Source: a virus
Reading direction: 5' to 3' (one strand)
IMG/VR virus record: IMGVR_UViG_3300048997_000353
Coordinates: 1 to 64,000 of that record
DNA: 64,000 nucleotides
Shown: piece by piece, positions 1 to 64,000 of the stretch
How the letters are laid out: each line of letters opens with the position of its first letter
Position numbering within the stretch: the first letter of the stretch is position 1
Position numbers and translations under genes: made by a program
Notes under the pieces: model-generated
Databases searched by the model: none
What the model was told of the DNA's origin: nothing
Seen by the model: only the letters and a program-made list of their open reading frames with translations

Positions 1-81
1 CCAGCGGCTATCGTCACGTGCTTACTCCCCGGAAGCCGCTCAAGTATTGGCCGTGGGAATGGACGCGGCTTCGGAAACGGC

Positions 82-798
82 CTAATCATGCGCCACTCCC
101 GGAGCTTTTGTCAAAGCTATAATCGTGTTATCTCTTGCTGCTTTTCGCCACTGATTGAAGAGAGCTGTAGCTTCTTCGAGGGTGACGTTGGGATTCTGCC
201 GGCAAATGGTTTGCGGGATCCACTTGATTGCTTCCGACTCAAAAATTTGCTGGTCGTTCTGATGGGCAGAAGGCCGATTGGCGACCAGCATTTCCCGGTA
301 AATCCGGAGCCGGACCGCGTACTGGAATCCTCTTTTTTCCGGTTGCTGAGATGGCCGCTTTGCTTTTGCTACAAAAGCTTTCTTCGGATGGCTGGAATGA
401 AAGTGGGGCTTAAAGGTTTCGGCGTCAACTGGAAAGTTGCGCTGATTTGGCGTTCTGTACCAATTGATTCTCCGCTTACAGGCCTTGCATTCGGACGTGC
501 CACCGTAGTTATAGCCAGACGCGATGAATTCAGCGTGCGAGGTCGGGAAAGTTTTTTCAACGTCGAGGCCGCCGTGCGCTGGACAAAAATCCTTGTCCTG
601 GCCGACGTTCTTAGCGTGCGCGTTGCACATCGGCGCATCGCAGGTTTTCTTGTGCGTCACCTGTTCGGGCGGACTGATAACGAAGTCGCACAGCTTCGTG
701 GACGGATCGCCACACCAGCGGCACGCTATCTTTTTGGTCCTATGACCGCCGCAGACGATTGCTACCGAGCCGTCCACCAGTCTTAATTTTTGGCACAT
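82..798 (-). CDS. Hypothetical Cys-rich phage protein
   Basis: 238-aa ORF with several CxxC-type motifs; overlaps the end of the upstream gene in the minus-strand operon. Confidence 0.6.
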   Translation of the reverse strand: MCQKLRLVDGSVAIVCGGHRTKKIACRWCGDPSTKLCDFVISPPEQVTHKKTCDAPMCNAHAKNVGQDKDFCPAHGGLDVEKTFPTSHAEFIASGYNYGGTSECKACKRRINWYRTPNQRNFPVDAETFKPHFHSSHPKKAFVAKAKRPSQQPEKRGFQYAVRLRIYREMLVANRPSAHQNDQQIFESEAIKWIPQTICRQNPNVTLEEATALFNQWRKAARDNTIIALTKAPGVAHD

Positions 799-1223
799 AT
801 TTCCCCTCGAATCTCCAGTAAATCAAATCTCCAGTAAATGATGTGGCCCTTGAAGGGTAATCTGTTTTTGGGTTCCCTCCAGAAGAGGATCATTTCAGGA
901 AAATTTCTAAAGCCATCGCTGCGCGCCAGTGCCTCCAGTTCATCGCGAGACAAATCTTCTCCGTTGATTAGGACGTGCGGGAACAGCAGGCCTCTGGTAA
1001 GAACGCCCGGTCCCTTGGCTTTTTGCATTTCGATCACGATCTCGTCCACCTTCACGCACGGCACGCGCATGAGCAATTGAGTTTTCTTCGTTCGCAAACC
1101 GGTAAACAGATGCATTGTGTTCCCCGGTTTATCGGGATGCTTGCGGACCGCACGGATCGTGTGCTGTTTTTCTCCGGAGAGAATCATCGGCGCGAATCTT
1201 TTCTGGAAATTGTAGAGGCCCAC
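783..1223 (-). CDS. ASCH/PUA-like domain protein
   Basis: GTG start at 1223 after GGAGG; N-terminus GLYNFQKRFAPMILSGEKQHTIR and later ARSDGF match the ASCH motif pattern. Confidence 0.75.
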   Translation of the reverse strand: MGLYNFQKRFAPMILSGEKQHTIRAVRKHPDKPGNTMHLFTGLRTKKTQLLMRVPCVKVDEIVIEMQKAKGPGVLTRGLLFPHVLINGEDLSRDELEALARSDGFRNFPEMILFWREPKNRLPFKGHIIYWRFDLLEIRGEICAKN

Positions 1224-1281
1224 CGCTTGTCCTCCGTGGAATCCCGCACCTGTCATACAGACCAGGTGCGGGCATCGCTGG

Positions 1282-1425
1282 TTAGTGGCCCGGTCCGCAA
1301 GTGGGACAGGGTGGCGGAGGCGGCAGGCAACATTTGCTCGTGCTCGAACTCCAAGCGCGCGCAGGCGTGCCAGTCGCAATCGCCGACATTACGACCAGTG
1401 CAGCCAGAACAATGAACTTCTTCAT
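1282..1425 (-). CDS. Small secreted Cys/Pro-rich peptide (47 aa)
   Basis: AAGGAG RBS before ATG 1425; MKKFIVLAALVVMSAIATGTPARA signal peptide (A-x-A) followed by WSSSTSKCCLPPPPPCPTCGPGH. Confidence 0.7.
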   Translation of the reverse strand: MKKFIVLAALVVMSAIATGTPARAWSSSTSKCCLPPPPPCPTCGPGH

Positions 1426-1451
1426 GTGGTGGATTCTCCTTTCTGTGATTT

Positions 1452-1769
1452 TCATACCGTCATATCCACGTCGATACCCGTGTGTTTGCGGTAGGAATTC
1501 TTTAGGTGCGCGGGATGCTTGAAACACCGCTGTTGAGCGATGGCCCAATCCCACATCGCACGGTAGCCCGGATGCGGCCGCGGCCTCCAGCCGACCTGTT
1601 GCGGGATCTTGCCGAAATGGCCGTAGTCGCCACTTTCAAATCGGTTGATCGGCTCCCACCAGTCGGCGGGATTGTCGAGCACAACAATTGCACCGTGGCA
1701 GAACGGACAGTCCCGTTGCGCCACGCCGAACCAGGTGCAAGATATACCGCGTGCGTACCGTTCACTCAT
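1452..1769 (-). CDS. Hypothetical protein
   Basis: 105-aa ORF, ATGA-coupled to the upstream gene. Confidence 0.6.
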   Translation of the reverse strand: MSERYARGISCTWFGVAQRDCPFCHGAIVVLDNPADWWEPINRFESGDYGHFGKIPQQVGWRPRPHPGYRAMWDWAIAQQRCFKHPAHLKNSYRKHTGIDVDMTV

Positions 1770-1948
1770 TGGTCTGATTCTCCTTTGAACTTAATGGACA
1801 GCTCCACCAAACAAAGCATTCCATGAACATTCGCCAGACACCGGAACTTATCGGTGCCTAATTGTGGCGATGGCTCTCCGATTAGTATGATTCCGGGTTC
1901 TATTTCTTGACCGTCCATTTTAGGAATATGGATTGTCCCCTCGATCAC
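1766..1948 (-). CDS. Hypothetical protein
   Basis: 60-aa ORF coupled by 4-bp overlaps on both sides. Confidence 0.6.
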   Translation of the reverse strand: MIEGTIHIPKMDGQEIEPGIILIGEPSPQLGTDKFRCLANVHGMLCLVELSIKFKGESDQ

Positions 1949-2457
1949 GGCTCGACCTCCGCCGCATCCGGTCCCAGATGGTAAAAAAGAAGCTGCGTGC
2001 GCGGCCGATCCGAGAACGGCGCCCGCACGAAATCCTCCCTCACTTGTGAATCATCCTTCCAAATAAAGCCATTGAGCGCATCCTTCACTAACTTAAGCAT
2101 GTTGTCAGTATCGTTGCCTTTGCGCTTCCTGGAATATTTCTTCCCGGATCTCAAAACCTTGCCGCGAAAATGCCAGCTCGATTGAATCGACTCGATCCGC
2201 GAGCAGTAAAATAAACACCGGATGCCCCACAGGTGCGTTGCGTCCGGGTCGCCACGCGCAAACTGCGGGAACGTGGCGATGATCTGATTCCGAATATCCT
2301 CTTCGTCCTGCTCATTCGGATTGTAGGATCGACGTCCCCTACCCCACCCCACTCGTTCCTTAGCGATTGGCTCGCCAGGAAATTCTAACCACCAATAGGT
2401 GCCGGGCTCCGGCTTAGCTAGTGGAAATTCCAGCAGGTTCAGCGCAGCGAACGTCAC
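1945..2457 (-). CDS. rusA: RusA-family Holliday junction resolvase
   Basis: GEPIAKER N-terminal motif and DTDNMLKLVKDALNGFIWKDDSQV catalytic motif. Confidence 0.85.
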   Translation of the reverse strand: MTFAALNLLEFPLAKPEPGTYWWLEFPGEPIAKERVGWGRGRRSYNPNEQDEEDIRNQIIATFPQFARGDPDATHLWGIRCLFYCSRIESIQSSWHFRGKVLRSGKKYSRKRKGNDTDNMLKLVKDALNGFIWKDDSQVREDFVRAPFSDRPRTQLLFYHLGPDAAEVEP

Positions 2458-2576
2458 GGTTTCGCTTTTCTAGTTGCGCCACACAAAGGGCATTTGTTGG
2501 TCCGGTTGCCGTCGCGGTCGAAAATGACTTCCTTCGTCCACTTGTGTTTGCCGGAAATCGATTTGCACTTTTTCAT
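2454..2576 (-). CDS. Small putative Zn-binding protein (40 aa, not in ORF track)
   Basis: MKKCKSISGKHKWTKEVIFDRDGNRTNKCPLCGATRKAKP; its TGA overlaps the rusA GTG start (GTGA) and it fills the gap between genes. Confidence 0.55.
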   Translation of the reverse strand: MKKCKSISGKHKWTKEVIFDRDGNRTNKCPLCGATRKAKP

Positions 2577-2582
2577 ACAGTT

Positions 2583-2966
2583 CTAAGGCCTCCAGTTGCG
2601 CATGTAATTTGCCTTCTGTGGATCGATCTTCATTCCATCGTCAACCGGCACACAGCCCGGGAACTTTTCTTCGTACTGTTTGGATAGAAACTCCGCTTCT
2701 TCAATCAGTTGAGCCTGAAATTCCTCTGTGGTGAAAACTTTTTTGTCCACGAGCAATATCAACATCGCATTAAACTCGGCCCGCAGCAGCATGGTTACTT
2801 CGCGGTGATCCCTGACCGCCTGGGCCTCGGGATCATCCTTGACGCGAGTGCCAAGCTGCCAGCCACAAAATATCGACCGCCACTTGCACAGACGGTTCAA
2901 AGCGCTGATGAGTTTGGTTTCCAAGGCGGTCATACGGGTCTGGGCTCCGTTCCCGGGAGATAGCAC
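2583..2966 (-). CDS. Hypothetical protein
   Basis: ORF in operon; true start is probably the internal MTALE. Confidence 0.6.
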   Translation of the reverse strand: MLSPGNGAQTRMTALETKLISALNRLCKWRSIFCGWQLGTRVKDDPEAQAVRDHREVTMLLRAEFNAMLILLVDKKVFTTEEFQAQLIEEAEFLSKQYEEKFPGCVPVDDGMKIDPQKANYMRNWRP

Positions 2967-3358
2967 CGGTCATTTTTCCAAACAACCTTTCCGCTGTTGA
3001 CTGCGTTGTACACTGCGGCCGTGATGGATCCGAAGCTGCCCTGCGGGTTTTTCTCGAAAACCGCATTCATCAATTCCTTCCGGGTGGGCGGCCCGTCCAA
3101 CCTTTTGAGCACCGCCTCGATCTCTCCCCACCAAGTTGCCCGACGCCCATTCTTGACGACTGGAAGAACTTTTTTTCTGGCCACATTGGCCGGCGACTCG
3201 ATCAAGCTGATCGTGTGCTTGAGCTGGTCGACCACCTGTTGCCATCGTTCAATTTCTGCCTCGGCCTGGGTTTTTGCTTGCAGATGCAGATTCAGGGACC
3301 CCTCTGCGTTTTCGAGCTCTTTTCGCAGCAGTGAAGCTGATGCCAGTTCGTATACCAA
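2930..3358 (-). CDS. Coiled-coil plus winged-helix-like protein
   Basis: N-terminal heptads; C-terminal IEAVLKRLDGPPTRKELMNAV...SITAAVYNAVNSGKVVWKNDRCYL resembles a wHTH. Confidence 0.55.
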   Translation of the reverse strand: MVYELASASLLRKELENAEGSLNLHLQAKTQAEAEIERWQQVVDQLKHTISLIESPANVARKKVLPVVKNGRRATWWGEIEAVLKRLDGPPTRKELMNAVFEKNPQGSFGSITAAVYNAVNSGKVVWKNDRCYLPGTEPRPV

Positions 3359-3367
3359 TCTTTCCTC

Positions 3368-4342
3368 CTAAAACAACTCCTTCGCCGCGCGCACTTCGCC
3401 GCGGCCGGCCGGTTCCACTATCTTCCTTGCCATCAATCTGTTCAGGTAGGTATCGCGGCTGGACCTTTTATAATTGGTTACTTCGTCGATCGTTCCACGT
3501 GGAACATTCTTCCCCTCTGCCGCCACAAGGATTTCGAACACTCGCCGTTCACCCTCTGGAAGCCTGCCAAGCCAGTAATCCCGTAGCTCCGGTCCCTCGG
3601 GCAGCGGTTCGAAACCGGATCCCAGCGCGTCGACGCCCTCCTGCGTGGCTATGATCTTGCTCCCTGAAAATGTGACGAACCCCCGCACAGAGAGCCGGTT
3701 AGCATAGGTATCGCGGCTGGACCTTTTATAGCCTGTCAGGATCGAAGCCTGCTTCCGCTCGACACCCTCGGGGTACTGTGCCGCCGCCTTCAACACGGCC
3801 AATTCGCCGGGTGGCAGCTCAGTTGCACCGTGATCCCCATTTCCAGACGGTTCCAGAGGCTTTCGCGCTACAGGGTATGCTGTACGTGCTGGACTCGGCG
3901 CGCGCGGCCCTGGTGCGGCAATGGCGGTCACGACGGGCATATTCGGAGCTTCCGGCAGCTTAATAAGAGCTAATTCCGCGCATTCGCCTGCCGTCTTTGT
4001 CAAATAACGACGCAGACGCTGTACGGTCGCCTCAAGTCCCGTAACCTGCTTACCGAATGCACGCGCGGTCTCGGCGATGGCGCGGTCGATCGCGCGCTTG
4101 TCGGGCACCGCGGGCGCGGCCGGCGCGGCAACGTCGCGAGTGGGTCGCGTCCGGAGCTCCCGCTCCAGGTCCTTAATCTTCTTCTTGAATTCCGAAAACG
4201 TGTGGGCTTCCTCTTCGGCCTGCTTTGGCAGATCGCCCAGCTTGGCAAGCCATTCCCGGACTTTCCCTGTCGGGGGCGGCGGCTTCAGTTCGTACTTGAG
4301 CGCGTCCGAACCATGAGGTGTCTCAATCGGACCGACATGCAC
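3368..4342 (-). CDS. Protein with coiled coil and two tandem wHTH-like repeats (resembles the C-terminal half of phage HerA-like ATPase proteins)
   Basis: GTG 4342 after AAGGAG; duplicated motif T(G/N)YKRSSRDTY(A/L)NRL; no P-loop present. Confidence 0.55.
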   Translation of the reverse strand: MHVGPIETPHGSDALKYELKPPPPTGKVREWLAKLGDLPKQAEEEAHTFSEFKKKIKDLERELRTRPTRDVAAPAAPAVPDKRAIDRAIAETARAFGKQVTGLEATVQRLRRYLTKTAGECAELALIKLPEAPNMPVVTAIAAPGPRAPSPARTAYPVARKPLEPSGNGDHGATELPPGELAVLKAAAQYPEGVERKQASILTGYKRSSRDTYANRLSVRGFVTFSGSKIIATQEGVDALGSGFEPLPEGPELRDYWLGRLPEGERRVFEILVAAEGKNVPRGTIDEVTNYKRSSRDTYLNRLMARKIVEPAGRGEVRAAKELF

Positions 4343-4692
4343 GAGCTCGTCTCCTTCCTGTCGTGAATTTTTTCGATCCAAATGGGGATGCTGCTGCCGA
4401 GGTAGCATTTCTGGCAGATGAAAACTTCCGTGTTGAGCCTGTCGTCCTCAGAAACCACGACGGCCCGATCCGCGTCCGGCGCCATGGCCTCGGCAATCGC
4501 GAGAGCCTTTGGGGTGAGTCCCCAACTCATCATTTTGATCATGCCCAGGACGGAATTGGTTCCTTTGCCAAACAGGGCGAACTTGGATTCGAGAATATAG
4601 AATTGTGGCGCGATTGGACCGCCGCACACATCGCATGGCCTGGTTTCGCTCAGCTTCAAACCGGAAGTTTTCACATCGTCCGTGTCGTTCAT
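4285..4692 (-). CDS. Hypothetical protein with two CxxC motifs
   Basis: CDVC and CQKC; GGAGG RBS before ATG. Confidence 0.6.
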   Translation of the reverse strand: MNDTDDVKTSGLKLSETRPCDVCGGPIAPQFYILESKFALFGKGTNSVLGMIKMMSWGLTPKALAIAEAMAPDADRAVVVSEDDRLNTEVFICQKCYLGSSIPIWIEKIHDRKETSSCMSVRLRHLMVRTRSSTN

Positions 4693-5148
4693 TTAATCCT
4701 CCAGCGTGATGGGCCGTTTCGGTTTGAGCACGTAACCTGGCTTCTCTTTGGGCTTCTCTTTGGGCTTAGGTTTGGCGAAATCAGGCTCCAAACCCTCAAA
4801 ACCATCATCCTCGAACGGATTCATGACCCAACCTGGTCGCGTTCTAGTTCTGGGCGCAGGCGCAGGTGCAGGACCCGGAACGACTGGACTACCACTGAAC
4901 AAGCTGCGATCCCCCACGGGTGGAAACCCTGCCTTATTCCGGACTTCTCTGGGCGGTAGAACTCCGGCCTTTACCAGATCAATCGCCATCCCTAATCGTT
5001 GATCGCTCGACGGTTGGCTCAGCATGGTGTCAATTAGCACGGTCGGATCGACTTTGTTGTAAGCCGCGAGCGTGTGCGGACAGATTACAGCGATCGACGG
5101 ATCGGCATTCAGGCCTGCGCATGAGCAGCGCCACGTTCCATCGCTCAT
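4693..5148 (-). CDS. SWIM zinc-finger protein
   Basis: WRCSC...ICPHTLAA (CxC-xn-CxH); the frame stays open upstream to a CTG at 5196. Confidence 0.65.
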   Translation of the reverse strand: MSDGTWRCSCAGLNADPSIAVICPHTLAAYNKVDPTVLIDTMLSQPSSDQRLGMAIDLVKAGVLPPREVRNKAGFPPVGDRSLFSGSPVVPGPAPAPAPRTRTRPGWVMNPFEDDGFEGLEPDFAKPKPKEKPKEKPGYVLKPKRPITLED

Positions 5149-5192
5149 CAGCTTGACGAGGAATCCGTCGACCTGGCCAGACCAATTCCATG

Positions 5193-5468
5193 TCAGTCGA
5201 GTTTGATCGCTCTTTTCGATGGCCCCACCACTCTCGCCTTATGTTCCGGCTGCAAGGTTGTCGCCTGCGCATACTCGGTAACTTTTTTCTGCGCGATTCT
5301 CAGCTTGGCTTCCTGGATAATTATTTTGCGAATGTGCTCGCATCGAAACCGAACCCTTTGCGGTCCCATGGCGTCCACTTCAATGCCGCGCTTGAAAAAG
5401 ATGCAGTCGCAGCTATAGAGATCGTCGTCGAACGTGACGATGCAGCCCGCAATGGTCCAGCGTTGCAT
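5193..5468 (-). CDS. SWIM zinc-finger protein
   Basis: YSCDCIFF...RCEHIRK. Confidence 0.65.
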   Translation of the reverse strand: MQRWTIAGCIVTFDDDLYSCDCIFFKRGIEVDAMGPQRVRFRCEHIRKIIIQEAKLRIAQKKVTEYAQATTLQPEHKARVVGPSKRAIKLD

Positions 5469-6223
5469 TACCTTCGGATCGATTCCTTTTCATCTTCCTC
5501 GACCAAAATCCCACCGGCCCGGATATTGACCACATTTTCAGCGTTCTTGCCAAGTGAGTTGACGAGCGGCCGGATGAGCGATTCGCTGGGCAACTGGTAA
5601 TCAGGCTTCACCAGTTTCGGATTGAGCACTCGGAACGTGTACTTCTTTTTGACTATTGCTCCTTTTGACTTGGTGGCGCTCGGGGCGACATAGACCGGCG
5701 CCGGCGGAGCCTCGGCCGCCTGTTCTAAGACAGCCTGGGCCGCTTCCGACTCGCCCTGGCGCTCAAGTTCGGCCGCTTCATCCAGAGCCGCCTTGTCCGC
5801 GGCTTCCTGCGCGACTCTCCGATCTTCGGCAGATTTCGCATCAGCGATTTGTTTCAACTTGTCCCGATAGAGCTTCCGCTTCTTTTCAACGATGGCATCA
5901 GCGTCCTGGAGTGGCGTAAGTGCCAAGCCGCGAAAGGTCGTTGAAGCCCTATGGAGCTTGAAAAGTAAATCGATGTTCGGCTTGAGCAGCTCCGAAATGA
6001 GATCCATATTATTTTGATAGGCGCGCCGCTGATGTTCGGACGCTTCATAGGTTTCGGCGGAATCGATTTGCAGTTCATCGGCAATCCGGAGGGCATTCTC
6101 ACACATCTTCCGCACTTTGGGCGGAAGCTCCGGACTGACCAGCTTGTAAAGTTCTGGATGCTTTTCTTGCAGTTCTAGAATTTGCGGGTCCTGTTGAACC
6201 AGCGCACTGTTGTTTTCAGCCAT
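5468..6223 (-). CDS. Conserved phage coiled-coil protein of recombination modules
   Basis: AAGGAG RBS before ATG 6223; helical A/E-rich middle; located next to exonuclease and RecT genes. Confidence 0.65.
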   Translation of the reverse strand: MAENNSALVQQDPQILELQEKHPELYKLVSPELPPKVRKMCENALRIADELQIDSAETYEASEHQRRAYQNNMDLISELLKPNIDLLFKLHRASTTFRGLALTPLQDADAIVEKKRKLYRDKLKQIADAKSAEDRRVAQEAADKAALDEAAELERQGESEAAQAVLEQAAEAPPAPVYVAPSATKSKGAIVKKKYTFRVLNPKLVKPDYQLPSESLIRPLVNSLGKNAENVVNIRAGGILVEEDEKESIRR

Positions 6224-6242
6224 CGGTCTGTTCTCCTTGCGG

Positions 6243-6899
6243 CTAGGCCGCTTCTGCAATTTCTGGGATTTGTTTTCCGTGCGCCATCTTGTAATGCGTC
6301 AGGAAAAGGCCGGACGCGAATGCATCGTAATCAGCGCGCTTCCGGTAAGGATCGGACAATTTGAACCGGCCATCCTTTTTCAGTTCCACAATCCGGCCGT
6401 CCCGCCGCATCCATCGTGCCAAGTTTGACATGGGCGCATCCTTGGATTCAGTGGCAAACGGCAGGCCGGCCATGTAGCCCGCGAGTTGCACGCCGTCATA
6501 CCACATTGTCGGCCGCGTCTTAATGTCCACGATCGTTTCCTGTTTGAATAATAAACCGTCAGCGTCGATCTGCATCCCGTAGAGCATGCCGTTGAGTGTC
6601 GCAATCATCTGGAGTTCGCGCCGGCGCGGCACAAATCCTGTCTTGAGTCTAAACTCGATCCAGGCGTTGACTCGTGGCTTAGCTTCCTCGGCAACCGTGG
6701 ACCAGTCGAGATCATTGTCGTCATAAAAATGCGTGCATGTGTGAACGACTTTACCGAGCATCGACTTGCGCGCAAGGACGTCATCACGAACCATGCTGTA
6801 ATCCACGAGCCCACTAAAATCCAGAATCCGCGTGCAGCCAGGGATGATCTGGCCGTCGCGACTGTAAACATGCGATGTTTCGTCGAACTGGAAATCCAT
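6243..6899 (-). CDS. PD-(D/E)XK family exonuclease (recombination partner)
   Basis: FDETSHVY...IPGCTRIL, GKVVH, YGMQIDA, IVDIKT and QLAGY motifs. Confidence 0.8.
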   Translation of the reverse strand: MDFQFDETSHVYSRDGQIIPGCTRILDFSGLVDYSMVRDDVLARKSMLGKVVHTCTHFYDDNDLDWSTVAEEAKPRVNAWIEFRLKTGFVPRRRELQMIATLNGMLYGMQIDADGLLFKQETIVDIKTRPTMWYDGVQLAGYMAGLPFATESKDAPMSNLARWMRRDGRIVELKKDGRFKLSDPYRKRADYDAFASGLFLTHYKMAHGKQIPEIAEAA

Positions 6900-7091
6900 G
6901 GCTGGGAAAAGTGAGGGAGCCGTCTACGGGCGGTGGCTCCCTCTTCTGTTTGGCTCGTACAACTGCCCTCTGCTTATGGTTTGTCCCTAGCGGCGACCTG
7001 AGCATTAACTCGCCAGCTTTTGCTCCGAGCGGGCTAGGCGTCTATTTTCCCCGCCCTTCTGCAGAATGTTTCGCACCAGCCGCCGCAAACT

Positions 7092-8060
7092 TTAACTACC
7101 GCCCTCGAACATTTCCTTGATCGCCAGAGCCGACGACCGCGGAACTTTGTTCGTGTCGACGATATTCATTTTTTCCTTCAAGGATTTTTTCATGTCCATG
7201 AGGGACCAGCTATTGTTGTAGCCCACCCGGAAGAGTTCATTGAGTTCCGCGGTATTCAGGAATTCAGATGCCTCTTCGCTGCCTGGTTCCGGAGCGGCGG
7301 CGGCGGACCTGGGCGCGGCCTGGGCTTGGCGCGGCGCGGCCGTCGCGACAGGTTCGCGCGCCGGTGCTGTGGAAGTTGGAATGTTTGAAGGTTGAGCTGG
7401 TTGAAGCTCCTTGGGTCCAGATTCCGACATCCGGCGCGGCTGGACGATTTCGTGTTCGCCGCCCGTTACGCTCTTGAGCCGATCCAGTTCATCTTCTTCC
7501 ATGAGGTCGCCCATGCCGAGCGCGTAGCGCGCCGTCTGGATGAAGGCCTTGTGATGCAGCATGCGGTACGGCCACTGCTTCCAGGGATCGGTATCCCGCT
7601 TACACTCCTGCATATACTCGGTCATGATGATCGGGCGCGTCCGGTCTTTCCGGAAGATGCTGCAGGTGACAGCGTACAGAGCCTTTGTATCCGGATCGAG
7701 ATGCTCTTTGAATTCATGGCCGTCATAAAACTCATGCCGCAGGGCCACTTTGATCCAGCCGTCGATCGAGATGATGCAGCGGAGATTGAAATTCTGGTCG
7801 ATGAACGGGTAAATCTCCCGCAGGAAAGGATTGAGGTCGTACTGGTCCGCAACGAGCAAAAACGCCATGACCATTTCCTTGGTCGGCGGCAATCCCCGGC
7901 CGGGCTTTGGTTCCTCTCCCTGCTTGGCCTTGCCAGCACTGAAAATTGTGGTGACGACGGTATTGTAAAATTGCCCCGAATCCACGCCGTACTTCGCGGC
8001 CATCTTGACGATGAGCGATTGCGAACTGGCCTTCATGAGTGCCGCTGCGTCACTTGCCAT
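7092..8060 (-). CDS. bet: RecT/Bet-family single-strand annealing protein
   Basis: FLLVADQYDLNPFLREIYPF, IISIDGW, EYMQEC...PWKQWPYRMLHHKAFIQTARYALG. Confidence 0.9.
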   Translation of the reverse strand: MASDAAALMKASSQSLIVKMAAKYGVDSGQFYNTVVTTIFSAGKAKQGEEPKPGRGLPPTKEMVMAFLLVADQYDLNPFLREIYPFIDQNFNLRCIISIDGWIKVALRHEFYDGHEFKEHLDPDTKALYAVTCSIFRKDRTRPIIMTEYMQECKRDTDPWKQWPYRMLHHKAFIQTARYALGMGDLMEEDELDRLKSVTGGEHEIVQPRRMSESGPKELQPAQPSNIPTSTAPAREPVATAAPRQAQAAPRSAAAAPEPGSEEASEFLNTAELNELFRVGYNNSWSLMDMKKSLKEKMNIVDTNKVPRSSALAIKEMFEGGS

Positions 8061-8262
8061 GTCTGTTCTCCTTTGTTTTTTCGTAGGTCACAATTCTTTC
8101 CAAATTCAAATTCTTGAGGATCTTATCTCCCGGGTCCTTGCGGCCGGCGCGAACTTCTGAAAGATATTGCTGGGAGATTCCCCACTGTTTGGCGAGCGCC
8201 TTCTGCGTGCCGGCGCGGACAATGTGCTTTTCGATCTGTTCGATGACTTCGCTTGCTTGCAT
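8050..8262 (-). CDS. Cro/XRE-like HTH regulator
   Basis: TQKALAKQWGISQQYLSEVRAGRKDPG helix-turn-helix; first gene behind a strong promoter. Confidence 0.85.
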   Translation of the reverse strand: MQASEVIEQIEKHIVRAGTQKALAKQWGISQQYLSEVRAGRKDPGDKILKNLNLERIVTYEKTKENRHGK

Positions 8263-8274
8263 GTGAGAAACGGA

Positions 8275-8303
8275 ACACTACCAATACGCAGATTGGCTGT
8301 CAA
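8275..8303 (-). promoter_or_regulatory. Sigma70-type promoter with a palindromic operator in its spacer
   Basis: TTGACA-17bp-TAGTGT on the minus strand; the spacer contains CCAAT-N6-ATTGG (8281-8296). Confidence 0.7.
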
Positions 8304-8311
8304 GGCGAAAA

Positions 8312-8737
8312 TTAGGCGGCGATTTCTTCTTGTGGATTCATCGTGGCGACGACTTCGAGGCGGTGATCTCCGGATTCCCAGACCTTTACACGAATAGCAT
8401 GCGACTGGATAATGCATCCTTCCGACGCAAACCCTGGATGAGGAATAGAATCCCCGTGCATCAGAAAGTGGTCTCGCCCAAAGGTTTCATTGCCCACATC
8501 GGGCGTGAGTCCCATAGCATATTCGCCGTGGGTGTGCGAGTTGACTGGTGCGCAGATCGTATACGTGCCGCATGGAATAGGCCCTACTTTGTGAACATCC
8601 TGCATGGCAGGATTGTTCTTGCCCTTAATGGTTTCGAGATTATGGGGATCGATCCCGCCGCCGGAATAGCCGGTGCCAACCAAGGCGCCGAAGGGATTGA
8701 ATAGTTTTCCGGTTGACTGTTCGTAAATCCACGCCAT
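8312..8737 (-). CDS. Tlde1/DUF2778 family L,D-transpeptidase-like peptidoglycan enzyme
   Basis: WIYEQSTG, GYSG, GPIPCGTY, FLMHGD...ASEGCII (His/Cys catalytic pair). Confidence 0.85.
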   Translation of the reverse strand: MAWIYEQSTGKLFNPFGALVGTGYSGGGIDPHNLETIKGKNNPAMQDVHKVGPIPCGTYTICAPVNSHTHGEYAMGLTPDVGNETFGRDHFLMHGDSIPHPGFASEGCIIQSHAIRVKVWESGDHRLEVVATMNPQEEIAA

Positions 8738-9258
8738 CAGAGGACCTTCTTCACAAGCTTAAGGAACGGTGACCACAGGATCGTGTCCGGAGTACAAAAA
8801 TAAGAAGGACGATCAGGATTGAGCCACGGCTGATTTCCGTTGAGTGCCCAATCCCGCAGATTGGCGTACCAGGCAAACCGGCTGCAGATGAAAGATTTCC
8901 TTTTGACCAGTTCAAGATCGAGCGCGATGCCGGCAATGTCCCACCAGTCATAGCCGAATCCCGTAAACGTCAATCCCTGTTTGTAGGCAGACTCAATGTT
9001 GGGAGCTGTGTACCATTCTTCTTTTGTTGGTTTGCAGTAATCGTACGGCCGGACCTGGACGCCGCCACTCAGGCGTGAGCCGAGCGTGTCGATCGGCTTG
9101 CCCACGTCATACATGCTCGTCACGTCGGCCGCGTCCGCCACGTCGGCCGCGTCCGCTGTGCGGATAAACTCAACGTGAGAAAATTCACTGCGAGTGCCGA
9201 ACCTAATTAGCGCGGACTCGGGCGACCATTTATCCGTCATGAAGCGAAGATAGATCAT
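8737..9258 (-). CDS. Permuted papain-like (YaeF/YiiX, NlpC/P60) enzyme
   Basis: FSHVE in the N-terminal part; GFGYDW and FICSRF in the C-terminal part (His before Cys). Confidence 0.75.
   Translation of the reverse strand: MIYLRFMTDKWSPESALIRFGTRSEFSHVEFIRTADAADVADAADVTSMYDVGKPIDTLGSRLSGGVQVRPYDYCKPTKEEWYTAPNIESAYKQGLTFTGFGYDWWDIAGIALDLELVKRKSFICSRFAWYANLRDWALNGNQPWLNPDRPSYFCTPDTILWSPFLKLVKKVL
9121..9156. repeat. Perfect 18-bp tandem duplication inside CDS
   Basis: cacgtcggccgcgtccgc x2, encoding ADAADV ADAADV. Confidence 0.9.
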
Positions 9259-9292
9259 GGGTTCCCCGTTGAGATGAATTCAACTCAGCCGA

Positions 9293-10084
9293 TTACCACT
9301 TGCCGAAATGAACGACGAAGGCATCGAACGCCAGTTTGGGATCGGAAATAAATTCGAACGGCATGTCGAAGAGGCCCCCGCGGGCCCAGCCTGTTCCCCA
9401 GGAATTCTGACATGTCACAGTTTTTTTCGAATCATCGTAGCCGAGGCCTGCCAGAATGCAGTGACCGCCCAGAAAGGCCTCGCCATGTTTCGGCATTGCC
9501 ATCAGACCGTCCGCGCCCACATCCTCAAAGCTTTCGTACACACTGAAACCCAGCAGGAACGGATAGCCCGAGGCGATGCAGCACTTCATGTCCGACAAAC
9601 CGTTCAGCCGGTGATAGCCGCCACCCTTCCACCTAGCTGCTTCTGCAACCTGCTGGGGAGTTGGAGCGACCTTGAAATTAATCGGTTGGTACGGATCTTC
9701 GGATTCGAGACAGACCCCATCCTCGACAAGAACATCGGCCGCCGTGCGGATCTGCGCGCCGGAATCTTCGTTGACGGAGTTTTCCCGATTTCGCTCATTC
9801 CAATAAATGAAGAGTGGACTGAATACAGGCGCGTCCGCACCGTCCGCAACTTTTCCATATTTTCGGACAAGAAATTCTTGGCAGGCGGAGGCACCGTGCC
9901 CCGTGCAAGAGCCCAACTTACCCTGATCCTTGATTGGTCCATGCCATTGCGTGAGATCGACAGTGGAAGGGGTTTGAATTGCGCGCGCCCGAAATGGCAA
10001 CGTCCAATCCCGGTAATCGTGCCGGGATTGGAACGCGCCGTACTTCCTGCCGTTGACTTCGAGAAGAGAGAGGCCGAGAGCCAC
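9293..10084 (-). CDS. Papain-family (C1A) cysteine protease
   Basis: IKDQGKLGSC (Gln/Cys), GGHC (His), QNSWGTGW (Asn). Confidence 0.92.
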   Translation of the reverse strand: MALGLSLLEVNGRKYGAFQSRHDYRDWTLPFRARAIQTPSTVDLTQWHGPIKDQGKLGSCTGHGASACQEFLVRKYGKVADGADAPVFSPLFIYWNERNRENSVNEDSGAQIRTAADVLVEDGVCLESEDPYQPINFKVAPTPQQVAEAARWKGGGYHRLNGLSDMKCCIASGYPFLLGFSVYESFEDVGADGLMAMPKHGEAFLGGHCILAGLGYDDSKKTVTCQNSWGTGWARGGLFDMPFEFISDPKLAFDAFVVHFGKW

Positions 10085-10086
10085 GG

Positions 10087-10743
10087 TTAGTGCACCATCG
10101 CTGCGGGAAACGACTGACCGATGGCCGTATTGAAAGCTGCTTTGAGCTCGTGTGGCTTGGGCGGCAGAACAGCCTTCGCAAGCGTGGCGGAAGCTTTCCG
10201 GTTGCCGGCCGCCGCAACTTTGGCGACAGGGACCAGGGAAATGAGCGCCACGACCGTTTGAAGCGCGAGTCCTATGCCCACCACGATGGAAGCGCCCACC
10301 GCCTGCGGCAACCCTTTCGCAAGGCTCAGCATTTCCGTGATGTGCGCGTTAGCGGTGGTCAATGCCGCGTCGATCTTTTGCAGCAGCGTGGCTTGTGTTG
10401 CTGAGTCGGGGGACGCCTGATACTGTCCTACCAAGCTCGTTGCATCGCATTTGGTTGAGCCAGGTACCGGACTGCCGCACAATAACTGCAAAGAGGCGAG
10501 CGTCAAGCCGCCGGCCGCTTGAATCGCGACGGACACTCCAGGAGCGACGATGCTCGTGATGTTCGAAACCATCTGAATGACCACCGGCAGATCCGCTTCG
10601 GCGGCGGCCACGAAATTGGCGAACGAGCAACCGCCAACAACGATCGTCACGACAAGCAGCGCAACCACAAAGATGTAACCGATCCATTTCGGTGTACCGA
10701 CTGCTGGGCCGCGCGCGGACCAGAGAGGCATTGGATGTGTCAT
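10087..10743 (-). CDS. Putative lipoprotein/membrane protein (lysis region, possibly spanin-like)
   Basis: Hydrophobic segment ending VGGC (lipobox-like), amphipathic helices and a second hydrophobic segment near the C-terminus. Confidence 0.55.
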   Translation of the reverse strand: MTHPMPLWSARGPAVGTPKWIGYIFVVALLVVTIVVGGCSFANFVAAAEADLPVVIQMVSNITSIVAPGVSVAIQAAGGLTLASLQLLCGSPVPGSTKCDATSLVGQYQASPDSATQATLLQKIDAALTTANAHITEMLSLAKGLPQAVGASIVVGIGLALQTVVALISLVPVAKVAAAGNRKASATLAKAVLPPKPHELKAAFNTAIGQSFPAAMVH

Positions 10744-10761
10744 AGATATCCTTTCAGAAAT

Positions 10762-11316
10762 TTATTCTTTCTCTTCTTGTGGAGCCATGATGGAAACCGA
10801 TGTCTTTGTTTCCGTCACGGGGATTGCCTGATTGACCGGAGTAATTTTTGTTGTTGTCTCAACCGTAGCCACTTGCTCTTGTGGGACCTGTGGGATCCGT
10901 TCCAGTAAAAATGTTTGGATCCAGTTGACCCAGGCCGGAGCCTTGTCGAGCTTTGCCTTGGCGAACGAATTCAGGAGCACGTCGGCCAGAAGCCCCAGGG
11001 CAATCGCCGCCACGGGGCTGTTCCCTGTATTGACAGGGAATTGCCAGGTCGCGTGAAAAAAAGATAGAAGATCGTTCACGCTGTAGTGGCGCCACAGATA
11101 GAAAATGGTGAGCCACTCCACGATGAACCGAATCAGCAAAATATCCCAATTCATCGCGACGTAAGCACTCCTGGACTTGATGGGATTCTGCTTGCTCCTG
11201 ATGGCGGCGGCCGCGCAAATGAGAACCCACACACACTGGCCCGCCACGAACAAGGTCCAGTAAATGACGTCCCCGATCTGGTGCGGCGAAATGAACGCTG
11301 CCATTTCTTGCTCCAC
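10762..11316 (-). CDS. Multi-pass membrane protein, candidate holin
   Basis: About 3 hydrophobic segments and a hydrophilic C-tail; position upstream of the hydrolase genes. Confidence 0.5.
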   Translation of the reverse strand: MEQEMAAFISPHQIGDVIYWTLFVAGQCVWVLICAAAAIRSKQNPIKSRSAYVAMNWDILLIRFIVEWLTIFYLWRHYSVNDLLSFFHATWQFPVNTGNSPVAAIALGLLADVLLNSFAKAKLDKAPAWVNWIQTFLLERIPQVPQEQVATVETTTKITPVNQAIPVTETKTSVSIMAPQEEKE

Positions 11317-11591
11317 TATTTATCTCCCTTGATACTCATGATCGAAAGATGCAACTGCCGGACGTCTTCCCGAACTTCCTGGCGAAAATCGCTAAATTCT
11401 TCGCGGGAAACGTTCGATTTCCCATCCTGGCTGTCGAGCCTCTTGATCACGTCCTCGACGTTCTGTGAAAGCCGGCCATACATGTACGCGAGCCCTACGA
11501 GTTGCACGAGCAACATGATAAAAACATGCCAATATCTGAGCACGACGAATCCACCGCCGCTTCTGGTTTGTCTGTCCGTAGTTTCATCCAT
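11316..11591 (-). CDS. Single-TM coiled-coil protein (lysis region)
   Basis: WHVFIMLLVQLVGLAYMYG transmembrane segment followed by heptads. Confidence 0.6.
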   Translation of the reverse strand: MDETTDRQTRSGGGFVVLRYWHVFIMLLVQLVGLAYMYGRLSQNVEDVIKRLDSQDGKSNVSREEFSDFRQEVREDVRQLHLSIMSIKGDK

Positions 11592-11620
11592 CCGCCCGCC
11601 TCGGGAGATTAGTTAGACCA

Positions 11621-11656
11621 AAGAGAGTGAGGCGGCTGGTTCCTCCACTCTCTCTC
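11621..11656 (-). terminator. Intergenic hairpin, possible terminator
   Basis: AGAGAGTG...CACTCTCT inverted repeat followed by a short U tract on the minus strand. Confidence 0.4.
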
Positions 11657-11669
11657 GGTCCTTCGTTCG

Positions 11670-12134
11670 TTAAGCTGCTACCGGAGCACTTTCGTCCAGT
11701 TCAACGGTCGCAGCCGGTCCAGGCGAGATCGTAAAGTTGGACACGCCGGCGATATTGGCGACGGGATCAGTCAACGTCACAGAACCTGCGCCTGGCTTGG
11801 AAGCAGTGAACTCCCCGCCCAAGCCGTCCGGATCCATGACAAAAACGCCAAGGGTATCGTCGGACACCGTGGCCGTGAACGGATTGGCGGGTGAAACGAC
11901 AAAGCCTTTGCTATCGAGCTCGTCCTTCACTCGAATTCTGTACTTCTGCACGTCGGTCAAATTGACCATCTGATTTCCTCTCTTTTTTTTGCCGTCAGGC
12001 AAAGTCATTTCCAGATCCACGAAAACGGGCGGGCCAGGCCGAGTATGGGCCGCAATTGCCTCCAACAGTTCTACGGCGCGCTCGAGCAGTTGCCGCTTAC
12101 TCAGACTGCATCCCATAAACCATCTCCTGAACAT
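11670..12134 (-). CDS. Ig-like beta-sandwich protein
   Basis: Beta-rich C-terminal domain (TATVSDDTLG...PGAGSVTLT...FTISPGPAATVEL); start uncertain. Confidence 0.55.
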   Translation of the reverse strand: MFRRWFMGCSLSKRQLLERAVELLEAIAAHTRPGPPVFVDLEMTLPDGKKKRGNQMVNLTDVQKYRIRVKDELDSKGFVVSPANPFTATVSDDTLGVFVMDPDGLGGEFTASKPGAGSVTLTDPVANIAGVSNFTISPGPAATVELDESAPVAA

Positions 12135-12154
12135 TTAAGGCTCCGTCAACTAAA

Positions 12155-12640
12155 TCACGATCCGCTGGCTTTGCAACCGGAAGGATTCGACGGATTGTTA
12201 GGAATGACACTAGTGGCTTCGTTGCTGAAACCGGATTGGTTGCCGTTCGAGGACTGCGCCGCGACCACGTAGAAATACGTCGTCCCAGGCACGACCGAGG
12301 TGTCCGTGTAGCTTGTCGTGGTCACGAGAGTCGATCCGTTGAGAGCGAACGAGCCCCCCTCGCCATTGGCAGTCGTGGAGCGATAGATGTTGTAACCTGA
12401 CACCGTCAAACCAGTCACGGGAGCACCAGGCGTCCAGATCAGGCCGGTCGAGTGCGCCGTGCCGTTCGGTAAACCGACCGGAACCGAGCCGACTTGCGGG
12501 GCCGGCGCCGCCTCGACAACACTAAGCTTCAAAGCCCGGGGAGCGAGTGCGCGTCCGGCGGACATCACGTCCGAGGCAGCCCCGAACGCCAAACTCAGAA
12601 CCAGCCAACCGAACAGCATTGTCGAACATTTCTTCCTCAT
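12155..12640 (-). CDS. Secreted fibronectin type III-like protein
   Basis: Signal peptide after AGGAG RBS; LIWTP...VSGYNIYRS...TSYTDTSVVPGTTYFYVVAA...SGFSNE. Confidence 0.85.
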   Translation of the reverse strand: MRKKCSTMLFGWLVLSLAFGAASDVMSAGRALAPRALKLSVVEAAPAPQVGSVPVGLPNGTAHSTGLIWTPGAPVTGLTVSGYNIYRSTTANGEGGSFALNGSTLVTTTSYTDTSVVPGTTYFYVVAAQSSNGNQSGFSNEATSVIPNNPSNPSGCKASGS

Positions 12641-12666
12641 TTCATCTCCTTGGTTTGATTTGCAAA

Positions 12667-13332
12667 TCAACCTCTCGCGTGAATCATCTTGGCCAACTCC
12701 AGTCGGTTGAGCACGCCGAACTTGGCGAGCAAGCTCGATACATGAAATTTCACTGTCCGCTCGCTGATATTCAAGTTTGCTGCGATTTCCTTATTCTGCA
12801 GAGCCGACAGAACACCATCGAGAACTTGCTGTTCCCTGTTCGAAATCTTTACGGGATTCCCTAAAGCGAAGCCACTCTGAATGAGGCTCTCGGCCCTAGC
12901 CGTAATCCGCAACCACTCTGATTCAGGTTCTACCCGCGCAATGCCGAAGGACGAAAGCGGTCGACCGGTCCTCAGACAATAAATCGCCAAAATGCTGGAA
13001 ACTTCATCAAGAGGAATCCCGCCAGTAGCTGTGCCGCACACTTGAAACCGGACATGGACATCCTCAAAAACGATAAATTTAGCGGCATCTGGATTCTCCA
13101 GTGGGAGCGCGATCCTATCCGGTGGGCGTTGCTTGGTCTGCACTTTGTTCAATGGGAAACTCCCGGTCGGAAACACCGGTACGGGAAGAGGAGGGGCGCG
13201 CAGGCCGGGAGAAAAATTCTGCTCATCATTTCCCCGCTGGCCGGCAAGGCGTTTTAACCGTGCATATAATGTCTTATGCCGAATCGTATAGCAAGACAAT
13301 CCACGCCGAGTTTCTTCATGAAGTTTCTTCAC
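12667..13332 (-). CDS. LuxR-family HTH transcriptional regulator
   Basis: ISNREQQVL...NKEIAANLNISERTVKFHVSSLLAKFGVLNR; true start is probably downstream of 13332. Confidence 0.88.
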   Translation of the reverse strand: MKKLHEETRRGLSCYTIRHKTLYARLKRLAGQRGNDEQNFSPGLRAPPLPVPVFPTGSFPLNKVQTKQRPPDRIALPLENPDAAKFIVFEDVHVRFQVCGTATGGIPLDEVSSILAIYCLRTGRPLSSFGIARVEPESEWLRITARAESLIQSGFALGNPVKISNREQQVLDGVLSALQNKEIAANLNISERTVKFHVSSLLAKFGVLNRLELAKMIHARG

Positions 13333-15710
13333 ATTGGCAGAATTCCTGTTGGAGCGCCAAGGGACGCGATTGTGATGCTGAGTGACTTGTTATCTACCAA
13401 TGCGCCAGCGTCAACCAGGTGGACTGTGAAACTTGTTGTGCCCGGTAATGCTGGTGTTCCTGAGATTGCTCCCGTACTGAAATTCAGCGACAGTCCCGCG
13501 GGAAGGCTTCCGACGGAGATGGACCAGCTGTATGGCGGCGTCCCGCCCGTTGCACTCAGCGTCGTGGAATAAGCTGCCCCCTGCGTTCCTTGGGGCAGAC
13601 TGGCCGTAGTGATTGTCGGAGGAGCGCCTACCGTGATGCTGAGAGGCTTTGAGTCGGTAAGGGAACCTGCATCTGAAACCTGTACAGTGAAATTATTCGT
13701 CCCGAGTACCGTAGGGGTCCCGGAAATAACGCCAGTGCTGGAATTGAGGGATAAGCCTGTTGGCAGACCTCCAAGGATGATCGACCAAACATACGGCAAT
13801 GTCCCTCCGGTAGCGGATAGCATCACGCTATAGGCAACACCTTGCGCACCTGCTGGCAAAGAAGCGGTCGTTATGGTTGGCGACGTCGGCGTATAGCAAG
13901 ACGCTGCATCGAAATTCAGGGGACCGCCAGTGCCATTTGCCGCACCGCCGAGAGAGTTGTAGCAAGCGTGGGCATCAATCGCGTAGGAGAATCCCCCGGG
14001 ACCACTTCCTCCCGTCACGTCTGGACCAATCGCCGGGAATCGAGTCATCCACGAGGGCTGCGCTGCCAGATAAAAAGAGTTCGGCAGTGTGTGACTAGCT
14101 GGAGTCGATTGCGCGTTCACGAATGTTACCGCGCTTGGCGATGATTCGGTGCCGTCCCATCGAACGGCCGCGTTCACGACGTCATAATTACCCCACCGCA
14201 TGAGCGTGCTTGCAACAAGAGCGTCAACGGACCCGCCGCAAGCGGTCGCCGCATAACCAATCATGTAAATTCGCACGTTGCAGGTCCCTGTTTGGTAGCC
14301 CAGGTGATAGCCGGCCGTCCCGAGTACGTTCCCGATGATGTTTGCGACGCGCGATCCGTACTGAAGCGCAACCGCGAATGTGTTGTCGCTAGTGAGGCCG
14401 AAGCCACCATTATTTCCACGCCCATTGGCGCGGTTGCGAAATTGCGTGGTCAGTCCACTGACACCATGGATGTTATCCGAGTAAATCGATCCATCTAGTT
14501 CGTTCCCTTCGTAGAGGGTAAACTCACACCCGGCATTGTGTTGTGCGGAAATGTTCTGCTGCCAGGTGGTGCTCGTGGCGTAGTAATTATTTATATCGAA
14601 ATTATAGCCGACCACGCTCCCCTGGCTGGACTGGCAAACAACGAATGAAGCGACCTGCTGAGAAATGTTGTTTTCGACGAGAACGTCGCCGCTGATGAAT
14701 AGCTCAACGCCATAAGATTGTGAAGCGTGAGATTGAGTATTCCAGAAATAGGAATCCCGGACGGTGACCTTTGAGGATTGATACACCCAAATGTGATTCC
14801 GCGCGCCAGTTTCGGAGCGAACATTTTGAACCCAACAGCTATCGCAGTCGTAAAAATAAATCCCCGATGCTCCTGTCAGATTCGCATGATTCACGGTCAT
14901 ATTTTCAATGCCAACCCCGGACACACGACCCGTCCACCAAAGGCCCGGAGTCCTGCCAATTCTCCAATTGTTTGCACGTAGACCGGGACTGATCGTGATT
15001 GTGAATGGCCCCGCGCCAGTGCAGGCACTTGCGCATCCGGCCGTCACCGTAACAACCTGCGTCTGACTGTAGTGCACTCCTCCAATCGTGCGTCCGTCTG
15101 AATTTCCATCCCCACAGGTTCCCGTATCGGCAATAAGTACGCCGCCGGTGTCAACGCCGCAATTGTCGTTGGCCTGATCGATGATGATTGTCTGTCCGTT
15201 GAGAAGGCCAGCGCTGCCGCAGTTTGTAACCGTTAGCGACGTTGCACCCTGAGCGAATCCGCCGGTCCATGTGCATGCATTGCTGCCGCCTGGCTGAACT
15301 TGCGCGGATCCGACGAAAAAAGCATTACTGGAAGGAGGAATGCAGATATCCGCCCCGAGACCATTGCAGGAATCGCCCGAACTCGTGAAATTAAGGATCG
15401 TTGAATTCGGTCCAGCGCCGCGCAGCGTGACATTGTTTTTATTTACGTGGAATCCGCCAATGCTGTAGGTTCCCGCATTCAGGAAAACCACTTGATTCGC
15501 AGGGCACGCAGCGATCGCTGCGTTCATGGCCGATGCCGTCACACCCGCGCTGAGGGTCGCGCAAATCGTGCTGCGACTCGCAATCGAGGCTCCAACCCCG
15601 GACCAGTCCGTCGCGCGCGTGGGGTCGATGATTCCTGACCAGGCTTGTGCTTTGGCATGAATCGGCGCACAGATAAGGATAATTAGAGATAGTAAGAGTT
15701 TTTTTATCAT
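13329..15710 (-). CDS. Secreted pectin-lyase-like beta-helix protein with two C-terminal putative Ig (He_PIG) domains
   Basis: MIKKLL signal peptide; VFLNAGTY...VTLRGAG beta-helix cap; two ITTASLP..GxAYS..LSATGG..PYxW...LPxGLSL..STGxISGTP repeats. Confidence 0.85.
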   Translation of the reverse strand: MIKKLLLSLIILICAPIHAKAQAWSGIIDPTRATDWSGVGASIASRSTICATLSAGVTASAMNAAIAACPANQVVFLNAGTYSIGGFHVNKNNVTLRGAGPNSTILNFTSSGDSCNGLGADICIPPSSNAFFVGSAQVQPGGSNACTWTGGFAQGATSLTVTNCGSAGLLNGQTIIIDQANDNCGVDTGGVLIADTGTCGDGNSDGRTIGGVHYSQTQVVTVTAGCASACTGAGPFTITISPGLRANNWRIGRTPGLWWTGRVSGVGIENMTVNHANLTGASGIYFYDCDSCWVQNVRSETGARNHIWVYQSSKVTVRDSYFWNTQSHASQSYGVELFISGDVLVENNISQQVASFVVCQSSQGSVVGYNFDINNYYATSTTWQQNISAQHNAGCEFTLYEGNELDGSIYSDNIHGVSGLTTQFRNRANGRGNNGGFGLTSDNTFAVALQYGSRVANIIGNVLGTAGYHLGYQTGTCNVRIYMIGYAATACGGSVDALVASTLMRWGNYDVVNAAVRWDGTESSPSAVTFVNAQSTPASHTLPNSFYLAAQPSWMTRFPAIGPDVTGGSGPGGFSYAIDAHACYNSLGGAANGTGGPLNFDAASCYTPTSPTITTASLPAGAQGVAYSVMLSATGGTLPYVWSIILGGLPTGLSLNSSTGVISGTPTVLGTNNFTVQVSDAGSLTDSKPLSITVGAPPTITTASLPQGTQGAAYSTTLSATGGTPPYSWSISVGSLPAGLSLNFSTGAISGTPALPGTTSFTVHLVDAGALVDNKSLSITIASLGAPTGILPM

Positions 15711-16369
15711 CTGCGCCTCTGGACTATCCCGCCAGCAGAATAAAAATTGGCCAATATCGTGTATGGAAATACGGCAGTGTTCCCGCAACTATAAGTGCCT
15801 GTCGAAGTAACCTGTTGGTCGCCAAGAACAATATTCGTACCACCATTTGTAACCCTTGTCACGATTGGCGAATTCAGTGTAAGACCTCCACCCGCACCAC
15901 CCGCACCAACGCACACAAGATCACTTATGGCGTGTGTCGTCGTAACCGTTGCGGTGCTTCCGGGGTCCTGTACATTGAATTGATCCAGTGTGTTGGTATT
16001 CCACTCCCCACAAAGATTAGCCGTGCTGCCAGTACCAGTCATCGTGATTGTCTCAGAACCAGATGATGTGGCCACTCCAGAGTAGACTGTGGAATGATTT
16101 GTAGTCCCTAAGAAAATCCAAGAAGTAACTCTCGTACTCGTGACGCCTATAATCACTGAATTGTTCTGATTAGAAGCTACTATTTCTCGATCACCAGAGG
16201 TTACATTGCTTGAAAATGTGCAAGTTCCAGGAAAAGCACTGTTAGATCCAACGGCTGCTTGCACAAAGCTGGCATGTCGAATCTGAAATTGTCCATTGAC
16301 GATCAGGGTGACGGCTAGCAGTACCAGAACAAAAATGTTTACACGAGGACCTGTCCTCACTTTTTTCAT
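15707..16369 (-). CDS. Signal/TM-bearing beta-rich protein
   Basis: N-terminal hydrophobic segment; FVQA...TFSSNVTSGD-type domain resembling the insert in the tail protein at 21513-23549. Confidence 0.65.
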   Translation of the reverse strand: MKKVRTGPRVNIFVLVLLAVTLIVNGQFQIRHASFVQAAVGSNSAFPGTCTFSSNVTSGDREIVASNQNNSVIIGVTSTRVTSWIFLGTTNHSTVYSGVATSSGSETITMTGTGSTANLCGEWNTNTLDQFNVQDPGSTATVTTTHAISDLVCVGAGGAGGGLTLNSPIVTRVTNGGTNIVLGDQQVTSTGTYSCGNTAVFPYTILANFYSAGGIVQRRR

Positions 16370-17568
16370 CAGAAGGTCCCCGAGGCGTTAAAGTTGATTT
16401 GATCGCTCACACCGTCGAATACAACCGTCCACGTAATCGCATCACCATTGGGAAGTGTCGTTGTGCCGCTCTGCGTTCCTGCCGCGCCGCCGCTGGCTTT
16501 CGTGCTATTGCAAGTGACTGGCCCGGTCAATAATGCCGTGCCAGCATTATTGGCAGCATTCACCGTCGTACTTCCCGTTGGGCAATAGGCACGGATGCCC
16601 GTCAACGTGACCGTACTGCCTGTGTCATTGACGCAAGAAAATTGACTGACTGTACCTGCGGGGATGGCGCCGCTCAGCGACTGAAATCCGCGGGAGTTGC
16701 ATGCTTGCCAGATGCTGGAACCTGAAGGTGGACTCACGATCGTGCACTGAATCGTGGAATTGTCCCAACTGTAGCAATAGAACGTCGAAGAGGCTGGCAC
16801 GCCAATGTTGGATCCCAGCGTTCCGTTGTTCGCAGCAATCTGGCTCGTCGTTGGCGTGATCGTCAACGTAGTTGTAGTGGCCGTTTTTCCACAGAAATCA
16901 AAGTTGTTTTGAAAATCACCCACGCCGACTTGCGGCGCCGCAACAGCAACCGCGCCACCATTCGTATAGAGCATGCACCTTCCGCGGTCTGTGGACAGGA
17001 TCGTGTCGGAAGTTCCTGTCACGGTGCGTCCCGCCATTCCAGGCTTGCAATACGTTAGCGTTGGGATACCTCCGGAAACGACATCACATGGGAAAAAAGT
17101 AATGTTAGGGGAAGTTGGCGGCGGCCCGAAAGCGCTCCCCCCACATCCCGATTGAAAGAGCGTTCTGACATCCGTGATCGACGTGATGACGCCGCCAGAG
17201 GCGGGGACAATTGCGATGGGGAATGTAGAGCACGTAAAGATGCTTGTGCTGACGGCGGGAACACAGCCACCCGAGCCGTCCAGATACACATAGTTCGTGA
17301 CACTGTTGGCCATGGTGAGCGTGCCGCTCGTGGGACCATAATTCACGATGGCGCCGGCACAAAAGCTTGTCCCCGGACCCAGGTTTAGCGTTAAGCCAGA
17401 TCCCGCGGTCGGAGCATAGCCAATGGCAACACCCTGGATGAATTTTGCATTTACATCAAATATCGGCGCGACCGGTGGCGTGTTCGCAGCTTGTGGCTGT
17501 TGAGCGAACACAGCGACAGGCGCGAAGAAAGCCAATGCCAAAAGCAAACGCGATAAATATTTACCCAT
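16369..17568 (-). CDS. Signal-peptide-bearing fibre-like protein
   Basis: GGAGG RBS before MGKYLSRLLLALAFFAPVAVFA; G/S/T-rich beta structure. Confidence 0.7.
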   Translation of the reverse strand: MGKYLSRLLLALAFFAPVAVFAQQPQAANTPPVAPIFDVNAKFIQGVAIGYAPTAGSGLTLNLGPGTSFCAGAIVNYGPTSGTLTMANSVTNYVYLDGSGGCVPAVSTSIFTCSTFPIAIVPASGGVITSITDVRTLFQSGCGGSAFGPPPTSPNITFFPCDVVSGGIPTLTYCKPGMAGRTVTGTSDTILSTDRGRCMLYTNGGAVAVAAPQVGVGDFQNNFDFCGKTATTTTLTITPTTSQIAANNGTLGSNIGVPASSTFYCYSWDNSTIQCTIVSPPSGSSIWQACNSRGFQSLSGAIPAGTVSQFSCVNDTGSTVTLTGIRAYCPTGSTTVNAANNAGTALLTGPVTCNSTKASGGAAGTQSGTTTLPNGDAITWTVVFDGVSDQINFNASGTF

Positions 17569-17584
17569 CTTATTCCTCCTGAAA

Positions 17585-18646
17585 TCACGCCACAAACGTG
17601 TACGATCCGCCAGTTGGTGTGGCCGCTGCAATCACGATAGTAAATGATTTGTCCGCCGTGCCGTTCGCGTTAACAGCACGAAGAGTGAAAGTATAACTAG
17701 CAGCGACACTTGGAGTACCGGAGAGGATTCCAACATTGCCAGATCCGGCTGACAGAACAAGACCAGTTGGCAATGATCCTGAAAGTAAGCTGTAGGTGAC
17801 AGCCGGTATCCCCGGCATGTCCCACTCTTCGTGGTAGGCGACGCCCACCTTTCCATCACCGAATATCCAACTGCCCCAATTTGGTGGGCCTGTTACGATG
17901 GCCCCTACTACGGGTATAGGTTCATCCACATTGCGTAAGAATTGTTGTAAGACAATAGACTTTACAACCGTAGCTGTTGGGCCATTAGTGTTTGATGGCT
18001 CATCTACCTGACCTAGACTCCCACCTGTTCTTAGCTCTAAACAGGCGCACGCCCAAGCCCGCGAATTATTTAGTACCCCGCCTTCAAATAAGTTAAGTGC
18101 GTTTGCAGGACTGCTGTCTTCAACTAAAACCACTCCGGCTACCGTAGCCGCTGGAATGATAGACTGCCGCGAAGTGCCTCCAAAATCTTCCGTGAGCGTG
18201 TCTCCGCTTGAAGAAGCTATAGCCAAAGACGTTATCACAAAGTTACTTATGTCCTGCGTAGCTGCACTGACGTTGGGGTGGGTGTTTGTGCCTGTATTCG
18301 TCCCTGTGTTTCCTGACCCCGTAGGTCCAGAGTACTGTTCATAGGCCGCTGCTGCCAAAGTTGACCCGGAAAAAGAAACCAAGATGACGTTCGATGCGTT
18401 GTGTACAGCCGCATGGGTGTACCAGATTTCCGACCTGATCGCTGAACCGTTGTTGACCGAGGCTTTTAGAGTATAGGTATTAAGTGCCGTATCCGTAATC
18501 GTTGACACAGATTTAGTCGTGTCTAGGATTGCCACACAGACTACGATGTCTTGCCCCGCTGTATTAGAGAATCCAGCGAACGTGAGAGACGCAGTGGCTC
18601 CCGCGTGGTTATCAACCGTTGATCCGGCAGTAGGGGTTATCGCCAT
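17585..18646 (-). CDS. Virion-associated protein with C-terminal putative Ig domain
   Basis: YSLLSGSLPTGLVL...ILSGTPSVAASYTFTLRAVNANG. Confidence 0.7.
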   Translation of the reverse strand: MAITPTAGSTVDNHAGATASLTFAGFSNTAGQDIVVCVAILDTTKSVSTITDTALNTYTLKASVNNGSAIRSEIWYTHAAVHNASNVILVSFSGSTLAAAAYEQYSGPTGSGNTGTNTGTNTHPNVSAATQDISNFVITSLAIASSSGDTLTEDFGGTSRQSIIPAATVAGVVLVEDSSPANALNLFEGGVLNNSRAWACACLELRTGGSLGQVDEPSNTNGPTATVVKSIVLQQFLRNVDEPIPVVGAIVTGPPNWGSWIFGDGKVGVAYHEEWDMPGIPAVTYSLLSGSLPTGLVLSAGSGNVGILSGTPSVAASYTFTLRAVNANGTADKSFTIVIAAATPTGGSYTFVA

Positions 18647-18649
18647 TTA

Positions 18650-19783
18650 TCATTCCCAACGCAAGAAGATGCCTTTAACACAATTGTTCACCGTATGAGC
18701 GAACACTTGATTTTTACTAAACACAAAATTGTGTGTAGCGCCCAACAGAGTGGTTGAGATAACTGACCCTTCTGTAAAATCAACTGTCTCGCCAATAGAA
18801 AGCATCAAGGTAGGCCAATCAAAATACCCCACATTCGGAAACACTGACGATATAGCAAATGTTCCATTGAATAAACCTGAAACAGTCCCTCCGTTTGTAT
18901 TATAATTAGGATAAATTGCAGTCAATTGGCTTACGCCACCGCTGTTCGTGTTCTGTAAAATCGTTGCCATCCCAACCCCAAACACTATCGCCTGAGTTAC
19001 GAATCCATTGGAGACACACTTACCCGCAAATAAATTCACATACGCAGAGGTGTCAGCACCCGCGCTAGTGTGCGATCTATCAATTGCCACAAATGCATTC
19101 CAAGAGCTAGGGGCATCTCTCCACATCATCATTCCAAAATAATTTGTGCTTCCGCTAAACAAACAATTGTATGTTAGGGATACACCACTGTTTGCTCCTG
19201 GTTGTAAGGTCTGTTCTGTACCAGACGTGCCAGAAAGAGTCCCCGCTCCGTTTGTGGTAGTCCCTATATTAACTTTGATAGAAGGCTGAGAGCTTCCATT
19301 GAGACCGTAAGAAATCTTCAGATAAAATTGCGTTCCGCCATCACCCGGTCCCCAAATCTCATACAGATAATTGCTGGCCGCTGGCAATACAGAAGCCGTA
19401 GTTGTCCCTGATCCAGCGTGCGTCTCGTTCGCCTGCGTCGAGAGCACCACCGTCACCGTTCCACTCGCTCCTCCAGAAACCGCCGTCAAAGTCGCTGTGA
19501 CGTTATTTCCTCCCGTTCCGAACCCAGTGAAAATCACCGACATGCCGACTCGTGGAGTAGGTCCGGTGAATGACGAATAGGAATAGACAGCGTTTGCTCC
19601 AACTGTGACTTGTGTCAGAGTCAACACCGTAGCTACCCAAACCGCCTGTCCTGTGTCGTTGGCTTGAATCCAGCCAAACGTGGCAAGCGCATTACTAATT
19701 CCATAACCCCAGCCCTTCGTCGTGTCATTCAGACTGGCGATTACACTTACATCGTGAAGTAATTGCGTATTTATTGTTGCCAC
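18650..19783 (-). CDS. Putative tail fibre/receptor-binding protein
   Basis: GTG start after GAGGAG; G/T/S-rich, visibly more AT-rich 3' half; position in the fibre region. Confidence 0.6.
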   Translation of the reverse strand: MATINTQLLHDVSVIASLNDTTKGWGYGISNALATFGWIQANDTGQAVWVATVLTLTQVTVGANAVYSYSSFTGPTPRVGMSVIFTGFGTGGNNVTATLTAVSGGASGTVTVVLSTQANETHAGSGTTTASVLPAASNYLYEIWGPGDGGTQFYLKISYGLNGSSQPSIKVNIGTTTNGAGTLSGTSGTEQTLQPGANSGVSLTYNCLFSGSTNYFGMMMWRDAPSSWNAFVAIDRSHTSAGADTSAYVNLFAGKCVSNGFVTQAIVFGVGMATILQNTNSGGVSQLTAIYPNYNTNGGTVSGLFNGTFAISSVFPNVGYFDWPTLMLSIGETVDFTEGSVISTTLLGATHNFVFSKNQVFAHTVNNCVKGIFLRWE

Positions 19784-19785
19784 AG

Positions 19786-21513
19786 TTAGCTCCTCGTCAT
19801 TTCTATTAAAATCGTGACGCGTGTCAGAGTGGCCGCTGAGGTCACATTGAATCCAATCACGTCCCACTGTGCGACCGCTGTTGTCCAGGTCGAGACTCCA
19901 GCCGCAGCGACTGCACCCGATTGCGCAGAGGATAAAGAGATGGGAGCGGATGCGCTAATCTTGTCTGTTGTCGTGTTTGGAATCGTCGGCGCGGATGGCG
20001 GCGCCGACGAAGAATGCTTGTCGATGTCTATGGAGATAGATCCGGACTGATCGGCCATAATCGACCAGCCCACGATGGTTGCGCCGTAGGGAATCTGCAC
20101 GTACCCCTTTACGCCCGTGCTGATGACAGAGGAACCTCCGTCGATCGTTATTCCGATGATCCCGGGGATTGCTGCTTTTGCTGAGGCCAGCACTGTTGCA
20201 GGTGATTGGCCAGCATCCTTGACCAATTTTCCTGTAGTGCCGTCAAACTGCACGAAGTCTGAATCTGTAGCTGAGCCCGGGCCCACCACTTTCGCGGCAA
20301 GATCGGTAACGAGCCCGGTTACCTGTGACTCCGCGATATTGGGGATGTCGGCCGCCGTAAGATTATCGATCGCATCTTCCACGAAAGCGGTTGTCGCTAT
20401 TTTGCCTGAGTCATCGCCCGTTGTTGGCGTTGGCGCCGTTGGCGTGCCGGTGAACACAGGGGATGCTAATGGCGCTTTGAGCGCAAGTGCGGCGGCCGTC
20501 GCCGTTGCCAGTGCATCAACGTATGTTTTCGCCGCTTTTTGTGAAGGGGTTTTGGCGTCACTGTTCGCTGCAAATGTTCCGTCAATGGAAAGGGAAAGGC
20601 CGCCATCTTTAATCAGCTTTCCCGTCGTGCCGTCAAATTGGGCGAAGTCGGAATCGACTGCTGATGCAGGGCCTACAACGAGTGTGGCCGAGGGATTATT
20701 TCCGTTCCAACATTCAGCTTCCCCCGTGATACTCGCGTCCGACGCCACGAGGTACAAATTTGTTGCATCGTAGCCGGTTGGCGACTGCAGCCAGATCACT
20801 CCATTCGAAGTCATCCGAATCAGCACAAGCGTGGGCGTCTGTCCGAGGCCATGCGCTACTGTGAAATTTCCCGGAGATCCCGGGGCCAAAGAAACCCTAT
20901 TGAAATTCAAAGGGCCAAGGGCCGGCACGGAAGCCCAAACAATCGCTTTTGCTGTAATTCCCGCATCAGAAGCGGTGAGATAAATATTGGTTCCATCCCA
21001 CTGTGCCGGCTGGAACCAAACCGCGCCGCTCGAAGTCATCTGCACCAGGGCCAAAGCCGGAGAAGAACCAAGTCCATGCGGGACAGAAAAATCTCCGGGC
21101 GCAGAAGGAGCGAGGGGAACGATGACAGATGGAGCGACAGCGAAACAAACGGCAGTGCCGGTGATTCCCGGGTCGCTCGCCACGAGATAAAGATTCGTTG
21201 CATCAAATGCCGTGGGATTTTGCAGCCAAATGCTTCCCCCAGAACTCATTTGAATGAGAACGAAGGCAGGCGCTGCGGCGAGCCCGTGTGCCACAGTAAA
21301 GTTGCCGGGGGCGCCAGGTGCGAGAGCAATCTCTGTTACTGAAAAAGCTGTACCGCTTCCTCCACCCGCACCACCCCAGCCTGAGTCATAATCTGTTCCT
21401 GAAATTTTGGTAAGTACCTGGCCCAAAGTGCCGCCGGCAGGAACGCCCGCATTGGCCCTCGGTAGCGCACCCTGTACCTGGTGTTCAAGATCAACGAGAT
21501 TTTTGTCAGACAC
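19786..21513 (-). CDS. Tail fibre protein with internal repeats
   Basis: GGTLGQVLTKISGTDYD; three copies of LAP..PG(N/D)F(T/S)VxHGL...NxYLxASD; KAPLASPVFTGTPTAPTP...IATTAFV fibre motif. Confidence 0.85.
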   Translation of the reverse strand: MSDKNLVDLEHQVQGALPRANAGVPAGGTLGQVLTKISGTDYDSGWGGAGGGSGTAFSVTEIALAPGAPGNFTVAHGLAAAPAFVLIQMSSGGSIWLQNPTAFDATNLYLVASDPGITGTAVCFAVAPSVIVPLAPSAPGDFSVPHGLGSSPALALVQMTSSGAVWFQPAQWDGTNIYLTASDAGITAKAIVWASVPALGPLNFNRVSLAPGSPGNFTVAHGLGQTPTLVLIRMTSNGVIWLQSPTGYDATNLYLVASDASITGEAECWNGNNPSATLVVGPASAVDSDFAQFDGTTGKLIKDGGLSLSIDGTFAANSDAKTPSQKAAKTYVDALATATAAALALKAPLASPVFTGTPTAPTPTTGDDSGKIATTAFVEDAIDNLTAADIPNIAESQVTGLVTDLAAKVVGPGSATDSDFVQFDGTTGKLVKDAGQSPATVLASAKAAIPGIIGITIDGGSSVISTGVKGYVQIPYGATIVGWSIMADQSGSISIDIDKHSSSAPPSAPTIPNTTTDKISASAPISLSSAQSGAVAAAGVSTWTTAVAQWDVIGFNVTSAATLTRVTILIEMTRS

Positions 21514-23549
21514 TAGGCCCCCACCGCGTTCAAGTTTTCACCCGGCGCTAGCGCACGCAACAAAACAAATCCTGATCCCGTAAAAGTGTAGTCAGATGGA
21601 TCGACGAAGTCGCCGTTGCGGAAGAGAAGCAGAACCGTGACCGGCCTGTCGATCGTGAAAGTCACATGGTCTCCGGAATCGGTAATCACGAGTGGCACGA
21701 GTATCGGTCCCGCGGACGAACCGCCATTCCCTCCTGTACCGCCGCCGTAATGAGTCACGACGATTGTTCCAATGCGGATGAAACCGGCCGTGTTCCACTT
21801 GGTTTGGTTCGAATCGCAGAACGCGTTGAGTGTCGTACCGATCCCTGTATCACCGATGTGGCCTGGATCCTGTATCGTCACCCAGTACTGCTGCACGTTC
21901 CCGACTCCCGGATCAGCGACGGCAAATGTTCTCGTATTGTAATTTGTGATTACGCCGCTCGGACTGAATGTGGCTGTGCACTGCGCCATACTCACGACAT
22001 ACAACCCGACTGGTTGCGTAAGTGGATTGGCTGGGGAAATCGAATATGTTTCCGCGGCGACGCCACTCACTTGCGAAACAACCCCGGTCACGGTGTACGG
22101 ATAAGCGGGCAGTGTGGCAATGTTCTGCTGTGCCTGCCTGAAAATGTTAAATGCTGCGAATTTGAAATAGAGCGTTTTCCCAATCCACTTGGGATCGAGC
22201 GGAGCCTTGAAGATCGGATCATGCAAGTAAATGAACGCGGTCCGCGTATCAAGAGTTATGTCTGCAGGGAAGGCAACGGAGAATCCTATGCCGCTGTTGC
22301 CGACGACGGTCCAATTTGGCGTATAGGTACCCGCCGTCGCTTGTACTTTGTATGCAGCCTGCGCTGATCCAAAGCTGCCCGCCGCCGAATACCCAGAGGG
22401 CGCGGTCAACGTAGTGTCATTATGAACGAACGTGAATATGAGTCCGTTCGGAGTGGATGTCGTAACCGGCCCGCCCGGCGCCCAGGTGCCGCTGCCTGCC
22501 AAATTATCTCCGGCCACAGCGCTATCGAATGTAGATGCCGGGTCCAGACCACTAATTTCGTTGAACGATGCGCGGATAAACGATGAGCTATTCGCACCGG
22601 GACAGTTGACAGTAATGGTCATCGTACCGCCGGCGGTAATGTCCGCGTACCAGCCCATGCAGAGATAGGATGGGCGCACGTGACTTATGATTGGCTTCCA
22701 CACGTTGCCCAGATTGTCGATGATGTTCGCCGCCGTAAATGGCGGTGGCAAAAATGCGTTCATCGCAACTATTACACGGTTGCCTACCGTAACCGGGCTG
22801 GGGAAAGTGTAGACGTTGGAGCCCGCGCCAGTTGATGTGTGCTCCTGCCCCTGCACAAGTGCTGGGGTCGCGTAGGTGGTGACGCCCGGGGCATGCGCCA
22901 CGCCCATGCCCACAGTTGGTGCTGAATAAACGGCACGCCGGATCTCGTTGCCTGCCCCGGTAGCTTTAAGCGTGTACTTGTTGGCGGCAGCCAGTTGTGC
23001 GGTTGTGTACGCGATTATTTCGTAGGGAATGGCACCGGCGCCCCCTTCCACAACGCACAGCGACACGAATGCGTCTGCCGTCGAGGCTGGGAACGACGCG
23101 AGGGAGCCGAGCGATGCAGTTAAATCCACACTTAGATCATTGGTTGTGTCCGGATCCGCCGCTGCCGGCCACGTACTGCCGGTCACGGTACCCAAGGTGC
23201 TTTTGCCAGGCAAAACACCGATGGATTGGTAGCTGGCTGCTGCGTCGATGGAAAGGAATATTTCACAGCCGCCATAATTTGGATTCTTTGCCGGAATCCC
23301 TATCCATAGCTCGGCTGCATTTCCATCCGTGATCAACCGTAGGATCGGCTCAAAGAAATAGGGCAGGCCAACCGAACCTGGACTGACTTGTGCGTTAATC
23401 GATCCGGGATTTGATCCCTGCGCTGCTGGTAAATGGGGGGAGTTACCTCCATAGAAAAACGGTTCCGCTTCGCAGTCGATCGAGCCATCGTCCGCGAAGC
23501 TTACTTTGGTCAGTCTCCACAACAACAATCCCGTAAGCGATGACGACAT
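21513..23549 (-). CDS. Tail tip/host-specificity protein, C-terminal part
   Basis: YEIIAY..AQL...YTL...RRAVY and IGKTLYFKFAAFNIF motifs typical of GTA/siphovirus tip proteins. Confidence 0.75.
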   Translation of the reverse strand: MSSSLTGLLLWRLTKVSFADDGSIDCEAEPFFYGGNSPHLPAAQGSNPGSINAQVSPGSVGLPYFFEPILRLITDGNAAELWIGIPAKNPNYGGCEIFLSIDAAASYQSIGVLPGKSTLGTVTGSTWPAAADPDTTNDLSVDLTASLGSLASFPASTADAFVSLCVVEGGAGAIPYEIIAYTTAQLAAANKYTLKATGAGNEIRRAVYSAPTVGMGVAHAPGVTTYATPALVQGQEHTSTGAGSNVYTFPSPVTVGNRVIVAMNAFLPPPFTAANIIDNLGNVWKPIISHVRPSYLCMGWYADITAGGTMTITVNCPGANSSSFIRASFNEISGLDPASTFDSAVAGDNLAGSGTWAPGGPVTTSTPNGLIFTFVHNDTTLTAPSGYSAAGSFGSAQAAYKVQATAGTYTPNWTVVGNSGIGFSVAFPADITLDTRTAFIYLHDPIFKAPLDPKWIGKTLYFKFAAFNIFRQAQQNIATLPAYPYTVTGVVSQVSGVAAETYSISPANPLTQPVGLYVVSMAQCTATFSPSGVITNYNTRTFAVADPGVGNVQQYWVTIQDPGHIGDTGIGTTLNAFCDSNQTKWNTAGFIRIGTIVVTHYGGGTGGNGGSSAGPILVPLVITDSGDHVTFTIDRPVTVLLLFRNGDFVDPSDYTFTGSGFVLLRALAPGENLNAVGA

Positions 23550-25111
23550 CAGATGAGAAATCCAGGTCCAGAAGGATCGATAGCTATCAAATCCATCGGC
23601 TCAAGATACATGTGCCGCGGCGTAAGTTTGAATTTCATGGTCATCTTTTGTGTGATCGCCGACCGCTTGACAAGCGGCGTACCTACGGTCGTCGCTGTAA
23701 GCGCGTCGTTGATCCAGTGATATGTTTTGGCGCTATCGAGACGCGCGCCCCACTCTGAAAGCGAGGATCCCTCGACCACGGGGACTTGGTTTATTGCGTA
23801 ATCATTGTTCCGGTCCAGGTATTCGATCGGAAGAATATTTTTGGAGTCCTCCTGCGTTGTTCTGGTGATTAGGATTGGGGCTTTGTCCTTCTCGCAAATG
23901 AAATCCGGAGCCGTGAGAGTGACAACGGGACCTGCAGCGGTTGGCGCGTTATAGGTTGTGCCATTGCCAACCTGCGAAACTTCCGACCAAGGTATCCCCT
24001 TGAGTACGCCCTCGCTCCACACGGGCGCAGTGTTCGCGATGTCGAAGAGATCCTGAAGAATCTGAGAACCGCTGGTTTGACTATCCAGATAGCAGGAAAT
24101 CCAGATTCCATTCGCATCGCAGTAGTCCCGCATATTGGTGTAATCGCCAAGAATAGTCAGCGGGCCGCTCGTTTGTTGAAGCACGGACGAGGCATTCAAT
24201 CCATGCGGAGACATGACAACCAGATTTACTATGTCAGCCGGGTTCACGTCCGCGTTCGGCGATGCAGTGCCCCACCCGAGCGTTTCCCATCTGACCTCTG
24301 GAAAAACCGGATTCGGGCCAAGATCCGCGTTGCCGACTGCGATGCCGCCCACGTCCTCGTACACGATTGGCTCAGCGACATGATGGCTCGCGCCCAAAAG
24401 AGGCTCAAAAACTTCGCCATTCGTGAGGGCTAGCGGCGTGTTCTGTGCTGCTGTCTGGTACGCGAAATAAACAGTAACCGTTTTCCCGTTCAGTGCGGAG
24501 TTGATCGGAATCGTGTGGCTCGCGCCAACAGAGGCGGCCTGCGTGAATGTGTAGGGCGACCGCGCAGACCCAGCCAAGGGCGTTTGGGAACTTGGATCGT
24601 AGAAAAAGAAGGCCGAGTTCCACAGAGCCTTCTGGTACGTGCCGGTGTAGTTGACCGGGCCGGTGCCCCCAAAATCATCAAGAGTTACGTTGTAGGGCAA
24701 AGCCACTGTGACTGCGAGATTCTGGATGAGCACGCCATTGCCCGGAACGGCAATCGTGACCGCGCCAGCAGACACGACGCCACGCCAAAACCCATAGAAG
24801 ACAGGGTATCTCGCTTGGTTGACCCAGAGGCTCAGAACCGACTGCAAGGGTTGCGATGTAAATTGATTTTCGCGGGTGCGACCAAATCCCATGGTTCCGA
24901 GCAAGTGCGAATAGTCGGCGAAATAGGTTCCCTTCACGCCTTTCTTGTTTGCTTTTTTTCCGCCAGGAACCAATGTTACGGGTCCGCGCCAAATGCAGCG
25001 CGGTGCGGCTTGGACTCGGCCCGCGATAAGAGGAATGCACTGCGCGTTCTGCGACTGAATCATCGGAACGCTCATGACTGCACTCGGCTGAGATCCTGTG
25101 GGCTTAAACAT
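23549..25111 (-). CDS. Tail tip protein, N-terminal part (Phage-tail_3-like)
   Basis: DVNPADIV, YCDANGIWIS, WSEGVLKGIPW, IEYLDRNNDY, YLEPMDLIAI. Confidence 0.8.
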   Translation of the reverse strand: MFKPTGSQPSAVMSVPMIQSQNAQCIPLIAGRVQAAPRCIWRGPVTLVPGGKKANKKGVKGTYFADYSHLLGTMGFGRTRENQFTSQPLQSVLSLWVNQARYPVFYGFWRGVVSAGAVTIAVPGNGVLIQNLAVTVALPYNVTLDDFGGTGPVNYTGTYQKALWNSAFFFYDPSSQTPLAGSARSPYTFTQAASVGASHTIPINSALNGKTVTVYFAYQTAAQNTPLALTNGEVFEPLLGASHHVAEPIVYEDVGGIAVGNADLGPNPVFPEVRWETLGWGTASPNADVNPADIVNLVVMSPHGLNASSVLQQTSGPLTILGDYTNMRDYCDANGIWISCYLDSQTSGSQILQDLFDIANTAPVWSEGVLKGIPWSEVSQVGNGTTYNAPTAAGPVVTLTAPDFICEKDKAPILITRTTQEDSKNILPIEYLDRNNDYAINQVPVVEGSSLSEWGARLDSAKTYHWINDALTATTVGTPLVKRSAITQKMTMKFKLTPRHMYLEPMDLIAIDPSGPGFLI

Positions 25112-25550
25112 TCTCTGTTTCCTTTACATAGGGATCAAAGAAACACTTGTCCCAATGGATCCACATGGGGTCAAATTCTCCATTCACCTCGCGGACGCCG
25201 CGCGGACCTGCGTGGATGAGCATTGGCCACTCGACGATTATGCCCGCATGGGAGAACACGCGGCCGACGCGAACCAAAGCGACATCCCCTGGTTGTGGCT
25301 GAGTAGTTAACGGCAATTCGAGCGCGTGCCTGACCATCCGCATCTTGTAGTGTTCGACGTCCGTGTGGAAGTGCCAGTCGCGGCCAAAAAAACCATAATC
25401 GTCGGCATTGAATATTTCACAGTGTTCGAATACGGCCGCGATGAATTGCGCGCAATCCACTCCCGTTCCCTTGATCCGGGCTCCAAAGTGGAAGGGCGTG
25501 CCAATCCAAGAGCGCGCTTCTGCAATTACGGCTAAACGCTTTTCGCTCAT
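25104..25550 (-). CDS. NlpC/P60 tail-associated peptidase
   Basis: EARSWIGTPFH...GVDCAQF...PQPGDV...FSHAGI...LIHA. Confidence 0.92.
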   Translation of the reverse strand: MSEKRLAVIAEARSWIGTPFHFGARIKGTGVDCAQFIAAVFEHCEIFNADDYGFFGRDWHFHTDVEHYKMRMVRHALELPLTTQPQPGDVALVRVGRVFSHAGIIVEWPMLIHAGPRGVREVNGEFDPMWIHWDKCFFDPYVKETENV

Positions 25551-26581
25551 ATGCCATCCACCGGGTTTGGCACGAATGGAAACCCGTTATAGAGCGGATC
25601 CGATCTTTGCGGATTTCGCGTTGAATAGGCGTCAAATGCGAAGCCGACGGTGTACCCCGCTGAGTACGCGTTCTGATCGTACGGAAACGGTTGACTCAAC
25701 AGGAACGTGAGCGTGCCCTGGAATCCTACATTAGGATCGCTGATGCTGTGCGCGATCCCCCTCCGCATGGCAAGCAGCGGGCCTTGGACCCACACCACAA
25801 AGCCGCCATCAAAATATCCACTCGGAGGCAGCGTGTATCCCGATGGCCAATTTTGACTGACGAGTACGCTGGGCGTAGTCCCAACCCGCTCTGCCATGAG
25901 CGTGATCGCGCCGATCGTTGATCCATACCGTTGCGTTGAGCCGGCATAGGCCAGCGGATCAAGGGTAGCGAATCTCGAGTTGGGACCAATGAGCTGCGAC
26001 GGGACCTGTTGGTTTTGCTGATTAATAATACTGCCCACCGAGAACGTGATCTCACCACCGGTGACGTCGATTGCGTCCACCATGCCGGTGTGCAGAAGGC
26101 AGACGCCGTAGGTGTTGGGATCATAGACGGGCGGGTTCCCGAGGGCTGGCATCACAACTTTGTAAACTGAAATATAGGCCCCATCAAAAACTCCTTGCAG
26201 CACTCCCTGAACAATCGAAAGGGGAGGCGTGGGAACATTTGCTGTGGCCACGGTTGCGGGCAGGACTAGATCATTCGGACCCGGATTCCAGACAACCTGG
26301 AAGCCCTGGTAGTCGATCCCGATTTCGAAGTTCATTGTTGCGGGCTTGATGGCCGCCGTGCTGAATGTGCCAATTGGAGGAAAAAGAAAAGCCGCCGGAC
26401 AATCTGTGAGAAGGATGGGATTTTTCAAATAGGACGCGGTGCCGTCACTTGGATTCGATGTCCAACGGCCGAGCTGTATCTTTACGGCCGTATAGATGAC
26501 CGGCACGCTTGCTCCGTTGAGGTACGCTATCGCAGCAACCGTAGAATTTCCGCCGCTGCCGTCCGTGAATTTTCTGCTCAT
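25547..26581 (-). CDS. Baseplate hub-like protein (DUF2163/BR0599-like)
   Basis: Start MSRKF at 26581; GVFDGAYI, GYFDGGFVVW, C-terminal YNGFPFVPNP. Confidence 0.75.
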   Translation of the reverse strand: MSRKFTDGSGGNSTVAAIAYLNGASVPVIYTAVKIQLGRWTSNPSDGTASYLKNPILLTDCPAAFLFPPIGTFSTAAIKPATMNFEIGIDYQGFQVVWNPGPNDLVLPATVATANVPTPPLSIVQGVLQGVFDGAYISVYKVVMPALGNPPVYDPNTYGVCLLHTGMVDAIDVTGGEITFSVGSIINQQNQQVPSQLIGPNSRFATLDPLAYAGSTQRYGSTIGAITLMAERVGTTPSVLVSQNWPSGYTLPPSGYFDGGFVVWVQGPLLAMRRGIAHSISDPNVGFQGTLTFLLSQPFPYDQNAYSAGYTVGFAFDAYSTRNPQRSDPLYNGFPFVPNPVDGI

Positions 26582-28089
26582 TATCCCGCCACAGTCACAA
26601 ACGTGAGTTCCTGTAATTCGTACAACTGATATGTGAAGGCACTGAAATCTGCCTGCCCCTGCTCGAAGCGCACGCGAATCGTTGGATCCGCTAAATTTTT
26701 CGTGAGCTTGGAGAGCGGAAGTAAAAATGAAAGGGCATCGCCGCGTTGCGCGCGCCAAAAAGCACGGATGATTGCCAATTCATTCGCTCCAATGATGACG
26801 GGATACACGAGAGGACCAATGACGGTTGGCACCACATTGGCGAATGCGTATCCCTGTGCGCGCGGCACTCCCGGAGGGATGAACCCAAAATGAAATGTGC
26901 CCACCGTCAGCACAAGCGAAGGCGTCGCGTCAAACACATAGCTTGGGGTACCGTCGTCAGTGGCGAAGTCGTCGGAAGTCCAAAAGAGACCATCGGGATC
27001 CGCGGCCAGTGCCCCGGTTGTTGACCCTGGTGAAGTTCCGGTAGCAATAGTTCCGCTCGGGATGGAGATACTTTGTACTGTTGAACCATTGACCAGATCC
27101 AGCGTACTGGCGACGGGATTGATGACCATCGAGCCAGCAACACTCCCCGTGAAAGTGATTCGTGTGAATGTCAAACCGACCAGGTCCAGCTTATAAACGT
27201 CCACTCCCACGCTGGTGCGATTCGCCATGACCCACGCGATGTGAGTTCCCACGTCATAGGTAACCTGGATAAATGAAATGAGCGGGGCGAAAGTAGTTAC
27301 CGACCACGTTTGAATAAGGGAACAGGTGACCGTATCAATGAGATAGATGTGATCCGCCGTGAAAGCAAGGACGTTGGCGCCCACCACGTTGGATAAATTT
27401 AGGCTACCTGCGTCCGGTGCTGTGAATACGGACGTCGCCGTACCGAGAACCGGGTCCAGTTTATAAACTTGTGAACCAGCGCAAAAAATAACTGTGCTAT
27501 CCCCAACCGACCATCGAGGCGAGCCGTTCTGATAATTAGAAATACTGAGATCCACGTTCATGGTGGCGCTGATACTCATGGGAGAGGTCAGCGTCAACAC
27601 GGCGGGCTGGGTGACGGTTTGGTTGACATTTTGCCTGAGCACGTTGTAGTGGATTTTGATATGTGTGACCGGGTCTGGACCTTGTGCGATCCGGGATTCA
27701 TAGCCTGGCGCTTCTGATTTATAAAGCAGTGTCCTGAACTCGTCATCGATGTGCACGTCCCAATCGAGACCTGGCAAATCCGGGAAAGTTTCAACCGGTG
27801 CTGGCGGAGCGGAGGTGGTTATAACCGGCGGAATAACCGCAATGCGCGTCAACCACAGCGTTGAAGTGCCTAACCCATTCTGCAAGAACGCCCAAAAGTT
27901 GGGGGTATTGCCCTCCTGGACGAGCCCGCCGCGCAAACCTGATACGAAATTGCCTTCACCGTTCACGTGAATCGCTGGCGTTGTGGAGCCAGAAAACAAT
28001 AGTGATCCGTCGTCGCGGCGATTCACAGACACACCGCTGTAGTTATTGCCTTGAATTATAACGATCGGTATTGGATCAAGTAGACTCAT
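26581..28089 (-). CDS. Second DUF2460-like distal tail protein with a large internal insertion
   Basis: FPDLPGLDW...GYESRIAQGPDP and IRAFWRAQRG...VRFEQ...YELQELTFVTV parallel the upstream gene, separated by a beta-rich insert. Confidence 0.7.
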   Translation of the reverse strand: MSLLDPIPIVIIQGNNYSGVSVNRRDDGSLLFSGSTTPAIHVNGEGNFVSGLRGGLVQEGNTPNFWAFLQNGLGTSTLWLTRIAVIPPVITTSAPPAPVETFPDLPGLDWDVHIDDEFRTLLYKSEAPGYESRIAQGPDPVTHIKIHYNVLRQNVNQTVTQPAVLTLTSPMSISATMNVDLSISNYQNGSPRWSVGDSTVIFCAGSQVYKLDPVLGTATSVFTAPDAGSLNLSNVVGANVLAFTADHIYLIDTVTCSLIQTWSVTTFAPLISFIQVTYDVGTHIAWVMANRTSVGVDVYKLDLVGLTFTRITFTGSVAGSMVINPVASTLDLVNGSTVQSISIPSGTIATGTSPGSTTGALAADPDGLFWTSDDFATDDGTPSYVFDATPSLVLTVGTFHFGFIPPGVPRAQGYAFANVVPTVIGPLVYPVIIGANELAIIRAFWRAQRGDALSFLLPLSKLTKNLADPTIRVRFEQGQADFSAFTYQLYELQELTFVTVAG

Positions 28090-28763
28090 AGATCCCGCGT
28101 TGTCACCAATGAGATTTCCTGCAGCTCGTACAACTCAAACATGAAAGCATCAAAATCGGCATTGGCTTTTTCGAACCGCACGCGGTAATACCAAGAAAAG
28201 TCCGCGGTGACTGGCAGTGTTGGCGAAGAACCGAACTGGATGACGACGCCCGGGTAAGACGCGCTTCCGTACGTTCGGCTACCACTCGCTGTCCAATAAT
28301 TCCACTGGCCCGCGATTGGAACTGTGTTCGGCACCCCGCCCGGCGTGATCGGACTGCCGTTGGCGTAAATGTTTGTAATCGTATTTACTTCATAAATCGT
28401 TTCTGGGTTGCCGCCCTCGGTTCTGATCAGGGACGCATAATTATTGCCGTCCACGGTGAGAACCTGTCCCGCGATTGACGAATCGATAGGATTTTTTGTG
28501 AGCGACGTGGGATCCAGCAGAAAAGAATCGAATTGCCCTTTCCTTGCGCTGAAAAATGCGCGGAGAGTGTTGAGCTCATCCAGCCCGGGATAATTCCTGA
28601 GAAATTCATATTCGAGCTTGATGGCGAATGTGGGGTCAGGGCCTTTGGAAATCCGCGTTTCACTCCCGGGTAGGGCTGTTTGATAAATTTGAGTATTGAA
28701 CACGTCGCTGAGCGTCATGCCCCACATGAGGCCGGGGAGCGTAGGGAAAAGTGCATTGCTCAT
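28086..28763 (-). CDS. Distal tail protein (DUF2460-like)
   Basis: LFPTLPGL, LRAFFSARKGQFDSFLLD, VTADFSWYYRVRF; follows the tape measure gene. Confidence 0.85.
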   Translation of the reverse strand: MSNALFPTLPGLMWGMTLSDVFNTQIYQTALPGSETRISKGPDPTFAIKLEYEFLRNYPGLDELNTLRAFFSARKGQFDSFLLDPTSLTKNPIDSSIAGQVLTVDGNNYASLIRTEGGNPETIYEVNTITNIYANGSPITPGGVPNTVPIAGQWNYWTASGSRTYGSASYPGVVIQFGSSPTLPVTADFSWYYRVRFEKANADFDAFMFELYELQEISLVTTRDL

Positions 28764-31700
28764 TGCCGGATTACTCCCCCGGTTTGTTTGGAGAGTTGCC
28801 GCTTAATCATTTTTGCGATTTTCCGTGGATCCTGCGCTGGGCTTGTTGGACTGTGAAACGTGGGCGCATAATTCAAGTCTCCAAAGTTAATGCTGTGATC
28901 GTCCGCGCTGGTGTTAGGAGATCCGTCCCCGCCTCCGCGCCCTGGTTCACTCTGATTTTTCACAATGGACTGAACTCCGGAACTGAGGGCGGGCGGGAGA
29001 ATTAATTCTCCGGCATGCGCCTGCACCAGCATGTCCTGGGAAAGCAGCGCGCCCTTCATGGCTTTTGGAATACCAAACGCTTCAATGGCTGCGAATTGAG
29101 TAGCGGCGACGCCCGGCGCTGCGGCGACGTTGGCTGGAAAAGGTAGAGCTTCCAACACGGAAGCGAAGGCCCAGGCAGCACCTTCTCCGGCGGCGACGGT
29201 TGCAGATGCGATTCCTGCGGCAACCTCGAGGCCGTGCTTAACCGAATTGCCGATGGCAATGCTGCTTTCTTGCGTAGTCTGAGCACCCGCAACGGCGCCG
29301 GTCTGCTGGGCTTGACCAGATGTGACGGCTCCCGTTTTGATTCCTTCATTCGAAACCACGGCACCAGTCGTTGCTGTTGACCCAGAAATTTCTTCGGTAT
29401 TGCCAAGTTTCTGTACACCTTTCTTGGTACCTTCCCCTGTGATCAGCGCGAGGATTTTTTTGGCGACGGTTGTATGTTCGAGTGCGACAACAAAGGCGGA
29501 GTGCTGGAGATGGAGAAGCAGGCTCTGCGCAAGAGACTGCGCCACGGCCACGACTATGTTCTGGCCCATTCTCCTAAAGGCCTGGCTAACTGTCAGCGTG
29601 CCCTGCAGGATCCCCTGGACCATGCCGTTCAGCGCTGTATGGATCGGCGCGAAAGCTCCATCCCAGAATTTTTGGTAATCGAGTGCGGCCTTCTGCGCGC
29701 CCAAGGCAATTTGCGTATCGATGTCCAGCATCTTTTTCTGCTGGGCTTGTTTGAGCGCCACAATCTCGGCAAATACCTTCGCGTATTGCTCTCGTTCCTG
29801 TTCGGTGGAAGCATTGCCGCCGGCGACGGGCGAAGTCACGGCAAAATCAAATGGCGTTCGATTCCCGGATGGACCGGCGACGATGGCGCCCAGTTCCTTC
29901 TGTTTTGCGGCAATCGCCGCCTGCGCTTTTTCCTCTTCTAATTTTTTGACTTGCTCCAGTTCGACGGCTTGCATTTGAGCGATTCTGAGTGTGCGCGAAG
30001 TGGCGCTGATGTTCAGGAAATTGAGTTTGCCCTCTTCAATTTTTTCAAGAGCCGTGAGCTGCGCTTGTTCCAGATCGATCACGCGCGCGGTCTCTTGTTC
30101 CTCATACTTGATCGATTCGATCTTTTGCTTGTTTTTGAGATCGAGAGTCTGTGCGGTCAGTTTGATCTGCTCGTCGAGTTGCTTCAGCTTTTGCCCGGTG
30201 AAGAACGCGGTTTCTTCCTCTCCCGCCTTCCTGATTTCCTCATATCCCTTAGTGCGGATCGCTTGGATCTTTGTATGGCTATTGATTTCTAGGGCTTCCA
30301 ATTCTCCATTAAGTTTTGTGACCTGGGCCAGATGATCCCCGATCCCACGCGCTACATATTCCTGTTCAATGGCGAGTCTGCCCTCCAATTCCACTCTGGT
30401 GGTGGCGGTGATTTGCCGTTCCGCATTCTCTTCCTGAATGGCCTTGTTGCTGGGCGGCGGCAAGGCGTATTCGCCCTTGGGCGTATAGAGGACGTTATCC
30501 TGGACCCTAATTTCCCTGACTTGCTCGGCCGATTTTATTTTCGCGACAGAAACTTCTTTGTCGGCGGCGAGCTGCGCTTCGGTTTCCTTGGACGTCCGAT
30601 CCAGATTTTCCTTGAACTGTTGATCGGACGCAAAATCCTCTTGATTCATTGCCAGGATTCTGGACGTATGCTGCTCTTGCAACAGATAATTCACGGTATT
30701 AATGTATGACTGGAACGTGGCGATAGCTTTTTCATCCGGCACCTGGAGTGTCGGGGTACCTTCCGGTCCTTCAACTACGGTAGCCTTCTCCGAGGCGAGT
30801 CTCTGTTCCAGTTTTTCTCGCGCTTCAATCAGCGTATTGTGCAGTTGCGCTTGGGCCGTTGCGCGGGCTTCTTCGGTCGTTGCTGTCTGCAGTGCCAACT
30901 GCGCCTTTTCGATATTTTCCTGGAGCGGCTTCAATTCGCCGGCGAACGACGCCACGTTTGATGTAGGGATGCCGACGGCTCCCTTTGCAAATGCGCTGAA
31001 AAATCCTGGCGCCGCGTCGATGTCTTTCTGCATTTTCTGGAAAACTGTTTCAAGCGAACCGGCGAGCTTATCGGCCTCGCCCTTGGCTTCCGCCATCGCA
31101 ACCGCGATGAGGTTTTCCGGTAAACCGTGAAACTTGGCAATCGTGTTGTCGAGTTTCAGGTTCGCAACTTCCAGGGCATCCGCTTCTTTCGCGGTGGAAA
31201 GTGTTAACTGGTCCGCGTTCTTAATTGCCTGGTTGCCCAGATCATTCCATTTCTCAAACTTATCGATGCCCATGGCGAGCATGTCGATCAGGGCAAGTCC
31301 CAAAAAGGCTGGGAATGCAGCCTGCATGATCGGGCCAAGAGTGGCTGATGCCGCGGCGACGCGCGCCAGGCCCATGGCAATCATGCCGGAGCTGCCCGTG
31401 ATCGCCCCCATCTCCACGCGAGCGGCACCCATACTGCTAACCATGTTTCTCGTCTTTGCAGCCGTCGCATCTTCTTGCAGTCCGAGTTCCTCGACAGCAA
31501 ATCCCGCAAACTCCAGCGTCGCCGCTGTTTCTTCTGCAGCGAGTCCGAGATTTTGCAAGGCGGAAGCAGCTTCGGCCGTGCTGAGTCCTTGCGCCTTGAA
31601 CTGCAGCGCCATCTTGACGGACCAGGCGGTAAGAGCCCCGGTTTCTGTGGCAGCGAGGGCGGTCGCTTTCGTGGACGCGTCCGTGATTGCCGCGCCTTCT

Positions 31701-33232
31701 TTTCGAACGATGCCCAGCTCCTGTTCGAGCTGAATCATTTCCCGGAACGTGGTGGTGGCTTTTTGTCTGGCCTCAGCCAGCAGAGATTCCTGCTCAGTCG
31801 TTCTCGCCGCCAAACCCGGAAGAGTGGACGTGAGGGCCGCGACTGCGGCCTGGGCTTGGGCGTAGTTTTGAATCGCCGTCATGCCTTGTTCTGTGGCGGC
31901 CAGACCGGCTCGTTGCGCTACGTTGTAATCGACGAGACTCTGAACATTGGTTGCGATCGCGACCGATGCTTCCGTTGAAGCTGCTGCCTGTTCAACAGTG
32001 GCGCCGGTCTGCGACGCAGTTGCGCTCGCGGACTCGAGCGAGGCAATTTTTGACTCAGTTTCTAAAGTGAGGACCTGTTTCTTGGCTGTTGCCCATCTCT
32101 CCGTGGCGGCTGTGACTGCATTCGAAGCAACGGCCTGCTCTTGGATCGAACCGGATACAGTCGCGTCCATTAAGGCTGTGTTTGCTTGCCGCACGGCGAC
32201 TTCGGATGCTGTCACTTCCTCATTGGCAGCAACCAGCCGTTGTTTTACGGTCGTAGCTTCGTTCGTCGATTGCTGGAGAGTAGCTGACGCGGTCGTCGCC
32301 GCTACCGCTGATTGTGCTGAAGTGTTTTGCGCGTCAGCCAGAGCCTGTTCTGCCGTTTGTAAATTGGCATCGGCATTGGCTTGATTGGCCCGTGCGACCG
32401 CGAGTGCCTCTGCTGCGGGAGTGGCCGTAGCTCCAGTGCTTGGTGATTCCTGGCTCGGTGGTTGATTTTGCGGGAATATTTTAGCGAAATTGGTTGCTTC
32501 CCAATCTTCCTTGGCCGCTTCGCCTGTCATCCACGCAGGCCTATTGGCGGACTCAGCTGCGGCTAGCTGTTCGGCTTCTGCCAATCTCGCATTCATTTCA
32601 ACGAGTCGTTCCCTCGCAACCGTTACGTTATTCGTTAGGGTTTCGAGATTTACGAGTGTCGCTGTTTCCGCTGTTTCGGTAGTAACAAGAGACGATTCTG
32701 CAAAGGCTTGGGCGTCAATATCCTCGGCCACACCGGGTCCGCCGCCAGCGAACACTGCTCTCGGACCTGCGGAGAATGGATCTCCACCGCCGCCACCGCC
32801 GGGCGGAATGGGCGGAATGGATGGGATTACTGGCTTGACAATTTGCGGCGCGGCCGCAACCTGGTCGAGCAGAGCCCTATATTCTGCTACGGCTTCATTC
32901 AGTTGTTTTTGGAGAACTGCGCCCCTCAGCCGTTCTTCGTTGTATTGCCTGAGCATCGAGGGGCTCGGCTCATCGGTTCCGATATTTTCTCTGCTTTGTC
33001 TTACGGCAAGCTTGGCGGCAGCAACCTGATTTTCCAGATCGAGTTGTTTGGCGGCGGCGAGTTCTAATTTTTCAACGAAAGCATCGGAGGCCAACCCGGC
33101 GGTGGCAAAGACATCGCCCATCCGTTCGGTGGCTTGTGTCGCGGCGTTAGCCAGCCGATCAAAGCCAGGAAGAATCTGGCTGAGATCAATGACGGCTCCG
33201 ACTTCAAGAATTTGTTGCGGATCTTCGGCCAT
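28760..33232 (-). CDS. Tape measure protein (1490 aa)
   Basis: Very long Ala/Glu/Gln-rich helical ORF after the tail chaperones; C-terminal DMLVQAHAGELILP. Confidence 0.9.
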   Translation of the reverse strand: MAEDPQQILEVGAVIDLSQILPGFDRLANAATQATERMGDVFATAGLASDAFVEKLELAAAKQLDLENQVAAAKLAVRQSRENIGTDEPSPSMLRQYNEERLRGAVLQKQLNEAVAEYRALLDQVAAAPQIVKPVIPSIPPIPPGGGGGGDPFSAGPRAVFAGGGPGVAEDIDAQAFAESSLVTTETAETATLVNLETLTNNVTVARERLVEMNARLAEAEQLAAAESANRPAWMTGEAAKEDWEATNFAKIFPQNQPPSQESPSTGATATPAAEALAVARANQANADANLQTAEQALADAQNTSAQSAVAATTASATLQQSTNEATTVKQRLVAANEEVTASEVAVRQANTALMDATVSGSIQEQAVASNAVTAATERWATAKKQVLTLETESKIASLESASATASQTGATVEQAAASTEASVAIATNVQSLVDYNVAQRAGLAATEQGMTAIQNYAQAQAAVAALTSTLPGLAARTTEQESLLAEARQKATTTFREMIQLEQELGIVRKEGAAITDASTKATALAATETGALTAWSVKMALQFKAQGLSTAEAASALQNLGLAAEETAATLEFAGFAVEELGLQEDATAAKTRNMVSSMGAARVEMGAITGSSGMIAMGLARVAAASATLGPIMQAAFPAFLGLALIDMLAMGIDKFEKWNDLGNQAIKNADQLTLSTAKEADALEVANLKLDNTIAKFHGLPENLIAVAMAEAKGEADKLAGSLETVFQKMQKDIDAAPGFFSAFAKGAVGIPTSNVASFAGELKPLQENIEKAQLALQTATTEEARATAQAQLHNTLIEAREKLEQRLASEKATVVEGPEGTPTLQVPDEKAIATFQSYINTVNYLLQEQHTSRILAMNQEDFASDQQFKENLDRTSKETEAQLAADKEVSVAKIKSAEQVREIRVQDNVLYTPKGEYALPPPSNKAIQEENAERQITATTRVELEGRLAIEQEYVARGIGDHLAQVTKLNGELEALEINSHTKIQAIRTKGYEEIRKAGEEETAFFTGQKLKQLDEQIKLTAQTLDLKNKQKIESIKYEEQETARVIDLEQAQLTALEKIEEGKLNFLNISATSRTLRIAQMQAVELEQVKKLEEEKAQAAIAAKQKELGAIVAGPSGNRTPFDFAVTSPVAGGNASTEQEREQYAKVFAEIVALKQAQQKKMLDIDTQIALGAQKAALDYQKFWDGAFAPIHTALNGMVQGILQGTLTVSQAFRRMGQNIVVAVAQSLAQSLLLHLQHSAFVVALEHTTVAKKILALITGEGTKKGVQKLGNTEEISGSTATTGAVVSNEGIKTGAVTSGQAQQTGAVAGAQTTQESSIAIGNSVKHGLEVAAGIASATVAAGEGAAWAFASVLEALPFPANVAAAPGVAATQFAAIEAFGIPKAMKGALLSQDMLVQAHAGELILPPALSSGVQSIVKNQSEPGRGGGDGSPNTSADDHSINFGDLNYAPTFHSPTSPAQDPRKIAKMIKRQLSKQTGGVIRQ

Positions 33233-33870
33233 TTATGATTTTCTGTTGAGCAATCCTTCCGCCCAGCGGATCTTTTCCCGGATCGACTCCGGCATATTGG
33301 AAGTTTCCATGCCAGGCATTTCCATCAATCCACTGAAGTTCTTTTCTGTATCTGCGGATTCTTCTTTTTCAGTTTCGGCTGTTTTCTTTGATCCCGTTGC
33401 CGCTTCCCGCCAATATTCCAAGAGATCAATGATTCGGCACAGGCTGGCATCATCGATTTGTTCGAAACTCCAGCCGACGCGCGTGATGATGAGCCCATAG
33501 ATTGTTCGCCAATCTATTGAGTTGGATTTTGCGTCGCGGTCGGCTGCCCCCCCGGGCGTGCGATAAATCCTGATTGCTCCGCAACCTTGACAACGAGATC
33601 TGCCAATTGCGAGACAGAAACCAGATCGGCCAATTCATCGACCGTCAGTTCTGGAACATTTCTTGAAATGGCTGCATGCAAAATTTGCAGCATCCGTTCA
33701 TTGCGCTCAGGCACGTTCTCGACGGTTACCCCTTGATTGATGGTGATCAGTTCCGGCCAAAGCTTTTTCGCCTGCGATGTCGAAAGTGATGGAATCACAA
33801 ATGTGCGATTTCCAATCTTAACTGGCTCGCCTTCATAGTTGGGTTGGCCGTTCCCATTTCCTTCTGACAC
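33233..33870 (-). CDS. Tail assembly chaperone, long form via programmed -1 frameshift (gpGT analogue)
   Basis: CCG GGG GGG at about 33547-33555; the -1 frame reads AADRDAKSNSIDWRTIYGLIITRVGWSFEQIDDASLCRIIDLLEYWREA and joins ORF 33233-33421. Confidence 0.8.
33514..33870 (-). CDS. Tail assembly chaperone, short form (gpG analogue)
   Basis: GTG start after GGAGG; lies between tail tube and tape measure; IGNRTFVIPSL...ILHAAISRNVPELT. Confidence 0.8.
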   Translation of the reverse strand: MSEGNGNGQPNYEGEPVKIGNRTFVIPSLSTSQAKKLWPELITINQGVTVENVPERNERMLQILHAAISRNVPELTVDELADLVSVSQLADLVVKVAEQSGFIARPGGQPTATQNPTQ

Positions 33871-33955
33871 TCGAAACCTCCTTTGAAATCTGCGTTCTTC
33901 CCGCATGCGCAGCCCGCGTCAATCAAGATCACTCACTTAGGGAGTGAGGAAGGTT

Positions 33956-34696
33956 TTAGAAAAGATCAGCCATGATTTTGCCGATGTTGCCGCTGGCATC
34001 GGCGTTCGCGGACCCGTCAAAATCAGAGATCCAAAAATCCTCGAGCTTCGTTGGAGCGCTGATTGTGCCCAGGGTGACATCGTTCAGCTCAATGGCTAGA
34101 TACTTGCTGCGGAACTTGTTGAAAAGCAACATTGACAGTTCCGGGGCATAACCCATGAGCTGGTTGATGATGGAGATGGTCGCGCCACTGTTGACGAAGT
34201 AGTTGTAGGAAATCGCAACCACGTTCGTGTTGTCACCAGCGTTGAAGGTGTAAACGCCAGTGCTGAGGTTGGGGCCGCTGTACTGACCCACACCAGGAGC
34301 GCCCGCTACATGGACCAGAGCCTGCCCGGTGGACTTGTATGTAACGCCCCAATCTTCAACGATGGGTACATTGCTTACCGTGGCGGCGGCGGTGGTGACG
34401 GTTTGCGATTCGCTGTCCACCTGCAGGTTGTATCCCTGCGTTTGGGTTTGCGCGAAGTAAAGCTGGTTGAGCATCGCAATGTCATAGACTGCGAGTTTTC
34501 CTTTGATGGTGCAGTCCAGCTTGCCGCGGGCCGTCGCGACAGCGAATTGGTTCTGCCCATAGAGCTTTTTCAAATCGCCCTTGAAGGTAACGTCGCATTC
34601 CTGCAGCACGTTGAACTTAAATGCGGACGGATTCGTAGGCTGATTTCCGGCGGATGGCTTTCCATAAAGCACACCAGACCCGAACTGAATATTCAC
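33956..34696 (-). CDS. Major tail tube protein
   Basis: FGSGVL, LQECDVTFKGDLKKLYGQNQFAVATARGK, TKLEDFWISDFD; position in the tail module. Confidence 0.85.
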   Translation of the reverse strand: MNIQFGSGVLYGKPSAGNQPTNPSAFKFNVLQECDVTFKGDLKKLYGQNQFAVATARGKLDCTIKGKLAVYDIAMLNQLYFAQTQTQGYNLQVDSESQTVTTAAATVSNVPIVEDWGVTYKSTGQALVHVAGAPGVGQYSGPNLSTGVYTFNAGDNTNVVAISYNYFVNSGATISIINQLMGYAPELSMLLFNKFRSKYLAIELNDVTLGTISAPTKLEDFWISDFDGSANADASGNIGKIMADLF

Positions 34697-34756
34697 AAAT
34701 TCCTCCTGGCCGGCTTACGCCGGATTATTGCGGCCGGAAAACTTTCTGGCTCACGA

Positions 34757-35254
34757 TCATACACCGTACGGACCTGGCAAAATGAGAACAGGAATTGCGA
34801 TTGTGATCTGTTCGTTCACCACTTCCGTATGGACGTTGCCCTCGATCCACACATGATAGACAAGGCCGCCGAGCGTTTGCTTCTCATAGGGCGGAAAAGT
34901 GGTATCGAGCACTCTCGCAATTCCCCACACAAAATAATTGGCCGCTGTGGTGGGCAGCGGATTGGGATTGGCGCTGGCATCCGCTCTCAGATAAATGACG
35001 ACCAACGCGGAAAATAACCATTTGGTTGGCCCCAACAATGCATTCTGGGCAGAACCATGTTCGGCCAGAAGGGGTCCGGGTATCACACGAAGCGCTGGCT
35101 GATCCGAAACCGGAACGTCGTCGGGAGGATCCGCGAGCCGCTTCATTGACTTGAACGTTAGCCCGCTTGGGAAAGTGGCTTGTCCCAACAGCGCAAACAA
35201 CGCTTGATAGACGGCTTCCAGATATGTTGGATCTTCAAATGGAGTAACTGGCAT
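34757..35254 (-). CDS. Tail completion/terminator protein
   Basis: EAVYQALFALL...QTLGGLVYHVWIEG; directly upstream of the tube gene. Confidence 0.7.
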   Translation of the reverse strand: MPVTPFEDPTYLEAVYQALFALLGQATFPSGLTFKSMKRLADPPDDVPVSDQPALRVIPGPLLAEHGSAQNALLGPTKWLFSALVVIYLRADASANPNPLPTTAANYFVWGIARVLDTTFPPYEKQTLGGLVYHVWIEGNVHTEVVNEQITIAIPVLILPGPYGV

Positions 35255-35257
35255 GGT

Positions 35258-35707
35258 TTAGCTACCGACGACTTCGTCTGTGCCCTCCCAAACAAATTCA
35301 GAAACCGGCAAGTGTTCACGGCAATGGCAGCAGAACGTAGCCCCGTAATAGGTATTGTCGCGCGCATAGGTTTCAGCGAGCGCGCGGCCCATGGTTGTGG
35401 TTGTGCCACACTTTGGTTTCAGTTGTTTCTCCGCCCAGAACCGACCTCGGATGGAATTGGGATTTTCCGGATAAGCTTCGAACGAAACGTACTGATATGC
35501 CGCGTACCGTACCTTTTCTTCTTCGGTGAGATCGCGAAGCGGATACTTTGGCCGATCGCCAACATGCCTATAGGATTGCCGGACTGGACGGATGAAGCCT
35601 TTGTCACGCTCGCTTTGCGGCAGCACAGCGTAGCTGCGGTATTGCCCGTCGGGACCAATGGGGCCATTGTCAAACGGTTCATGCTTCGGCTTTTCAACAG
35701 TGCTCAT
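35258..35707 (-). CDS. Hypothetical protein inserted in the neck module
   Basis: CGTTTTMG...TFCCHC; non-structural composition. Confidence 0.65.
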   Translation of the reverse strand: MSTVEKPKHEPFDNGPIGPDGQYRSYAVLPQSERDKGFIRPVRQSYRHVGDRPKYPLRDLTEEEKVRYAAYQYVSFEAYPENPNSIRGRFWAEKQLKPKCGTTTTMGRALAETYARDNTYYGATFCCHCREHLPVSEFVWEGTDEVVGS

Positions 35708-35709
35708 AG

Positions 35710-36306
35710 TTACCCCGACAGCGCATCCGCTGCAGACCTGAAAATCCTCGACGTCATCATTGCTCTCATTTCGTTGAGCGCGCTCCGCATGTACGATCGC
35801 TGCGGCAACGGAGGATGAACGACATGCTTCACGACGATTCCGCCCAAGCCTGCAAAGGCGGAGCTCGTGCCAGGCTTCAATGTGCCCGCGCGCTGGCCCT
35901 GTTTGTAATACAAACGTCTGCCGAAAATCCGGCCCGCGCCGGCCCCTTCCGAACCGCCTGGGAAAAATGCCAGGGCCAATTTATTTTTCGGGTAGATGTC
36001 ATAGGTGCGCTTGCCGCCTTCCTCTTGTACCTGGGCGTAGGCTCCCGCAGCGCCTCCACCAGCCTGCACGCTTCCCGTGATCGTTGTGCCCGTGGCAACC
36101 GTGGGCCGCTTGTTCACTGACCGGAGAAGCGCGCTCCCGCGCGCCTGCAAGACTTCTCCTGAAAGTTTTTCCTGGATCCGCTTCATGAGAGCGAACATGA
36201 GCTCGTCCATCGTTTTAGTTAAGGTGGAAACAAGCTGCGGCCCCTTGGAACGGATGGCGGCGGCGACACGTTTATCCGACTGGCGAGGAAATGTAATTTT
36301 GATCAT
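35710..36306 (-). CDS. Neck protein (HK97 gp10-like/virion morphogenesis)
   Basis: Basic protein with YAQVQEEGG and VVHPPLPQRSYMRSAL. Confidence 0.75.
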   Translation of the reverse strand: MIKITFPRQSDKRVAAAIRSKGPQLVSTLTKTMDELMFALMKRIQEKLSGEVLQARGSALLRSVNKRPTVATGTTITGSVQAGGGAAGAYAQVQEEGGKRTYDIYPKNKLALAFFPGGSEGAGAGRIFGRRLYYKQGQRAGTLKPGTSSAFAGLGGIVVKHVVHPPLPQRSYMRSALNEMRAMMTSRIFRSAADALSG

Positions 36307-37268
36307 TCGATGATCGCCTCACGCTTGTACATGAGAAAAATATTCCAATATTCTCGAGGAAAGTCCCAGGACTGATAGCTTGTGGTGGCCATGGACTCCT
36401 TGGCCGAGGTTGTCCTCGATCGCTGGTCCTGCCAGCCTTTCCGTTTGTAATTGAGGGCCACGATGCAACGTACTCCGTACTCCAGATCGGAAGGAACATC
36501 CGGATAGCCCGCCGTGTATTGAACTTCAATGTTCCCCTCACCGCGTTGAAACACAGGGCCCCGCGAAGAAGATCCGAACCGGTACGATAAAACTCCCCCT
36601 CCACCATTGCGGATCCCGATGTACCTTTTGGACTGGCCCACGTAGGCGCCAAGGCTGAGCGGTCCGGTAGACAAGGGAATCGCAAGTCCTGATTGCGTGA
36701 CAGCGATGAGGGAGCGGATGGGCCCACTTCTCAGCATGAGCCTGTTATTTCCGTTGCCGTTATAGATTTCATCCAGAGTGGCAATTGAATTCAGGCTGGC
36801 TTGACCAGACCAATTAAGAAGCCACTGGCTAAATCCCGTGACCGCACTTTGAATTTCAACATCGTCGCTATCGGATGCGATCTCGGCGCGGTTCTTGACG
36901 GCATCGACCGTTGTCAGGTCCACTGTCGATCCGGCCGTCTCAATGACGACTGCCTGTTCCTTGTGGTAAATAGGAGTCGAGCCAACTAGCCCATCAATGA
37001 CCAGCACATACCCTGTTCCATCTAATTGCGGATCGAGAGTGCCGGGCACGGTGGCTGAATACTGCCCAGCCGAAGCGGCGATGTACGGCAAAGGCAAATT
37101 GTTGATGGGAGAAACCGGTGTGCCCGGGATGTTGTCCGGGTCCCTCGTCGATCGGCCCGCATAGAGGGTTGCAGTGACGGTGGCGTTATTGATTGGAGAT
37201 CCTGATGTATCCGCCAACGTCCAGGCCAGCACAAATGAAGTGCGTACAGGAATGGTTAATGATGGCAT
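36303..37268 (-). CDS. Head-tail adaptor with an extra N-terminal beta domain
   Basis: DLTTVDAVK...NIEVQYTAGYPDVPSDLE...IFLMYKR adaptor motifs preceded by about 115 aa of Ig-like sequence. Confidence 0.75.
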   Translation of the reverse strand: MPSLTIPVRTSFVLAWTLADTSGSPINNATVTATLYAGRSTRDPDNIPGTPVSPINNLPLPYIAASAGQYSATVPGTLDPQLDGTGYVLVIDGLVGSTPIYHKEQAVVIETAGSTVDLTTVDAVKNRAEIASDSDDVEIQSAVTGFSQWLLNWSGQASLNSIATLDEIYNGNGNNRLMLRSGPIRSLIAVTQSGLAIPLSTGPLSLGAYVGQSKRYIGIRNGGGGVLSYRFGSSSRGPVFQRGEGNIEVQYTAGYPDVPSDLEYGVRCIVALNYKRKGWQDQRSRTTSAKESMATTSYQSWDFPREYWNIFLMYKREAIIE

Positions 37269-38794
37269 CAGTTGATCTTTCCTTCGCCCGTAATGGGAAT
37301 TGCAATCCCACTTCCACTGTTCACGTACGCTCTCCCAGCGCCCGACGTGAAGAGTGCCACAAAACTTCCTTTGGTCCCATCTAATTTGACTATAGTTCCG
37401 AGGCTGGATGTCAAAGAAACACCCGACACGACAACCACTGCGTCGCCAGAGATCATTGCCGGATGGACCGAAGCGACAAGTTGACTTCCCGTTGCCTGGA
37501 CATTCACGTCCCCGGAAAGAGTGACGGTTCCCTGGCTCGCGCTGAGCGCCAAACCAGTCACATGAACGGTGACGTCGACGCCTTGACTGACGGTGACGTT
37601 GCCCACTGTGGCCGTCACGCTGTTTCCGGTCGATGCGACGGCGGCCGATCCGCTCACTGAAACTGTGCCGATGGATGAGGAAAGAGTCTGCGCCGGGGCC
37701 TGAACGCTCGCGCCCGCCGACGTTGAAACGTTTCCTGCTGTCGCGCTGGCCGAAAGTCCTGTGGCCTGGACGGAGGCAGAAGCAGAGACTGACGGATTGC
37801 CCACGCTTGCAGCGATGGCGACGCCGGTTGCAGCAACAGTGACACTGCCTCCCGCTTGAACGCCGACGGTGCCTTCTTGTGCTGACAACGAAAGCCCTGT
37901 TGCGGCCACGACTGCGCTGCCTGTTTCCGAAACGGTACCAACGGCCGCAGTGATCGAAACTCCGCCGGGAGAGACATTCGCGCTTCCTGCTTGAGTGGTC
38001 GAATGAACACTGGACGTGATGGCGTTGCCCGCTGTTGCAACACTGGCGCTTCCAGTTGTGGAGATTGAGCCTTCCTGCGCGGCCAGCGCATTGCCCGTGA
38101 CAGCAACGCTAGCGCCTGCAGATGGCGTGACCGTGCCTTCCTGCGTGGTGAGCGTATTCCCGGCTGCTGCGACGTTCGCGTCCCCGGTTACGCTCACAGA
38201 TCGGACCGAAGCGGCCAGAGAATTTCCCGTAGCCGCGACTCCCGCACCGGCCGTTGTCGTTACCGAACCCTGTTGCGCAGAGAGAGAGTTACCAGTGACG
38301 GATACAACCGCAGCCGCCGAGACTGTCGGCGTGCCCTCTTGCGCGGCCAGCGAGTTTCCCGTTGCTGCGATATTTGCTGTTCCGGTTACACTCAGGGACC
38401 CGACTGAAGAGGTGAGCGAATTCCCGGCAGCCGCGACGCCAACGCCAAGGCCGAGAGTTACGGATCCCTCTTGCGCGGCTAGAGTATTACCAGTGACCGA
38501 AAGACTCGCGGATGCCGCTACTGTTGCCGTGCCTTCCTGTGCGGCGAGAGCGTTGCCCGTTGCGGCCACGTTCGCGTCCCCGGTCGCCGAGATACTGCCA
38601 GCAGATGAAGTAATCGTATTCCCGGCAGCCGCCACACCGGCGCCTGCGGCTGGCGTGACAGTTCCAACGGATGAGGTGAGCGATACACCCGTCACAGCGA
38701 CAGAAATATTTATGATTTGGGCTGGTGTCAGTCCCGGATTAAAGAACTCCTGCGGCGGAAATACGTGACCGAGCGATTGTCGTGGGAAGGGCAT
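37268..38794 (-). CDS. Ala/Gly/Ser/Thr/Val-rich repeat structural protein
   Basis: About 20 copies of a ~21-aa unit such as GAGVAATGNSLAAQEGTVT. Confidence 0.8.
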   Translation of the reverse strand: MPFPRQSLGHVFPPQEFFNPGLTPAQIINISVAVTGVSLTSSVGTVTPAAGAGVAAAGNTITSSAGSISATGDANVAATGNALAAQEGTATVAASASLSVTGNTLAAQEGSVTLGLGVGVAAAGNSLTSSVGSLSVTGTANIAATGNSLAAQEGTPTVSAAAVVSVTGNSLSAQQGSVTTTAGAGVAATGNSLAASVRSVSVTGDANVAAAGNTLTTQEGTVTPSAGASVAVTGNALAAQEGSISTTGSASVATAGNAITSSVHSTTQAGSANVSPGGVSITAAVGTVSETGSAVVAATGLSLSAQEGTVGVQAGGSVTVAATGVAIAASVGNPSVSASASVQATGLSASATAGNVSTSAGASVQAPAQTLSSSIGTVSVSGSAAVASTGNSVTATVGNVTVSQGVDVTVHVTGLALSASQGTVTLSGDVNVQATGSQLVASVHPAMISGDAVVVVSGVSLTSSLGTIVKLDGTKGSFVALFTSGAGRAYVNSGSGIAIPITGEGKIN

Positions 38795-38829
38795 GGTTGG
38801 TTACTCCAGTGCTCGTGGAGCAACCTCCC

Positions 38830-39573
38830 TTAATTCAATGACTGCATCGCTGTCCATGTCACGGACAGTGACCCAGCCACTGAAAACGTGACAAAAAAGT
38901 TCAACGCACCGTAGGTTCCAAGGGTTCCGGCTCCGGTTGTATCGACCGAGACCGCGGCAGTGCTCCCAAACACTTGCGTCCAACCAGTGCTGGCCGTGGC
39001 TGCCGTTCCCTGCACGCTGAAGATTCCAGTGAGCCATGCCGTTGAAGTTGTGGCGACTTGAGAGATAGTGCGATAAATCAATTCGCCTTCTAGGCGCCAT
39101 GGGGCGTTCGTCAAGCTCGGAGTATAAGTTTGCGCGACGGACGTGCCCATGTCCGTACCGCCCGCCGTGGCACTGCTTCCAGGGCCGTGGATGGGATCGA
39201 TAATACACGTGCCAGTCAGCCCGGTCGTTAGAATCCCGCCCAAAGCAAAACGGAAAACCTGTGCAGCGTTCGGGCCGCTATTCACACCGTAAGGAAGAGG
39301 TAAACATTGGTTCGCTTGAGCCTGCGTCAACATCAACGTCTTCGTTGTCGTCGAGGAAATGTTGGCAGCGGTTACGATCAGTGGATCGGCAATGAGCGAG
39401 TTGAAATACTGCCGAGCCATCGCCTCCGCGCGTGGCCCCTTGTAAAATGGGTCCGCAATCGTTTTCTTTAGGAGTCGACCCGTCCTGATATCCCGCACAA
39501 CCTCGCTATAAACCGGTTGCCCGAGTTCTGGGTGCAAATACGGGTTTCTATCCCTGCCCGCTAATATCAGCAC
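38830..39573 (-). CDS. Putative virion protein
   Basis: AAGGAG RBS before GTG; T/G/A-rich beta domain after an internal MARQYF. Confidence 0.6.
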   Translation of the reverse strand: MLILAGRDRNPYLHPELGQPVYSEVVRDIRTGRLLKKTIADPFYKGPRAEAMARQYFNSLIADPLIVTAANISSTTTKTLMLTQAQANQCLPLPYGVNSGPNAAQVFRFALGGILTTGLTGTCIIDPIHGPGSSATAGGTDMGTSVAQTYTPSLTNAPWRLEGELIYRTISQVATTSTAWLTGIFSVQGTAATASTGWTQVFGSTAAVSVDTTGAGTLGTYGALNFFVTFSVAGSLSVTWTAMQSLN

Positions 39574-39582
39574 GGTGTCTCC

Positions 39583-40311
39583 TTATGCCAAGCCCAAGAT
39601 TGCGTTGCCAGCCGTTTGCGCGGGAAACGTAATTGAGAACGTACCGTTCGTTGAGGTCTGGTCCGAACCGAAGTTCAGGACAAAACAAGCCGCGCCGCCC
39701 GCCGCGTTCAACACTTTCGAGGAGTTGTAGATCAGCGCGCCACGAGCGGCGATCGTTGCGCTCGTGAATGAGAGCGTGTTGAACAGGCAACAGGATGTAT
39801 CCGTCGATAGCACTGGCGTCGTAGACACCAGCGCGCCCCCACCCGCCGCGTAGGAGCCGGAGTTTCCCACTTCGTTCGTCGCCGAATAATTCGTGGTCGT
39901 CTTGTCGAGCGAGGCTGAGGAAGTGTACAGGGCCAGCTTGAAGGTGTCACCAAGCGTGCAGGTCCCCATAGCGCCGGAGTTGGCACTGTTGGTATTCGTG
40001 GTTGTGACGGTCGTGGCGTTCGAAGCGGTAATCGAGTAGGTGCCATTATTGGCAGCAGTACCGAATCCGGCAGCGACCATCACCTGTCCAGCCAGTCCGT
40101 TGTTTGCCCCTCCGGTCAAGGTAACGGTATATACACCCGTGCCCGCCGCTACCGATCCGGCAGTCGCGGAGATATTCGAGAAATTGTGGACACCCTGAAG
40201 AATCTGGGTCTTGAAGCTATTGCAAACGGCTTGCGTGATGACGCCAACCACGGGGAGCACGTACCAACAGTGGTGAAGCAGGAACAAAACAAGCATGTGC
40301 GCGAGCTGCAT
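39583..40311 (-). CDS. Putative virion (fibre/decoration) protein
   Basis: ITQAVCNSFK...DTFKLALYTSSASL...YSATNEV...YAAGG...ARGALIYN...DQTSTNGTFSITFP, a common phage structural motif set. Confidence 0.75.
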   Translation of the reverse strand: MQLAHMLVLFLLHHCWYVLPVVGVITQAVCNSFKTQILQGVHNFSNISATAGSVAAGTGVYTVTLTGGANNGLAGQVMVAAGFGTAANNGTYSITASNATTVTTTNTNSANSGAMGTCTLGDTFKLALYTSSASLDKTTTNYSATNEVGNSGSYAAGGGALVSTTPVLSTDTSCCLFNTLSFTSATIAARGALIYNSSKVLNAAGGAACFVLNFGSDQTSTNGTFSITFPAQTAGNAILGLA

Positions 40312-40322
40312 TTTTTATTCTC

Positions 40323-40622
40323 CTAGAGGCTCGTTTGGCCGGCGAGCATTTTTGCCATGTACTCTTCGCTGACCTGCACATTACAATCCCTGCGGACCAG
40401 AGTGCCGTCCTCAGAGAAATATTCAGTGGTAACGATTTTCCCGCACTCCGCGTCCTTAACAGTTTCGACTTTTCGGCATCCTGTGATATCGGCGACTTCA
40501 GACATTCTGGCTTGACTCCTGTCTCCGTGCATAAGGCAGCGAGAGATTCCCCGCTGCCCATACACACCCGAGAAGAGGTTCCCGTCCGGCCAACGAGTTG
40601 CCCCCTCAAGATCGTCGTTCAA
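40323..40622 (-). CDS. Hypothetical protein
   Basis: ORF in operon; start uncertain. Confidence 0.45.
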   Translation of the reverse strand: MNDDLEGATRWPDGNLFSGVYGQRGISRCLMHGDRSQARMSEVADITGCRKVETVKDAECGKIVTTEYFSEDGTLVRRDCNVQVSEEYMAKMLAGQTSL

Positions 40623-41500
40623 ATTTCGCCAGCTACAACGGTCGCAGGCAAATCACCCTGGTAGACGTGGGCGCCCATGTGCGTCGTCCGCACCCATGGG
40701 CACATCCAGATCTTGAATCCTATCGCTTTGCAGTCCATGCAAAACCAATAGTCCTCGGAATCGTATTCCCGCGTGTCCGGATTGATACCTACCCGAAAAA
40801 AGTCGTGGATGGGACCTGGCAAGAATGATGGGTCGCTACGCGGTTCAAACCACCGGTCCGGGTATTCCTCTTTGAACTTCAAGAAGACTTCCCGTTTAAT
40901 CATGAGCATGCCCGTGCCCATGTTCCGCATTTCCTGCATCTCGCCCATATCAATCTGCCGGATACCGTCGAATTTTTCGAAGTTGAAAACGAAATCGCCG
41001 CCGATCCTGGCGAGCTCGTCCGCGGTGAATTCCTTGTTATGCTTTCGGATGGCACGTTGCACCCGGTCCCACCGGATGCTTTTCTTGGAGCACGGAACGC
41101 CGACGATATCCCGGTCCATTTCGAGCATGCCGAGCACATCGATCGGATCAAACCCGATGTCCGCATCGATAAACAGGGCGTGTGTGCAAGTGCAGGATTT
41201 AAGGAACTGGTCGACGAGCCTGTTGCGCGCGCGGGAAATCAGAGACTCGTTGTAATTCAGAGAATATTCAAACTCGACATTCAGGGCGGTACCGCGCGGC
41301 GGTGCGGGCGGCGGCGGAAGCTGGGCGCCGGCGGCGAGCGCGGCCTCGTGGAACTTGAGCAGTTCATCGTGGTGCTTTTTATTGAGATTAATCGCCTGCA
41401 TCCACAACAGCAAACGATTGAAAGATTGGAAGAAATTCTGGGTGTTCACGCCGCCGTACATGGGCGTGAGAATGTGAAGGCTCTTACCTTCGAGACTCAA
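40619..41500 (-). CDS. GT-A fold glycosyltransferase-like protein
   Basis: ILTPMYGG, ESLISRARN, HALFIDADIGF (DxD), GTGMLMIKREVF, SEDYWFC. Confidence 0.85.
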   Translation of the reverse strand: MSLEGKSLHILTPMYGGVNTQNFFQSFNRLLLWMQAINLNKKHHDELLKFHEAALAAGAQLPPPPAPPRGTALNVEFEYSLNYNESLISRARNRLVDQFLKSCTCTHALFIDADIGFDPIDVLGMLEMDRDIVGVPCSKKSIRWDRVQRAIRKHNKEFTADELARIGGDFVFNFEKFDGIRQIDMGEMQEMRNMGTGMLMIKREVFLKFKEEYPDRWFEPRSDPSFLPGPIHDFFRVGINPDTREYDSEDYWFCMDCKAIGFKIWMCPWVRTTHMGAHVYQGDLPATVVAGEI

Positions 41501-41880
41501 CTATTCGATTCCGTGCCTTCCTGGTCCACTGCTAAGGATGTACTGACATTTTCTGCGGCCGGATCGCTGACTGAGTTTCCTTCCAGTAATTCGGGTGCTC
41601 TGTGCTTGAGCGCCCACCGAAGCGTGAGCGAACTCATGGCAAAGTCGTCCAAGGTTCCCTCCTGGGAAGATTCAGCGTGCTGCAACACATACTCGCCGCG
41701 CTCCATGCCATCGGCGAGTTTTCGGATGGCCTCGATTGCCAATTTCGTATTCAATCCAAACTTAAAGGATGTTTTGGCAGTTCCAATCGCGGTTGAAAAA
41801 TCATAGGACGTTACGTCTACGGGGAACTGGCTGTCCGGACCTCGAAGTTGCTTCATAGGTTCGCCTCTGAGTTGCTTCAC
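41497..41880 (-). CDS. Hypothetical protein
   Basis: Coupled ORF; N-terminal duplication MKQLRGEP MKQLRGP. Confidence 0.55.
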   Translation of the reverse strand: MKQLRGEPMKQLRGPDSQFPVDVTSYDFSTAIGTAKTSFKFGLNTKLAIEAIRKLADGMERGEYVLQHAESSQEGTLDDFAMSSLTLRWALKHRAPELLEGNSVSDPAAENVSTSLAVDQEGTESNS

Positions 41881-43112
41881 AGGGCCGCGGCCCCTGCTTC
41901 CGTCGAAATTTGTTGGACGACTTCCTGCACAATGCCCATCGGATCGATCAAGACTGTATCATGAGAGATACAAATTTTGCGATACTCCGGCCAATCACAC
42001 GCCACAATAATTGTTGGACAATCCAGAACCTGAGCCATGCTGTGCGTGTGGACGGCCATCACATCATGCGCGCGCACGCGGCGCCCGCGGCTCTGCAGGG
42101 CTTGTTTCCACCATTGCCCGGGCGAATCATCGGAGATGGGCGTACCTGATTTGTAAGCCAAGCCCAGAATGCCCACATCGCCGTGCGGCTGGACCTGTTC
42201 GAGCACCGACCGGAGCATTCTCTTGTTCATGATGTCGGTGGCTTCGGCCATGGGAGACCGCTCGCCCACCATCGTTGCTACATACTGAAACATGCGGTTG
42301 TCGCGCGGAAAGCACGGACCGCCAAAGGGCAACCCCGCCCTGAGCGCGAGATGGCCCACGCGCGGATCCGCTCCGATCGCATCGAGAATCTTCTCCTGGC
42401 TCGCGCCCATCCTCTTCGCGACCAGTCCCACCTGGTTGGCAAAACTGATTTTCATGGTGATCGCGCAGTTGAGAGAGATCTTCGCGAGTTCTGCTTCGAC
42501 AAGAGACATATGCTTGGCCGGCGGATTGTGACAGACCATTTGCCGGTAAAGTTCTTCGACTTTCCGGCTGGCCGATTCACTGTCAGCGCCAATGAGCAAC
42601 AGCGACGGATGATGCAGATCCCGAATCACCGTGCCCAGCGCGATGAATTCAGGTTTGTACGCGAGGCCATAATGCTTGCCGAGCAGCCGGTCCAGGAGCG
42701 GTGCCGCCCGGCCCGCACAAAATCCTGGCGTGACCGTCGAATTCACGATGAACAAATAATTGCGTCGGCCCTGCCTGGCAACTTCCCGCGCCACGGCCGC
42801 AATTGCCGTGAGCAGGTGTCCGTGATCGAAACTGCCATCGCTCAAGCTGGGCGTGGCTGTGACGAACAAACATGCATCGCTCAACTGCACTGCGTCCTGT
42901 ACATTGATCGTAGCGGATAGATTATTTCTGACAGTGGATAGGTCCAGGTAATCCTGCAGATCAGGTTCCGCCACGGGAGCCTGGCGGGCGTTGACGAGCT
43001 GCACTTTCTGAATGTCCAGATCGAAGCCAACCGTCGGAACATCGGACGCCGCGAATACGGCCGCAATGGGTGCGCCCAATTTTCCCAAACCACACACTGC
43101 TATTCCGCGCAT
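41877..43112 (-). CDS. UDP-glucose/GDP-mannose dehydrogenase family protein
   Basis: GLGKLG Rossmann motif, NSTVTPG, PEFIALG, AELAK, KISFAN, GLPFGGPCFPRD, GLAYK. Confidence 0.93.
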   Translation of the reverse strand: MRGIAVCGLGKLGAPIAAVFAASDVPTVGFDLDIQKVQLVNARQAPVAEPDLQDYLDLSTVRNNLSATINVQDAVQLSDACLFVTATPSLSDGSFDHGHLLTAIAAVAREVARQGRRNYLFIVNSTVTPGFCAGRAAPLLDRLLGKHYGLAYKPEFIALGTVIRDLHHPSLLLIGADSESASRKVEELYRQMVCHNPPAKHMSLVEAELAKISLNCAITMKISFANQVGLVAKRMGASQEKILDAIGADPRVGHLALRAGLPFGGPCFPRDNRMFQYVATMVGERSPMAEATDIMNKRMLRSVLEQVQPHGDVGILGLAYKSGTPISDDSPGQWWKQALQSRGRRVRAHDVMAVHTHSMAQVLDCPTIIVACDWPEYRKICISHDTVLIDPMGIVQEVVQQISTEAGAAAL

Positions 43113-43651
43113 TTTCGGCCGCCTGTCAAGAAGTTGAACGGCTTCCTTACACCGCCACTGTTATGTTCCGCAGCTTGGAGCGCGAGTTTTAAGCGATGGA
43201 TCGGTTTCATACGTCCGGTTGAGAACAGGGATCCGCGCGCCGCCATTTCAGCGCAGCCGCAGGCGTCGTAGCCATCCAGATTCTCGGCCACTTGATAATC
43301 AGAATCAATTCTAAACAGCCGGCCAGCGTATCCAACTAGGAACGTGCCGCCTGACTCTTGTTCCTTTTCCCTTGTTGCCCAACCTCCATCCTTAAAGACT
43401 TTGCGGATTTCTTCCACGACCACACAGACCATGTACGGAAAAACGCCCATGGCCGTCGGCCGCGGAGTGAAAGGCGGCGCGTAGCGAAGTAACTGGCCCA
43501 TCCTGAAACTCGACGTAAACCCCATAATGAATCGGCCCGCCACAAATATTTTTTCATCTGATCTCAGTGACAGATCGTAACCACCGAGAGCAGCGGAGTC
43601 GGCTCCCATATGAATACGGTCCTTGTCTATAATTCCTACAATGCAGGTCAT
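43100..43651 (-). CDS. Ntn-hydrolase (HslV/proteasome beta-like) protein
   Basis: GAGGAG RBS; MTCIVG...MGADS...KIF, GGTFLVGY, ACGCA; N-terminal Thr nucleophile position. Confidence 0.75.
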   Translation of the reverse strand: MTCIVGIIDKDRIHMGADSAALGGYDLSLRSDEKIFVAGRFIMGFTSSFRMGQLLRYAPPFTPRPTAMGVFPYMVCVVVEEIRKVFKDGGWATREKEQESGGTFLVGYAGRLFRIDSDYQVAENLDGYDACGCAEMAARGSLFSTGRMKPIHRLKLALQAAEHNSGGVRKPFNFLTGGRKCAE

Positions 43652-44454
43652 GCTCTCCTCGCAACGATGAGCAAATGCCAGCCCAACAGTTTCTCCAAAA
43701 GCTGGAATAGCGGCTTCGGCATCCAGCGGTAATACCAGCACTTTACATATCTGTGCTCGATGTAATCTGAAACCTTCCATGGGAAGATGTGTGTTTTTCT
43801 AATGCTCACAACTTCAAACCCGCAGGCCCGCAAAAGTTCTCGTGCTTGCCGTCCGGAATAAACGCGCGCGATCGGACAGCCGGCCTGCGCTTCGGGCTGG
43901 TGTTCCAAGAGATTTTTGATGGACCATTTCGCGTAGAGCATGATGCGCAGTTCGCCGTCATCGCGAAGGCAGGCTCTCATGTTCTTAAGGACGGCGCCTG
44001 GGTGGGGTGTGTGATGCAAAACTCCGAACGCGTAGGCCAGATCAAATCCTTCATTGCTGATTCGCGGTGGCAGCGGATCTTCTGCATTGGCACAGAGGAA
44101 TGCTGCGTTTTTATAACCTTTGTTGGCAACTCGATTGAACGCGAGCGTAATACTCTGCGAAGACAGATCAACGGCATCGATGTGAAACACGCCCGCCCGG
44201 CAGAACTCCAACGTGTCGGTTCCGATTCCGCAGCCGATTTCCAGCACGCGCTTATTTCTCCAGCGGGGATTGCGGCCGATACCGGACCAGGCTCCAAATT
44301 GAGCGAATATCGGAATATGCGGCTCGACTAAATATTTGCGGTTTGTTACCTCACGTGACCACAAATCGCTGCCGGTAGGGGCCTTGGAGTGGCGCACGTT
44401 GCACGGGCGCTTGTCCCAAAAGGCTTGGACCTGCTCGATCACGAACCGCCCCAA
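43648..44454 (-). CDS. Class I SAM-dependent methyltransferase
   Basis: VLEIGCGIGTD, VDLS, FDLAYAFGVLHHTP. Confidence 0.9.
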   Translation of the reverse strand: MGRFVIEQVQAFWDKRPCNVRHSKAPTGSDLWSREVTNRKYLVEPHIPIFAQFGAWSGIGRNPRWRNKRVLEIGCGIGTDTLEFCRAGVFHIDAVDLSSQSITLAFNRVANKGYKNAAFLCANAEDPLPPRISNEGFDLAYAFGVLHHTPHPGAVLKNMRACLRDDGELRIMLYAKWSIKNLLEHQPEAQAGCPIARVYSGRQARELLRACGFEVVSIRKTHIFPWKVSDYIEHRYVKCWYYRWMPKPLFQLLEKLLGWHLLIVARRA

Positions 44455-45833
44455 GTCTTACCGCACTGTTGGCATCTCCTGCCATTTGAAAAAATAATCG
44501 TGCACTCTGCGCTGCAATGGGGACAGATGGCGAGAGGCGCTGGCTGTGGAATGTCCGCCGCCGCCCGGATCCGGCGGTGCGTCACATCGTCCATCTTGTT
44601 GGACCTGTAATAATAGTGGTACATCACTTCGGGAACATAGTGTTCCAGTTTTACAACATTCAATTCCCGCAACGCATCGGACCAACGGTGATCCTCGCCG
44701 AAACCGCCGTCCATGGAAACCTTGAGTGCGAGCGACGTCAGGATCGGATTGACGTGCGAGATGTCCCGGTAGTGACCGTCCTGATCTGAATTCCAACCAT
44801 CGTATTTCAGGGAATGATAGGTAGGCTTCATCGCGTCGCCATCGATATAGCACTGCAATTGGAAGCCGACATAATCAATGCCATCAAGCAAGGGCAGAAT
44901 ACTTTCCACATAATCCGGAGCGACAATATCGTCGTCGTCGACGAAGCAGCTATATTCTCCGACCGCTTGCTCGCGCATGGCCTGGCGGTTTTCCCCGAGG
45001 CCCATATTTTCATCGAACAAGCGAATGTCGATTTCCACGCCGGGCGCGCGATCGACTTGCGGCTGCAGGACAGCCAGCAGCTTCTCCAGAAAATCGGCGC
45101 GCGACGGCTGCGTCAAAATCATGATTGTCCATTTTGTCGGCACTTTGACTTCTCCCCTGATTGCTTTTTTTAGTTTTTCCACGTCAGCCTTTCTTCGAAG
45201 AGTAAGCGCCTGATAGGTTCCTTCCACCCAATCGCCCTCGTGCCTTTCCAGCCGTTCCTGGGTGGTTTTGTCGATCTGCGCTTTACCGAAGACGTGATGC
45301 ATGTGCTCGATCACAACGGTGGGCAGATAGCGGCGGCGACCCAATTGATTTGCAAGAAAATTGATCCACGTATCGCCAAAGTCAGAGCTGAAATAGGGCG
45401 GCACGAAATACCCGACAGCTTCGACCCAGCGGCGGTGCACGAACGGATGGGCGCCGGCCTTGTCTGGAGCTGGCCCTCCATCGTTTCCATGGACCATCAG
45501 GATCCGGTCCAGGCAGGGAGAAAATGCTTCTTCGACGAGCCGATTCCAGCCTGGCGTGTGGAAGATCACGTCGTCATTGCATTGCATGACGATATCGCCC
45601 TTGGCTATTTTGAAAAGTTCATTCCAGGTCTGCGTGAGCAGAATTCGCGGACCCACGATATAGCGGATTCCGAGCTGCTCTGCCATCGTCGCAGATGGTT
45701 TGTCGTCATCGTCCACGTAGACAATAATTTCGACTGGATGAGTTGAATCCATCTCAACGGAGCGCCGGATTGACTCGACCGTGCGTGCTAGTCCGGCCGG
45801 CCGGCCGCGGGTGGGAAAGAGAACAGAGATCAT
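44439..45833 (-). CDS. Tandem two-domain family 2 glycosyltransferase
   Basis: ISVLFPTRGR...CNDDVIF and a second domain TIMILT...GENRQ...GEYSCFVDDDD...GEDHRW. Confidence 0.88.
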   Translation of the reverse strand: MISVLFPTRGRPAGLARTVESIRRSVEMDSTHPVEIIVYVDDDDKPSATMAEQLGIRYIVGPRILLTQTWNELFKIAKGDIVMQCNDDVIFHTPGWNRLVEEAFSPCLDRILMVHGNDGGPAPDKAGAHPFVHRRWVEAVGYFVPPYFSSDFGDTWINFLANQLGRRRYLPTVVIEHMHHVFGKAQIDKTTQERLERHEGDWVEGTYQALTLRRKADVEKLKKAIRGEVKVPTKWTIMILTQPSRADFLEKLLAVLQPQVDRAPGVEIDIRLFDENMGLGENRQAMREQAVGEYSCFVDDDDIVAPDYVESILPLLDGIDYVGFQLQCYIDGDAMKPTYHSLKYDGWNSDQDGHYRDISHVNPILTSLALKVSMDGGFGEDHRWSDALRELNVVKLEHYVPEVMYHYYYRSNKMDDVTHRRIRAAADIPQPAPLAICPHCSAECTIIFSNGRRCQQCGKTWGGS

Positions 45834-46036
45834 TCGCCTCTCCAGATTTGATTGACTCGATCCCTCGTGGTTTCCTTGAATAAAACAGCGCCACTCGGAA
45901 GATCGTCACAATGTTCAAACCAGAAGTTAGCTCCCTCCGGATCCGAGAGAATATTGAAAACATCGGGAACCAACTGGTTATCGCTAATTTCTAGAAACTG
46001 TTCCGCGCCGTTCGTGAATTTCAAAATCAGTTTCAT
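45830..46036 (-). CDS. Hypothetical protein
   Basis: MKLILKF start; ATGA-coupled on both sides. Confidence 0.55.
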   Translation of the reverse strand: MKLILKFTNGAEQFLEISDNQLVPDVFNILSDPEGANFWFEHCDDLPSGAVLFKETTRDRVNQIWRGE

Positions 46037-46572
46037 GCAGGCCTCTGGAAAATGGCCAGCCCCACGATGCTGGGAAAGACCAGGTGTGGCCAATGGAGCT
46101 GCTGAAAATAATCGTAGAGTTCTGCGCAATCAAAACCCACGTCGTGCATGGCCACAATGCCAAGCGGGGCGACGTTGTGATTGCCCAGAAGTTCTAATTC
46201 TTCTAGACGGACTGGTTGTATTCCTGAATCGATAAAAACGAAATCAATGTCCGTGAGCGATACCGACTGAATCAAAACCTTGCCCTGTGATTCCATGACG
46301 GTTACTGGAAGGCCCTGCAGCCGGATCGAGGCGGCTTTGACAGTTTCCGGATCCACGTCGCAAGTCAACAGCCGTCCAAACCCATTTTTAAGCAGAGCCT
46401 TGCCGATCTGTTCCGCGCTATCCCCGACATACGTGCCGGTTTCGAGGCAGAGTCGCGGCTTCACCAGCCGCACCAGCCCATGCAGAAACTCACCAACCTC
46501 GACTTCCACTCCCTTCTGTCTTATGTATAGGTCTTTTCGATTACAGGCTGGGATCTGCGGGTAAAGTCTCAT
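46033..46572 (-). CDS. SAM-dependent O-methyltransferase (Methyltransf_24-like)
   Basis: CLETGTYVGDS, IDFVFIDS, GIVAMHD. Confidence 0.85.
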   Translation of the reverse strand: MRLYPQIPACNRKDLYIRQKGVEVEVGEFLHGLVRLVKPRLCLETGTYVGDSAEQIGKALLKNGFGRLLTCDVDPETVKAASIRLQGLPVTVMESQGKVLIQSVSLTDIDFVFIDSGIQPVRLEELELLGNHNVAPLGIVAMHDVGFDCAELYDYFQQLHWPHLVFPSIVGLAIFQRPA

Positions 46573-47615
46573 ACGCCAACTTTCGCTGTGACCGGGGCGA
46601 GTAATTTCTCAAGCATTTGCTCCAAGGTGAATTCCCGATGGACGAGTTCGCAGCCGGCGCGCGCGATCCGTTCGCGGTCCGCATCATCTTCCATGAAATG
46701 CAGAATGTCCTTGGCATTTTGTTTCAGGTAGCCCGGATCGTAATAGACCAGGTGCTCGTTATTTTTGAAGAGCACATTATTTTTCGAGGATCCACCCGGC
46801 ATCCTGGGATACATGACGAACGTTCCACAGGCCATCACTTCGAACACCTTGCAGACGAGCAGCCTCGACATGGGCGGCAGACAGAAAAACACTTTGATCT
46901 GGCGATAGTTTTCCGCGAGCAGTTCCGTGCTTTCGAGTTCCAGCACGCCGCCGATGTCCTGCACGAGAACTTGGCCGTGATGAAACGTCACCGAATCCGG
47001 TAAAAACGGTGCGAGCTTGGAGAGATATTCCTGCCGCAAGGGGTACAGTGAACCGATGAAACCAAGCGCGTACTTCTTTTCATTATACGCGCACGTTTTC
47101 AGCCATTCCTCGCTCGTGTCCGGAAAAGCATGTATCCCTGTGAGTTTTTTAAGTCCCGGCTTGAACATTGTTGTGTCGGCACCGAACGGTAGCCAATCAC
47201 CGCCATACTTGTCGGCATCCTGCGCCGCCGGAAAAGAATAAAAATTGGCCCAGCGTTTGAGCTCATCGAGCCGTGCCGGCAAACCCAGGTCCGTACGGTC
47301 CATCGTTTCATCGAACCTGGCAATCACTGGCACTTTCAAATCCTTCCAGCGACCCTCGTACACATCCGCAAGCCAAGCCTGCGTGTATTCATGAAACGCG
47401 CTGATCACCACGTCACAGGAATTCAGATCCTCGATCGACGGCATTTTGTTTCGAAGAAACTGGATCCCCGGAAGCTGCACACCCGGATGATTCCCAGGGA
47501 ACGGACAATCCAAAACTTCGTGTCCCATTCGTTCAAGTGTGAGGCGGTAGCCGCCCAGGGTAAACCAAGATGCTAAAACATTGCGGGGGTAGAACAGAGC
47601 AATTTTCACAGGCAA
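46569..47615 (-). CDS. GT-B glycosyltransferase (CgeB-like)
   Basis: WLPFGADT, LGFIGSLY..R, KVFEVMACGTF, RERIARAGCELV. Confidence 0.88.
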   Translation of the reverse strand: MPVKIALFYPRNVLASWFTLGGYRLTLERMGHEVLDCPFPGNHPGVQLPGIQFLRNKMPSIEDLNSCDVVISAFHEYTQAWLADVYEGRWKDLKVPVIARFDETMDRTDLGLPARLDELKRWANFYSFPAAQDADKYGGDWLPFGADTTMFKPGLKKLTGIHAFPDTSEEWLKTCAYNEKKYALGFIGSLYPLRQEYLSKLAPFLPDSVTFHHGQVLVQDIGGVLELESTELLAENYRQIKVFFCLPPMSRLLVCKVFEVMACGTFVMYPRMPGGSSKNNVLFKNNEHLVYYDPGYLKQNAKDILHFMEDDADRERIARAGCELVHREFTLEQMLEKLLAPVTAKVGV

Positions 47616-47635
47616 GACTCTACCATCAAACGGGA

Positions 47636-47785
47636 TTATTTCTGTTTCGATTTTTGGGGTTGCTGTTTCTGCTGTTGTTCCTGCTGCTGCTTAGTAAGCT
47701 GTTTCTGTAATTCGATTTTCAGGATTTCGTTTTCAACATAGAGCTGCCCAATCTTCCCGTATAGAGTTGCAACCGTGATTTCCAT
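47636..47785 (-). CDS. Small coiled-coil protein
   Basis: AAGGA RBS; MEITVATLYGKIGQLYVENEILK, Gln-rich tail. Confidence 0.55.
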   Translation of the reverse strand: MEITVATLYGKIGQLYVENEILKIELQKQLTKQQQEQQQKQQPQKSKQK

Positions 47786-47795
47786 GATTTTCCTT

Positions 47796-48452
47796 TTAGG
47801 AAGTGCTGTCCGTGATGAGTCCGTATGCGGCGAGAGCGGTGAGCAAACTGGCGAGCGCGGCGTTCGCGCCCTTCGATCCGCTGACGGTTTGTTTCGCTGC
47901 GGGCGTTGTGGAGAAGAAGCCGACATCCCCATTTATCTGAAGAGCATTATCCGCTTGAAGATTACCTCCAAAACGCCACAGCGACGCTGATGCATTCCAT
48001 CCCAATGAACCGCCAGAAACAGCTTCGTCGGCGTAAATAGCGAAATCGCCTGACTGGAAAGCATTGATTGCTGCGAACCTGCTAGGGGCGGCCTTGTCAT
48101 AAAAAACTACGTTGAACACAGCGTTACTATTACTGTCCGTTCCCAAAGCTAGCAGCGCATGTTCGCCGTCAAAATTACCTACACCTTTCCCCGAGATGAC
48201 GATCTCGCACTCGTCAAATTCCAAAACATGCCCACCCATCGCAAACGTCTTATCCGCCGTGGGATCTAGGATCTGATCGAGCGTGGGAAAGCTTCCGCCC
48301 CCGCCACCACCGCCGATAGCTGCGCCAGCCGCATAAATCTGGCCTGTTACATCGTCGATTTCCAGCGATGGAATAATGGCTCCGTTAGATTGCTGTTCAA
48401 AAACTGGCGAGGAATTGCCAACAGGAATTGCGACCAATCTTCGCAGTGCCAT
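47796..48452 (-). CDS. Putative head fibre/decoration protein
   Basis: C-terminal VGFFSTTPAAKQTVSGS...ALASLLTALAAYGLI motif typical of phage fibre ends. Confidence 0.6.
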   Translation of the reverse strand: MALRRLVAIPVGNSSPVFEQQSNGAIIPSLEIDDVTGQIYAAGAAIGGGGGGGSFPTLDQILDPTADKTFAMGGHVLEFDECEIVISGKGVGNFDGEHALLALGTDSNSNAVFNVVFYDKAAPSRFAAINAFQSGDFAIYADEAVSGGSLGWNASASLWRFGGNLQADNALQINGDVGFFSTTPAAKQTVSGSKGANAALASLLTALAAYGLITDSTS

Positions 48453-48937
48453 TATTTTCCTACCCAGCCCGAAGAAGTAGATCCTCCGGATTCCTTGACA
48501 TAGAGCGTAGTGCCAGCTCCTCCACTCAAATTCAGATAGATCGATCCGACTGGTGCCGCCACCACGCCCGCGGGACTACCAATTCCGCTCATCGGGAGAA
48601 TCGTGCCACCTTGAAAACTTGCACCAGGCCCCGAGCTGCTCACGGTCACGCCAACGCTCACGCCCGCGCCGCCAGTCCACGTCGCAACCAAAATGAAATT
48701 GTCGTAGGTATCGCTGAGGGCAATGACCCGCTTGGCATTCGTCAGTCCCGCGTACGTGTCGAGGATCGCGACGTCGCCATTGTTCTTCACGCCCTGCACA
48801 ACCAGGTTCACCGTGGCGGGCGCGCCCTTAATTACGTAATCGAATTCGATGGAGGTGCTGTTCTGCAGAGCGTTTGAAATGGTGACGAGCTTGCCGGATT
48901 CATCGACCGTGAACTGCTGCTGCTGAACTTGGCTCAT
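48452..48937 (-). CDS. Putative virion decoration protein
   Basis: C-terminal GSPAGVVAAPVGSIY...GGAGTTLYVKESG...GW spike/fibre motif; follows the capsid gene. Confidence 0.6.
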   Translation of the reverse strand: MSQVQQQQFTVDESGKLVTISNALQNSTSIEFDYVIKGAPATVNLVVQGVKNNGDVAILDTYAGLTNAKRVIALSDTYDNFILVATWTGGAGVSVGVTVSSSGPGASFQGGTILPMSGIGSPAGVVAAPVGSIYLNLSGGAGTTLYVKESGGSTSSGWVGK

Positions 48938-49054
48938 GAAATCTCCTGTGGTACTCTGCTGCGCACATCACGTAGCGGCATGTTCCCACTGGTCATGACA
49001 CGACGCGACATGTCCGCACACGACGGGACGTTACGGAGCAGCAAAACTAAACCA

Positions 49055-49091
49055 AGACAATGGCGGGAGCGATTCGTAGTCGCTCCCGCCA
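49055..49091 (-). terminator. Rho-independent terminator-like hairpin after the capsid gene
   Basis: TGGCGGGAGCGA / TCGCTCCCGCCA perfect inverted repeat followed by TTGTCTT. Confidence 0.7.
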
Positions 49092-49102
49092 CCTTTGTTT
49101 CC

Positions 49103-51019
49103 TTAGCTTTGGACCGGACCGTACTTGGCTTCGGCCTTTTTCAAGATGCGGGAGAACAACGCTTTCACTCCGGCCTTGAGGAAGGAAGATTTCTCAACCA
49201 CACGCGCAGCGCGTTCGCCGTATGTGCGATAGAGATCCATAACCAACTTGGCAACTGGTCCCGACTTTTCGTAGTCGTTGACCAGCCAAGTGCGGCACTT
49301 GCTGACCCGAGGTCCGGTGAAGAAATTCTCATCGAACGCGACTGCTGCCAGCCAGCACGGAGCCACAAAAGGACCGATTCCGGTTCTCACAGCAGTAATC
49401 CACGGCATGTAGTGAGCCAATACTTGGTGGATGTACGTGCCGAAGGTCCACTGCCGGGAAACCGTGGGCCACTCGATCGCGTAGTAATCCCGTTGAGTCA
49501 GGAACTGCCGCACGGCCGGGATCCGGCTATGCGGGTAGGGATTGGTGTTGATGTCGTACACGATCGTGCCGGCGGGAAACATCGGATGGAGCCGGATGGG
49601 AATGACGGCGGAACCGGTGGGGCTGATGGAGTATTTGGATTTGTACCCCGTCACGGCGAAGCCGGCGGTCAAGCCGGAATCCTGGCCCGCTTTGTCGTAC
49701 CCGAACACGAAGCTGTTGGTGCCCGTCGACGAGTAGATCACTGCGGACTCGAGTGAGGCGCGGACGTCGGACGAAACCCAGATAGCATCGGGTTGGGCTT
49801 GGTAGTTATTCCACATGAAGGCGAGGTCGGCTTCGATTTCGGCGACTTGGCCATTGCCGGCGGGGGTCAAGCTTCCGCCGTTCATGTCGGTCCAGTTTCC
49901 GTTGAGGAAAGTGTAAGTACCGAGGCCATCGAAATCGGTGGTCTGGTAGCTGTTGTCAACGTTGAGGCCAGCGGCGGCACCGGTTTGTGTTCCTGCAGCG
50001 GCAGCGACGATGGTGTAGCTGGGCCATGCGGTGATGGCGCCGAGTTTCACGTTGGCGGCGGATGCGGATACGTTCACACCCCAGAACCAGGCATAGGCGA
50101 CAGCGCCCTTCATGGCGGGGATGGAGACGTTAACTTTTTGTGCCGCTGCGTTTGTGGTCACGAGGGCGGCCACGTTGGAAATGGCGCTGCAGCCGCAGGC
50201 CACGTTCGTGGTTGTGCCGTCCGCGTTGGTCCGAACGTAATTGGTGGTGAGACCGTTTACGACGGAAGGGGGAGCCGCATAGCCGGCCTGTCCGCCCGGG
50301 TTCATGCCCATGCCGGTGATGGCGACAACCGCCACAACGACGTTGGCCGAAGTTCCGAGCGCGCCCGTTCCTGTTGCCAGGGCAGACGTCACGTTCGTGG
50401 CTTGACCGAGAGCGAAACCCAAGTTGCCGGCGTTGAGCGAATTGGGACCGGAGTTGCCCCAGATCGTCATCATTTCCTCTTGGAGCCGGAGGCGCGCCAA
50501 GTTGCGGAAATGTTCGTCGGCCAGGTTATCGGTGTAGCCTTCCCCGGCAAACTGCGCCGTGAACGTTTCTCCACCGTCCATGCCCATTTCCTTGTAAGTC
50601 GCGAGGTAATCGACTTCGTTCGGCGTGGCGATGGCGTTGCGTTGCCCTTCGAGCAAACCGGAATAGACGAACGTGGAGTTCGGATTCCGCGTGGCCTTCC
50701 AGTGCGCCGAGGTGCCGACGCCGGCATTCACTTTTCCGGACTTGCCGATCATCTGGATGAACGGCGTGAGCAACGGGAAAATGAAATAGGCGGGCCCGCG
50801 CAGATCGTAAAAATTGAAGCCGAGGGCGGTGGTGACGCCGGCCTTGATCAGCGCGCGGCCGGCACGCTTAACCAGCGGATGTTCGGGCGACCAGTCCTTG
50901 AGGGGGATGGCTCGTGCCTGCTTGCAAAGGTCGGCAATTTGCGGATCCGACATCGCCTTTGCCATCTGCCCGCGGCTCATCATGGTAGCGGCCGCGTACA
51001 TTTCTTGCGGAACTTTCAT
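49103..51019 (-). CDS. Major capsid protein with a C-terminal CFI-box-CTERM-like extension
   Basis: FYDLRGPA..IFPLLTP, LRLQEEM..WGN, QPDAIWVS, IRLHPMFPAGTI, RDYYAIEWP; position after protease and scaffold genes. Confidence 0.85.
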   Translation of the reverse strand: MKVPQEMYAAATMMSRGQMAKAMSDPQIADLCKQARAIPLKDWSPEHPLVKRAGRALIKAGVTTALGFNFYDLRGPAYFIFPLLTPFIQMIGKSGKVNAGVGTSAHWKATRNPNSTFVYSGLLEGQRNAIATPNEVDYLATYKEMGMDGGETFTAQFAGEGYTDNLADEHFRNLARLRLQEEMMTIWGNSGPNSLNAGNLGFALGQATNVTSALATGTGALGTSANVVVAVVAITGMGMNPGGQAGYAAPPSVVNGLTTNYVRTNADGTTTNVACGCSAISNVAALVTTNAAAQKVNVSIPAMKGAVAYAWFWGVNVSASAANVKLGAITAWPSYTIVAAAAGTQTGAAAGLNVDNSYQTTDFDGLGTYTFLNGNWTDMNGGSLTPAGNGQVAEIEADLAFMWNNYQAQPDAIWVSSDVRASLESAVIYSSTGTNSFVFGYDKAGQDSGLTAGFAVTGYKSKYSISPTGSAVIPIRLHPMFPAGTIVYDINTNPYPHSRIPAVRQFLTQRDYYAIEWPTVSRQWTFGTYIHQVLAHYMPWITAVRTGIGPFVAPCWLAAVAFDENFFTGPRVSKCRTWLVNDYEKSGPVAKLVMDLYRTYGERAARVVEKSSFLKAGVKALFSRILKKAEAKYGPVQS

Positions 51020-51114
51020 CGATTATCTCCAGTCAAAAAAGAAGTGCTCGCGCAGTGCGAGTGAAACTCTTCTTCGTCTGACCGGGAACGAAGGATGATT
51101 TTTGTTACTGCCGT

Positions 51115-51789
51115 TTAGACGCCGAGGGCGTCTGCGAATTCCGGGGGAACTTTGCTCGAATCGATCGGAGCACCGCCGGGACGCGGAACCATCGTGGGAC
51201 CCTTGGGCCCATCGGGCAACGCGCCGTGAACGGACGTGGGAACCAGTTTGTCGCCAAGCTGCTCGGCAACCTGGGCCATGACCGCTTTTTTGAACATCTC
51301 CTTGAATTCGGGAGAGTCCTTGATTTCCTTGACGGCCGATGTGAGTGCTTCTCCCATGAGACCGCCCACCGTCGCCTTCACGTCGGCACTCTCCAGGAGT
51401 TTTGCCGCATTCGATTCAGCCGGAGCTGCTGCTGGATCGGCCGTTGCGCCTGCGCCGGCAGCCGCTGCCTTTGCAGCCTTGCCGTCACCGTCCATCGCGG
51501 TCTGGCAAGCGCCCATGTGTTCGCTGTGTGCCTTGTGAAGAGTGGCTGCCTCTTCGTGATGTGCTGCCAACGCTTTGTGCATCTCGTGGGCGGCGCCGAA
51601 GTAAGCCTTATCCACATGATCGTTTTCCAACGCCTCGTGCTTGGCCTTGGCCAGAGCCGCGTGATCGGTGTGGGCCTTCGCCATGGCTGTGTTGCACTTG
51701 TGCAACGCCATGTGATGTTCGGCGGATTTGCCGAAGTGCGTTCCCATCCCGCCCATCGCTTTCACGATGGCTTCAACTGTCTTGTCCAT
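51115..51789 (-). CDS. His-rich scaffold-like protein
   Basis: AGGAGG RBS before MDKTVE; helical, between the protease and capsid genes. Confidence 0.6.
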   Translation of the reverse strand: MDKTVEAIVKAMGGMGTHFGKSAEHHMALHKCNTAMAKAHTDHAALAKAKHEALENDHVDKAYFGAAHEMHKALAAHHEEAATLHKAHSEHMGACQTAMDGDGKAAKAAAAGAGATADPAAAPAESNAAKLLESADVKATVGGLMGEALTSAVKEIKDSPEFKEMFKKAVMAQVAEQLGDKLVPTSVHGALPDGPKGPTMVPRPGGAPIDSSKVPPEFADALGV

Positions 51790-51843
51790 GCCGTTCCTCC
51801 TGAGATACAGATGCCGCTTGACCGGAGCGGCTGATTCCAAAAA

Positions 51844-53334
51844 TTAGGCCGTGACGTGAATCCGTTCCTTGATATCTTCCTTGAGCTCCTGACTTTCCTC
51901 CTGGACCATTTCGACCAGGATGTCGACCAGGTCATTCACGTTTTCCTGTAGATGCGCTGGCAGCGGGGAATCGGTGTCCTCTTCCCATTCCTGTTCGGAC
52001 ACGACGCTGAACAGGATATAACTCAGGCCTTGCACATATTCCGCCAGGCGGGAGACTTCGTACATTCCCTTGGCCAGTTTTCCCAGATCGGAATCGAGAA
52101 ATGAAAGTGTGTGGCCGACGTCGCCTTTTTTTCGCGACAGCTTGTTGACGCTGATCCGCGCCTGCTTCCGCAGGTAGGAGTGGATGGAGGCTAGTTTTGC
52201 CTTATCCAAGGCCACATCGATTCCCTGTTGCTTCGCGGCGGCGACGACCCGCGCATACGTTTTATCTTTTTCGCCTGCCGGAATGGCCTTGGTTTGATTG
52301 AAGCGCGCCAGGGCTTTGCGGACATGCGATTTGGTTTTGCTGTCGCTCGAAAATTTAATGGGCAATTCCCAGGTCGCCGGATCGTTCTTGTTGCCGACGT
52401 AGGCGAACGCCGAGGAAGCGAGATCTTCGCTGGCCACCCGTTTCGTTTTCACCTTGGCGATATTGGGATCGGCGGCTTTCAGCAGGGCAACTTCCCTCTC
52501 GACTGCGGCGCGGACGAGTTTTTCAATCCGGCCCTCGTCTCTGAATGTTGGTTCCACTTTGGAGAACTTGCGCAATTCCAGAGCGCCATCGGATTTCACG
52601 TAGGCAAAGTGGGCTGAGGCCAAACAGGGATTATCGACGAGCGAACATTCGCTGGGATTGGCGACGTACCGCATGCAGTTCTTATAAACCGGATCTGGGA
52701 CCATCTCGCCCACCTTGCGGCCGCCCTGCGAAAATCCGGTGTACACATTCTTCTGCACTTTTTTCCAGGCATCGTCGTCGACCACTTCGAAACCCATAAA
52801 AATTTCGCGGTCATTATCGCGGAAATCGAATCCGATGCCCTTGCCCACAGCGTCGAGCTGGTGCATGGCACGAAGAGGAAAACAATTATCGCCGCCCGCC
52901 GGGTTGGCTTGGCTCGCTTTCTTCATTTCGGCAATGACAGCTTCGTAGTAGGGCTTGGAGCCAGCATAATCGCAGACTTCATCGTCTTTGTCCGGGACCT
53001 CGGCCGTGACGATGCCCCATACCTGTCGCTTGGCCTCGTCGATTTTGACGAAGGGAATGAATTTTCGAAATTCACTTGGCATCGCTTTCTCCTTTTTTGC
53101 TGGCTCGTACTCGTTGCAGCAATCGCCGGCCGCCACGGGAATCAGACCTGTATCATCAACGAAAACTTGCAAGTCTGGATCAGTAATCACATCAAGGTTT
53201 GAACAATGTGCCTTCTCCATAAACCTGCAATGACTACACCGGAACGGTCCATTCTTGGCTCGGGCAAACCCGGTTGCGGCAGTTCCAATCGCCTTCTGCA
53301 ACTGTTCCACCTCATCACACACACAAAAGCCCAC
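51844..53334 (-). CDS. Prohead protease (HK97/XkdF-like) with accessory domains
   Basis: KIDEAKRQVWG...DKDDE, LRAMHQ..AVGK, AWKKV...YTGFSQGG, ECSLVDNPC; internal RBS and ATG at 53082; later FAYVG...TWELPI...HVRKALARFNQ domain. Confidence 0.85.
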   Translation of the reverse strand: MGFCVCDEVEQLQKAIGTAATGFARAKNGPFRCSHCRFMEKAHCSNLDVITDPDLQVFVDDTGLIPVAAGDCCNEYEPAKKEKAMPSEFRKFIPFVKIDEAKRQVWGIVTAEVPDKDDEVCDYAGSKPYYEAVIAEMKKASQANPAGGDNCFPLRAMHQLDAVGKGIGFDFRDNDREIFMGFEVVDDDAWKKVQKNVYTGFSQGGRKVGEMVPDPVYKNCMRYVANPSECSLVDNPCLASAHFAYVKSDGALELRKFSKVEPTFRDEGRIEKLVRAAVEREVALLKAADPNIAKVKTKRVASEDLASSAFAYVGNKNDPATWELPIKFSSDSKTKSHVRKALARFNQTKAIPAGEKDKTYARVVAAAKQQGIDVALDKAKLASIHSYLRKQARISVNKLSRKKGDVGHTLSFLDSDLGKLAKGMYEVSRLAEYVQGLSYILFSVVSEQEWEEDTDSPLPAHLQENVNDLVDILVEMVQEESQELKEDIKERIHVTA

Positions 53335-53412
53335 CGGCGATTAACCACTGGCCGGTGGGCTATTTCAAGGCTCGTAATCGTGAGCAAAAGTACCTTGTTT
53401 CATTCTCATGCG

Positions 53413-55872
53413 TCAAGAAACTTCAGCCTCATCGCTAATGACTAGAGCACACAGGCAATTCACATGCGCTGGATAGGTGGGCACGGATGCGATCGAATAG
53501 GGCGAGCCCGCCTCGAGTTCGTCGCACTCATCATCCAGGTCGTGATTGGAACTCATTTGCCAATCCACGAATTTGACGATTCCTGATTTCCGCCAGGACT
53601 CTAAATTCCCGTTTACTTGCGCGCTCGAGATCTCCGTTCTGGCAATCATGGCGGCGCGCTGGTCGTTGAAGATTCCGGACTTGTCGATCCGCGCTTCGAT
53701 ATCCGCGAGCTTGGGCGTTTTTTCTTCCGCGAACAGTTCCGTCACGATGTCGTGGATTTTTGTTCTGGTGGTTTCACTGATGGCCCACTTCGCATCCGGA
53801 TTGGCAATGAGCTTGCCAGAATTGGTGACTTTCATTCCCACCATTTCGGCGGCGCGCGCCGAAGCCCATTCCTGCGCTGCTTCGTTCATTCCGGAAATCA
53901 TGTCCTCATCGGAAATGTCGAGCTGCAGGATCCCGTTGGACACGCCGGCAATGGCGGCGTCCTGAAAATATTCTTCCGTCTCTTCCGCAATTTTGCGCCA
54001 GTCATCCGCGATCGATCGCAAAATTGCTTTCACTGTATCGTCCGCGGCCGCTTTGTGCAGCGTGGGTTCCATCGTTGCGGCCATGTGTCTATCCGGAAGA
54101 CCGAGAGACTTGGCCAATTGCTTTTTGGTTTTCCGCTTCATGGTCGCAAAGTGATCCTTCACAACTTTTTCCACGGCGTTTTTGGCAATGATGGATTGTG
54201 GCGCCAATCGATCGGGCGTGATTTTGATGCGTGCGCTCTTGCCGAATTTGAGAGAACCGGCGGCTTTGCCTTTGCCTTCTTTGCCTTTACCCGGAGGCGT
54301 CTGCTGTGCGCCAGCGCCGCCCTTCCCAGGTTTCTCCCCTCCTTTGTCACCGCCGGTCTCTTCTTGACCAGGAAGTCCGATTTGTCTGCGCGCTGTACCG
54401 TTTACCGCAGTTGCTTGCTGGTGTCGCTGCAATTCCATCTTGGCCTGCGATTCCAGCGCGGCCTGGCCCAGCAAAACAAATCCAGTACCGGTAATGATGC
54501 CAAGTTGCGAGGCCTCCGGTTCGTTCCGATCGTCCTCACCCAGCCGTTCGCGGCCTTCGTTCGGCGTGATAATTCCGCCGCCCACCAAAATTTTAATCGT
54601 TTCCGCATTTTTTTGCGGATCAGGTTCGGTGAAGGGCTGGAACGCCATCTCATAATCCGGCAGATTGAATTTCTGCTGGATTATGTAATCGATCAAGCCT
54701 TTGATGAAATCGACCCAGGGCAGCGTGCCTTCTTCGACCGATGCTTCCTGCGATTGCTCGGCCGACGCGCGGTTCATCGCGCGGATCAGTCGTTGCGCCG
54801 ACGTGCCAAATCCGAAAGCAATCTTCCGGATATGCATGTCGTCGAATTCGTCCTTGAGCAAGGGCTCTTTGGTGAAAATAATTTGGTCGGGTTTTTCAGC
54901 ATCATTGAAGCCTTGTACCATCCGCCACTGCCGGCGCGCGGCTAGATTGCCCGCCAGTTCCGAATTCATCCAGGTCATCGCTTCCGCGATTTTGTCGGGC
55001 GGCGTGCCCTTGGGCACAACCTGCACAACGCCTGGCGTCGAGCCTTCCGTGTAATAGGCCAAGGTAAAAGCCAGCCGCTGCGCGCCAATTTCAATTTCCG
55101 TTGCGAGCTGCTCGACAGGGGACATTCCGTAGAGTTGGGAAGAAATCGTATTCCGCGGAACGATGTTGCGCGGCTTGTAAATGAGTTGGTCGGTAGTCAG
55201 ATTGACAAGCGGAATGCCCCACCAGTTTTGCGCGTAAGCAGGTTGCGGCGGCATCGGCGTCCAGCCATTCACGTCGATGTACCGCACAATGGAATCGCCG
55301 CGAAGAACGGGCAACTCCACAATTTCTCCCTTGAAGGTTTTGCGAATCAAAATGGCGACGGCATCGAGCACCAGCAGATCGTCCATCAGTGGCCGAAGCC
55401 ATTCCTGCCAGTTGTGTTCCCGGTCCGGGCGTTCGAAGAATTTACTGAGCTTGACGATTTGCGCATCGCCCTCAGCGCGCTTCTTCGCTTCTTTCTTGGT
55501 TTCTCCCGGTTTGCGGCGTAGTTGAACTTCCCAGGGAATTTTCGCGACGGAATCTTTGACATTCTCGATACAGATCCTCGCGAGGGGATACATCGCGAGC
55601 GCCTTGAGCGCCGCCGCCGAATATTCAGCATCCGCGCGCGGCGTATACAGCAAGTTCTGGCCAGCCCAATATTGAAACCCGCGTGGCTCGGTTCCTTCCG
55701 GCGCAATGGGTTTGACAGGTTGAAGGGGAGAATACCAAGTGCCGGCATCGATACCACGGATGGTTTCATCGGGCGGTTGATAGAGCTGACGGCCGTATTG
55801 CTGGAGCGCCTGGACAACAGGGCCAAGGTTGCGGACAGTGATCCCGGAACCGGACCCTGGAGAATTAGCCAT
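53413..55872 (-). CDS. Portal protein fused to a Mu gpF-like minor head domain
   Basis: DDLLVLDA, YGMSPVEQ, YYTEGSTP, IITPNEGRERLG; C-terminal RAAMIARTE...YPAHVNCLC. Confidence 0.92.
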   Translation of the reverse strand: MANSPGSGSGITVRNLGPVVQALQQYGRQLYQPPDETIRGIDAGTWYSPLQPVKPIAPEGTEPRGFQYWAGQNLLYTPRADAEYSAAALKALAMYPLARICIENVKDSVAKIPWEVQLRRKPGETKKEAKKRAEGDAQIVKLSKFFERPDREHNWQEWLRPLMDDLLVLDAVAILIRKTFKGEIVELPVLRGDSIVRYIDVNGWTPMPPQPAYAQNWWGIPLVNLTTDQLIYKPRNIVPRNTISSQLYGMSPVEQLATEIEIGAQRLAFTLAYYTEGSTPGVVQVVPKGTPPDKIAEAMTWMNSELAGNLAARRQWRMVQGFNDAEKPDQIIFTKEPLLKDEFDDMHIRKIAFGFGTSAQRLIRAMNRASAEQSQEASVEEGTLPWVDFIKGLIDYIIQQKFNLPDYEMAFQPFTEPDPQKNAETIKILVGGGIITPNEGRERLGEDDRNEPEASQLGIITGTGFVLLGQAALESQAKMELQRHQQATAVNGTARRQIGLPGQEETGGDKGGEKPGKGGAGAQQTPPGKGKEGKGKAAGSLKFGKSARIKITPDRLAPQSIIAKNAVEKVVKDHFATMKRKTKKQLAKSLGLPDRHMAATMEPTLHKAAADDTVKAILRSIADDWRKIAEETEEYFQDAAIAGVSNGILQLDISDEDMISGMNEAAQEWASARAAEMVGMKVTNSGKLIANPDAKWAISETTRTKIHDIVTELFAEEKTPKLADIEARIDKSGIFNDQRAAMIARTEISSAQVNGNLESWRKSGIVKFVDWQMSSNHDLDDECDELEAGSPYSIASVPTYPAHVNCLCALVISDEAEVS

Positions 55873-56215
55873 TTACTTTTGCCGCCCCCTGCATCGCGCC
55901 CAACTTCAAAAGCTGATCTTCGGTCTTTTCGAGTTCGGTGCGGGGCGTTGCCGCTTCGGCCATGCCCGGCTTCTTGTTCACGTCCACGACAGGTTCCTCA
56001 TAAAACTTCGCACCACAAACACGGCAGGTGTGCTGACACAAAATTTTTATAGTTGTGCCAGAAGAGGCTCTTGCCACACATCTTAAATTTCCTTTGGACG
56101 CGCCGCAGACCGGGCAGCGCGAGTCAGGCCGGATTCGCGCGATGTCACGTTGAGTAACAGGCTTAACTAACCACAAAAGTTGTAGCAGTGCAAGCCTGAT
56201 CCAGTAGAAAAGCAC
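55865..56215 (-). CDS. Zn-ribbon protein
   Basis: CPVC and CRVC; GTG start 6 nt after TAGAAT (possibly leaderless). Confidence 0.6.
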   Translation of the reverse strand: MLFYWIRLALLQLLWLVKPVTQRDIARIRPDSRCPVCGASKGNLRCVARASSGTTIKILCQHTCRVCGAKFYEEPVVDVNKKPGMAEAATPRTELEKTEDQLLKLGAMQGAAKVNG

Positions 56216-56279
56216 GGACGGATTCTACGCGAGAAAAAAAGCAAATACTAGCGTGGGTGTTTGAAGCTGTACCAGAAGG

Positions 56280-56366
56280 TCAGGTTGTGTGCTTTGCTTT
56301 TTCCAGCAGCAACCAGGAAACAACACTGGAAAGAGCCATGAAAATGAGCCCGTCGACGTAAGCCAT
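56280..56366 (-). CDS. 28-aa hydrophobic peptide (type I toxin-like; not in ORF track)
   Basis: GGAGG RBS; MAYVDGLIFMALSSVVSWLLLEKAKHTT, one TM helix plus a basic tail. Confidence 0.55.
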   Translation of the reverse strand: MAYVDGLIFMALSSVVSWLLLEKAKHTT

Positions 56367-56510
56367 GATTCCTCCAAACCTCTGGTGGACGACTGAAAGC
56401 AACGTTGCCGCCCACCAGATCAGATGCTCGTGGAGAGTGGCCGGACTCTCCGATACGAGAATTGTCCGCCGCTGTAGGAATTAGGGGAATCAGGCAAAAG
56501 CCGTATTTTA

Positions 56511-56669
56511 TTATCGCTTAAAAGTTGGAGCGCCCGCATCGACGATCACACCAGGTTGCGGAAGGGGCGCGTGGTTTTCGTGGTATGGGACAAGGCTTCC
56601 ATCGGCGAGTCTTACGAACTTCTGGTAGCCCTGGCAGGTCTTGAGAACGATTACGTGTGTTTGGTTCAT
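56511..56669 (-). CDS. Small hypothetical protein (52 aa)
   Basis: AAGGAGG RBS before MNQTHV. Confidence 0.6.
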   Translation of the reverse strand: MNQTHVIVLKTCQGYQKFVRLADGSLVPYHENHAPLPQPGVIVDAGAPTFKR

Positions 56670-56800
56670 GCGAACCTCCTTGCTGTGATTGTGATTACGA
56701 ATGCGGAGTTTTCTACGATTCGGCGCGCCTGTCCATACCATTAACGCCTGAGTTAGAGAAAATATGGTAGTTTTTCACAGCTTGTCCACAGATTTTATTT

Positions 56801-56875
56801 TGGAGCGCCTGGCGCGATTCGAACGCGCGACCCGCCTCTTTAGAGAAGGCTACTCTACCGCTGAGTTACAGGCGC
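56801..56875 (-). tRNA. Amber suppressor tRNA (anticodon CUA), canonical cloverleaf
   Basis: GCGCCTG TA ACTC AGCGGTA GAGT A GCCTT CTCTAAA GAGGC GGGTC GCGCG TTCGAAT CGCGC CAGGCGC T CCA. Confidence 0.92.
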
Positions 56876-56908
56876 CCGGTGCAAAAACCATGTCAAATCG
56901 CGTGCATA

Positions 56909-57388
56909 TTATTCCAACGATTCGACCAAGCTGGTGCCCGGTCCGCACTCAAGCGCAGTGAGCTGCCGCCCACTACCGGGCAGAGAATTGGTGCGGACGG
57001 TAGGATTTTCACCCACACTTTCAGCTTTAGAGGCCGACGTGCCTGACACCGCGTCCGCAGTGTATTTCCAAAGTCGGTAGTTCTTCAGCGCCGCGCGCTG
57101 TTCCCCCGTGATCGGAGCCGTGGCAATCGCCGTAAATCCAAAGTTATTATCCGGTTCGGTCCAGAGGTAGTGCGGGATGTAGTTGGCTTGCAGCTTCGCC
57201 ACGACGCGGCGCAAAGCGGCCACACCGGGCAGGCCGACGACGATGATATTGGGAACGAGATCTTCGTTGGGGTGCTGGATGGCGGCGAGATGGAAAACTG
57301 CATGATTGGCTTGAACGATTTGGTGAGCGACAGGAATGTCCTGTCTAACGAAAACGTACACTGCATGGTCAGTGGGAATCTATGTCAT
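56909..57388 (-). CDS. Pth2-like peptidyl-tRNA hydrolase with an in-frame TAG at codon 3
   Basis: YVFVRQD...QIVQANHA...IIVVG...WTEPD...TAIATAP...LKNYRLW matches the PTH2 family pattern; the frame begins ATG ACA TAG ATT CCC ACT GAC CAT GCA GTG TAC. Confidence 0.82.
56932..56981 (-). ncRNA. 50-nt tRNA-like mini RNA with acceptor stem and ACCA end
   Basis: GCCCGGT AGTGGGC GGCA GCTCACT GCGC TTGA GTGC GG ACCGGGC ACCA: perfect 7-bp acceptor stem plus two hairpins. Confidence 0.6.
56989..57058 (-). tRNA. Atypical 70-nt tRNA with CUA anticodon (short D arm, non-canonical T loop)
   Basis: GCGGACG CG GTG TCAGG CAC G TCGGC CTCTAAA GCTGA AAGT GTGGG TGAAAAT CCTAC CGTCCGC A CCA. Confidence 0.8.
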
Positions 57389-57395
57389 GGCGAGC

Positions 57396-57424
57396 ATTCT
57401 CTGCGTGAACGATGGTGAAGTCAA
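57396..57424 (-). promoter_or_regulatory. Sigma70-type promoter predicted to give a leaderless pth2-like mRNA
   Basis: TTGACT-17bp-GAGAAT, then 7 nt to the ATG at 57388; no Shine-Dalgarno sequence. Confidence 0.65.
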
Positions 57425-57425
57425 C

Positions 57426-57454
57426 AAAAAAAAGGGCGAGCGTTTCTCGCGCCC
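57426..57454 (-). terminator. Rho-independent terminator
   Basis: GGGCGCGAG AAACG CTCGCCC followed by T8 on the minus strand. Confidence 0.8.
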
Positions 57455-57483
57455 GCCCTAAACCAACACCCCATTTTCGAAAG

Positions 57484-57768
57484 TTATGCCGAGGCTCCCC
57501 TAGCCTTGGCTCGCAGTTCTTGCTCCGCGTGGATCGCTGGCTCCGCGTCCTGCAGTGGCCGAATAATCCAGAGCGTGCGCTGTCCGGCGGGAACGAAGCT
57601 CGCGATCGAATGGCCTTCCTTGCAGCCAACCGTGAAAGCCTGGCTGCCGTAGACAACTTCGAAATTGCCTTGTTCACCGTCCAGGATGTCGGCCAAGTTT
57701 GGATTGTTGCTGACGTAAATTCCTGTCCGTTGCTGCTGTTGTTGCAATGGGGTTTGTCGATCTAACAT
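57484..57768 (-). CDS. Hypothetical protein
   Basis: GAGGTG RBS; 94 aa; followed by a terminator. Confidence 0.65.
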   Translation of the reverse strand: MLDRQTPLQQQQQRTGIYVSNNPNLADILDGEQGNFEVVYGSQAFTVGCKEGHSIASFVPAGQRTLWIIRPLQDAEPAIHAEQELRAKARGASA

Positions 57769-57877
57769 TGGTGTTCACCTCTCAGTTTAGGCTGCGCAAC
57801 CCTCAAGGCTGCCTACGGGAAAGATGGCACAGTTCCATATGCAAGGGAATCGGGTGCCTGTTGAAACGCTGTGGAAA

Positions 57878-58240
57878 TCAGTGGAAAAGTTTTGCGGAAA
57901 GTTTAAGTGGCGGGAATAATTTTGGCGAGCGCAGTAGTTCGATGATTGGCTTGTCTGCCTCTAGCACGTGCCATGTATCAGGCACGACTCCGTAATTCTT
58001 CCATGCCTTTTCCACCATGATGTTCAAATCCCTGATCGTGATCGTGGCTACTTCAATCGGACTCTTTCCCCACTTCCCACCGGCAAAAGTATAAACACCT
58101 CCGGAATCCACCGAATAATTCCCAGGTTTTATTTCGCTCGGAAAACTGAAGATCCGAAACGGCCAGGAGCGCGCAGCGGCCGTAGCTGCCACGCCGCCTA
58201 CGATCATGCCCAAGAATCCGCGTCTTGAAAGATTACTCAT
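57878..58240 (-). CDS. Protein with twin-arginine (Tat-like) N-terminus
   Basis: MSNLSRRGFLGMIVGGVAATAAA. Confidence 0.65.
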   Translation of the reverse strand: MSNLSRRGFLGMIVGGVAATAAARSWPFRIFSFPSEIKPGNYSVDSGGVYTFAGGKWGKSPIEVATITIRDLNIMVEKAWKNYGVVPDTWHVLEADKPIIELLRSPKLFPPLKLSAKLFH

Positions 58241-58433
58241 AGAGTTTCTCCACGCGCCGCAAGCAGGCGACGATTTCAGGTTCAACTTGTTGCAGCTTGA
58301 GTGTGCCCATCACCACGCGTTCGATATGACGGTTGGCGACGCCCAGCTCCGTCCAACATCGCGCGCCATCGCCTCGCGTTTCGGCGCGCAACTGGATTGT
58401 GTTCCGTCGTTGAATGTAATCTTCAAGAATCAT
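58233..58433 (-). CDS. Hypothetical protein
   Basis: 66-aa ORF overlapping the start of the next gene. Confidence 0.5.
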   Translation of the reverse strand: MILEDYIQRRNTIQLRAETRGDGARCWTELGVANRHIERVVMGTLKLQQVEPEIVACLRRVEKLYE

Positions 58434-58485
58434 GAATTTTAATGGGACGGTTGGTCACCAGTTATTCCCCGGCAGGGGTGACTCC

Positions 58486-58533
58486 ACGGTACGCCTTCAC
58501 AAGCAGCGTTTCGTCTCACGACTCTTCAGCCGC
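58486..58533 (-). ncRNA. Type I hammerhead ribozyme
   Basis: GCGG CUGAAGA GUC GUGA GAC GAAA CGC UG CUU GUG AAG GCG UA CCGU: intact CUGANGA / GAAA / GUH core with stems I-III. Confidence 0.85.
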
Positions 58534-58609
58534 TAATAACGCCGGGCCAGATGTCAGCAAGACCGTCCCGTCGCTGACCCACGGATCGTACTGCAACATG
58601 CCTTAAATT

Positions 58610-58685
58610 TGGTGGACCTGACCGGCTATGATCCGGCTGCCTCCTGATTGCAAAACAGGCGCTCTCCCAATTGAGCTACAGGCCC
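58610..58685 (-). tRNA. tRNA-Ala(UGC) with aberrant T loop
   Basis: GGGCCTG...TTTGCAA anticodon loop...GCCGG ATCATAG CCGGT CAGGTCC A CCA; G3:U70 Ala identity pair present. Confidence 0.88.
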
Positions 58686-58695
58686 ACAAGAAATT

Positions 58696-59001
58696 CTACG
58701 CTACTTCCGGCAAATAGATGATCCATTGGTGGCCCTGACTGCACCGCGCCGTTTTGTTTCCGAGATCGACGGTGGTCGCGAGATCAAGTGCGTGGCAAGT
58801 TGGGCAAACAATTTGCTCGGCTGGAATATCCTTGCCGGCCACGGTCACATATTGAATTTCCCGGTCCATCGCTTCCTCCACTTTCTCGACTTCTTCCGGA
58901 TCACACAGAAATGCTGAGTCTCCAATGTAAATAATTTCACGGTCGGCATCAGCGGCGTCGAACGTGAAAACTCCGTAGCGATCTGCCACGACGATTTTCA
59001 T
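58696..59001 (-). CDS. Hypothetical Zn-ribbon protein
   Basis: MKIVVADRY start; CPTC...CSQGH. Confidence 0.6.
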   Translation of the reverse strand: MKIVVADRYGVFTFDAADADREIIYIGDSAFLCDPEEVEKVEEAMDREIQYVTVAGKDIPAEQIVCPTCHALDLATTVDLGNKTARCSQGHQWIIYLPEVA

Positions 59002-59327
59002 GTTTCGGTGAACACGATTCCCTTGTCTTGCTCGTACCTGCAACGAATTGTTTTGTCGTTGTGCACAAAAACGACTGACAGAATTGCGTATCGCCCGATT
59101 TTGGTTTCAAGTGGCGTTCCCTCTCCCCACACCGGGAGCGAACTCTTCACGAGCATATTGGCAGCCAGCTTGCAGCGGTCGAGATCATCGCCCGGCTCGC
59201 ACTCAAGACGTAAAATCATGTGATTTCTCTTTTCCACTGGACCGACGTTCCGGATTTTTCCGGCAATGGGCGGATGCCATTCGTTCCCGTAATAGGTGCC
59301 GTTGCACACGACTAGCTTGGTTCTCAT
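58998..59327 (-). CDS. Hypothetical protein
   Basis: MRTKLVV start; ATGA-coupled on both sides. Confidence 0.55.
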   Translation of the reverse strand: MRTKLVVCNGTYYGNEWHPPIAGKIRNVGPVEKRNHMILRLECEPGDDLDRCKLAANMLVKSSLPVWGEGTPLETKIGRYAILSVVFVHNDKTIRCRYEQDKGIVFTET

Positions 59328-59560
59328 GGCGACACATCCAGGTTGATTGCTCTTTTGGGAAGCGGCGGCACTTCTTTTCTGAACACGCGGTCCCAATATT
59401 TTTCTTCTGGGAATAACGGCCACCAGCCCCCTGGCGTTCTTTCCCCAACCACTTTCCAAACGATGCCGCACTCGCAGGTTATCGCATCGCCTTTTTCAAG
59501 GCGGGCATCATCGACTGGCATGAGCCGTATACAATCCGGGCATTGGATGTAGGTATTCAT
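59324..59560 (-). CDS. Small Zn-ribbon protein
   Basis: MNTYIQCPDC...ITCECG after GAGGT. Confidence 0.6.
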   Translation of the reverse strand: MNTYIQCPDCIRLMPVDDARLEKGDAITCECGIVWKVVGERTPGGWWPLFPEEKYWDRVFRKEVPPLPKRAINLDVSP

Positions 59561-59561
59561 G

Positions 59562-60512
59562 TTAAACCTCGAAACCAAATTGCAGATCAGCCAGCCCGGT
59601 TGCTGGAGTTGCTGACCAGGGAAACGGCCACGGTATCCAGGTGATGCCATCCGCGCTGCACTCAGCCGCACCGTCTCTAAAAACGGAATCCGTGGGGAAT
59701 CCTTGCTGCAATCCTTTTCGCAATGGATAACACAAACCATCGCACTGGACGTGCACCACGTCACCTGGCGCCATCACCAGGGGGGTTGCAAACTCCATCC
59801 GTGGTAGCCAGCCGTCCTTGTCCGATATCCCCGAGAATGTGAAGAACTGCGCCACGCCATTGATTCCGACCGTGATCTTCGCGGGCGTGTTCCGGATGGC
59901 GCGGAACCAAAGCGCATACGCAGTGATCGGACTCGATGGCTTAATCACTTCGCGCCCGTGAAACAAGGGATTGCCGACCCACGCTTCCATGTAGCCGATG
60001 CCATCGGCGCATAGCGGCCCCGACAGTCCGAGAATGGGAACGTAGCCAAATCGTTCGGTGCGGTTACCCAATGGGCTGACATACACAACTTTTCCGTCCG
60101 AGGGAAGAATCAACGGTTGCGGCGCATCTTCGTTTGGCGCATTGATGTACAGAGAATCCAGAGAGCAAAAGTTTAGGTCGGGCGCAGGATCAATATTTGT
60201 GAACGACAGCACGTACTGCTTGCCAGCTTCAAACGTGAACAGGTAGGGCAGCCTGAGAACGGGCCAGTCACCAAGAGCCGTGCCCTGCAGGGTCCACGCG
60301 AGATTCGTTCCAATGAGGATGATTTTGATCTGGCCGTTGGTCCCAGCGGCGTACCCTGGCTTGCTGACGATCAGAAACGGCCGCATGGTATCGACCACTA
60401 AAGAATTCTTCAGCCGGAAATGCATTTCAACTGTTTTGTTGCCGTGACCAATCGTGGTGTTGGCGAGCCCATCGGCTGCGAGTGATCCGTAAAATCCGCT
60501 TCGTTGAATCAT
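59562..60512 (-). CDS. Hypothetical beta-rich protein
   Basis: AAGGAG RBS before MIQRSG; 316 aa. Confidence 0.65.
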   Translation of the reverse strand: MIQRSGFYGSLAADGLANTTIGHGNKTVEMHFRLKNSLVVDTMRPFLIVSKPGYAAGTNGQIKIILIGTNLAWTLQGTALGDWPVLRLPYLFTFEAGKQYVLSFTNIDPAPDLNFCSLDSLYINAPNEDAPQPLILPSDGKVVYVSPLGNRTERFGYVPILGLSGPLCADGIGYMEAWVGNPLFHGREVIKPSSPITAYALWFRAIRNTPAKITVGINGVAQFFTFSGISDKDGWLPRMEFATPLVMAPGDVVHVQCDGLCYPLRKGLQQGFPTDSVFRDGAAECSADGITWIPWPFPWSATPATGLADLQFGFEV

Positions 60513-60584
60513 GGTCGGTTCGTTCTCCTTTGACAAATGGCAGAGCATGGAACTTACCTGCATAGCAGGTTAAAGGTCAAGTTT

Positions 60585-60788
60585 TTATTTTTCGTCCTTC
60601 TCGTCCCGCGGGATGCAAACAATCCCCCGGGTCCTGCCAAAATCGTCTTTGATTCTATGGACGCGCAAGCCAGCCGCCTCGCACTTCTTGATTTCGGCGA
60701 TGGTTTCTTCGTTGGTAAAAACATGCGGACCTAATTCCTCGCAGCCCGCTAATAATACTAGCACCAGGAATAATAAAAGTAGCTTCAT
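60585..60788 (-). CDS. Small lipoprotein
   Basis: MKLLLLFLVLVLLAGC lipobox. Confidence 0.75.
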   Translation of the reverse strand: MKLLLLFLVLVLLAGCEELGPHVFTNEETIAEIKKCEAAGLRVHRIKDDFGRTRGIVCIPRDEKDEK

Positions 60789-61135
60789 GGTTTGTACTCC
60801 ACCAAAGCTGGCAGACGGCTCATGATCGACGGAAAAAATTGTGTGGCGAGCTCAAGGCCTTCGGCGAAAGTGTACGTTCCTTCGAGCAGGAATGTGCTGT
60901 TGGAACCGGGACGAGAATCTACACTTTGATCCCAGCACGAAATTGCCGTCCAACCGTCTTTGTGATGCAACGCGGCAACTCCTTGGCTTTGCCCTTTCGG
61001 AGCGAGTATCCCGTCCGGATACCGGCCCCATGGTGACACGAAATCGTGCGGCGCCGATCTCGGTCCCCACGCGCCGCCCGGCTCCCACATGTAATGGCCC
61101 GCTCGTTCGAAGCAGCCGAAATAATAGGCTTTCAT
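60785..61135 (-). CDS. Hypothetical protein
   Basis: GGAGG RBS; coupled ORF. Confidence 0.65.
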   Translation of the reverse strand: MKAYYFGCFERAGHYMWEPGGAWGPRSAPHDFVSPWGRYPDGILAPKGQSQGVAALHHKDGWTAISCWDQSVDSRPGSNSTFLLEGTYTFAEGLELATQFFPSIMSRLPALVEYKP

Positions 61136-61962
61136 TTTGCCTCCTGCGAAGCTTCCGGGGTTGGCGGCTCTGGATACCTGCGTTTAATTTCCTCTTTCTG
61201 TTGCCGGATGCGCTCGTCCATCTCAGGCGTCCGAATGACAACATGGGGAGTGGACGCAGTAACTTTACTTGCCGACGAAGTTGGCTGCATTGCTTGCTGC
61301 ATTTCCTCGGCCGTCATCGGCGGTCGTGTGCGAATCGAGTTGGCTTCGGGCAACTGCCGAACTGGCTCATAAAAACGCTCGAGTATTTTCTGGGCTTCCG
61401 GTCCGCTGATTAAATTCTGGTCACGCTCGATCTCTTCCTGATGCGCGTAGTTCTCCAGGAAATCTTTTTTGCGCCACACGAGGTCGGCCGTTGGACACTC
61501 CCACAAGAAAGCCATCCCGCCGGCAGCCTTGATGGCGCGCACAATTTTTTCATCCAAGGCGGGCGCCCGACGATCGACTCCAAGATCCGGATGAAAATAC
61601 TGCCCGATCCACGCGAGTCCCTCTTGCCAGGATTTTTCAGCGAGAAGGGCCTGCGCGGCACCGTTGGCGGTATCCACGAATTCAAACAGGTGAGCTGGCG
61701 TGGGAAACTGGCAAGCCGATGTTGGCTTGAAGGTGCTTTTCAGTTTCGCGAAGGCTGTTCGCAATCCCTCTTCGGAGAGATCCTTCGTCCTGCGATCCGT
61801 GAACAGGGTTTCAATCCAAAGATCAAAAACTGGCGCGCCCACAATTTTTTCAGTGAGCGTTCCGATCTTTAAGAGTTCCGTCCGAATTAAGGCCTGAGTT
61901 TTCGAGGTTCTGTCGAAGGACTTCGTCTGCATCTGGTCTGCCATTGGTTCTCCTTTTGCCAT
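61132..61962 (-). CDS. Replication partner (helicase loader/inhibitor-like, DUF6475-like)
   Basis: FPTPAHL...AIKAAGG...VWRKKDFLENY; directly after the initiator gene. Confidence 0.6.
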   Translation of the reverse strand: MAKGEPMADQMQTKSFDRTSKTQALIRTELLKIGTLTEKIVGAPVFDLWIETLFTDRRTKDLSEEGLRTAFAKLKSTFKPTSACQFPTPAHLFEFVDTANGAAQALLAEKSWQEGLAWIGQYFHPDLGVDRRAPALDEKIVRAIKAAGGMAFLWECPTADLVWRKKDFLENYAHQEEIERDQNLISGPEAQKILERFYEPVRQLPEANSIRTRPPMTAEEMQQAMQPTSSASKVTASTPHVVIRTPEMDERIRQQKEEIKRRYPEPPTPEASQEAK

Positions 61963-62746
61963 TCGTTTGGGCGGGTGGTTTATCTTCCCATTGATGGCCG
62001 TTCAAAAAAGTGGTGGGATGTGGAATGAATTGGAGTGTGCCGTCCGCGATGCTACTCGACCATTGCTCGGTCTGGCACCAGAGCTCGACCGCTTCGACCA
62101 CCTCGGGCCAGCGGTCGTCGGCCTTTACCTGGGACAGCCAGGCCTTGAGTGCCCGGCCCCGGTGGACCTTCCTCGGGTAGCTGTGCCAGAAGATCGAGAA
62201 CCCTGGCAAGTCAGGCTCGTTTCGGACACTTCTGTCGCCCGGGTTTTGGGCAATGGTTTTAGATTCTAATTCTTCATTCTTACTTCTTAATTCTAGAATA
62301 GGTGCGTCCTCAGTACAGTCCACAGTGCGTCCTCCATGCGTCCTCAGTGTCACGTCAGTACCGTCCTCAGTACACGGCTCATAAATTGGGTACTGCCATG
62401 ACGTTGAAGCATCAGCATTTAGGCGTTGTCCGATGAGTGCGCCGAATTCCGGTTCATACTTGTTGACCAAACACCTGTAGTTCCCCCTACATCCCGGTGT
62501 CCTAAACCTTTTTATGTACGCTTTTTGTTCGATACTCTCAAGGCTCCTCTGGATGTCCCGGAGGGTCGTTCCTCGGGGTGCCGAGGCCAAAAGCTTACCG
62601 GCCGAACCGGTCCAAATCCCGGTCTTGAAGTCGGCCTGCAGGTGGATCACGGTGTACACACCCAGGTCAAAAAAACCCATCTCCCCCTCTTCTAAATGCT
62701 GTTGGATACCGCGGCGGATTTTAATGAAACCCCTGGGGTGTGCCAA
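61850..62746 (-). CDS. Phage replication initiator (lambda O/replisome organiser-like)
   Basis: GFIKIRR N-terminus, wHTH region, FSIFWHSYPRKV...ALKAW...FIPHPTTFLNGHQWED; internal iterons. Confidence 0.85.
   Translation of the reverse strand: MAHPRGFIKIRRGIQQHLEEGEMGFFDLGVYTVIHLQADFKTGIWTGSAGKLLASAPRGTTLRDIQRSLESIEQKAYIKRFRTPGCRGNYRCLVNKYEPEFGALIGQRLNADASTSWQYPIYEPCTEDGTDVTLRTHGGRTVDCTEDAPILELRSKNEELESKTIAQNPGDRSVRNEPDLPGFSIFWHSYPRKVHRGRALKAWLSQVKADDRWPEVVEAVELWCQTEQWSSSIADGTLQFIPHPTTFLNGHQWEDKPPAQTNGKRRTNGRPDADEVLRQNLENSGLNSDGTLKDRNAH
62252..62373. repeat. Putative replication origin: 11-bp iterons plus AT-rich tract
   Basis: cgtcctcagta, agtccacagtg, cgtcctccatg, cgtcctcagtg, cgtcctcagta (62305-62372) next to AT-rich 62252-62300. 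Confidence 0.75.
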
Positions 62747-62963
62747 ACGAACGCCCTCCCTTAAAGAGCGAGGCGAGAAAGGCCGGTGTTAAGGGCACCG
62801 GCCTGGGGCTCGCTTTGAAACCTGACATGGAACCGGACTGAACGATAACTGCGGCAGGGGAACAGGTCAAGTATGCATTGTTGACCAGATGGACAAACTC
62901 ACAACATTCTGCGGATTTCCTGTGAGTTTGCCCTGTGGAAATACTGTGAATGTGTGAATTAAC

Positions 62964-63401
62964 TCAAACAGAACCAGTTGACAAGCCTTCTTTGGCATTC
63001 GCCGAACCCTTACTTAACAGAGACGCTAGATCGTTTCTGTCGCGGTCGGCGATTTCTTTTTCGATCAATCGCTGAAAAATCGCCTCTGCTTCCGGGTGCA
63101 GTTCGAGCCAGGCAATATTTTCTTGCAATTGCTGGCCCTTGAGCTGGACCGCGCGCAATTCGTCATTCATCCGCTTCTGGATCTCGACGATTTGATCCTT
63201 CACGACATCCAGTTCCTGTTTCTGCTTTCCCAGAAATGTAACGGGAACTTTTGCCGTGAACGCGCCAGGCCAATTGCCAGAAGGCTGCGGCAGTCCGCGT
63301 CCTTCCGAAATACCGCCATCGGGCAACGGTTGTTTCTGTGTTGGTTTAACCACTGGTTTGATCCTCCATGTGTGAATGTGAAATAAATCAAGAATGCTCA
63401 T
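62964..63401 (-). CDS. Hypothetical coiled-coil protein
   Basis: 145-aa ORF with heptads. Confidence 0.55.
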   Translation of the reverse strand: MSILDLFHIHTWRIKPVVKPTQKQPLPDGGISEGRGLPQPSGNWPGAFTAKVPVTFLGKQKQELDVVKDQIVEIQKRMNDELRAVQLKGQQLQENIAWLELHPEAEAIFQRLIEKEIADRDRNDLASLLSKGSANAKEGLSTGSV

Positions 63402-63625
63402 AGCACGATCCCGGTTTCCCTTTTGGGCGGCTCGGGAATGACAGGTTTGCGATCCACGGCGTCGGCCAGCTCGCGCAGAAGTTGCGAGAAGCCAGTCGTG
63501 CGATCGTGTTCATACACCTTGCCCGACCACACCACTTTATCGCTGATAAACACCGTGGCTTCGTAATCGGAAATGTTACTGGCGAGGGGCTGCTCGGAAA
63601 GATTCCGAACTCGGATGGTCATCAT
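63398..63625 (-). CDS. Hypothetical protein
   Basis: MMTIRVRN start, ATGA-coupled to the upstream ORF. Confidence 0.55.
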   Translation of the reverse strand: MMTIRVRNLSEQPLASNISDYEATVFISDKVVWSGKVYEHDRTTGFSQLLRELADAVDRKPVIPEPPKRETGIVL

Positions 63626-63864
63626 TGAATGATCTCGCGCGCGTGGTGCAACCGCCGAAACACATTGCCCGCCGCGACCCATCCGTAGGCCATGCCAGTG
63701 TCCCTTGTCAGGATCAGGACTGGCGTGAAGCAGTTCGAACATCCAAGAACCAATGCGTGACGGCCCTGCTGCTGTTGCCTGTAAACGTCAATCGCTTCCT
63801 CGATCGTCAGTCCGTACTTCCGGACGATGATCAGAGGTCCCGGCAGTTTTTGTTGGTTGTTCAA
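63622..63864 (-). CDS. Hypothetical protein
   Basis: 80-aa ORF with CSNC. Confidence 0.5.
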   Translation of the reverse strand: MNNQQKLPGPLIIVRKYGLTIEEAIDVYRQQQQGRHALVLGCSNCFTPVLILTRDTGMAYGWVAAGNVFRRLHHAREIIQ

Positions 63865-64000
63865 GTCGGGGCGCCCTATCGAAAATTTCCACGCTGATCA
63901 GGTCTGGCCTCAGTACATCGACGCCTTGACGCTCGCAACGCGGATTCGTGCAGCGGATCAAAGTTAAAATCCGCGGTGATCGTTCGAGTTTATTACCACA

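What the first reader, a model, noticed from the sequence alone, without database searches (positions are those of the whole stretch)
56932..56981. 50-nt mini-tRNA (acceptor stem, two hairpins, ACCA) between the two CUA tRNAs
Seen: perfect 7-bp stem GCCCGGT/ACCGGGC followed by ACCA, enclosing a hairpin with a GGCA tetraloop and a T-arm-like hairpin; no anticodon loop. It starts 8 nt after the CCA of the atypical tRNA. Inference: an aminoacylatable minihelix-like RNA, a processing signal, or a decoy for tRNA-modifying toxins or nucleases. Standard tRNA finders would probably miss it.
Basis: partly seen in the sequence, partly recalled or inferred. Interest (0 to 1): 0.7.

Follow-up and report, generated by a model that had tools for sequence, protein, structure and literature searches.

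The report
Anticodon-less mini-tRNA in phage suppressor cassette
A soil phage carries a real, conserved 50-base RNA shaped like the top half of a tRNA, wedged between two stop-codon-reading tRNAs and lying inside the tail of a small gene; it most likely acts as a cutting and stopping mark rather than as a decoder.

Summary
There is a 7-bp acceptor-like stem, ACCA, a GGCA-capped hairpin and a short T-like hairpin. It starts 7 nt after the CCA of a shrunken tRNA(CUA). ARAGORN and Rfam miss it.

It is not chance. A covariance model built from three other phages, without the window, finds it at 60.1 bits (E 1e-11). All three helices covary (16 of 18 pairs). I found 28 distinct minis, always in one cassette: a Pth2-like gene starting ATG-NNN-TAG, then tRNA(CUA)s and minis spaced 0-11 nt apart.

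An unexpected result: the gene has no stop codon of its own. It reads through the first tRNA. In 12 of 13 relatives with this mini type it ends inside the mini, usually at UGA or UAA in the T-like loop. The window is the exception: its stop lies 20 nt further on.

Best reading (0.45): a tRNA-derived processing and translation-end mark, like plant mitochondrial t-elements. Rival readings, such as an acceptor-end decoy or a charged carrier, are untested.

No paper I searched describes it. Earlier notes from this scan report similar CCA-ended mini-tRNAs in other phages.

The parts
56932..56981 (-). The mini-tRNA (50 nt), a type-1 member of the family
   Evidence: Sequence. Fold. R1 hit of 60.1 bits, E 1.2e-11. 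Only strong hit in its own genome.
56975..56981 (-). 5' strand of the acceptor-like stem (GCCCGGU)
   Evidence: Across the family, 7 of 8 acceptor pairs show compensatory changes.
56957..56974 (-). Hairpin 1: 7 bp capped by a GGCA tetraloop (56964-56967). It stands where the D and anticodon arms would be.
   Evidence: 6 of 7 pairs covary. The GGCA loop is shared with L025, L044, L017, L047 and L103.
56944..56955 (-). Hairpin 2 (T-like): 3 bp plus the 6-nt loop UUGAGU (56947-56952). The UGA triplet at 56949-56951 is out of frame in this window.
   Evidence: Alignment. 3 of 3 pairs covary. Frame analysis.
56932..56942 (-). 3' strand of the acceptor-like stem (56936-56942), then unpaired A73-like base and encoded CCA (56932-56935)
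   Evidence: All 28 distinct minis end in NCCA. The descriptor and the models both lean towards this feature.
56982..56988 (-). 7-nt spacer between tRNA(CUA)#1 and the mini; U at position -1 of the mini
   Evidence: U(-1) in 20 of 28 minis against 12 of 35 array tRNAs.
56989..57058 (-). Atypical 70-nt tRNA(CUA)#1, directly abutting the Pth2-like domain
   Evidence: Rfam tRNA hit of 41.3 bits at 56992-57058. Missed by ARAGORN.
56801..56875 (-). Canonical tRNA(CUA)#2
   Evidence: ARAGORN. Rfam 60.5 bits.
56909..57388 (-). Pth2-like reading frame. It starts ATG ACA TAG (the TAG is at 57380-57382). The conserved domain is 57059-57379. There is no stop before the RNAs. The frame reads through tRNA#1 and the mini to TAA at 56909-56911.
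   Evidence: Pfam PTH2 E 0.015, below cut-off. Profile against PDB: peptidyl-tRNA hydrolase, E 7.5e-4.
57396..57459 (-). Terminator-like hairpin (57433-57459), then promoter-like TTGACT-17-GAGAAT (57396-57424), just upstream of the ATG
   Evidence: These are consensus matches only.

Best explanation
The element is a tRNA-derived, anticodon-less RNA. It has kept what the tRNA end-processing machinery reads and has lost what decoding needs.

What it keeps: a 7-8 bp acceptor helix that can stack on a 3-4 bp T-like hairpin, an unpaired N73, an encoded CCA, and mostly U at position -1.

I propose it works in cis, as a punctuation mark in a phage operon laid out as follows: an amber-gated Pth2-like gene, then tRNA(CUA), then the mini, then tRNA(CUA). 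Two roles follow.

1. Like the tRNAs beside it, the mini is recognised by host RNase P and 3' trimming enzymes. This separates the tightly packed units and releases a 50-nt CCA-ended RNA.
2. It marks the end of the translated stretch. The gene has no stop codon of its own. Ribosomes that pass the UAG at codon 3 read across the first tRNA gene and are released in or just after the mini, before the last suppressor tRNA. Translation and tRNA excision therefore compete on one RNA.

Shown: the structure, its conservation and covariation, its restriction to this cassette, the loss of the anticodon and D arms, the frame relations.

Inferred: cleavage, release, and the coupling of translation to processing.
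For: Family membership and covariation:
- R1, built without the window, hits the mini at 60.1 bits.
- In A6, 100% of 195 cells are paired and 16 of 18 pairs show double changes. The covariation score is 0.827, against 0.212 in shuffles (0 of 500 reach it) and 0.056-0.099 for slid partners.
- In A7, 96.3% of 295 cells are paired and 16 of 18 pairs show double changes.

Restriction to the cassette:
- Every convincing hit lies just downstream of a Pth2-like ORF.
- The three further hits found in whole viral records lie in the same cassette.
- 20 of 65 distinct Pth2-like loci with at least 250 nt of downstream sequence have a mini, all among the closer relatives.

Processing-type features:
- Spacers are 0-11 nt on both sides in relatives.
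- All 28 distinct minis end in NCCA. U(-1) occurs in 20 of 28 minis against 12 of 35 array tRNAs.
- Acceptor sequence and discriminator vary freely. That is expected for shape-reading enzymes.

The end of translation:
- RNA1 starts on a codon boundary in 18 of 20 arrays.
- The first in-frame TAA or TGA lies inside the type-1 mini in 12 of 13 distinct arrays. In 10 of 13 it is the loop triplet.
- This includes one UGA-to-UAA change (L105) and paths of 27 to 69 codons.

Analogues in print:
- Plant mitochondrial t-elements are cleaved, CCA-tailed and not aminoacylated (bioRxiv 10.1101/2024.09.09.612099, passages read).
- They define mRNA ends (PMC1920247, abstract only).
Against: - There are no expression data.
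- The flanking tRNAs should be processed without the mini. L022 has tRNA(CUA)-tRNA(CUA) with no mini at all. A pure processing role therefore gives no obvious reason to keep it.
- RNase P recognition does not explain why hairpin 1 is always retained, or why the loops GGCA and UUGAGU are conserved.
- The T-like loop has 6 nt and is not a canonical T-loop.
- In this very window the loop UGA is out of frame and the stop lies 20 nt past the mini. Compared with the 52-nt relatives, the window's mini lacks the 8th acceptor pair.
- The frame counts come from related phages and are not independent. Counting distinct path lengths, 5 of 6 events keep the frame (about p 0.02, my estimate).
- Both alignments were fitted to the model structure. 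Each holds one doubtful row: L011 (E 0.64) in A6, and a true tRNA (L029:2225-2299) in A7.
Confidence: 0.45

Rival explanations
1. Trans-acting acceptor-end mimic. Once excised, the abundant CCA-ended mini competes with, or sacrifices itself for, cellular and phage tRNAs. The targets would be host factors that read only the acceptor stem plus CCA. Examples are anti-phage toxins that pyrophosphorylate, extend, trim or acetylate tRNA 3' ends. Alternatively, it is a ligand of the Pth2-like enzyme.
For: - A synthetic acceptor/T minihelix is enough for efficient modification by the toxSAS FaRel2. That enzyme reads pairs 1:72, 2:71, 4:69 and 5:68 (PMC11245113, passages read).
- All four of those pair types occur in 8 of 28 minis, against 2 of 35 true tRNAs from the same arrays. 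The window has 3 of 4.
- Fast-changing acceptor sequences on a constant scaffold would fit an arms race.
- The mini is kept although its neighbours do not need it for processing.
- MenT toxins also act on acceptor ends (PMC10435456, listing only).
Against: - A sacrificial substrate would have to rival the whole tRNA pool.
- toxSAS specificities differ between enzymes, and the host is unknown. The 8-of-28 enrichment is a lead, not a test.
- This reading does not explain the in-frame stop in the loop.
- No toxin or antitoxin partner was seen near the cassette.
Confidence: 0.2
2. An mRNA element only. The structure is never excised. It simply forms the structured 3' end, or stop-codon context, of the Pth2-like message. 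It might work as a ribosome landing pad or as a 3' protective fold.
For: - The ORF ends inside the mini in 12 of 13 type-1 arrays.
- Type-2 minis sit wholly inside the ORF, directly after the domain.
Against: - An mRNA element has no need for a 7-bp stem closed at both ends, an unpaired N73 plus CCA, U at -1, and tRNA-like spacing.
- Three minis stand head to tail in L006/L059, most of them beyond the stop.
Confidence: 0.12
3. A decaying tRNA gene with no function of its own, still carried along in the array.
For: - It is optional: absent in L022 and in 45 of 65 Pth2-like loci.
- Copy number varies from 1 to 3.
- It is clearly derived from a tRNA.
Against: - Compensatory changes maintain all three helices across phages whose neighbouring protein is only about 45-62% identical.
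- The loops are conserved.
- Phage genomes shed useless DNA quickly.
Confidence: 0.08
4. A charged, non-decoding amino-acid carrier. One possibility is that it enters ribosomes stalled on stop-less messages and accepts the peptide, which the Pth2-like hydrolase then releases. That would be a minimal rescue system.
For: - It has ACCA and an intact acceptor branch.
- The neighbouring gene is peptidyl-tRNA-hydrolase-like.
- RNase P cleavage at RNA1 would leave that message without a stop.
Against: - There is no conserved identity set. Pair 3:70 is never G:U in A6, and N73 varies.
- No tmRNA-type Rfam hit was found.
- No SmpB-like partner was looked for.
- Plant t-elements and mascRNA, the nearest natural analogues, are not charged (10.1101/2024.09.09.612099, passages read).
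Confidence: 0.07
5. A D-arm-less amber suppressor tRNA.
For: Some relatives (L024, L039, L104, L105) have a 7-bp stem with a 7-nt loop UGCUAGY that contains CUA.
Against: - The window has a 4-nt GGCA loop and no CUA.
- Position 33 of those 7-nt loops is G, not U.
- The arm is too short to span from the decoding centre to the peptidyl-transferase centre (inference).
- The near-identical minis L103 and L104 swap GGCA for UGCUAGC.
Confidence: 0.02

Closest known systems
Plant mitochondrial t-elements
   Same: - tRNA-derived structures placed at the ends of protein-coding messages.
- Recognised by RNase P and RNase Z and carry CCA tails, but take no part in decoding (10.1101/2024.09.09.612099, passages read; PMC1920247, abstract only).
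- Some of the flanking mRNAs end without stop codons (PMC1920247 and PMC12214727, listing or abstract only).
   Different: - t-elements keep a cloverleaf-like shape, and their CCA is added after transcription.
- Here the D and anticodon arms are replaced by one capped hairpin, and CCA is encoded.
- The host is a phage.
- The element sits inside an array of suppressor tRNAs and usually carries the ORF's stop codon.
mascRNA (tRNA-like RNA cut from MALAT1)
   Same: A small tRNA-like RNA released by RNase P and RNase Z. [quoted passage not shown]
   Different: mascRNA is eukaryotic, is cut from a long non-coding RNA and keeps four arms. There is no link to an ORF or to suppressor tRNAs.
Synthetic acceptor/T-stem minihelices
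   Same: A coaxial acceptor plus T helix with NCCA. These are model substrates for enzymes that read tRNA ends. One is modified efficiently by the toxSAS FaRel2 (PMC11245113, passages read). Their use with RNase P, the CCA-adding enzyme and synthetases is recalled, not read here.
   Different: They are laboratory constructs with a single hairpin. The phage RNA is natural and has an extra 7-bp hairpin at a three-way junction.
tRNA-like domain of tmRNA, including reduced mitochondrial forms
   Same: Anticodon-less, with an acceptor stem, a T-arm and an ACCA end (PMC3985003 and PMC3590771, abstracts only).
   Different: tmRNA needs G3:U70 for alanine charging and a canonical T-loop. The window has C3-G70, and no G:U occurs at that pair in the family. 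No tmRNA-clan Rfam hit was found.
T4 RNAC and RNAD
   Same: Small stable RNAs transcribed from a phage tRNA gene region, with unknown roles (PMC3014915, one passage read).
   Different: My recollection is that they are longer.
allo-tRNAs with 8/4 or 9/3 acceptor branches
   Same: Soil (Acidobacteria) and phage tRNAs whose acceptor/T branch is split unusually. Some are suppressors (PMC5389517, passages read). Type-1 minis have 8 + 3 pairs and type-2 minis have 7 + 4.
   Different: allo-tRNAs keep D, anticodon and long variable arms, and they decode.
Theta (HDV-like) ribozymes next to phage suppressor tRNAs
   Same: Small structured RNAs placed directly beside phage tRNAs, often suppressors. They are proposed to shape tRNA ends (PMC10879173, abstract only).
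   Different: They are self-cleaving ribozymes with a different fold. The mini has no ribozyme match.

Membership tests
Canonical tRNA (Rfam RF00005 / ARAGORN) | Cloverleaf with a D-arm, an anticodon arm with a 7-nt loop, and a T-arm | tested here: not met
   No RF00005 hit at E<=10 over the element. ARAGORN is silent. The fold shows two hairpins only, with a GGCA tetraloop.
Canonical tRNA (Rfam RF00005 / ARAGORN) | 7-bp acceptor stem, unpaired discriminator, CCA end | tested here: met
   GCCCGGU/ACCGGGC followed by ACCA.
Phage mini-tRNA family defined here (model R1, type 1) | Sequence and structure match to a model built from other phages | tested here: met
   60.1 bits, E 1.2e-11. The window was not in the seed.
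Phage mini-tRNA family defined here (model R1, type 1) | Position between tRNA(CUA) genes, downstream of an ATG-NNN-TAG Pth2-like ORF | tested here: met
Phage mini-tRNA family defined here (model R1, type 1) | The ORF's stop codon lies inside the mini | tested here: not met
   The window's stop is TAA at 56909-56911, 20 nt past the mini. 12 of 13 type-1 arrays meet this feature, and the window is the one that does not.
tmRNA tRNA-like domain | G3:U70 alanine identity pair and a canonical T-loop | tested here: not met
   The window has C3-G70. Pair 3 in A6 is GC 7, CG 2, AU 1, UA 1, with no G:U. The loop UUGAGU has 6 nt. There is no tmRNA-clan hit.
Plant-type t-element (works-like comparison) | tRNA-derived structure abutting or overlapping the end of an ORF | tested here: met
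Plant-type t-element (works-like comparison) | Cleaved by RNase P/Z in vivo | not testable with these tools
   This needs RNA-end mapping or an enzyme assay.
Acceptor/T minihelix substrates | About 12 stacked pairs of acceptor plus T stem, with a T-loop and NCCA | tested here: inconclusive
   There are 7 + 3 Watson-Crick pairs in the window and 8 + 3 or 7 + 4 in relatives. The flanking G/G or G/A bases could add a layer, but that is inference. An extra hairpin is present.
Aminoacylatable tRNA-like RNA | A conserved identity set for one synthetase | tested here: not met
   The acceptor pairs and N73 vary (A 14, G 9, U 5 of 28). Charging itself cannot be tested here.

The most novel reading that the evidence does not exclude
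The mini is the stop-bearing end of a translational feedback device. Ribosomes that get past the UAG at codon 3 translate straight across the first suppressor-tRNA gene. They are released at a stop codon displayed in the loop of a tRNA-shaped RNA. Translation and RNase P excision therefore compete for the same transcript. This ties the output of suppressor tRNA and of the Pth2-like enzyme to how well UAG is being read. A protein gene whose reading frame runs through tRNA genes and ends in a tRNA-like loop would be a new kind of gene overlap and of control over stop-codon suppression.
Probability: 0.2. Interest if true: 0.85.

Novelty: new variant of a known kind. Interest (0 to 1): 0.72.

Why it matters
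- It adds a natural, conserved, anticodon-less tRNA derivative to phage biology. tRNA finders and Rfam miss it, so phage tRNA arrays are probably under-annotated.
- It exposes an unusual arrangement. A protein-coding frame, gated by an amber codon, has no stop of its own. It runs through a suppressor-tRNA gene and usually ends in the loop of the tRNA-like RNA. If translation and tRNA excision compete there, this would be a compact circuit for dosing stop-codon suppression. How phages control recoding is an open question.
- If the RNA instead acts in trans at tRNA 3' ends, it would be an RNA-based counter to defences that target tRNA ends.
- The amber gate itself also occurs in cultured jumbo phages, so that part can be tested at the bench now.

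Tried and rejected
1. Exact search for the 50-mer in viral contigs: 0 hits. blastn of the array against cultured phages gave only a 41-nt tRNA-type match.

2. The portal protein as bait gave 16 loci. Only L006/L007 carried the cassette near the portal.

3. A single-protein scan with the Pth2-like protein confirmed 0 of 4 candidates. Alignments were needed.

4. Genome contigs: 85 pattern matches, none confirmed. I found no prophage or host clue.

5. A MAFFT alignment of 17 minis put the stems out of register. I replaced it with gap-free seeds and covariance models.

6. Alternative pairing. The MFE of the 271-nt precursor pairs the 3' end of tRNA#1 with the 3' half of the mini. Across 11 arrays, cognate duplexes (-17.0 kcal/mol) are no better than non-cognate ones (-16.3), and their ranks are scattered. 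Rejected.

7. General TAG recoding of the phage. Recoding TAG lengthens long ORFs no more than recoding TAA does (182,973 against 188,100 nt). The portal gene and other long genes have no in-frame TAG. Rejected.

8. tmRNA-like and D-armless-suppressor readings: rejected for the window (see the membership tests).

9. No RF-1-domain or CCA-adding-enzyme gene was found in the 71%-complete genome. The six-frame PF01981 search found nothing either, so the name "Pth2-like" rests on weak profile matches and on one depositor's annotation.

10. R1 and R2 found no mini in three cultured phages. R2 found none in five viral records. The tool itself warns that an empty answer shows little.

11. Literature. 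Eight searches found no description of such phage RNAs. The catalogue of 8,495 IMG/VR structured-RNA candidates (PMC10690425) and the phage tRNA clusters in the supplement of PMC5389517 could contain this family.
Full report
WHAT IS THERE.

The window is the first 64 kb of a single 108,441-bp phage contig. CheckV completeness is 71%. A portal gene lies at 53413-55872 on the minus strand. All parts of the finding are on the minus strand. In order they are:

- a terminator-like hairpin (57459-57433) and a promoter-like TTGACT-17-GAGAAT (57424-57396);
- ATG ACA TAG at 57388-57380;
- a 107-codon conserved domain (57379-57059);
- directly after it, with no stop codon, a 70-nt atypical tRNA(CUA) (57058-56989; Rfam tRNA 41.3 bits, missed by ARAGORN);
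- a 7-nt spacer;
- the 50-nt element (56981-56932);
- 56 nt of spacer;
- a canonical tRNA(CUA) (56875-56801; Rfam 60.5 bits).

The element reads as follows. GCCCGGU is followed by a 7-bp hairpin capped by GGCA, then G, then CGC-UUGAGU-GCG, then G, then ACCGGGC, then ACCA. Its MFE is -28.2 kcal/mol, and 0 of 200 shuffles fold as well (z -2.78).

IS IT MORE THAN CHANCE?

On its own, a 7-bp stem followed by NCCA is common. My descriptor finds 37 such places on the two strands of this genome. The case rests on relatives.

How the relatives were collected:
- The portal protein led to L006/L007. There the same cassette holds three such elements head to tail, 1-2 nt apart.
- An alignment of the upstream protein then retrieved 4 viral loci and 80 metagenome loci. 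In the metagenome scan 108 of 198 candidates were confirmed and the best 80 were kept.
- Nothing was confirmed in 85 candidates from bacterial and archaeal genomes.

The covariance models:
- R1 was built from three 52-nt elements of other phages (L044, L025, L017). It finds the window's element at 60.1 bits, E 1.2e-11. In the window's own genome it finds nothing else of note.
- R2 was built from eight elements of a second subtype. It also reaches the window (22.2 bits, E 0.02), so the two subtypes are related.

Covariation on the model-fitted alignments:
- All three helices covary.
- A6 has 12 distinct rows. 100% of 195 cells are paired, and 16 of 18 pairs have changes on both sides. The score is 0.827, against 0.212 +/- 0.033 in shuffles (0 of 500 reach it) and 0.056-0.099 when partners are slid.
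- A7 has 18 distinct rows, 96.3% paired cells and 16 of 18 pairs with changes on both sides.

Caveats: these alignments lean towards the model's structure. A6 holds one doubtful row (L011, E 0.64). A7 holds one true tRNA (L029:2225-2299).

Other checks:
- Rfam at gathering threshold on 20 of these loci reports 41 tRNAs and nothing over any mini.
- R1 run on five whole viral records found three further members (L103-L105). All three lie in the same cassette.
- In all I count 28 distinct minis.
- 20 of 65 distinct Pth2-like loci with at least 250 nt of downstream sequence carry at least one mini. All 20 are among the closer relatives of the window's protein.

ANATOMY OF THE FAMILY.

Type 1 (the window's type):
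- a 7-8 bp acceptor stem;
- with no linker, a 7-bp hairpin capped either by GGCA or by a 7-nt loop UGCUAGY;
- one base;
- a 3-bp hairpin with the loop UUGAGU (variants UUGAAU, UUAAGU, UUCAGU);
- one or two bases;
- the 3' acceptor strand, then N73 and CCA.

Type 2:
- a 7-bp acceptor stem;
- a hairpin capped mostly by GCAA or GAAA;
- a 4-bp hairpin with a more T-loop-like UUCAAG-type loop.

Neither type has a D-arm or an anticodon loop.

The acceptor sequences and the discriminator are free to vary. N73 is A in 14, G in 9 and U in 5 of 28. No G:U occurs at pair 3. The base before the 5' end is U in 20 of 28 minis, against 12 of 35 true tRNAs from the same arrays. That U at -1 favours RNase P is recalled knowledge, not tested here.

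Spacers to the neighbouring units are 0-11 nt in relatives. The window's 56-nt downstream spacer is the outlier.

ARRAY TYPES.

- In seven arrays (window, L025, L044, L017, L047, L024, L039) the order is ORF, tRNA(CUA)#1, type-1 mini, tRNA(CUA)#2.
- In others a type-2 mini takes the place of tRNA#1, directly after the ORF. It is sometimes followed by a second mini (L028, L040, L036).
- L022 has two tRNA(CUA)s and no mini.

So the first position after the ORF can be filled by an RNA that cannot decode.

THE UNEXPECTED LINK TO THE READING FRAME.

The upstream protein is only weakly Pth2-like:
- Pfam PTH2 gives E 0.015, below the cut-off.
- A 46-sequence profile hits a solved peptidyl-tRNA hydrolase at E 7.5e-4 and another at E 0.12.
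- One cultured-phage homologue is annotated as peptidyl-tRNA hydrolase.
- A six-frame PF01981 search of the genome found nothing.

Its start is remarkable. In 35 of 36 loci examined an in-frame TAG lies just upstream of the conserved domain. In 29 of the 36 the gene begins exactly ATG-NNN-TAG.

Its end is stranger. No locus with an abutting array has a stop codon between the domain and the first RNA. That RNA starts on a codon boundary in 18 of 20 arrays. The frame stays open through one or two whole tRNA genes.

The first TAA or TGA falls inside the type-1 mini in 12 of 13 distinct arrays. In 10 of the 13 it is the triplet at loop positions 2-4 of the T-like hairpin. Further details:
- L103-L105 were found by structure alone, before any frame was looked at. 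All three obey the rule.
- L105 carries UAA where the others carry UGA.
- The paths from domain to stop differ in length (27 to 69 codons). The frame has therefore been kept through several insertions and deletions.
- Under a one-in-three null, 12 of 13 is very unlikely. But the phages are related. Counting distinct path lengths, I estimate 5 of 6 events keep the frame (about p 0.02).
- Over the same 729 codons the other two frames hold 27 and 42 stops.

The window is the exception. Its mini lacks the 8th acceptor pair that the 52-nt relatives have. This shifts the loop UGA (56951-56949) out of frame. The ORF therefore runs on to TAA at 56911-56909, 20 nt past the mini.

HOW IT MOST LIKELY WORKS.

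The features that are kept are the ones read by enzymes that handle tRNA ends by shape: the acceptor branch, N73, CCA, U at -1 and tRNA-like spacing. The features that are lost are the ones needed for decoding.

The nearest natural parallel is the plant mitochondrial t-element. It is tRNA-derived and sits at mRNA ends. It is cut by RNase P and RNase Z and is CCA-tailed, but it is not aminoacylated (bioRxiv 10.1101/2024.09.09.612099, passages read; PMC1920247, abstract).

I therefore read the mini as a tRNA-shaped punctuation unit. It is excised with its neighbours. It also marks where ribosomes that have passed the amber gate leave the transcript, just before the last suppressor tRNA.

The frame is kept open across the first tRNA. 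It would have been trivial to place a stop in the spacers. This suggests that translation across that tRNA gene matters. The simplest idea is competition between translation and RNase P excision on the same RNA. That would couple suppressor-tRNA and Pth2-like output to the level of suppression.

Cleavage, release and coupling are all inferences. I put this composite reading at 0.45.

WHAT IT DOES NOT EXPLAIN, AND THE RIVALS.

Three things are unexplained:
- The neighbours should be processed without a mini (L022 has none).
- Hairpin 1 is never lost.
- The loops GGCA and UUGAGU are conserved on changing stems.

These points favour some function of the excised RNA itself.

The acceptor-end mimic reading (0.2) has one lead. 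The toxSAS FaRel2 efficiently modifies a bare minihelix and reads pairs 1:72, 2:71, 4:69 and 5:68 (PMC11245113, passages read). All four pair types occur in 8 of 28 minis but in only 2 of 35 array tRNAs. The host and its toxins are unknown, so this is not a test.

The other rivals:
- mRNA-only element (0.12);
- relic (0.08);
- charged carrier or rescue RNA (0.07);
- D-armless suppressor (0.02; excluded for the window by its GGCA loop).

A tempting alternative pairing between tRNA#1's 3' end and the mini is not conserved.

KNOWN OR NEW?

Rfam has no family for it. Eight full-text searches found no description.

The nearest items in print are:
- t-elements and mascRNA;
- synthetic minihelices;
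- the tmRNA tRNA-like domain;
- the unexplained T4 RNAC and RNAD from the T4 tRNA region (PMC3014915, one passage read);
- allo-tRNAs with 8/4 or 9/3 acceptor branches (PMC5389517, passages read);
- theta ribozymes beside phage suppressor tRNAs (PMC10879173, abstract).

A catalogue of IMG/VR structured-RNA candidates mentions tRNA-like structures (PMC10690425, passages read).

Earlier notes from this scan report CCA-ended anticodon-less mini-tRNAs in other phages' tRNA arrays (e1-5402906, e1-5733862). They also describe the three-RNA cassette in this genome (e1-6055574). I did not check the notes on other phages.

I class the element as a new variant of a known kind: a tRNA-derived processing element. 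The overlap with the reading frame appears to be undescribed.

LIMITS.

- There are no expression data.
- The host is unknown. The contigs come from soil and peat metagenomes, judging by record names only.
- E-values from my models are rough, as the tool states.

Noticed in passing
window 57380-57388 (-); loci L017-L067; L106-L108: The Pth2-like gene starts ATG-NNN-TAG in 29 of 36 loci, and 35 of 36 have an early in-frame TAG. The same gate occurs in cultured phages: Salmonella phage Arash (ATG CTG TAG), Cronobacter phage GAP32 (ATG GCA CAA TAG) and Ralstonia phage RsoM2USA (ATG TTG TAG). In those records the gene is split, truncated or not annotated. There the gene has its own stop 12-24 nt after the domain, and no mini was found.
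   Followed up: partly
window 56909-57388 (-); 19 related arrays: The gene has no stop before the RNA array. Its frame runs through one or two complete tRNA genes. The first RNA starts on a codon boundary in 18 of 20 arrays. RNase P cleavage there would leave a message without a stop codon.
   Followed up: partly
L103:1501-1553 and L104:1501-1554: Two near-identical minis differ only in hairpin 1. One has a GGCA tetraloop; the other has a 7-nt loop UGCUAGC that displays both CUA and UAG. The 7-nt form recurs in L024, L039 and L105. Its meaning is unknown.
   Followed up: no
L006:3342-3487 (same as L059:2284-2429): Three minis stand head to tail with 1-nt spacers. The third has a canonical-looking T-arm.
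   Followed up: partly
L050:1079-1305: Two nearly identical copies of a type-2 mini flank a tRNA(CUA).
   Followed up: no
L017:1949-2054, L024:562-665, L039:915-1013, L059:2468-2567, L043:2373-2471: The last tRNA(CUA) of several arrays is 99-106 nt long, with a long extra arm or an insert. ARAGORN misreads some of them as Gly or Val. They recall type II tRNAs or allo-tRNAs.
   Followed up: no
window 56876-56931 (-): The spacer between the mini and tRNA(CUA)#2 is 56 nt here, against 2-11 nt in the related type-A arrays. It holds the ORF's TAA and a TTGACA motif.
   Followed up: no
L018, L029, L038, L032, L036 arrays: Arrays often also carry tRNA-Lys(UUU), tRNA-Arg(UCU) or a tRNA with anticodon UAU. 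Phage tRNA-Lys variants are known counters to tRNA-cleaving defences. That point is cited at second hand, from the discussion of PMC11245113.
   Followed up: no
L045:1973-2130: A mini plus a long tRNA, identical to those of L039, lie on the strand opposite to the Pth2-like ORF. This may be an inversion or an assembly chimera.
   Followed up: no
window 58500-58529 (-): A weak hammerhead type I match (17.4 bits, E 1.8) lies just downstream of tRNA-Ala.
   Followed up: no

What the first reader, a model, noticed from the sequence alone, without database searches (positions are those of the whole stretch)
58444..58569. Hammerhead ribozyme at the apex of a long rod, just downstream of tRNA-Ala
Seen: complete hammerhead core (CUGAAGA, stem II GUC-GUGA-GAC, GAAA, stem III, GUA cleavage triplet, predicted cut between 58490 and 58489). 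It is embedded in a larger stem closed by GGGACGGU/ACCGUCCC with CCCGGC/GCCGGG pairing; alternative pairings (GUUAUU/AAUAAC, GUCACC/GGUGAC) are also present. It lies about 40 nt 3' of the tRNA and ends 10 nt before the next ORF. Inference: self-cleavage separates the tRNA precursor from the downstream mRNA or sets its 5' end, and the competing helices could make cleavage switchable.
Basis: partly seen in the sequence, partly recalled or inferred. Interest (0 to 1): 0.7.

Follow-up and report, generated by a model that had tools for sequence, protein, structure and literature searches.

The report
Hammerhead ribozyme inside knotted phage RNA
The self-cutting hammerhead RNA next to the phage's tRNA-Ala gene is real, but it is the built-in cutting module of a larger, doubly knotted 140-base RNA that very different phages share, that no RNA database or paper I searched describes, and whose job is still unknown.

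Summary
On the minus strand, 58529-58490 carries every conserved hammerhead (HH) nucleotide, three stems and a GUA site, cut predicted between A58490 and C58489.

On its own it is weak: Rfam Hammerhead_1 gives 17.4 bits against a cut-off of 34, and the "rod" folds no better than shuffles (z -0.88).

Comparison settles it. The HH lies inside a conserved about 140-nt element (58584-58444). More than 120 IMG/VR contigs carry the family, as do 22 bacterial genomes of many phyla and cultured phages (Mycobacterium phage Gaia, Arthrobacter phage Constance). A model built without the window scores it 113.9 bits (E 3e-33).

All HH stems and four extra helices covary. The extra helices cross, giving two pseudoknots. 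I found no evidence for a switch.

Circularly permuted copies place the HH, or a tRNA, so that the RNA ends at or within a few bases of the same point. A few copies lack the HH. I therefore read the HH as the maturation cutter of a knotted RNA. Here the cut also severs the tRNA-Ala transcript from the next ORF.

tRNA adjacency is enriched (15 of 70 against 3.5 expected) but not defining.

No Rfam 15 family or searched paper describes the scaffold. This scan has met the same family before on other DNA.

The parts
58610..58685 (-). tRNA-Ala(UGC) with encoded CCA, 25 nt upstream of the element
   Evidence: ARAGORN; Rfam tRNA 54.6 bits
58444..58584 (-). Whole conserved cassette: double-pseudoknot scaffold with an embedded type I hammerhead
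   Evidence: Leave-one-out covariance model hit 58587-58435, 113.9 bits, E 2.9e-33; alignment A2
58578..58584 (-). 5' signature CCGUGGG (family consensus SCGUGGG); GUG can pair with CAU 58445-58443 (weak P0)
   Evidence: Invariant or near-invariant columns
58573..58578 (-). P1 5' strand GUCAGC
   Evidence: Pairs with 58558-58553; 5 of 6 pairs show changes on both sides across the family
58553..58558 (-). P1 3' strand GCUGAC, followed by the invariant AUCUGG joiner (58552-58547)
58562..58569 (-). Pseudoknot strand b, GGGACGGU, lying in the P1 loop
   Evidence: Pairs with 58451-58444. All 70 members have a 5-10 bp helix here, mean 8.0 against 5.0 with another member's tail
58444..58451 (-). Pseudoknot strand b', ACCGUCCC, 3' end of the element
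   Evidence: duplex -14.5 kcal/mol
58541..58546 (-). Helix c 5' strand CCCGGC
   Evidence: Pairs with 58473-58468; 100% paired with compensatory changes
58468..58473 (-). Helix c 3' strand GCCGGG, lying in the loop of hairpin d (second pseudoknot)
58534..58540 (-). Variable A/U-rich linker GUUAUUA between c and stem I
   Evidence: Length 3-18 nt in the family; its pairing to AAUAAC is not conserved
58530..58533 (-). Hammerhead stem I 5' strand GCGG
   Evidence: Pairs with 58489-58486; covaries (146/207: GC 33, CG 32, AU 4)
58523..58529 (-). Hammerhead core C3-A9, CUGAAGA
   Evidence: the same columns are invariant in 97-99 of the 99 hammerhead-bearing rows
58513..58522 (-). Stem II hairpin GUC-GUGA-GAC (GNRA loop)
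   Evidence: pair 136/183: GC 40, CG 25, UA 21, AU 13
58509..58512 (-). Hammerhead core G12 A13 A14 A15.1 (GAAA)
58491..58508 (-). Stem III hairpin: CGCU, loop GCUUGUGAA, GGCG, then U16.1
   Evidence: pair 190/271: GC 44, CG 27, AU 19, UA 6
58489..58490 (-). Predicted cleavage site: after A58490 (H17), before C58489 (N1.1)
   Evidence: Position follows from the hammerhead rule N-U-H|N. In the family H17 is C (56) or A (38), never G or U
58486..58489 (-). Stem I 3' strand CCGU, start of the conserved SCGYGGAGU segment (58489-58481)
58477..58482 (-). Helix d 5' strand GUCACC
   Evidence: Pairs with 58459-58454; 5 of 6 pairs show changes on both sides
58460..58467 (-). Invariant joiner GAAUAACU (loop 3 of the second pseudoknot)
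   Evidence: Invariant columns
58454..58459 (-). Helix d 3' strand GGUGAC
58233..58433 (-). Next ORF (66 aa, no known family). Its ATG lies 10 nt after the element and its stop overlaps the start of the next gene (ATGAGTAA)

Best explanation
Window 58584-58444 (minus strand) is one copy of a widespread phage RNA cassette. The cassette is a roughly 100-nt scaffold of two interlocked pseudoknots, with a standard type I hammerhead grafted onto one of its arms.

Scaffold helices:
- P1 with b/b'.
- c/c' with d/d'.

Mechanism:
- Shown by sequence and comparison: the core is complete and all three hammerhead stems covary, so the RNA should cleave itself after A58490. That gives a 2',3'-cyclic phosphate on the upstream piece and a 5'-OH on CCGUGGAGU.
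- Inferred: the two pieces stay together, because 18 intermolecular base pairs remain (b 8, c 6, stem I 4; about -30 kcal/mol).
- Inferred: the hammerhead is the maturation tool of the knotted RNA. Its job is to open the chain just 5' of the conserved SCGYGGAGU segment.
- Support for that inference: circularly permuted copies put the hammerhead at the very 5' end, cutting at the same point. One hammerhead-less permuted copy sits between two tRNAs, so tRNA processing could make nearly the same end.

At this locus the cut also severs the tRNA-Ala-bearing upstream RNA from the message of the next ORF. That message then begins with a 5'-OH buried in the knot.

What the knot itself does is not known. 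My odds are about 50% an autonomous structured RNA acting on a conserved host machine, 35% a cis-acting protective or insulating leader, and 15% something else.
For: Sequence:
- Complete core and NUH site.
- 1 descriptor hit against 0.013 per shuffled genome.

Family membership:
- More than 120 IMG/VR stretches match a pattern of core plus GGGGAAUAAC.
- A flank-only pattern that does not require the hammerhead finds 22 true members in GTDB genomes. Of these, 19 have the canonical core, 1 is near-canonical and 2 lack it.
- The leave-one-out model scores the window 113.9 bits, E 2.9e-33.

Structure:
- P1, c, stem I and d are 99.0% paired against 74.5% in shuffles. The covariation score is 0.656 against 0.168 (0 of 500 shuffles reach it). 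Slid controls give 35-45%.
- With 107 model-aligned copies, stems II and III also covary: 95.8% paired, 0.566 against 0.150.
- The b/b' helix is present in 70 of 70 members.
- H17 is only A or C.
- Gaia carries the known compensatory U3/A8 core variant, UUGAUAA (Perreault 2011, PMC3088659).

Permuted copies:
- At least 8 distinct permuted copies have c/c' paired at 6 of 6 positions and b/b' of 7-9 bp.
- A hammerhead-less permuted copy, L230, lies between two tRNAs.

Other:
- Duplex energies of the helices that would hold the two pieces together.
- The same tRNA-element-ORF layout occurs in Gaia.
Against: - No cleavage or expression data exist for this or any member.
- Rfam Hammerhead_1 is below its cut-off (17.4 against 34 bits).
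- Stem II is only 3 bp.
- A nested-only energy model prefers an alternative pairing (AGCGGC with GCUGCU) by 7.5 kcal/mol. That model cannot score pseudoknots or tertiary contacts.
- About 90% of scaffolds keep the hammerhead. So 'the scaffold exists to serve the hammerhead' is not excluded.
- Most members are not next to tRNAs and have no obvious 3' end signal. That fits a leader of the downstream mRNA better than a free small RNA.
- Ten portal-gene relatives, three of them complete genomes, lack the element, so it is dispensable.
- The first member set was selected with a pattern that required the core.
Confidence: 0.7

Rival explanations
1. The hammerhead is the point and the scaffold serves it. 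The knot is an elaborate tertiary domain that holds stems I and II for fast cutting at cellular Mg2+. After the cut it leaves a structured 5'-OH cap on the downstream mRNA. The cassette would be a natural processing site and insulator that splits polycistronic phage RNA (here tRNA-Ala from the next message) and stabilises late messages.
For: - 19-20 of 22 unbiased scaffold hits keep a hammerhead.
- The element is typically just upstream of an ORF. In this window the ATG is 10 nt after it.
- Downstream genes are enriched for terminase subunits, HNH endonuclease and methyltransferases, which marks the start of late operons.
- Pseudoknots that stabilise natural hammerheads are known (PMC3088659).
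- 43 of 70 stem II loops contain a GNRA motif that could dock on the scaffold.
Against: - About 35 invariant unpaired nucleotides and two pseudoknots are far more than known hammerhead tertiary contacts need.
- Scaffolds exist without a hammerhead (L193, L230; L216 is degenerate).
- Copies wedged between two tRNAs (L167, gaps of 1 and 5 nt; L230) have no mRNA to cap.
- GNRA loops are about as common in stem III.
Confidence: 0.3
2. One reading: a hammerhead at the tip of a rod whose competing helices (GUUAUU/AAUAAC, GUCACC/GGUGAC against the rod) switch cleavage on and off, to time the release of the tRNA or mRNA.
For: - All four pairings exist in this copy.
- The nested minimum-energy fold is not the hammerhead fold, so misfolded states are possible.
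Against: - GUCACC/GGUGAC, CCCGGC/GCCGGG and GGGACGGU/ACCGUCCC are all kept together and covary in every member. This is as expected for coexisting pseudoknot helices, not alternatives.
- GUUAUU/AAUAAC is not conserved.
- The fold energy is not exceptional (z -0.88).
Confidence: 0.06
3. The scaffold is a ligand- or protein-sensing aptamer that gates the hammerhead, making an allosteric ribozyme in the way glmS or the c-di-GMP-II/group I tandem link sensing to RNA catalysis.
For: - The many invariant unpaired nucleotides in the joiners (AUCUNG, GGAGU, GAAUAACU, CUAG) resemble a binding pocket.
- The hammerhead sits in a loop of the fold, where folding could control stem I.
Against: - No Rfam aptamer family matches at E up to 10.
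- Neighbouring genes are not metabolic and are not conserved.
- Permuted copies place the hammerhead outside the fold.
- Nothing points to a ligand.
Confidence: 0.07
4. A chance hammerhead-like motif in an ordinary intergenic spacer.
For: Rfam score below cut-off. Close portal-gene relatives lack it.
Against: 113.9-bit leave-one-out match to a family of more than 100 covarying sequences.
Confidence: 0.01

Closest known systems
Type I hammerhead ribozymes (Rfam RF00163, hammerhead clan CL00010), including the prophage and phage hammerheads of Perreault et al. 2011 (PMC3088659)
   Same: - Full catalytic core, G10.1-C11.1, A15.1-U16.1 and an NUH site.
- Stems II and III capped and stem I open.
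- Intergenic position on the coding strand of a phage operon.
- The U3/A8 core covariation that Perreault described is seen in a family member (Gaia).
   Different: - Scores only 17.4 bits against the 34-bit cut-off.
- Stem I is just 3-5 bp and leads straight into a conserved double-pseudoknot scaffold with about 35 invariant extra nucleotides.
- 10.1/11.1 is A-A or U-U in about 40% of members.
- Circularly permuted scaffold arrangements and hammerhead-less scaffolds exist.
- The published hammerhead pseudoknots link loops or tails of stems I and II, not a separate domain.
Theta ribozymes: minimal HDV-like ribozymes next to phage tRNAs, many of them suppressor tRNAs
   Same: A small self-cleaving ribozyme in phage tRNA regions. 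This phage also carries UAG-suppressor tRNAs 1.5 kb downstream.
   Different: - A different ribozyme class. The helix order here is a-b-a'-c-d-c'-d'-b', not the HDV order P1-P2-P3-P3'-P1'-P4-P2'.
- No HDV family match in Rfam.
- Theta ribozymes cut at their own 5' edge, directly at the tRNA 3' end. This hammerhead cuts 120 nt beyond the tRNA.
RiboJ-type ribozyme insulators of synthetic biology (satellite-RNA hammerhead plus hairpin placed before a ribosome-binding site; own knowledge)
   Same: A hammerhead just upstream of an ORF that removes upstream RNA and leaves a structured 5'-OH leader.
   Different: RiboJ is man-made. It has no pseudoknotted scaffold, and its cut-off piece dissociates.
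Circularly permuted or two-piece structured RNAs (two-piece tmRNA, permuted SRP RNA and tRNA genes; reviewed in PMC10085705)
   Same: The same fold is encoded in two gene orders. One form is expected to function as two base-paired pieces.
   Different: Here the break is made by an embedded ribozyme (or by tRNA processing in L230). The function of the fold is unknown.
Cis-acting phage leader RNAs that act on a conserved host machine, such as HK022 put antiterminator RNA (own knowledge)
   Same: A compact structured RNA at the head of long phage operons. Its distribution across many bacterial phyla would fit a universal target.
   Different: No sequence or structural similarity was tested or seen. 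This is purely an analogy for a possible role.

Membership tests
Hammerhead ribozyme, type I | Conserved core C3 U4 G5 A6 N7 G8 A9 and G12 A13 A14 | tested here: met
   CUGAAGA 58529-58523 and GAA 58512-58510. The same columns are invariant in 97-99 of the 99 hammerhead-bearing family rows.
Hammerhead ribozyme, type I | Three helices around the core, supported by covariation | tested here: met
   Stem I; stems II and III, with many compensatory changes. Slid controls collapse to 33-45% paired.
Hammerhead ribozyme, type I | Cleavage triplet N-U-H (H not G) with an A15.1-U16.1 pair | tested here: met
   G-U-A at 58492-58490. In the family, U16.1 is conserved in 99 of 100 rows that have a letter there, and H17 is C 56 or A 38.
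Hammerhead ribozyme, type I | Type I topology: stems II and III closed by loops, stem I open | tested here: met
   Order is stem I 5', core, hairpin II, GAAA, hairpin III, site, stem I 3'.
Hammerhead ribozyme, type I | Score at or above Rfam's gathering threshold for RF00163 | tested here: not met
   17.4 bits against 34. Four other members also gave no hammerhead hit at E up to 1. The Rfam model credits neither the long stem III loop nor stem I.
Hammerhead ribozyme, type I | Mg2+-dependent self-cleavage giving a 2',3'-cyclic phosphate and a 5'-OH | not testable with these tools
   No RNA run holds the stretch. A bench assay is needed.
Phage double-pseudoknot 'knot' cassette (unnamed; defined here and in earlier notes of this scan) | Signature sequences SCGUGGG, CAUCUNGCCC, SCGYGGAGU and GGGGAAUAAC in this order | tested here: met
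   All present at 58584-58461.
Phage double-pseudoknot 'knot' cassette (unnamed; defined here and in earlier notes of this scan) | Helices P1, b, c and d in the crossing order a-b-a'-c-d-c'-d'-b' | tested here: met
   6, 8, 6 and 6 bp in the window. Family covariation.
Phage double-pseudoknot 'knot' cassette (unnamed; defined here and in earlier notes of this scan) | Significant score to a family model built without the query | tested here: met
   113.9 bits, E 2.9e-33, model positions 1-152 of 152. The next hit in the window scores 10.1 bits.
HDV-like / theta ribozymes | Nested double pseudoknot in the order P1-P2-P3-P3'-P1'-P4-P2', with the cut at the ribozyme's own 5' end | tested here: not met
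   There is no P3 hairpin between b and a' (only CUU). The helix order differs. No HDV-family hit at E up to 10.
Any Rfam 15 family covering the scaffold (riboswitch aptamers, RAGATH, drum and others) | A covariance-model match | tested here: not met
   Only tRNA and a weak Hammerhead_1 hit in 58300-58750 at E up to 10. Nothing on the element in four other members at E up to 1.

The most novel reading that the evidence does not exclude
The scaffold is a new class of autonomous, pseudo-two-fold-symmetric knotted phage RNA. It would be matured by its own hammerhead, or by tRNA-processing enzymes in permuted copies. It would act on a universally conserved host machine, for example RNA polymerase at the head of late operons, or the tRNA-processing or translation apparatus. 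It could alternatively act as a nuclease-proof particle. On this reading the hammerhead is only its processing tool.
Probability: 0.3. Interest if true: 0.85.

Novelty: new variant of a known kind. Interest (0 to 1): 0.68.

Why it matters
What bacterial and phage hammerheads are for has been open since thousands were found in 2011. This family gives that question a concrete handle.

- The hammerhead is tied to a defined, strongly conserved partner structure.
- Nature has already run the controls: copies without the hammerhead, circularly permuted copies that cut at the same point, and a copy where a tRNA replaces the ribozyme.
- Members sit in cultured, genetically tractable phages: Mycobacterium phage Gaia on M. 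smegmatis mc2 155, and Arthrobacter phages Constance and Karkharias.
- The scaffold is also a candidate new structured RNA class absent from Rfam 15, found in phages of hosts from Actinobacteria to Patescibacteria.

For annotation, ORFs called across it are probably wrong. Constance gene 68 overlaps the element's first 70 or so bases, and gene 67 covers the tRNA-like stretch just upstream.

Tried and rejected
Searches for relatives that found nothing:
- An exact 22-nt core search in IMG/VR.
- The flanking small proteins, which gave no relatives.
- The 120-aa neighbour found only proteins sharing its N-terminal signal-like motif.
- Sixteen portal-gene relatives were fetched; nhmmer found no similar DNA and synteny breaks here.

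Tools that gave no data:
- No RNA holder is listed for the stretch, so read laying was not run and nothing can be said about expression.
- One Rfam call exceeded the size limit.
- My first pattern for the relatives' whole records was mis-spaced and missed even the window. The corrected pattern hit only the window.

Readings considered and dropped:
- Rod or terminator: the fold z-score is -0.88 and there is no U-tract after the element in this copy.
- HDV-like fold: the helix order does not fit.
- GUUAUU/AAUAAC as a conserved pairing: not supported.
- GNRA loop II docking: the loops are enriched (43 of 70), but stem III loops are similar, so this is inconclusive.
- A terminator after b': U-rich runs occur in 25 of 98 copies against 9% of control windows. 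They sit where an A-rich 5' leader can pair (helix P0), so I did not read them as terminators.

Other:
- Neighbouring proteins do not form conserved families by BLAST.
- Six literature searches found no description of the scaffold. Subscription-only papers were not searched.

Full report
**What is in the sequence**

The window is the first 64 kb of a 108-kb IMG/VR soil-phage record, and nearly all its genes are on the minus strand. Read on that strand, the order is:
- tRNA-Ala(UGC) with an encoded CCA, 58685-58610.
- A 25-nt spacer.
- Ten bases later, the ATG of a 66-codon ORF (58433).

- Core CUGAAGA, 58529-58523.
- Stem II GUC-GUGA-GAC.
- GAAA, 58512-58509.
- A 5-bp stem III including A15.1-U16.1.
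- GUA with the cut after A58490.
- A 4-bp stem I, GCGG/CCGU.

**How strong it is on its own**

Only moderately.
- Rfam's Hammerhead_1 model gives 17.4 bits against a gathering score of 34. The E-value is 0.23 for the 451-nt search and 0.013 for the whole genome.
- My own type I descriptor finds this one site in the genome, against 0.013 per dinucleotide-preserving shuffle.
- The 136-nt "rod" folds no better than shuffles (z -0.88).
- The nested minimum-energy fold is not the hammerhead fold: -49.0 kcal/mol, against -41.5 when the hammerhead is forced.
- Phages related through the portal gene do not have it.

**Finding the family**

A loose core pattern searched in IMG/VR returned several contigs that shared with the window much more than the core:
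- A 5' block, GUGGGU-helix-ACAUCUGGCCC.
- A 3' block, GGAGU-helix-CC..GGGGAAUAACUGG-helix.

A pattern made only of the two flanks, which does not ask for a hammerhead, found 22 true members among one genome per prokaryotic species. They come from Alpha- and Gammaproteobacteria, Actinobacteria, Firmicutes, Bacteroidota, Spirochaetes, Chloroflexi, Planctomycetes, Bdellovibrionota and Patescibacteria. Of these 22, 19 carry the canonical core, one a near-canonical one, and two none.

BLAST of the window's element also found cultured phages:
- Mycobacterium phage Gaia.
- Arthrobacter phages Constance and Karkharias.
- An Enterobacter phage.
- M. abscessus prophages.

**Structure**

In a 70-sequence alignment (A2) I tested four helices: P1, c, stem I and d.
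- They are 99.0% paired, against 74.5% when partners are shuffled.
- 373 cells changed on both sides, against 102.
- The covariation score is 0.656 against 0.168; no shuffle of 500 reaches it.
- Sliding the partner by one to three columns drops pairing to 35-45%.

A fifth helix, b/b', joins the loop of P1 to the 3' tail. It is 5-10 bp in all 70 members, mean 8.0, against 5.0 when a member is given another member's tail.

Anchor-based counts and a model-derived alignment of 107 copies show the same for hammerhead stems II and III. For example, one stem II pair reads GC 40, CG 25, UA 21, AU 13. The model-derived alignment leans towards the model's structure, but the anchor-based counts do not depend on it.

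The helix order is a-b-a'-c-(hammerhead)-d-c'-d'-b'. So P1 with b, and c with d, are two H-type pseudoknots, the second nested in the last loop of the first. In the window:

| Helix | Sequence | Coordinates |
|---|---|---|
| P1 | GUCAGC/GCUGAC | 58578-58573 with 58558-58553 |
| b | GGGACGGU/ACCGUCCC | 58569-58562 with 58451-58444 |
| c | CCCGGC/GCCGGG | 58546-58541 with 58473-58468 |
| d | GUCACC/GGUGAC | 58482-58477 with 58459-58454 |

The fourth, GUUAUU/AAUAAC, is not conserved. AAUAAC is invariant, but the linker varies from 3 to 18 nt and pairs with it no better than shuffled linkers do.

**Membership**

A covariance model built from 59 members without the window scores the window 113.9 bits, E 2.9e-33, end to end at 58587-58435. 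Nothing else in the window scores above 10.1 bits. E-values from this model are rough.

No Rfam 15 family covers the scaffold, in the window or in four other members. An HDV-like fold does not fit the helix order.

**The hammerhead within the family**

- The core columns are invariant in the 99 hammerhead-bearing rows of 107.
- H17 is C (56) or A (38), never G or U.
- N7 is U, C or A.
- Gaia has UUGAUAA in place of CUGAUGA. This is the compensatory U3/A8 change that Perreault et al. reported for active natural hammerheads (PMC3088659).
- Position 10.1/11.1 is A-A or U-U in about 40% of members.

These are the marks of a ribozyme under selection. I could not test cleavage itself.

**What the hammerhead is for**

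Three natural variants speak to this.

1. Some scaffolds lack the hammerhead. L193 has unrelated sequence in its place, and L216 has a degenerate core.

2. A recurrent subfamily is circularly permuted, with at least eight distinct sequences. The order is hammerhead first, then the cut, then the "3' half" (SCGYGGAGU-d-c'-GAAUAAC-d'-b'), a hairpin, and then the "5' half" (GUGGG-P1 with b-CAUCUGG-c). In these eight, c/c' is paired at 6 of 6 positions and b/b' over 7-9 bp. There the ribozyme is not nested at all. It trims the scaffold's 5' end at exactly the same structural point.

3. One permuted copy without a hammerhead (L230) lies between two tRNAs. It starts 5 nt after the upstream CCA and ends 3 nt before the next tRNA. 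tRNA-processing enzymes could therefore make nearly the same ends.

In the standard arrangement, copies can also be wedged into tRNA arrays. L167 has gaps of 1 and 5 nt. In Gaia the element abuts tRNA-Ser.

The simplest reading is that the chain must be opened just 5' of SCGYGGAGU, and that the hammerhead is the usual tool for this. In the window's arrangement the two products would stay together. Helices b, c and stem I give 18 intermolecular pairs, with nearest-neighbour duplex energies of -14.5, -11.6 and -3.6 kcal/mol. The last two steps are inference.

**Context**

- Same-strand tRNAs lie within 400 nt of 15 of 70 members, against 3.5 expected (P about 1e-6). Seven are upstream and ten downstream. 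The tRNA link is real but not defining.
- Flanking proteins are not conserved as families.
- The two ORFs downstream of members are enriched for terminase large and small subunits, HNH endonucleases and DNA methyltransferases.
- In the window the element lies between a replication-initiator region (61850-62746) and the suppressor-tRNA/PTH2 module and portal gene. That is at the approach to the late genes.
- The genome has only one copy.
- Ten portal relatives, three of them complete genomes, have none. The cassette is sporadic and probably mobile between phages.

**What the scaffold does**

This is unknown.
- The two halves have the same layout: SCGYGG(A)G, a hairpin whose loop carries a pseudoknot strand, a joiner, then the strand that pairs with the other half's loop. 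The fold is therefore pseudo-two-fold symmetric.
- Its presence in phages of nearly every bacterial phylum argues for a universal target, or for a purely RNA-level role.
- I give about even odds to an autonomous RNA.

**Prior knowledge**

- Six full-text searches found hammerheads in phages (PMC3088659) and non-circular hammerhead permutations (PMC10085705). None described this scaffold.
- Earlier notes of this same scan describe the same family on other genomes. I reached the family before reading them.
- One note supplied the lead to look for permuted and hammerhead-less forms, and I confirmed both here.

**Limits**

- There are no expression or cleavage data. No RNA run holds the stretch.
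- The first member set was chosen with a core-containing pattern, partly offset by the flank-only and model-based sets.
- Pseudoknot energies cannot be computed with the tools at hand.

Noticed in passing
L059:389-547, L051:3302-3462, L069:1346-1504, L074:6802-6958, L120, L126, L142, L148 (IMG/VR loci): A circularly permuted subfamily of the cassette. The order is hammerhead, cut site, the scaffold's 3' half, a closing hairpin, then the scaffold's 5' half. Helices c/c' and b/b' between the halves are kept and covary.
   Followed up: partly
L230:9850-9990: A permuted scaffold without a hammerhead, lying between two tRNA genes. It starts 5 nt after the upstream CCA and ends 3 nt before the next tRNA. 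tRNA processing could therefore make the ends that the ribozyme makes elsewhere.
   Followed up: partly
L231:1466-1621 (Mycobacterium phage Gaia NC_026590, about 77847-78002): A full cassette abutting tRNA-Ser(cga), with gene 147 starting about 6 nt after it. Its hammerhead core reads UUGAUAA, the compensatory U3/A8 variant. The stretch is unannotated in the record, and the phage is a tractable test system.
   Followed up: partly
L232:1466-1620 (Arthrobacter phage Constance NC_048092, about 42739-42893): A full cassette upstream of the HNH endonuclease at the right genome end. Annotated gene 68 overlaps about the first 70 nt of the cassette. Gene 67 covers the tRNA-like 3' fragment (GGTTCGATTCC...) that precedes it. 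Both small ORFs are probably miscalled.
   Followed up: no
window 58584-58444 and family alignment A2: The scaffold is pseudo-two-fold symmetric. Each half is SCGYGG(A)G, then a hairpin carrying a pseudoknot strand in its loop, a joiner, and a strand that pairs with the other half's loop. The 5' start CCGUGGGUCAGC nearly repeats the post-cleavage CCGUGGAGUCACC.
   Followed up: partly
window 57878-58240 (-): The 120-aa protein two genes downstream begins with a twin-arginine-like motif, RRGFLG..GGVAATAAxRxxPFRxFSFPSE. This motif is nearly identical in otherwise unrelated small metagenomic proteins with different C-terminal parts. It may be a shared targeting or processing peptide.
   Followed up: partly
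window 56801-56875 and 56992-57058 (-): Two tRNAs in the region of a PTH2-like ORF (56909-57361). ARAGORN gives anticodon CUA (UAG-reading) for the first; only Rfam finds the second, and earlier scan notes call it CUA as well. The first lies just downstream of the ORF and the second inside its 3' end, 1.4 kb downstream of the cassette. Other agents of this scan have already reported them, and I did not test a link to the cassette.
   Followed up: no
L164:13282-13439: A second, weaker copy on the same contig (40 bits). Its 3' half is almost identical to the first copy's, but its 5' half is unrelated and its core is degenerate (GUACGA). It may be a decaying duplicate.
   Followed up: no
family alignment: Hammerhead position 10.1/11.1, normally G-C, is A-A or U-U in about 40% of members. 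The next two stem II pairs covary strongly.
   Followed up: no
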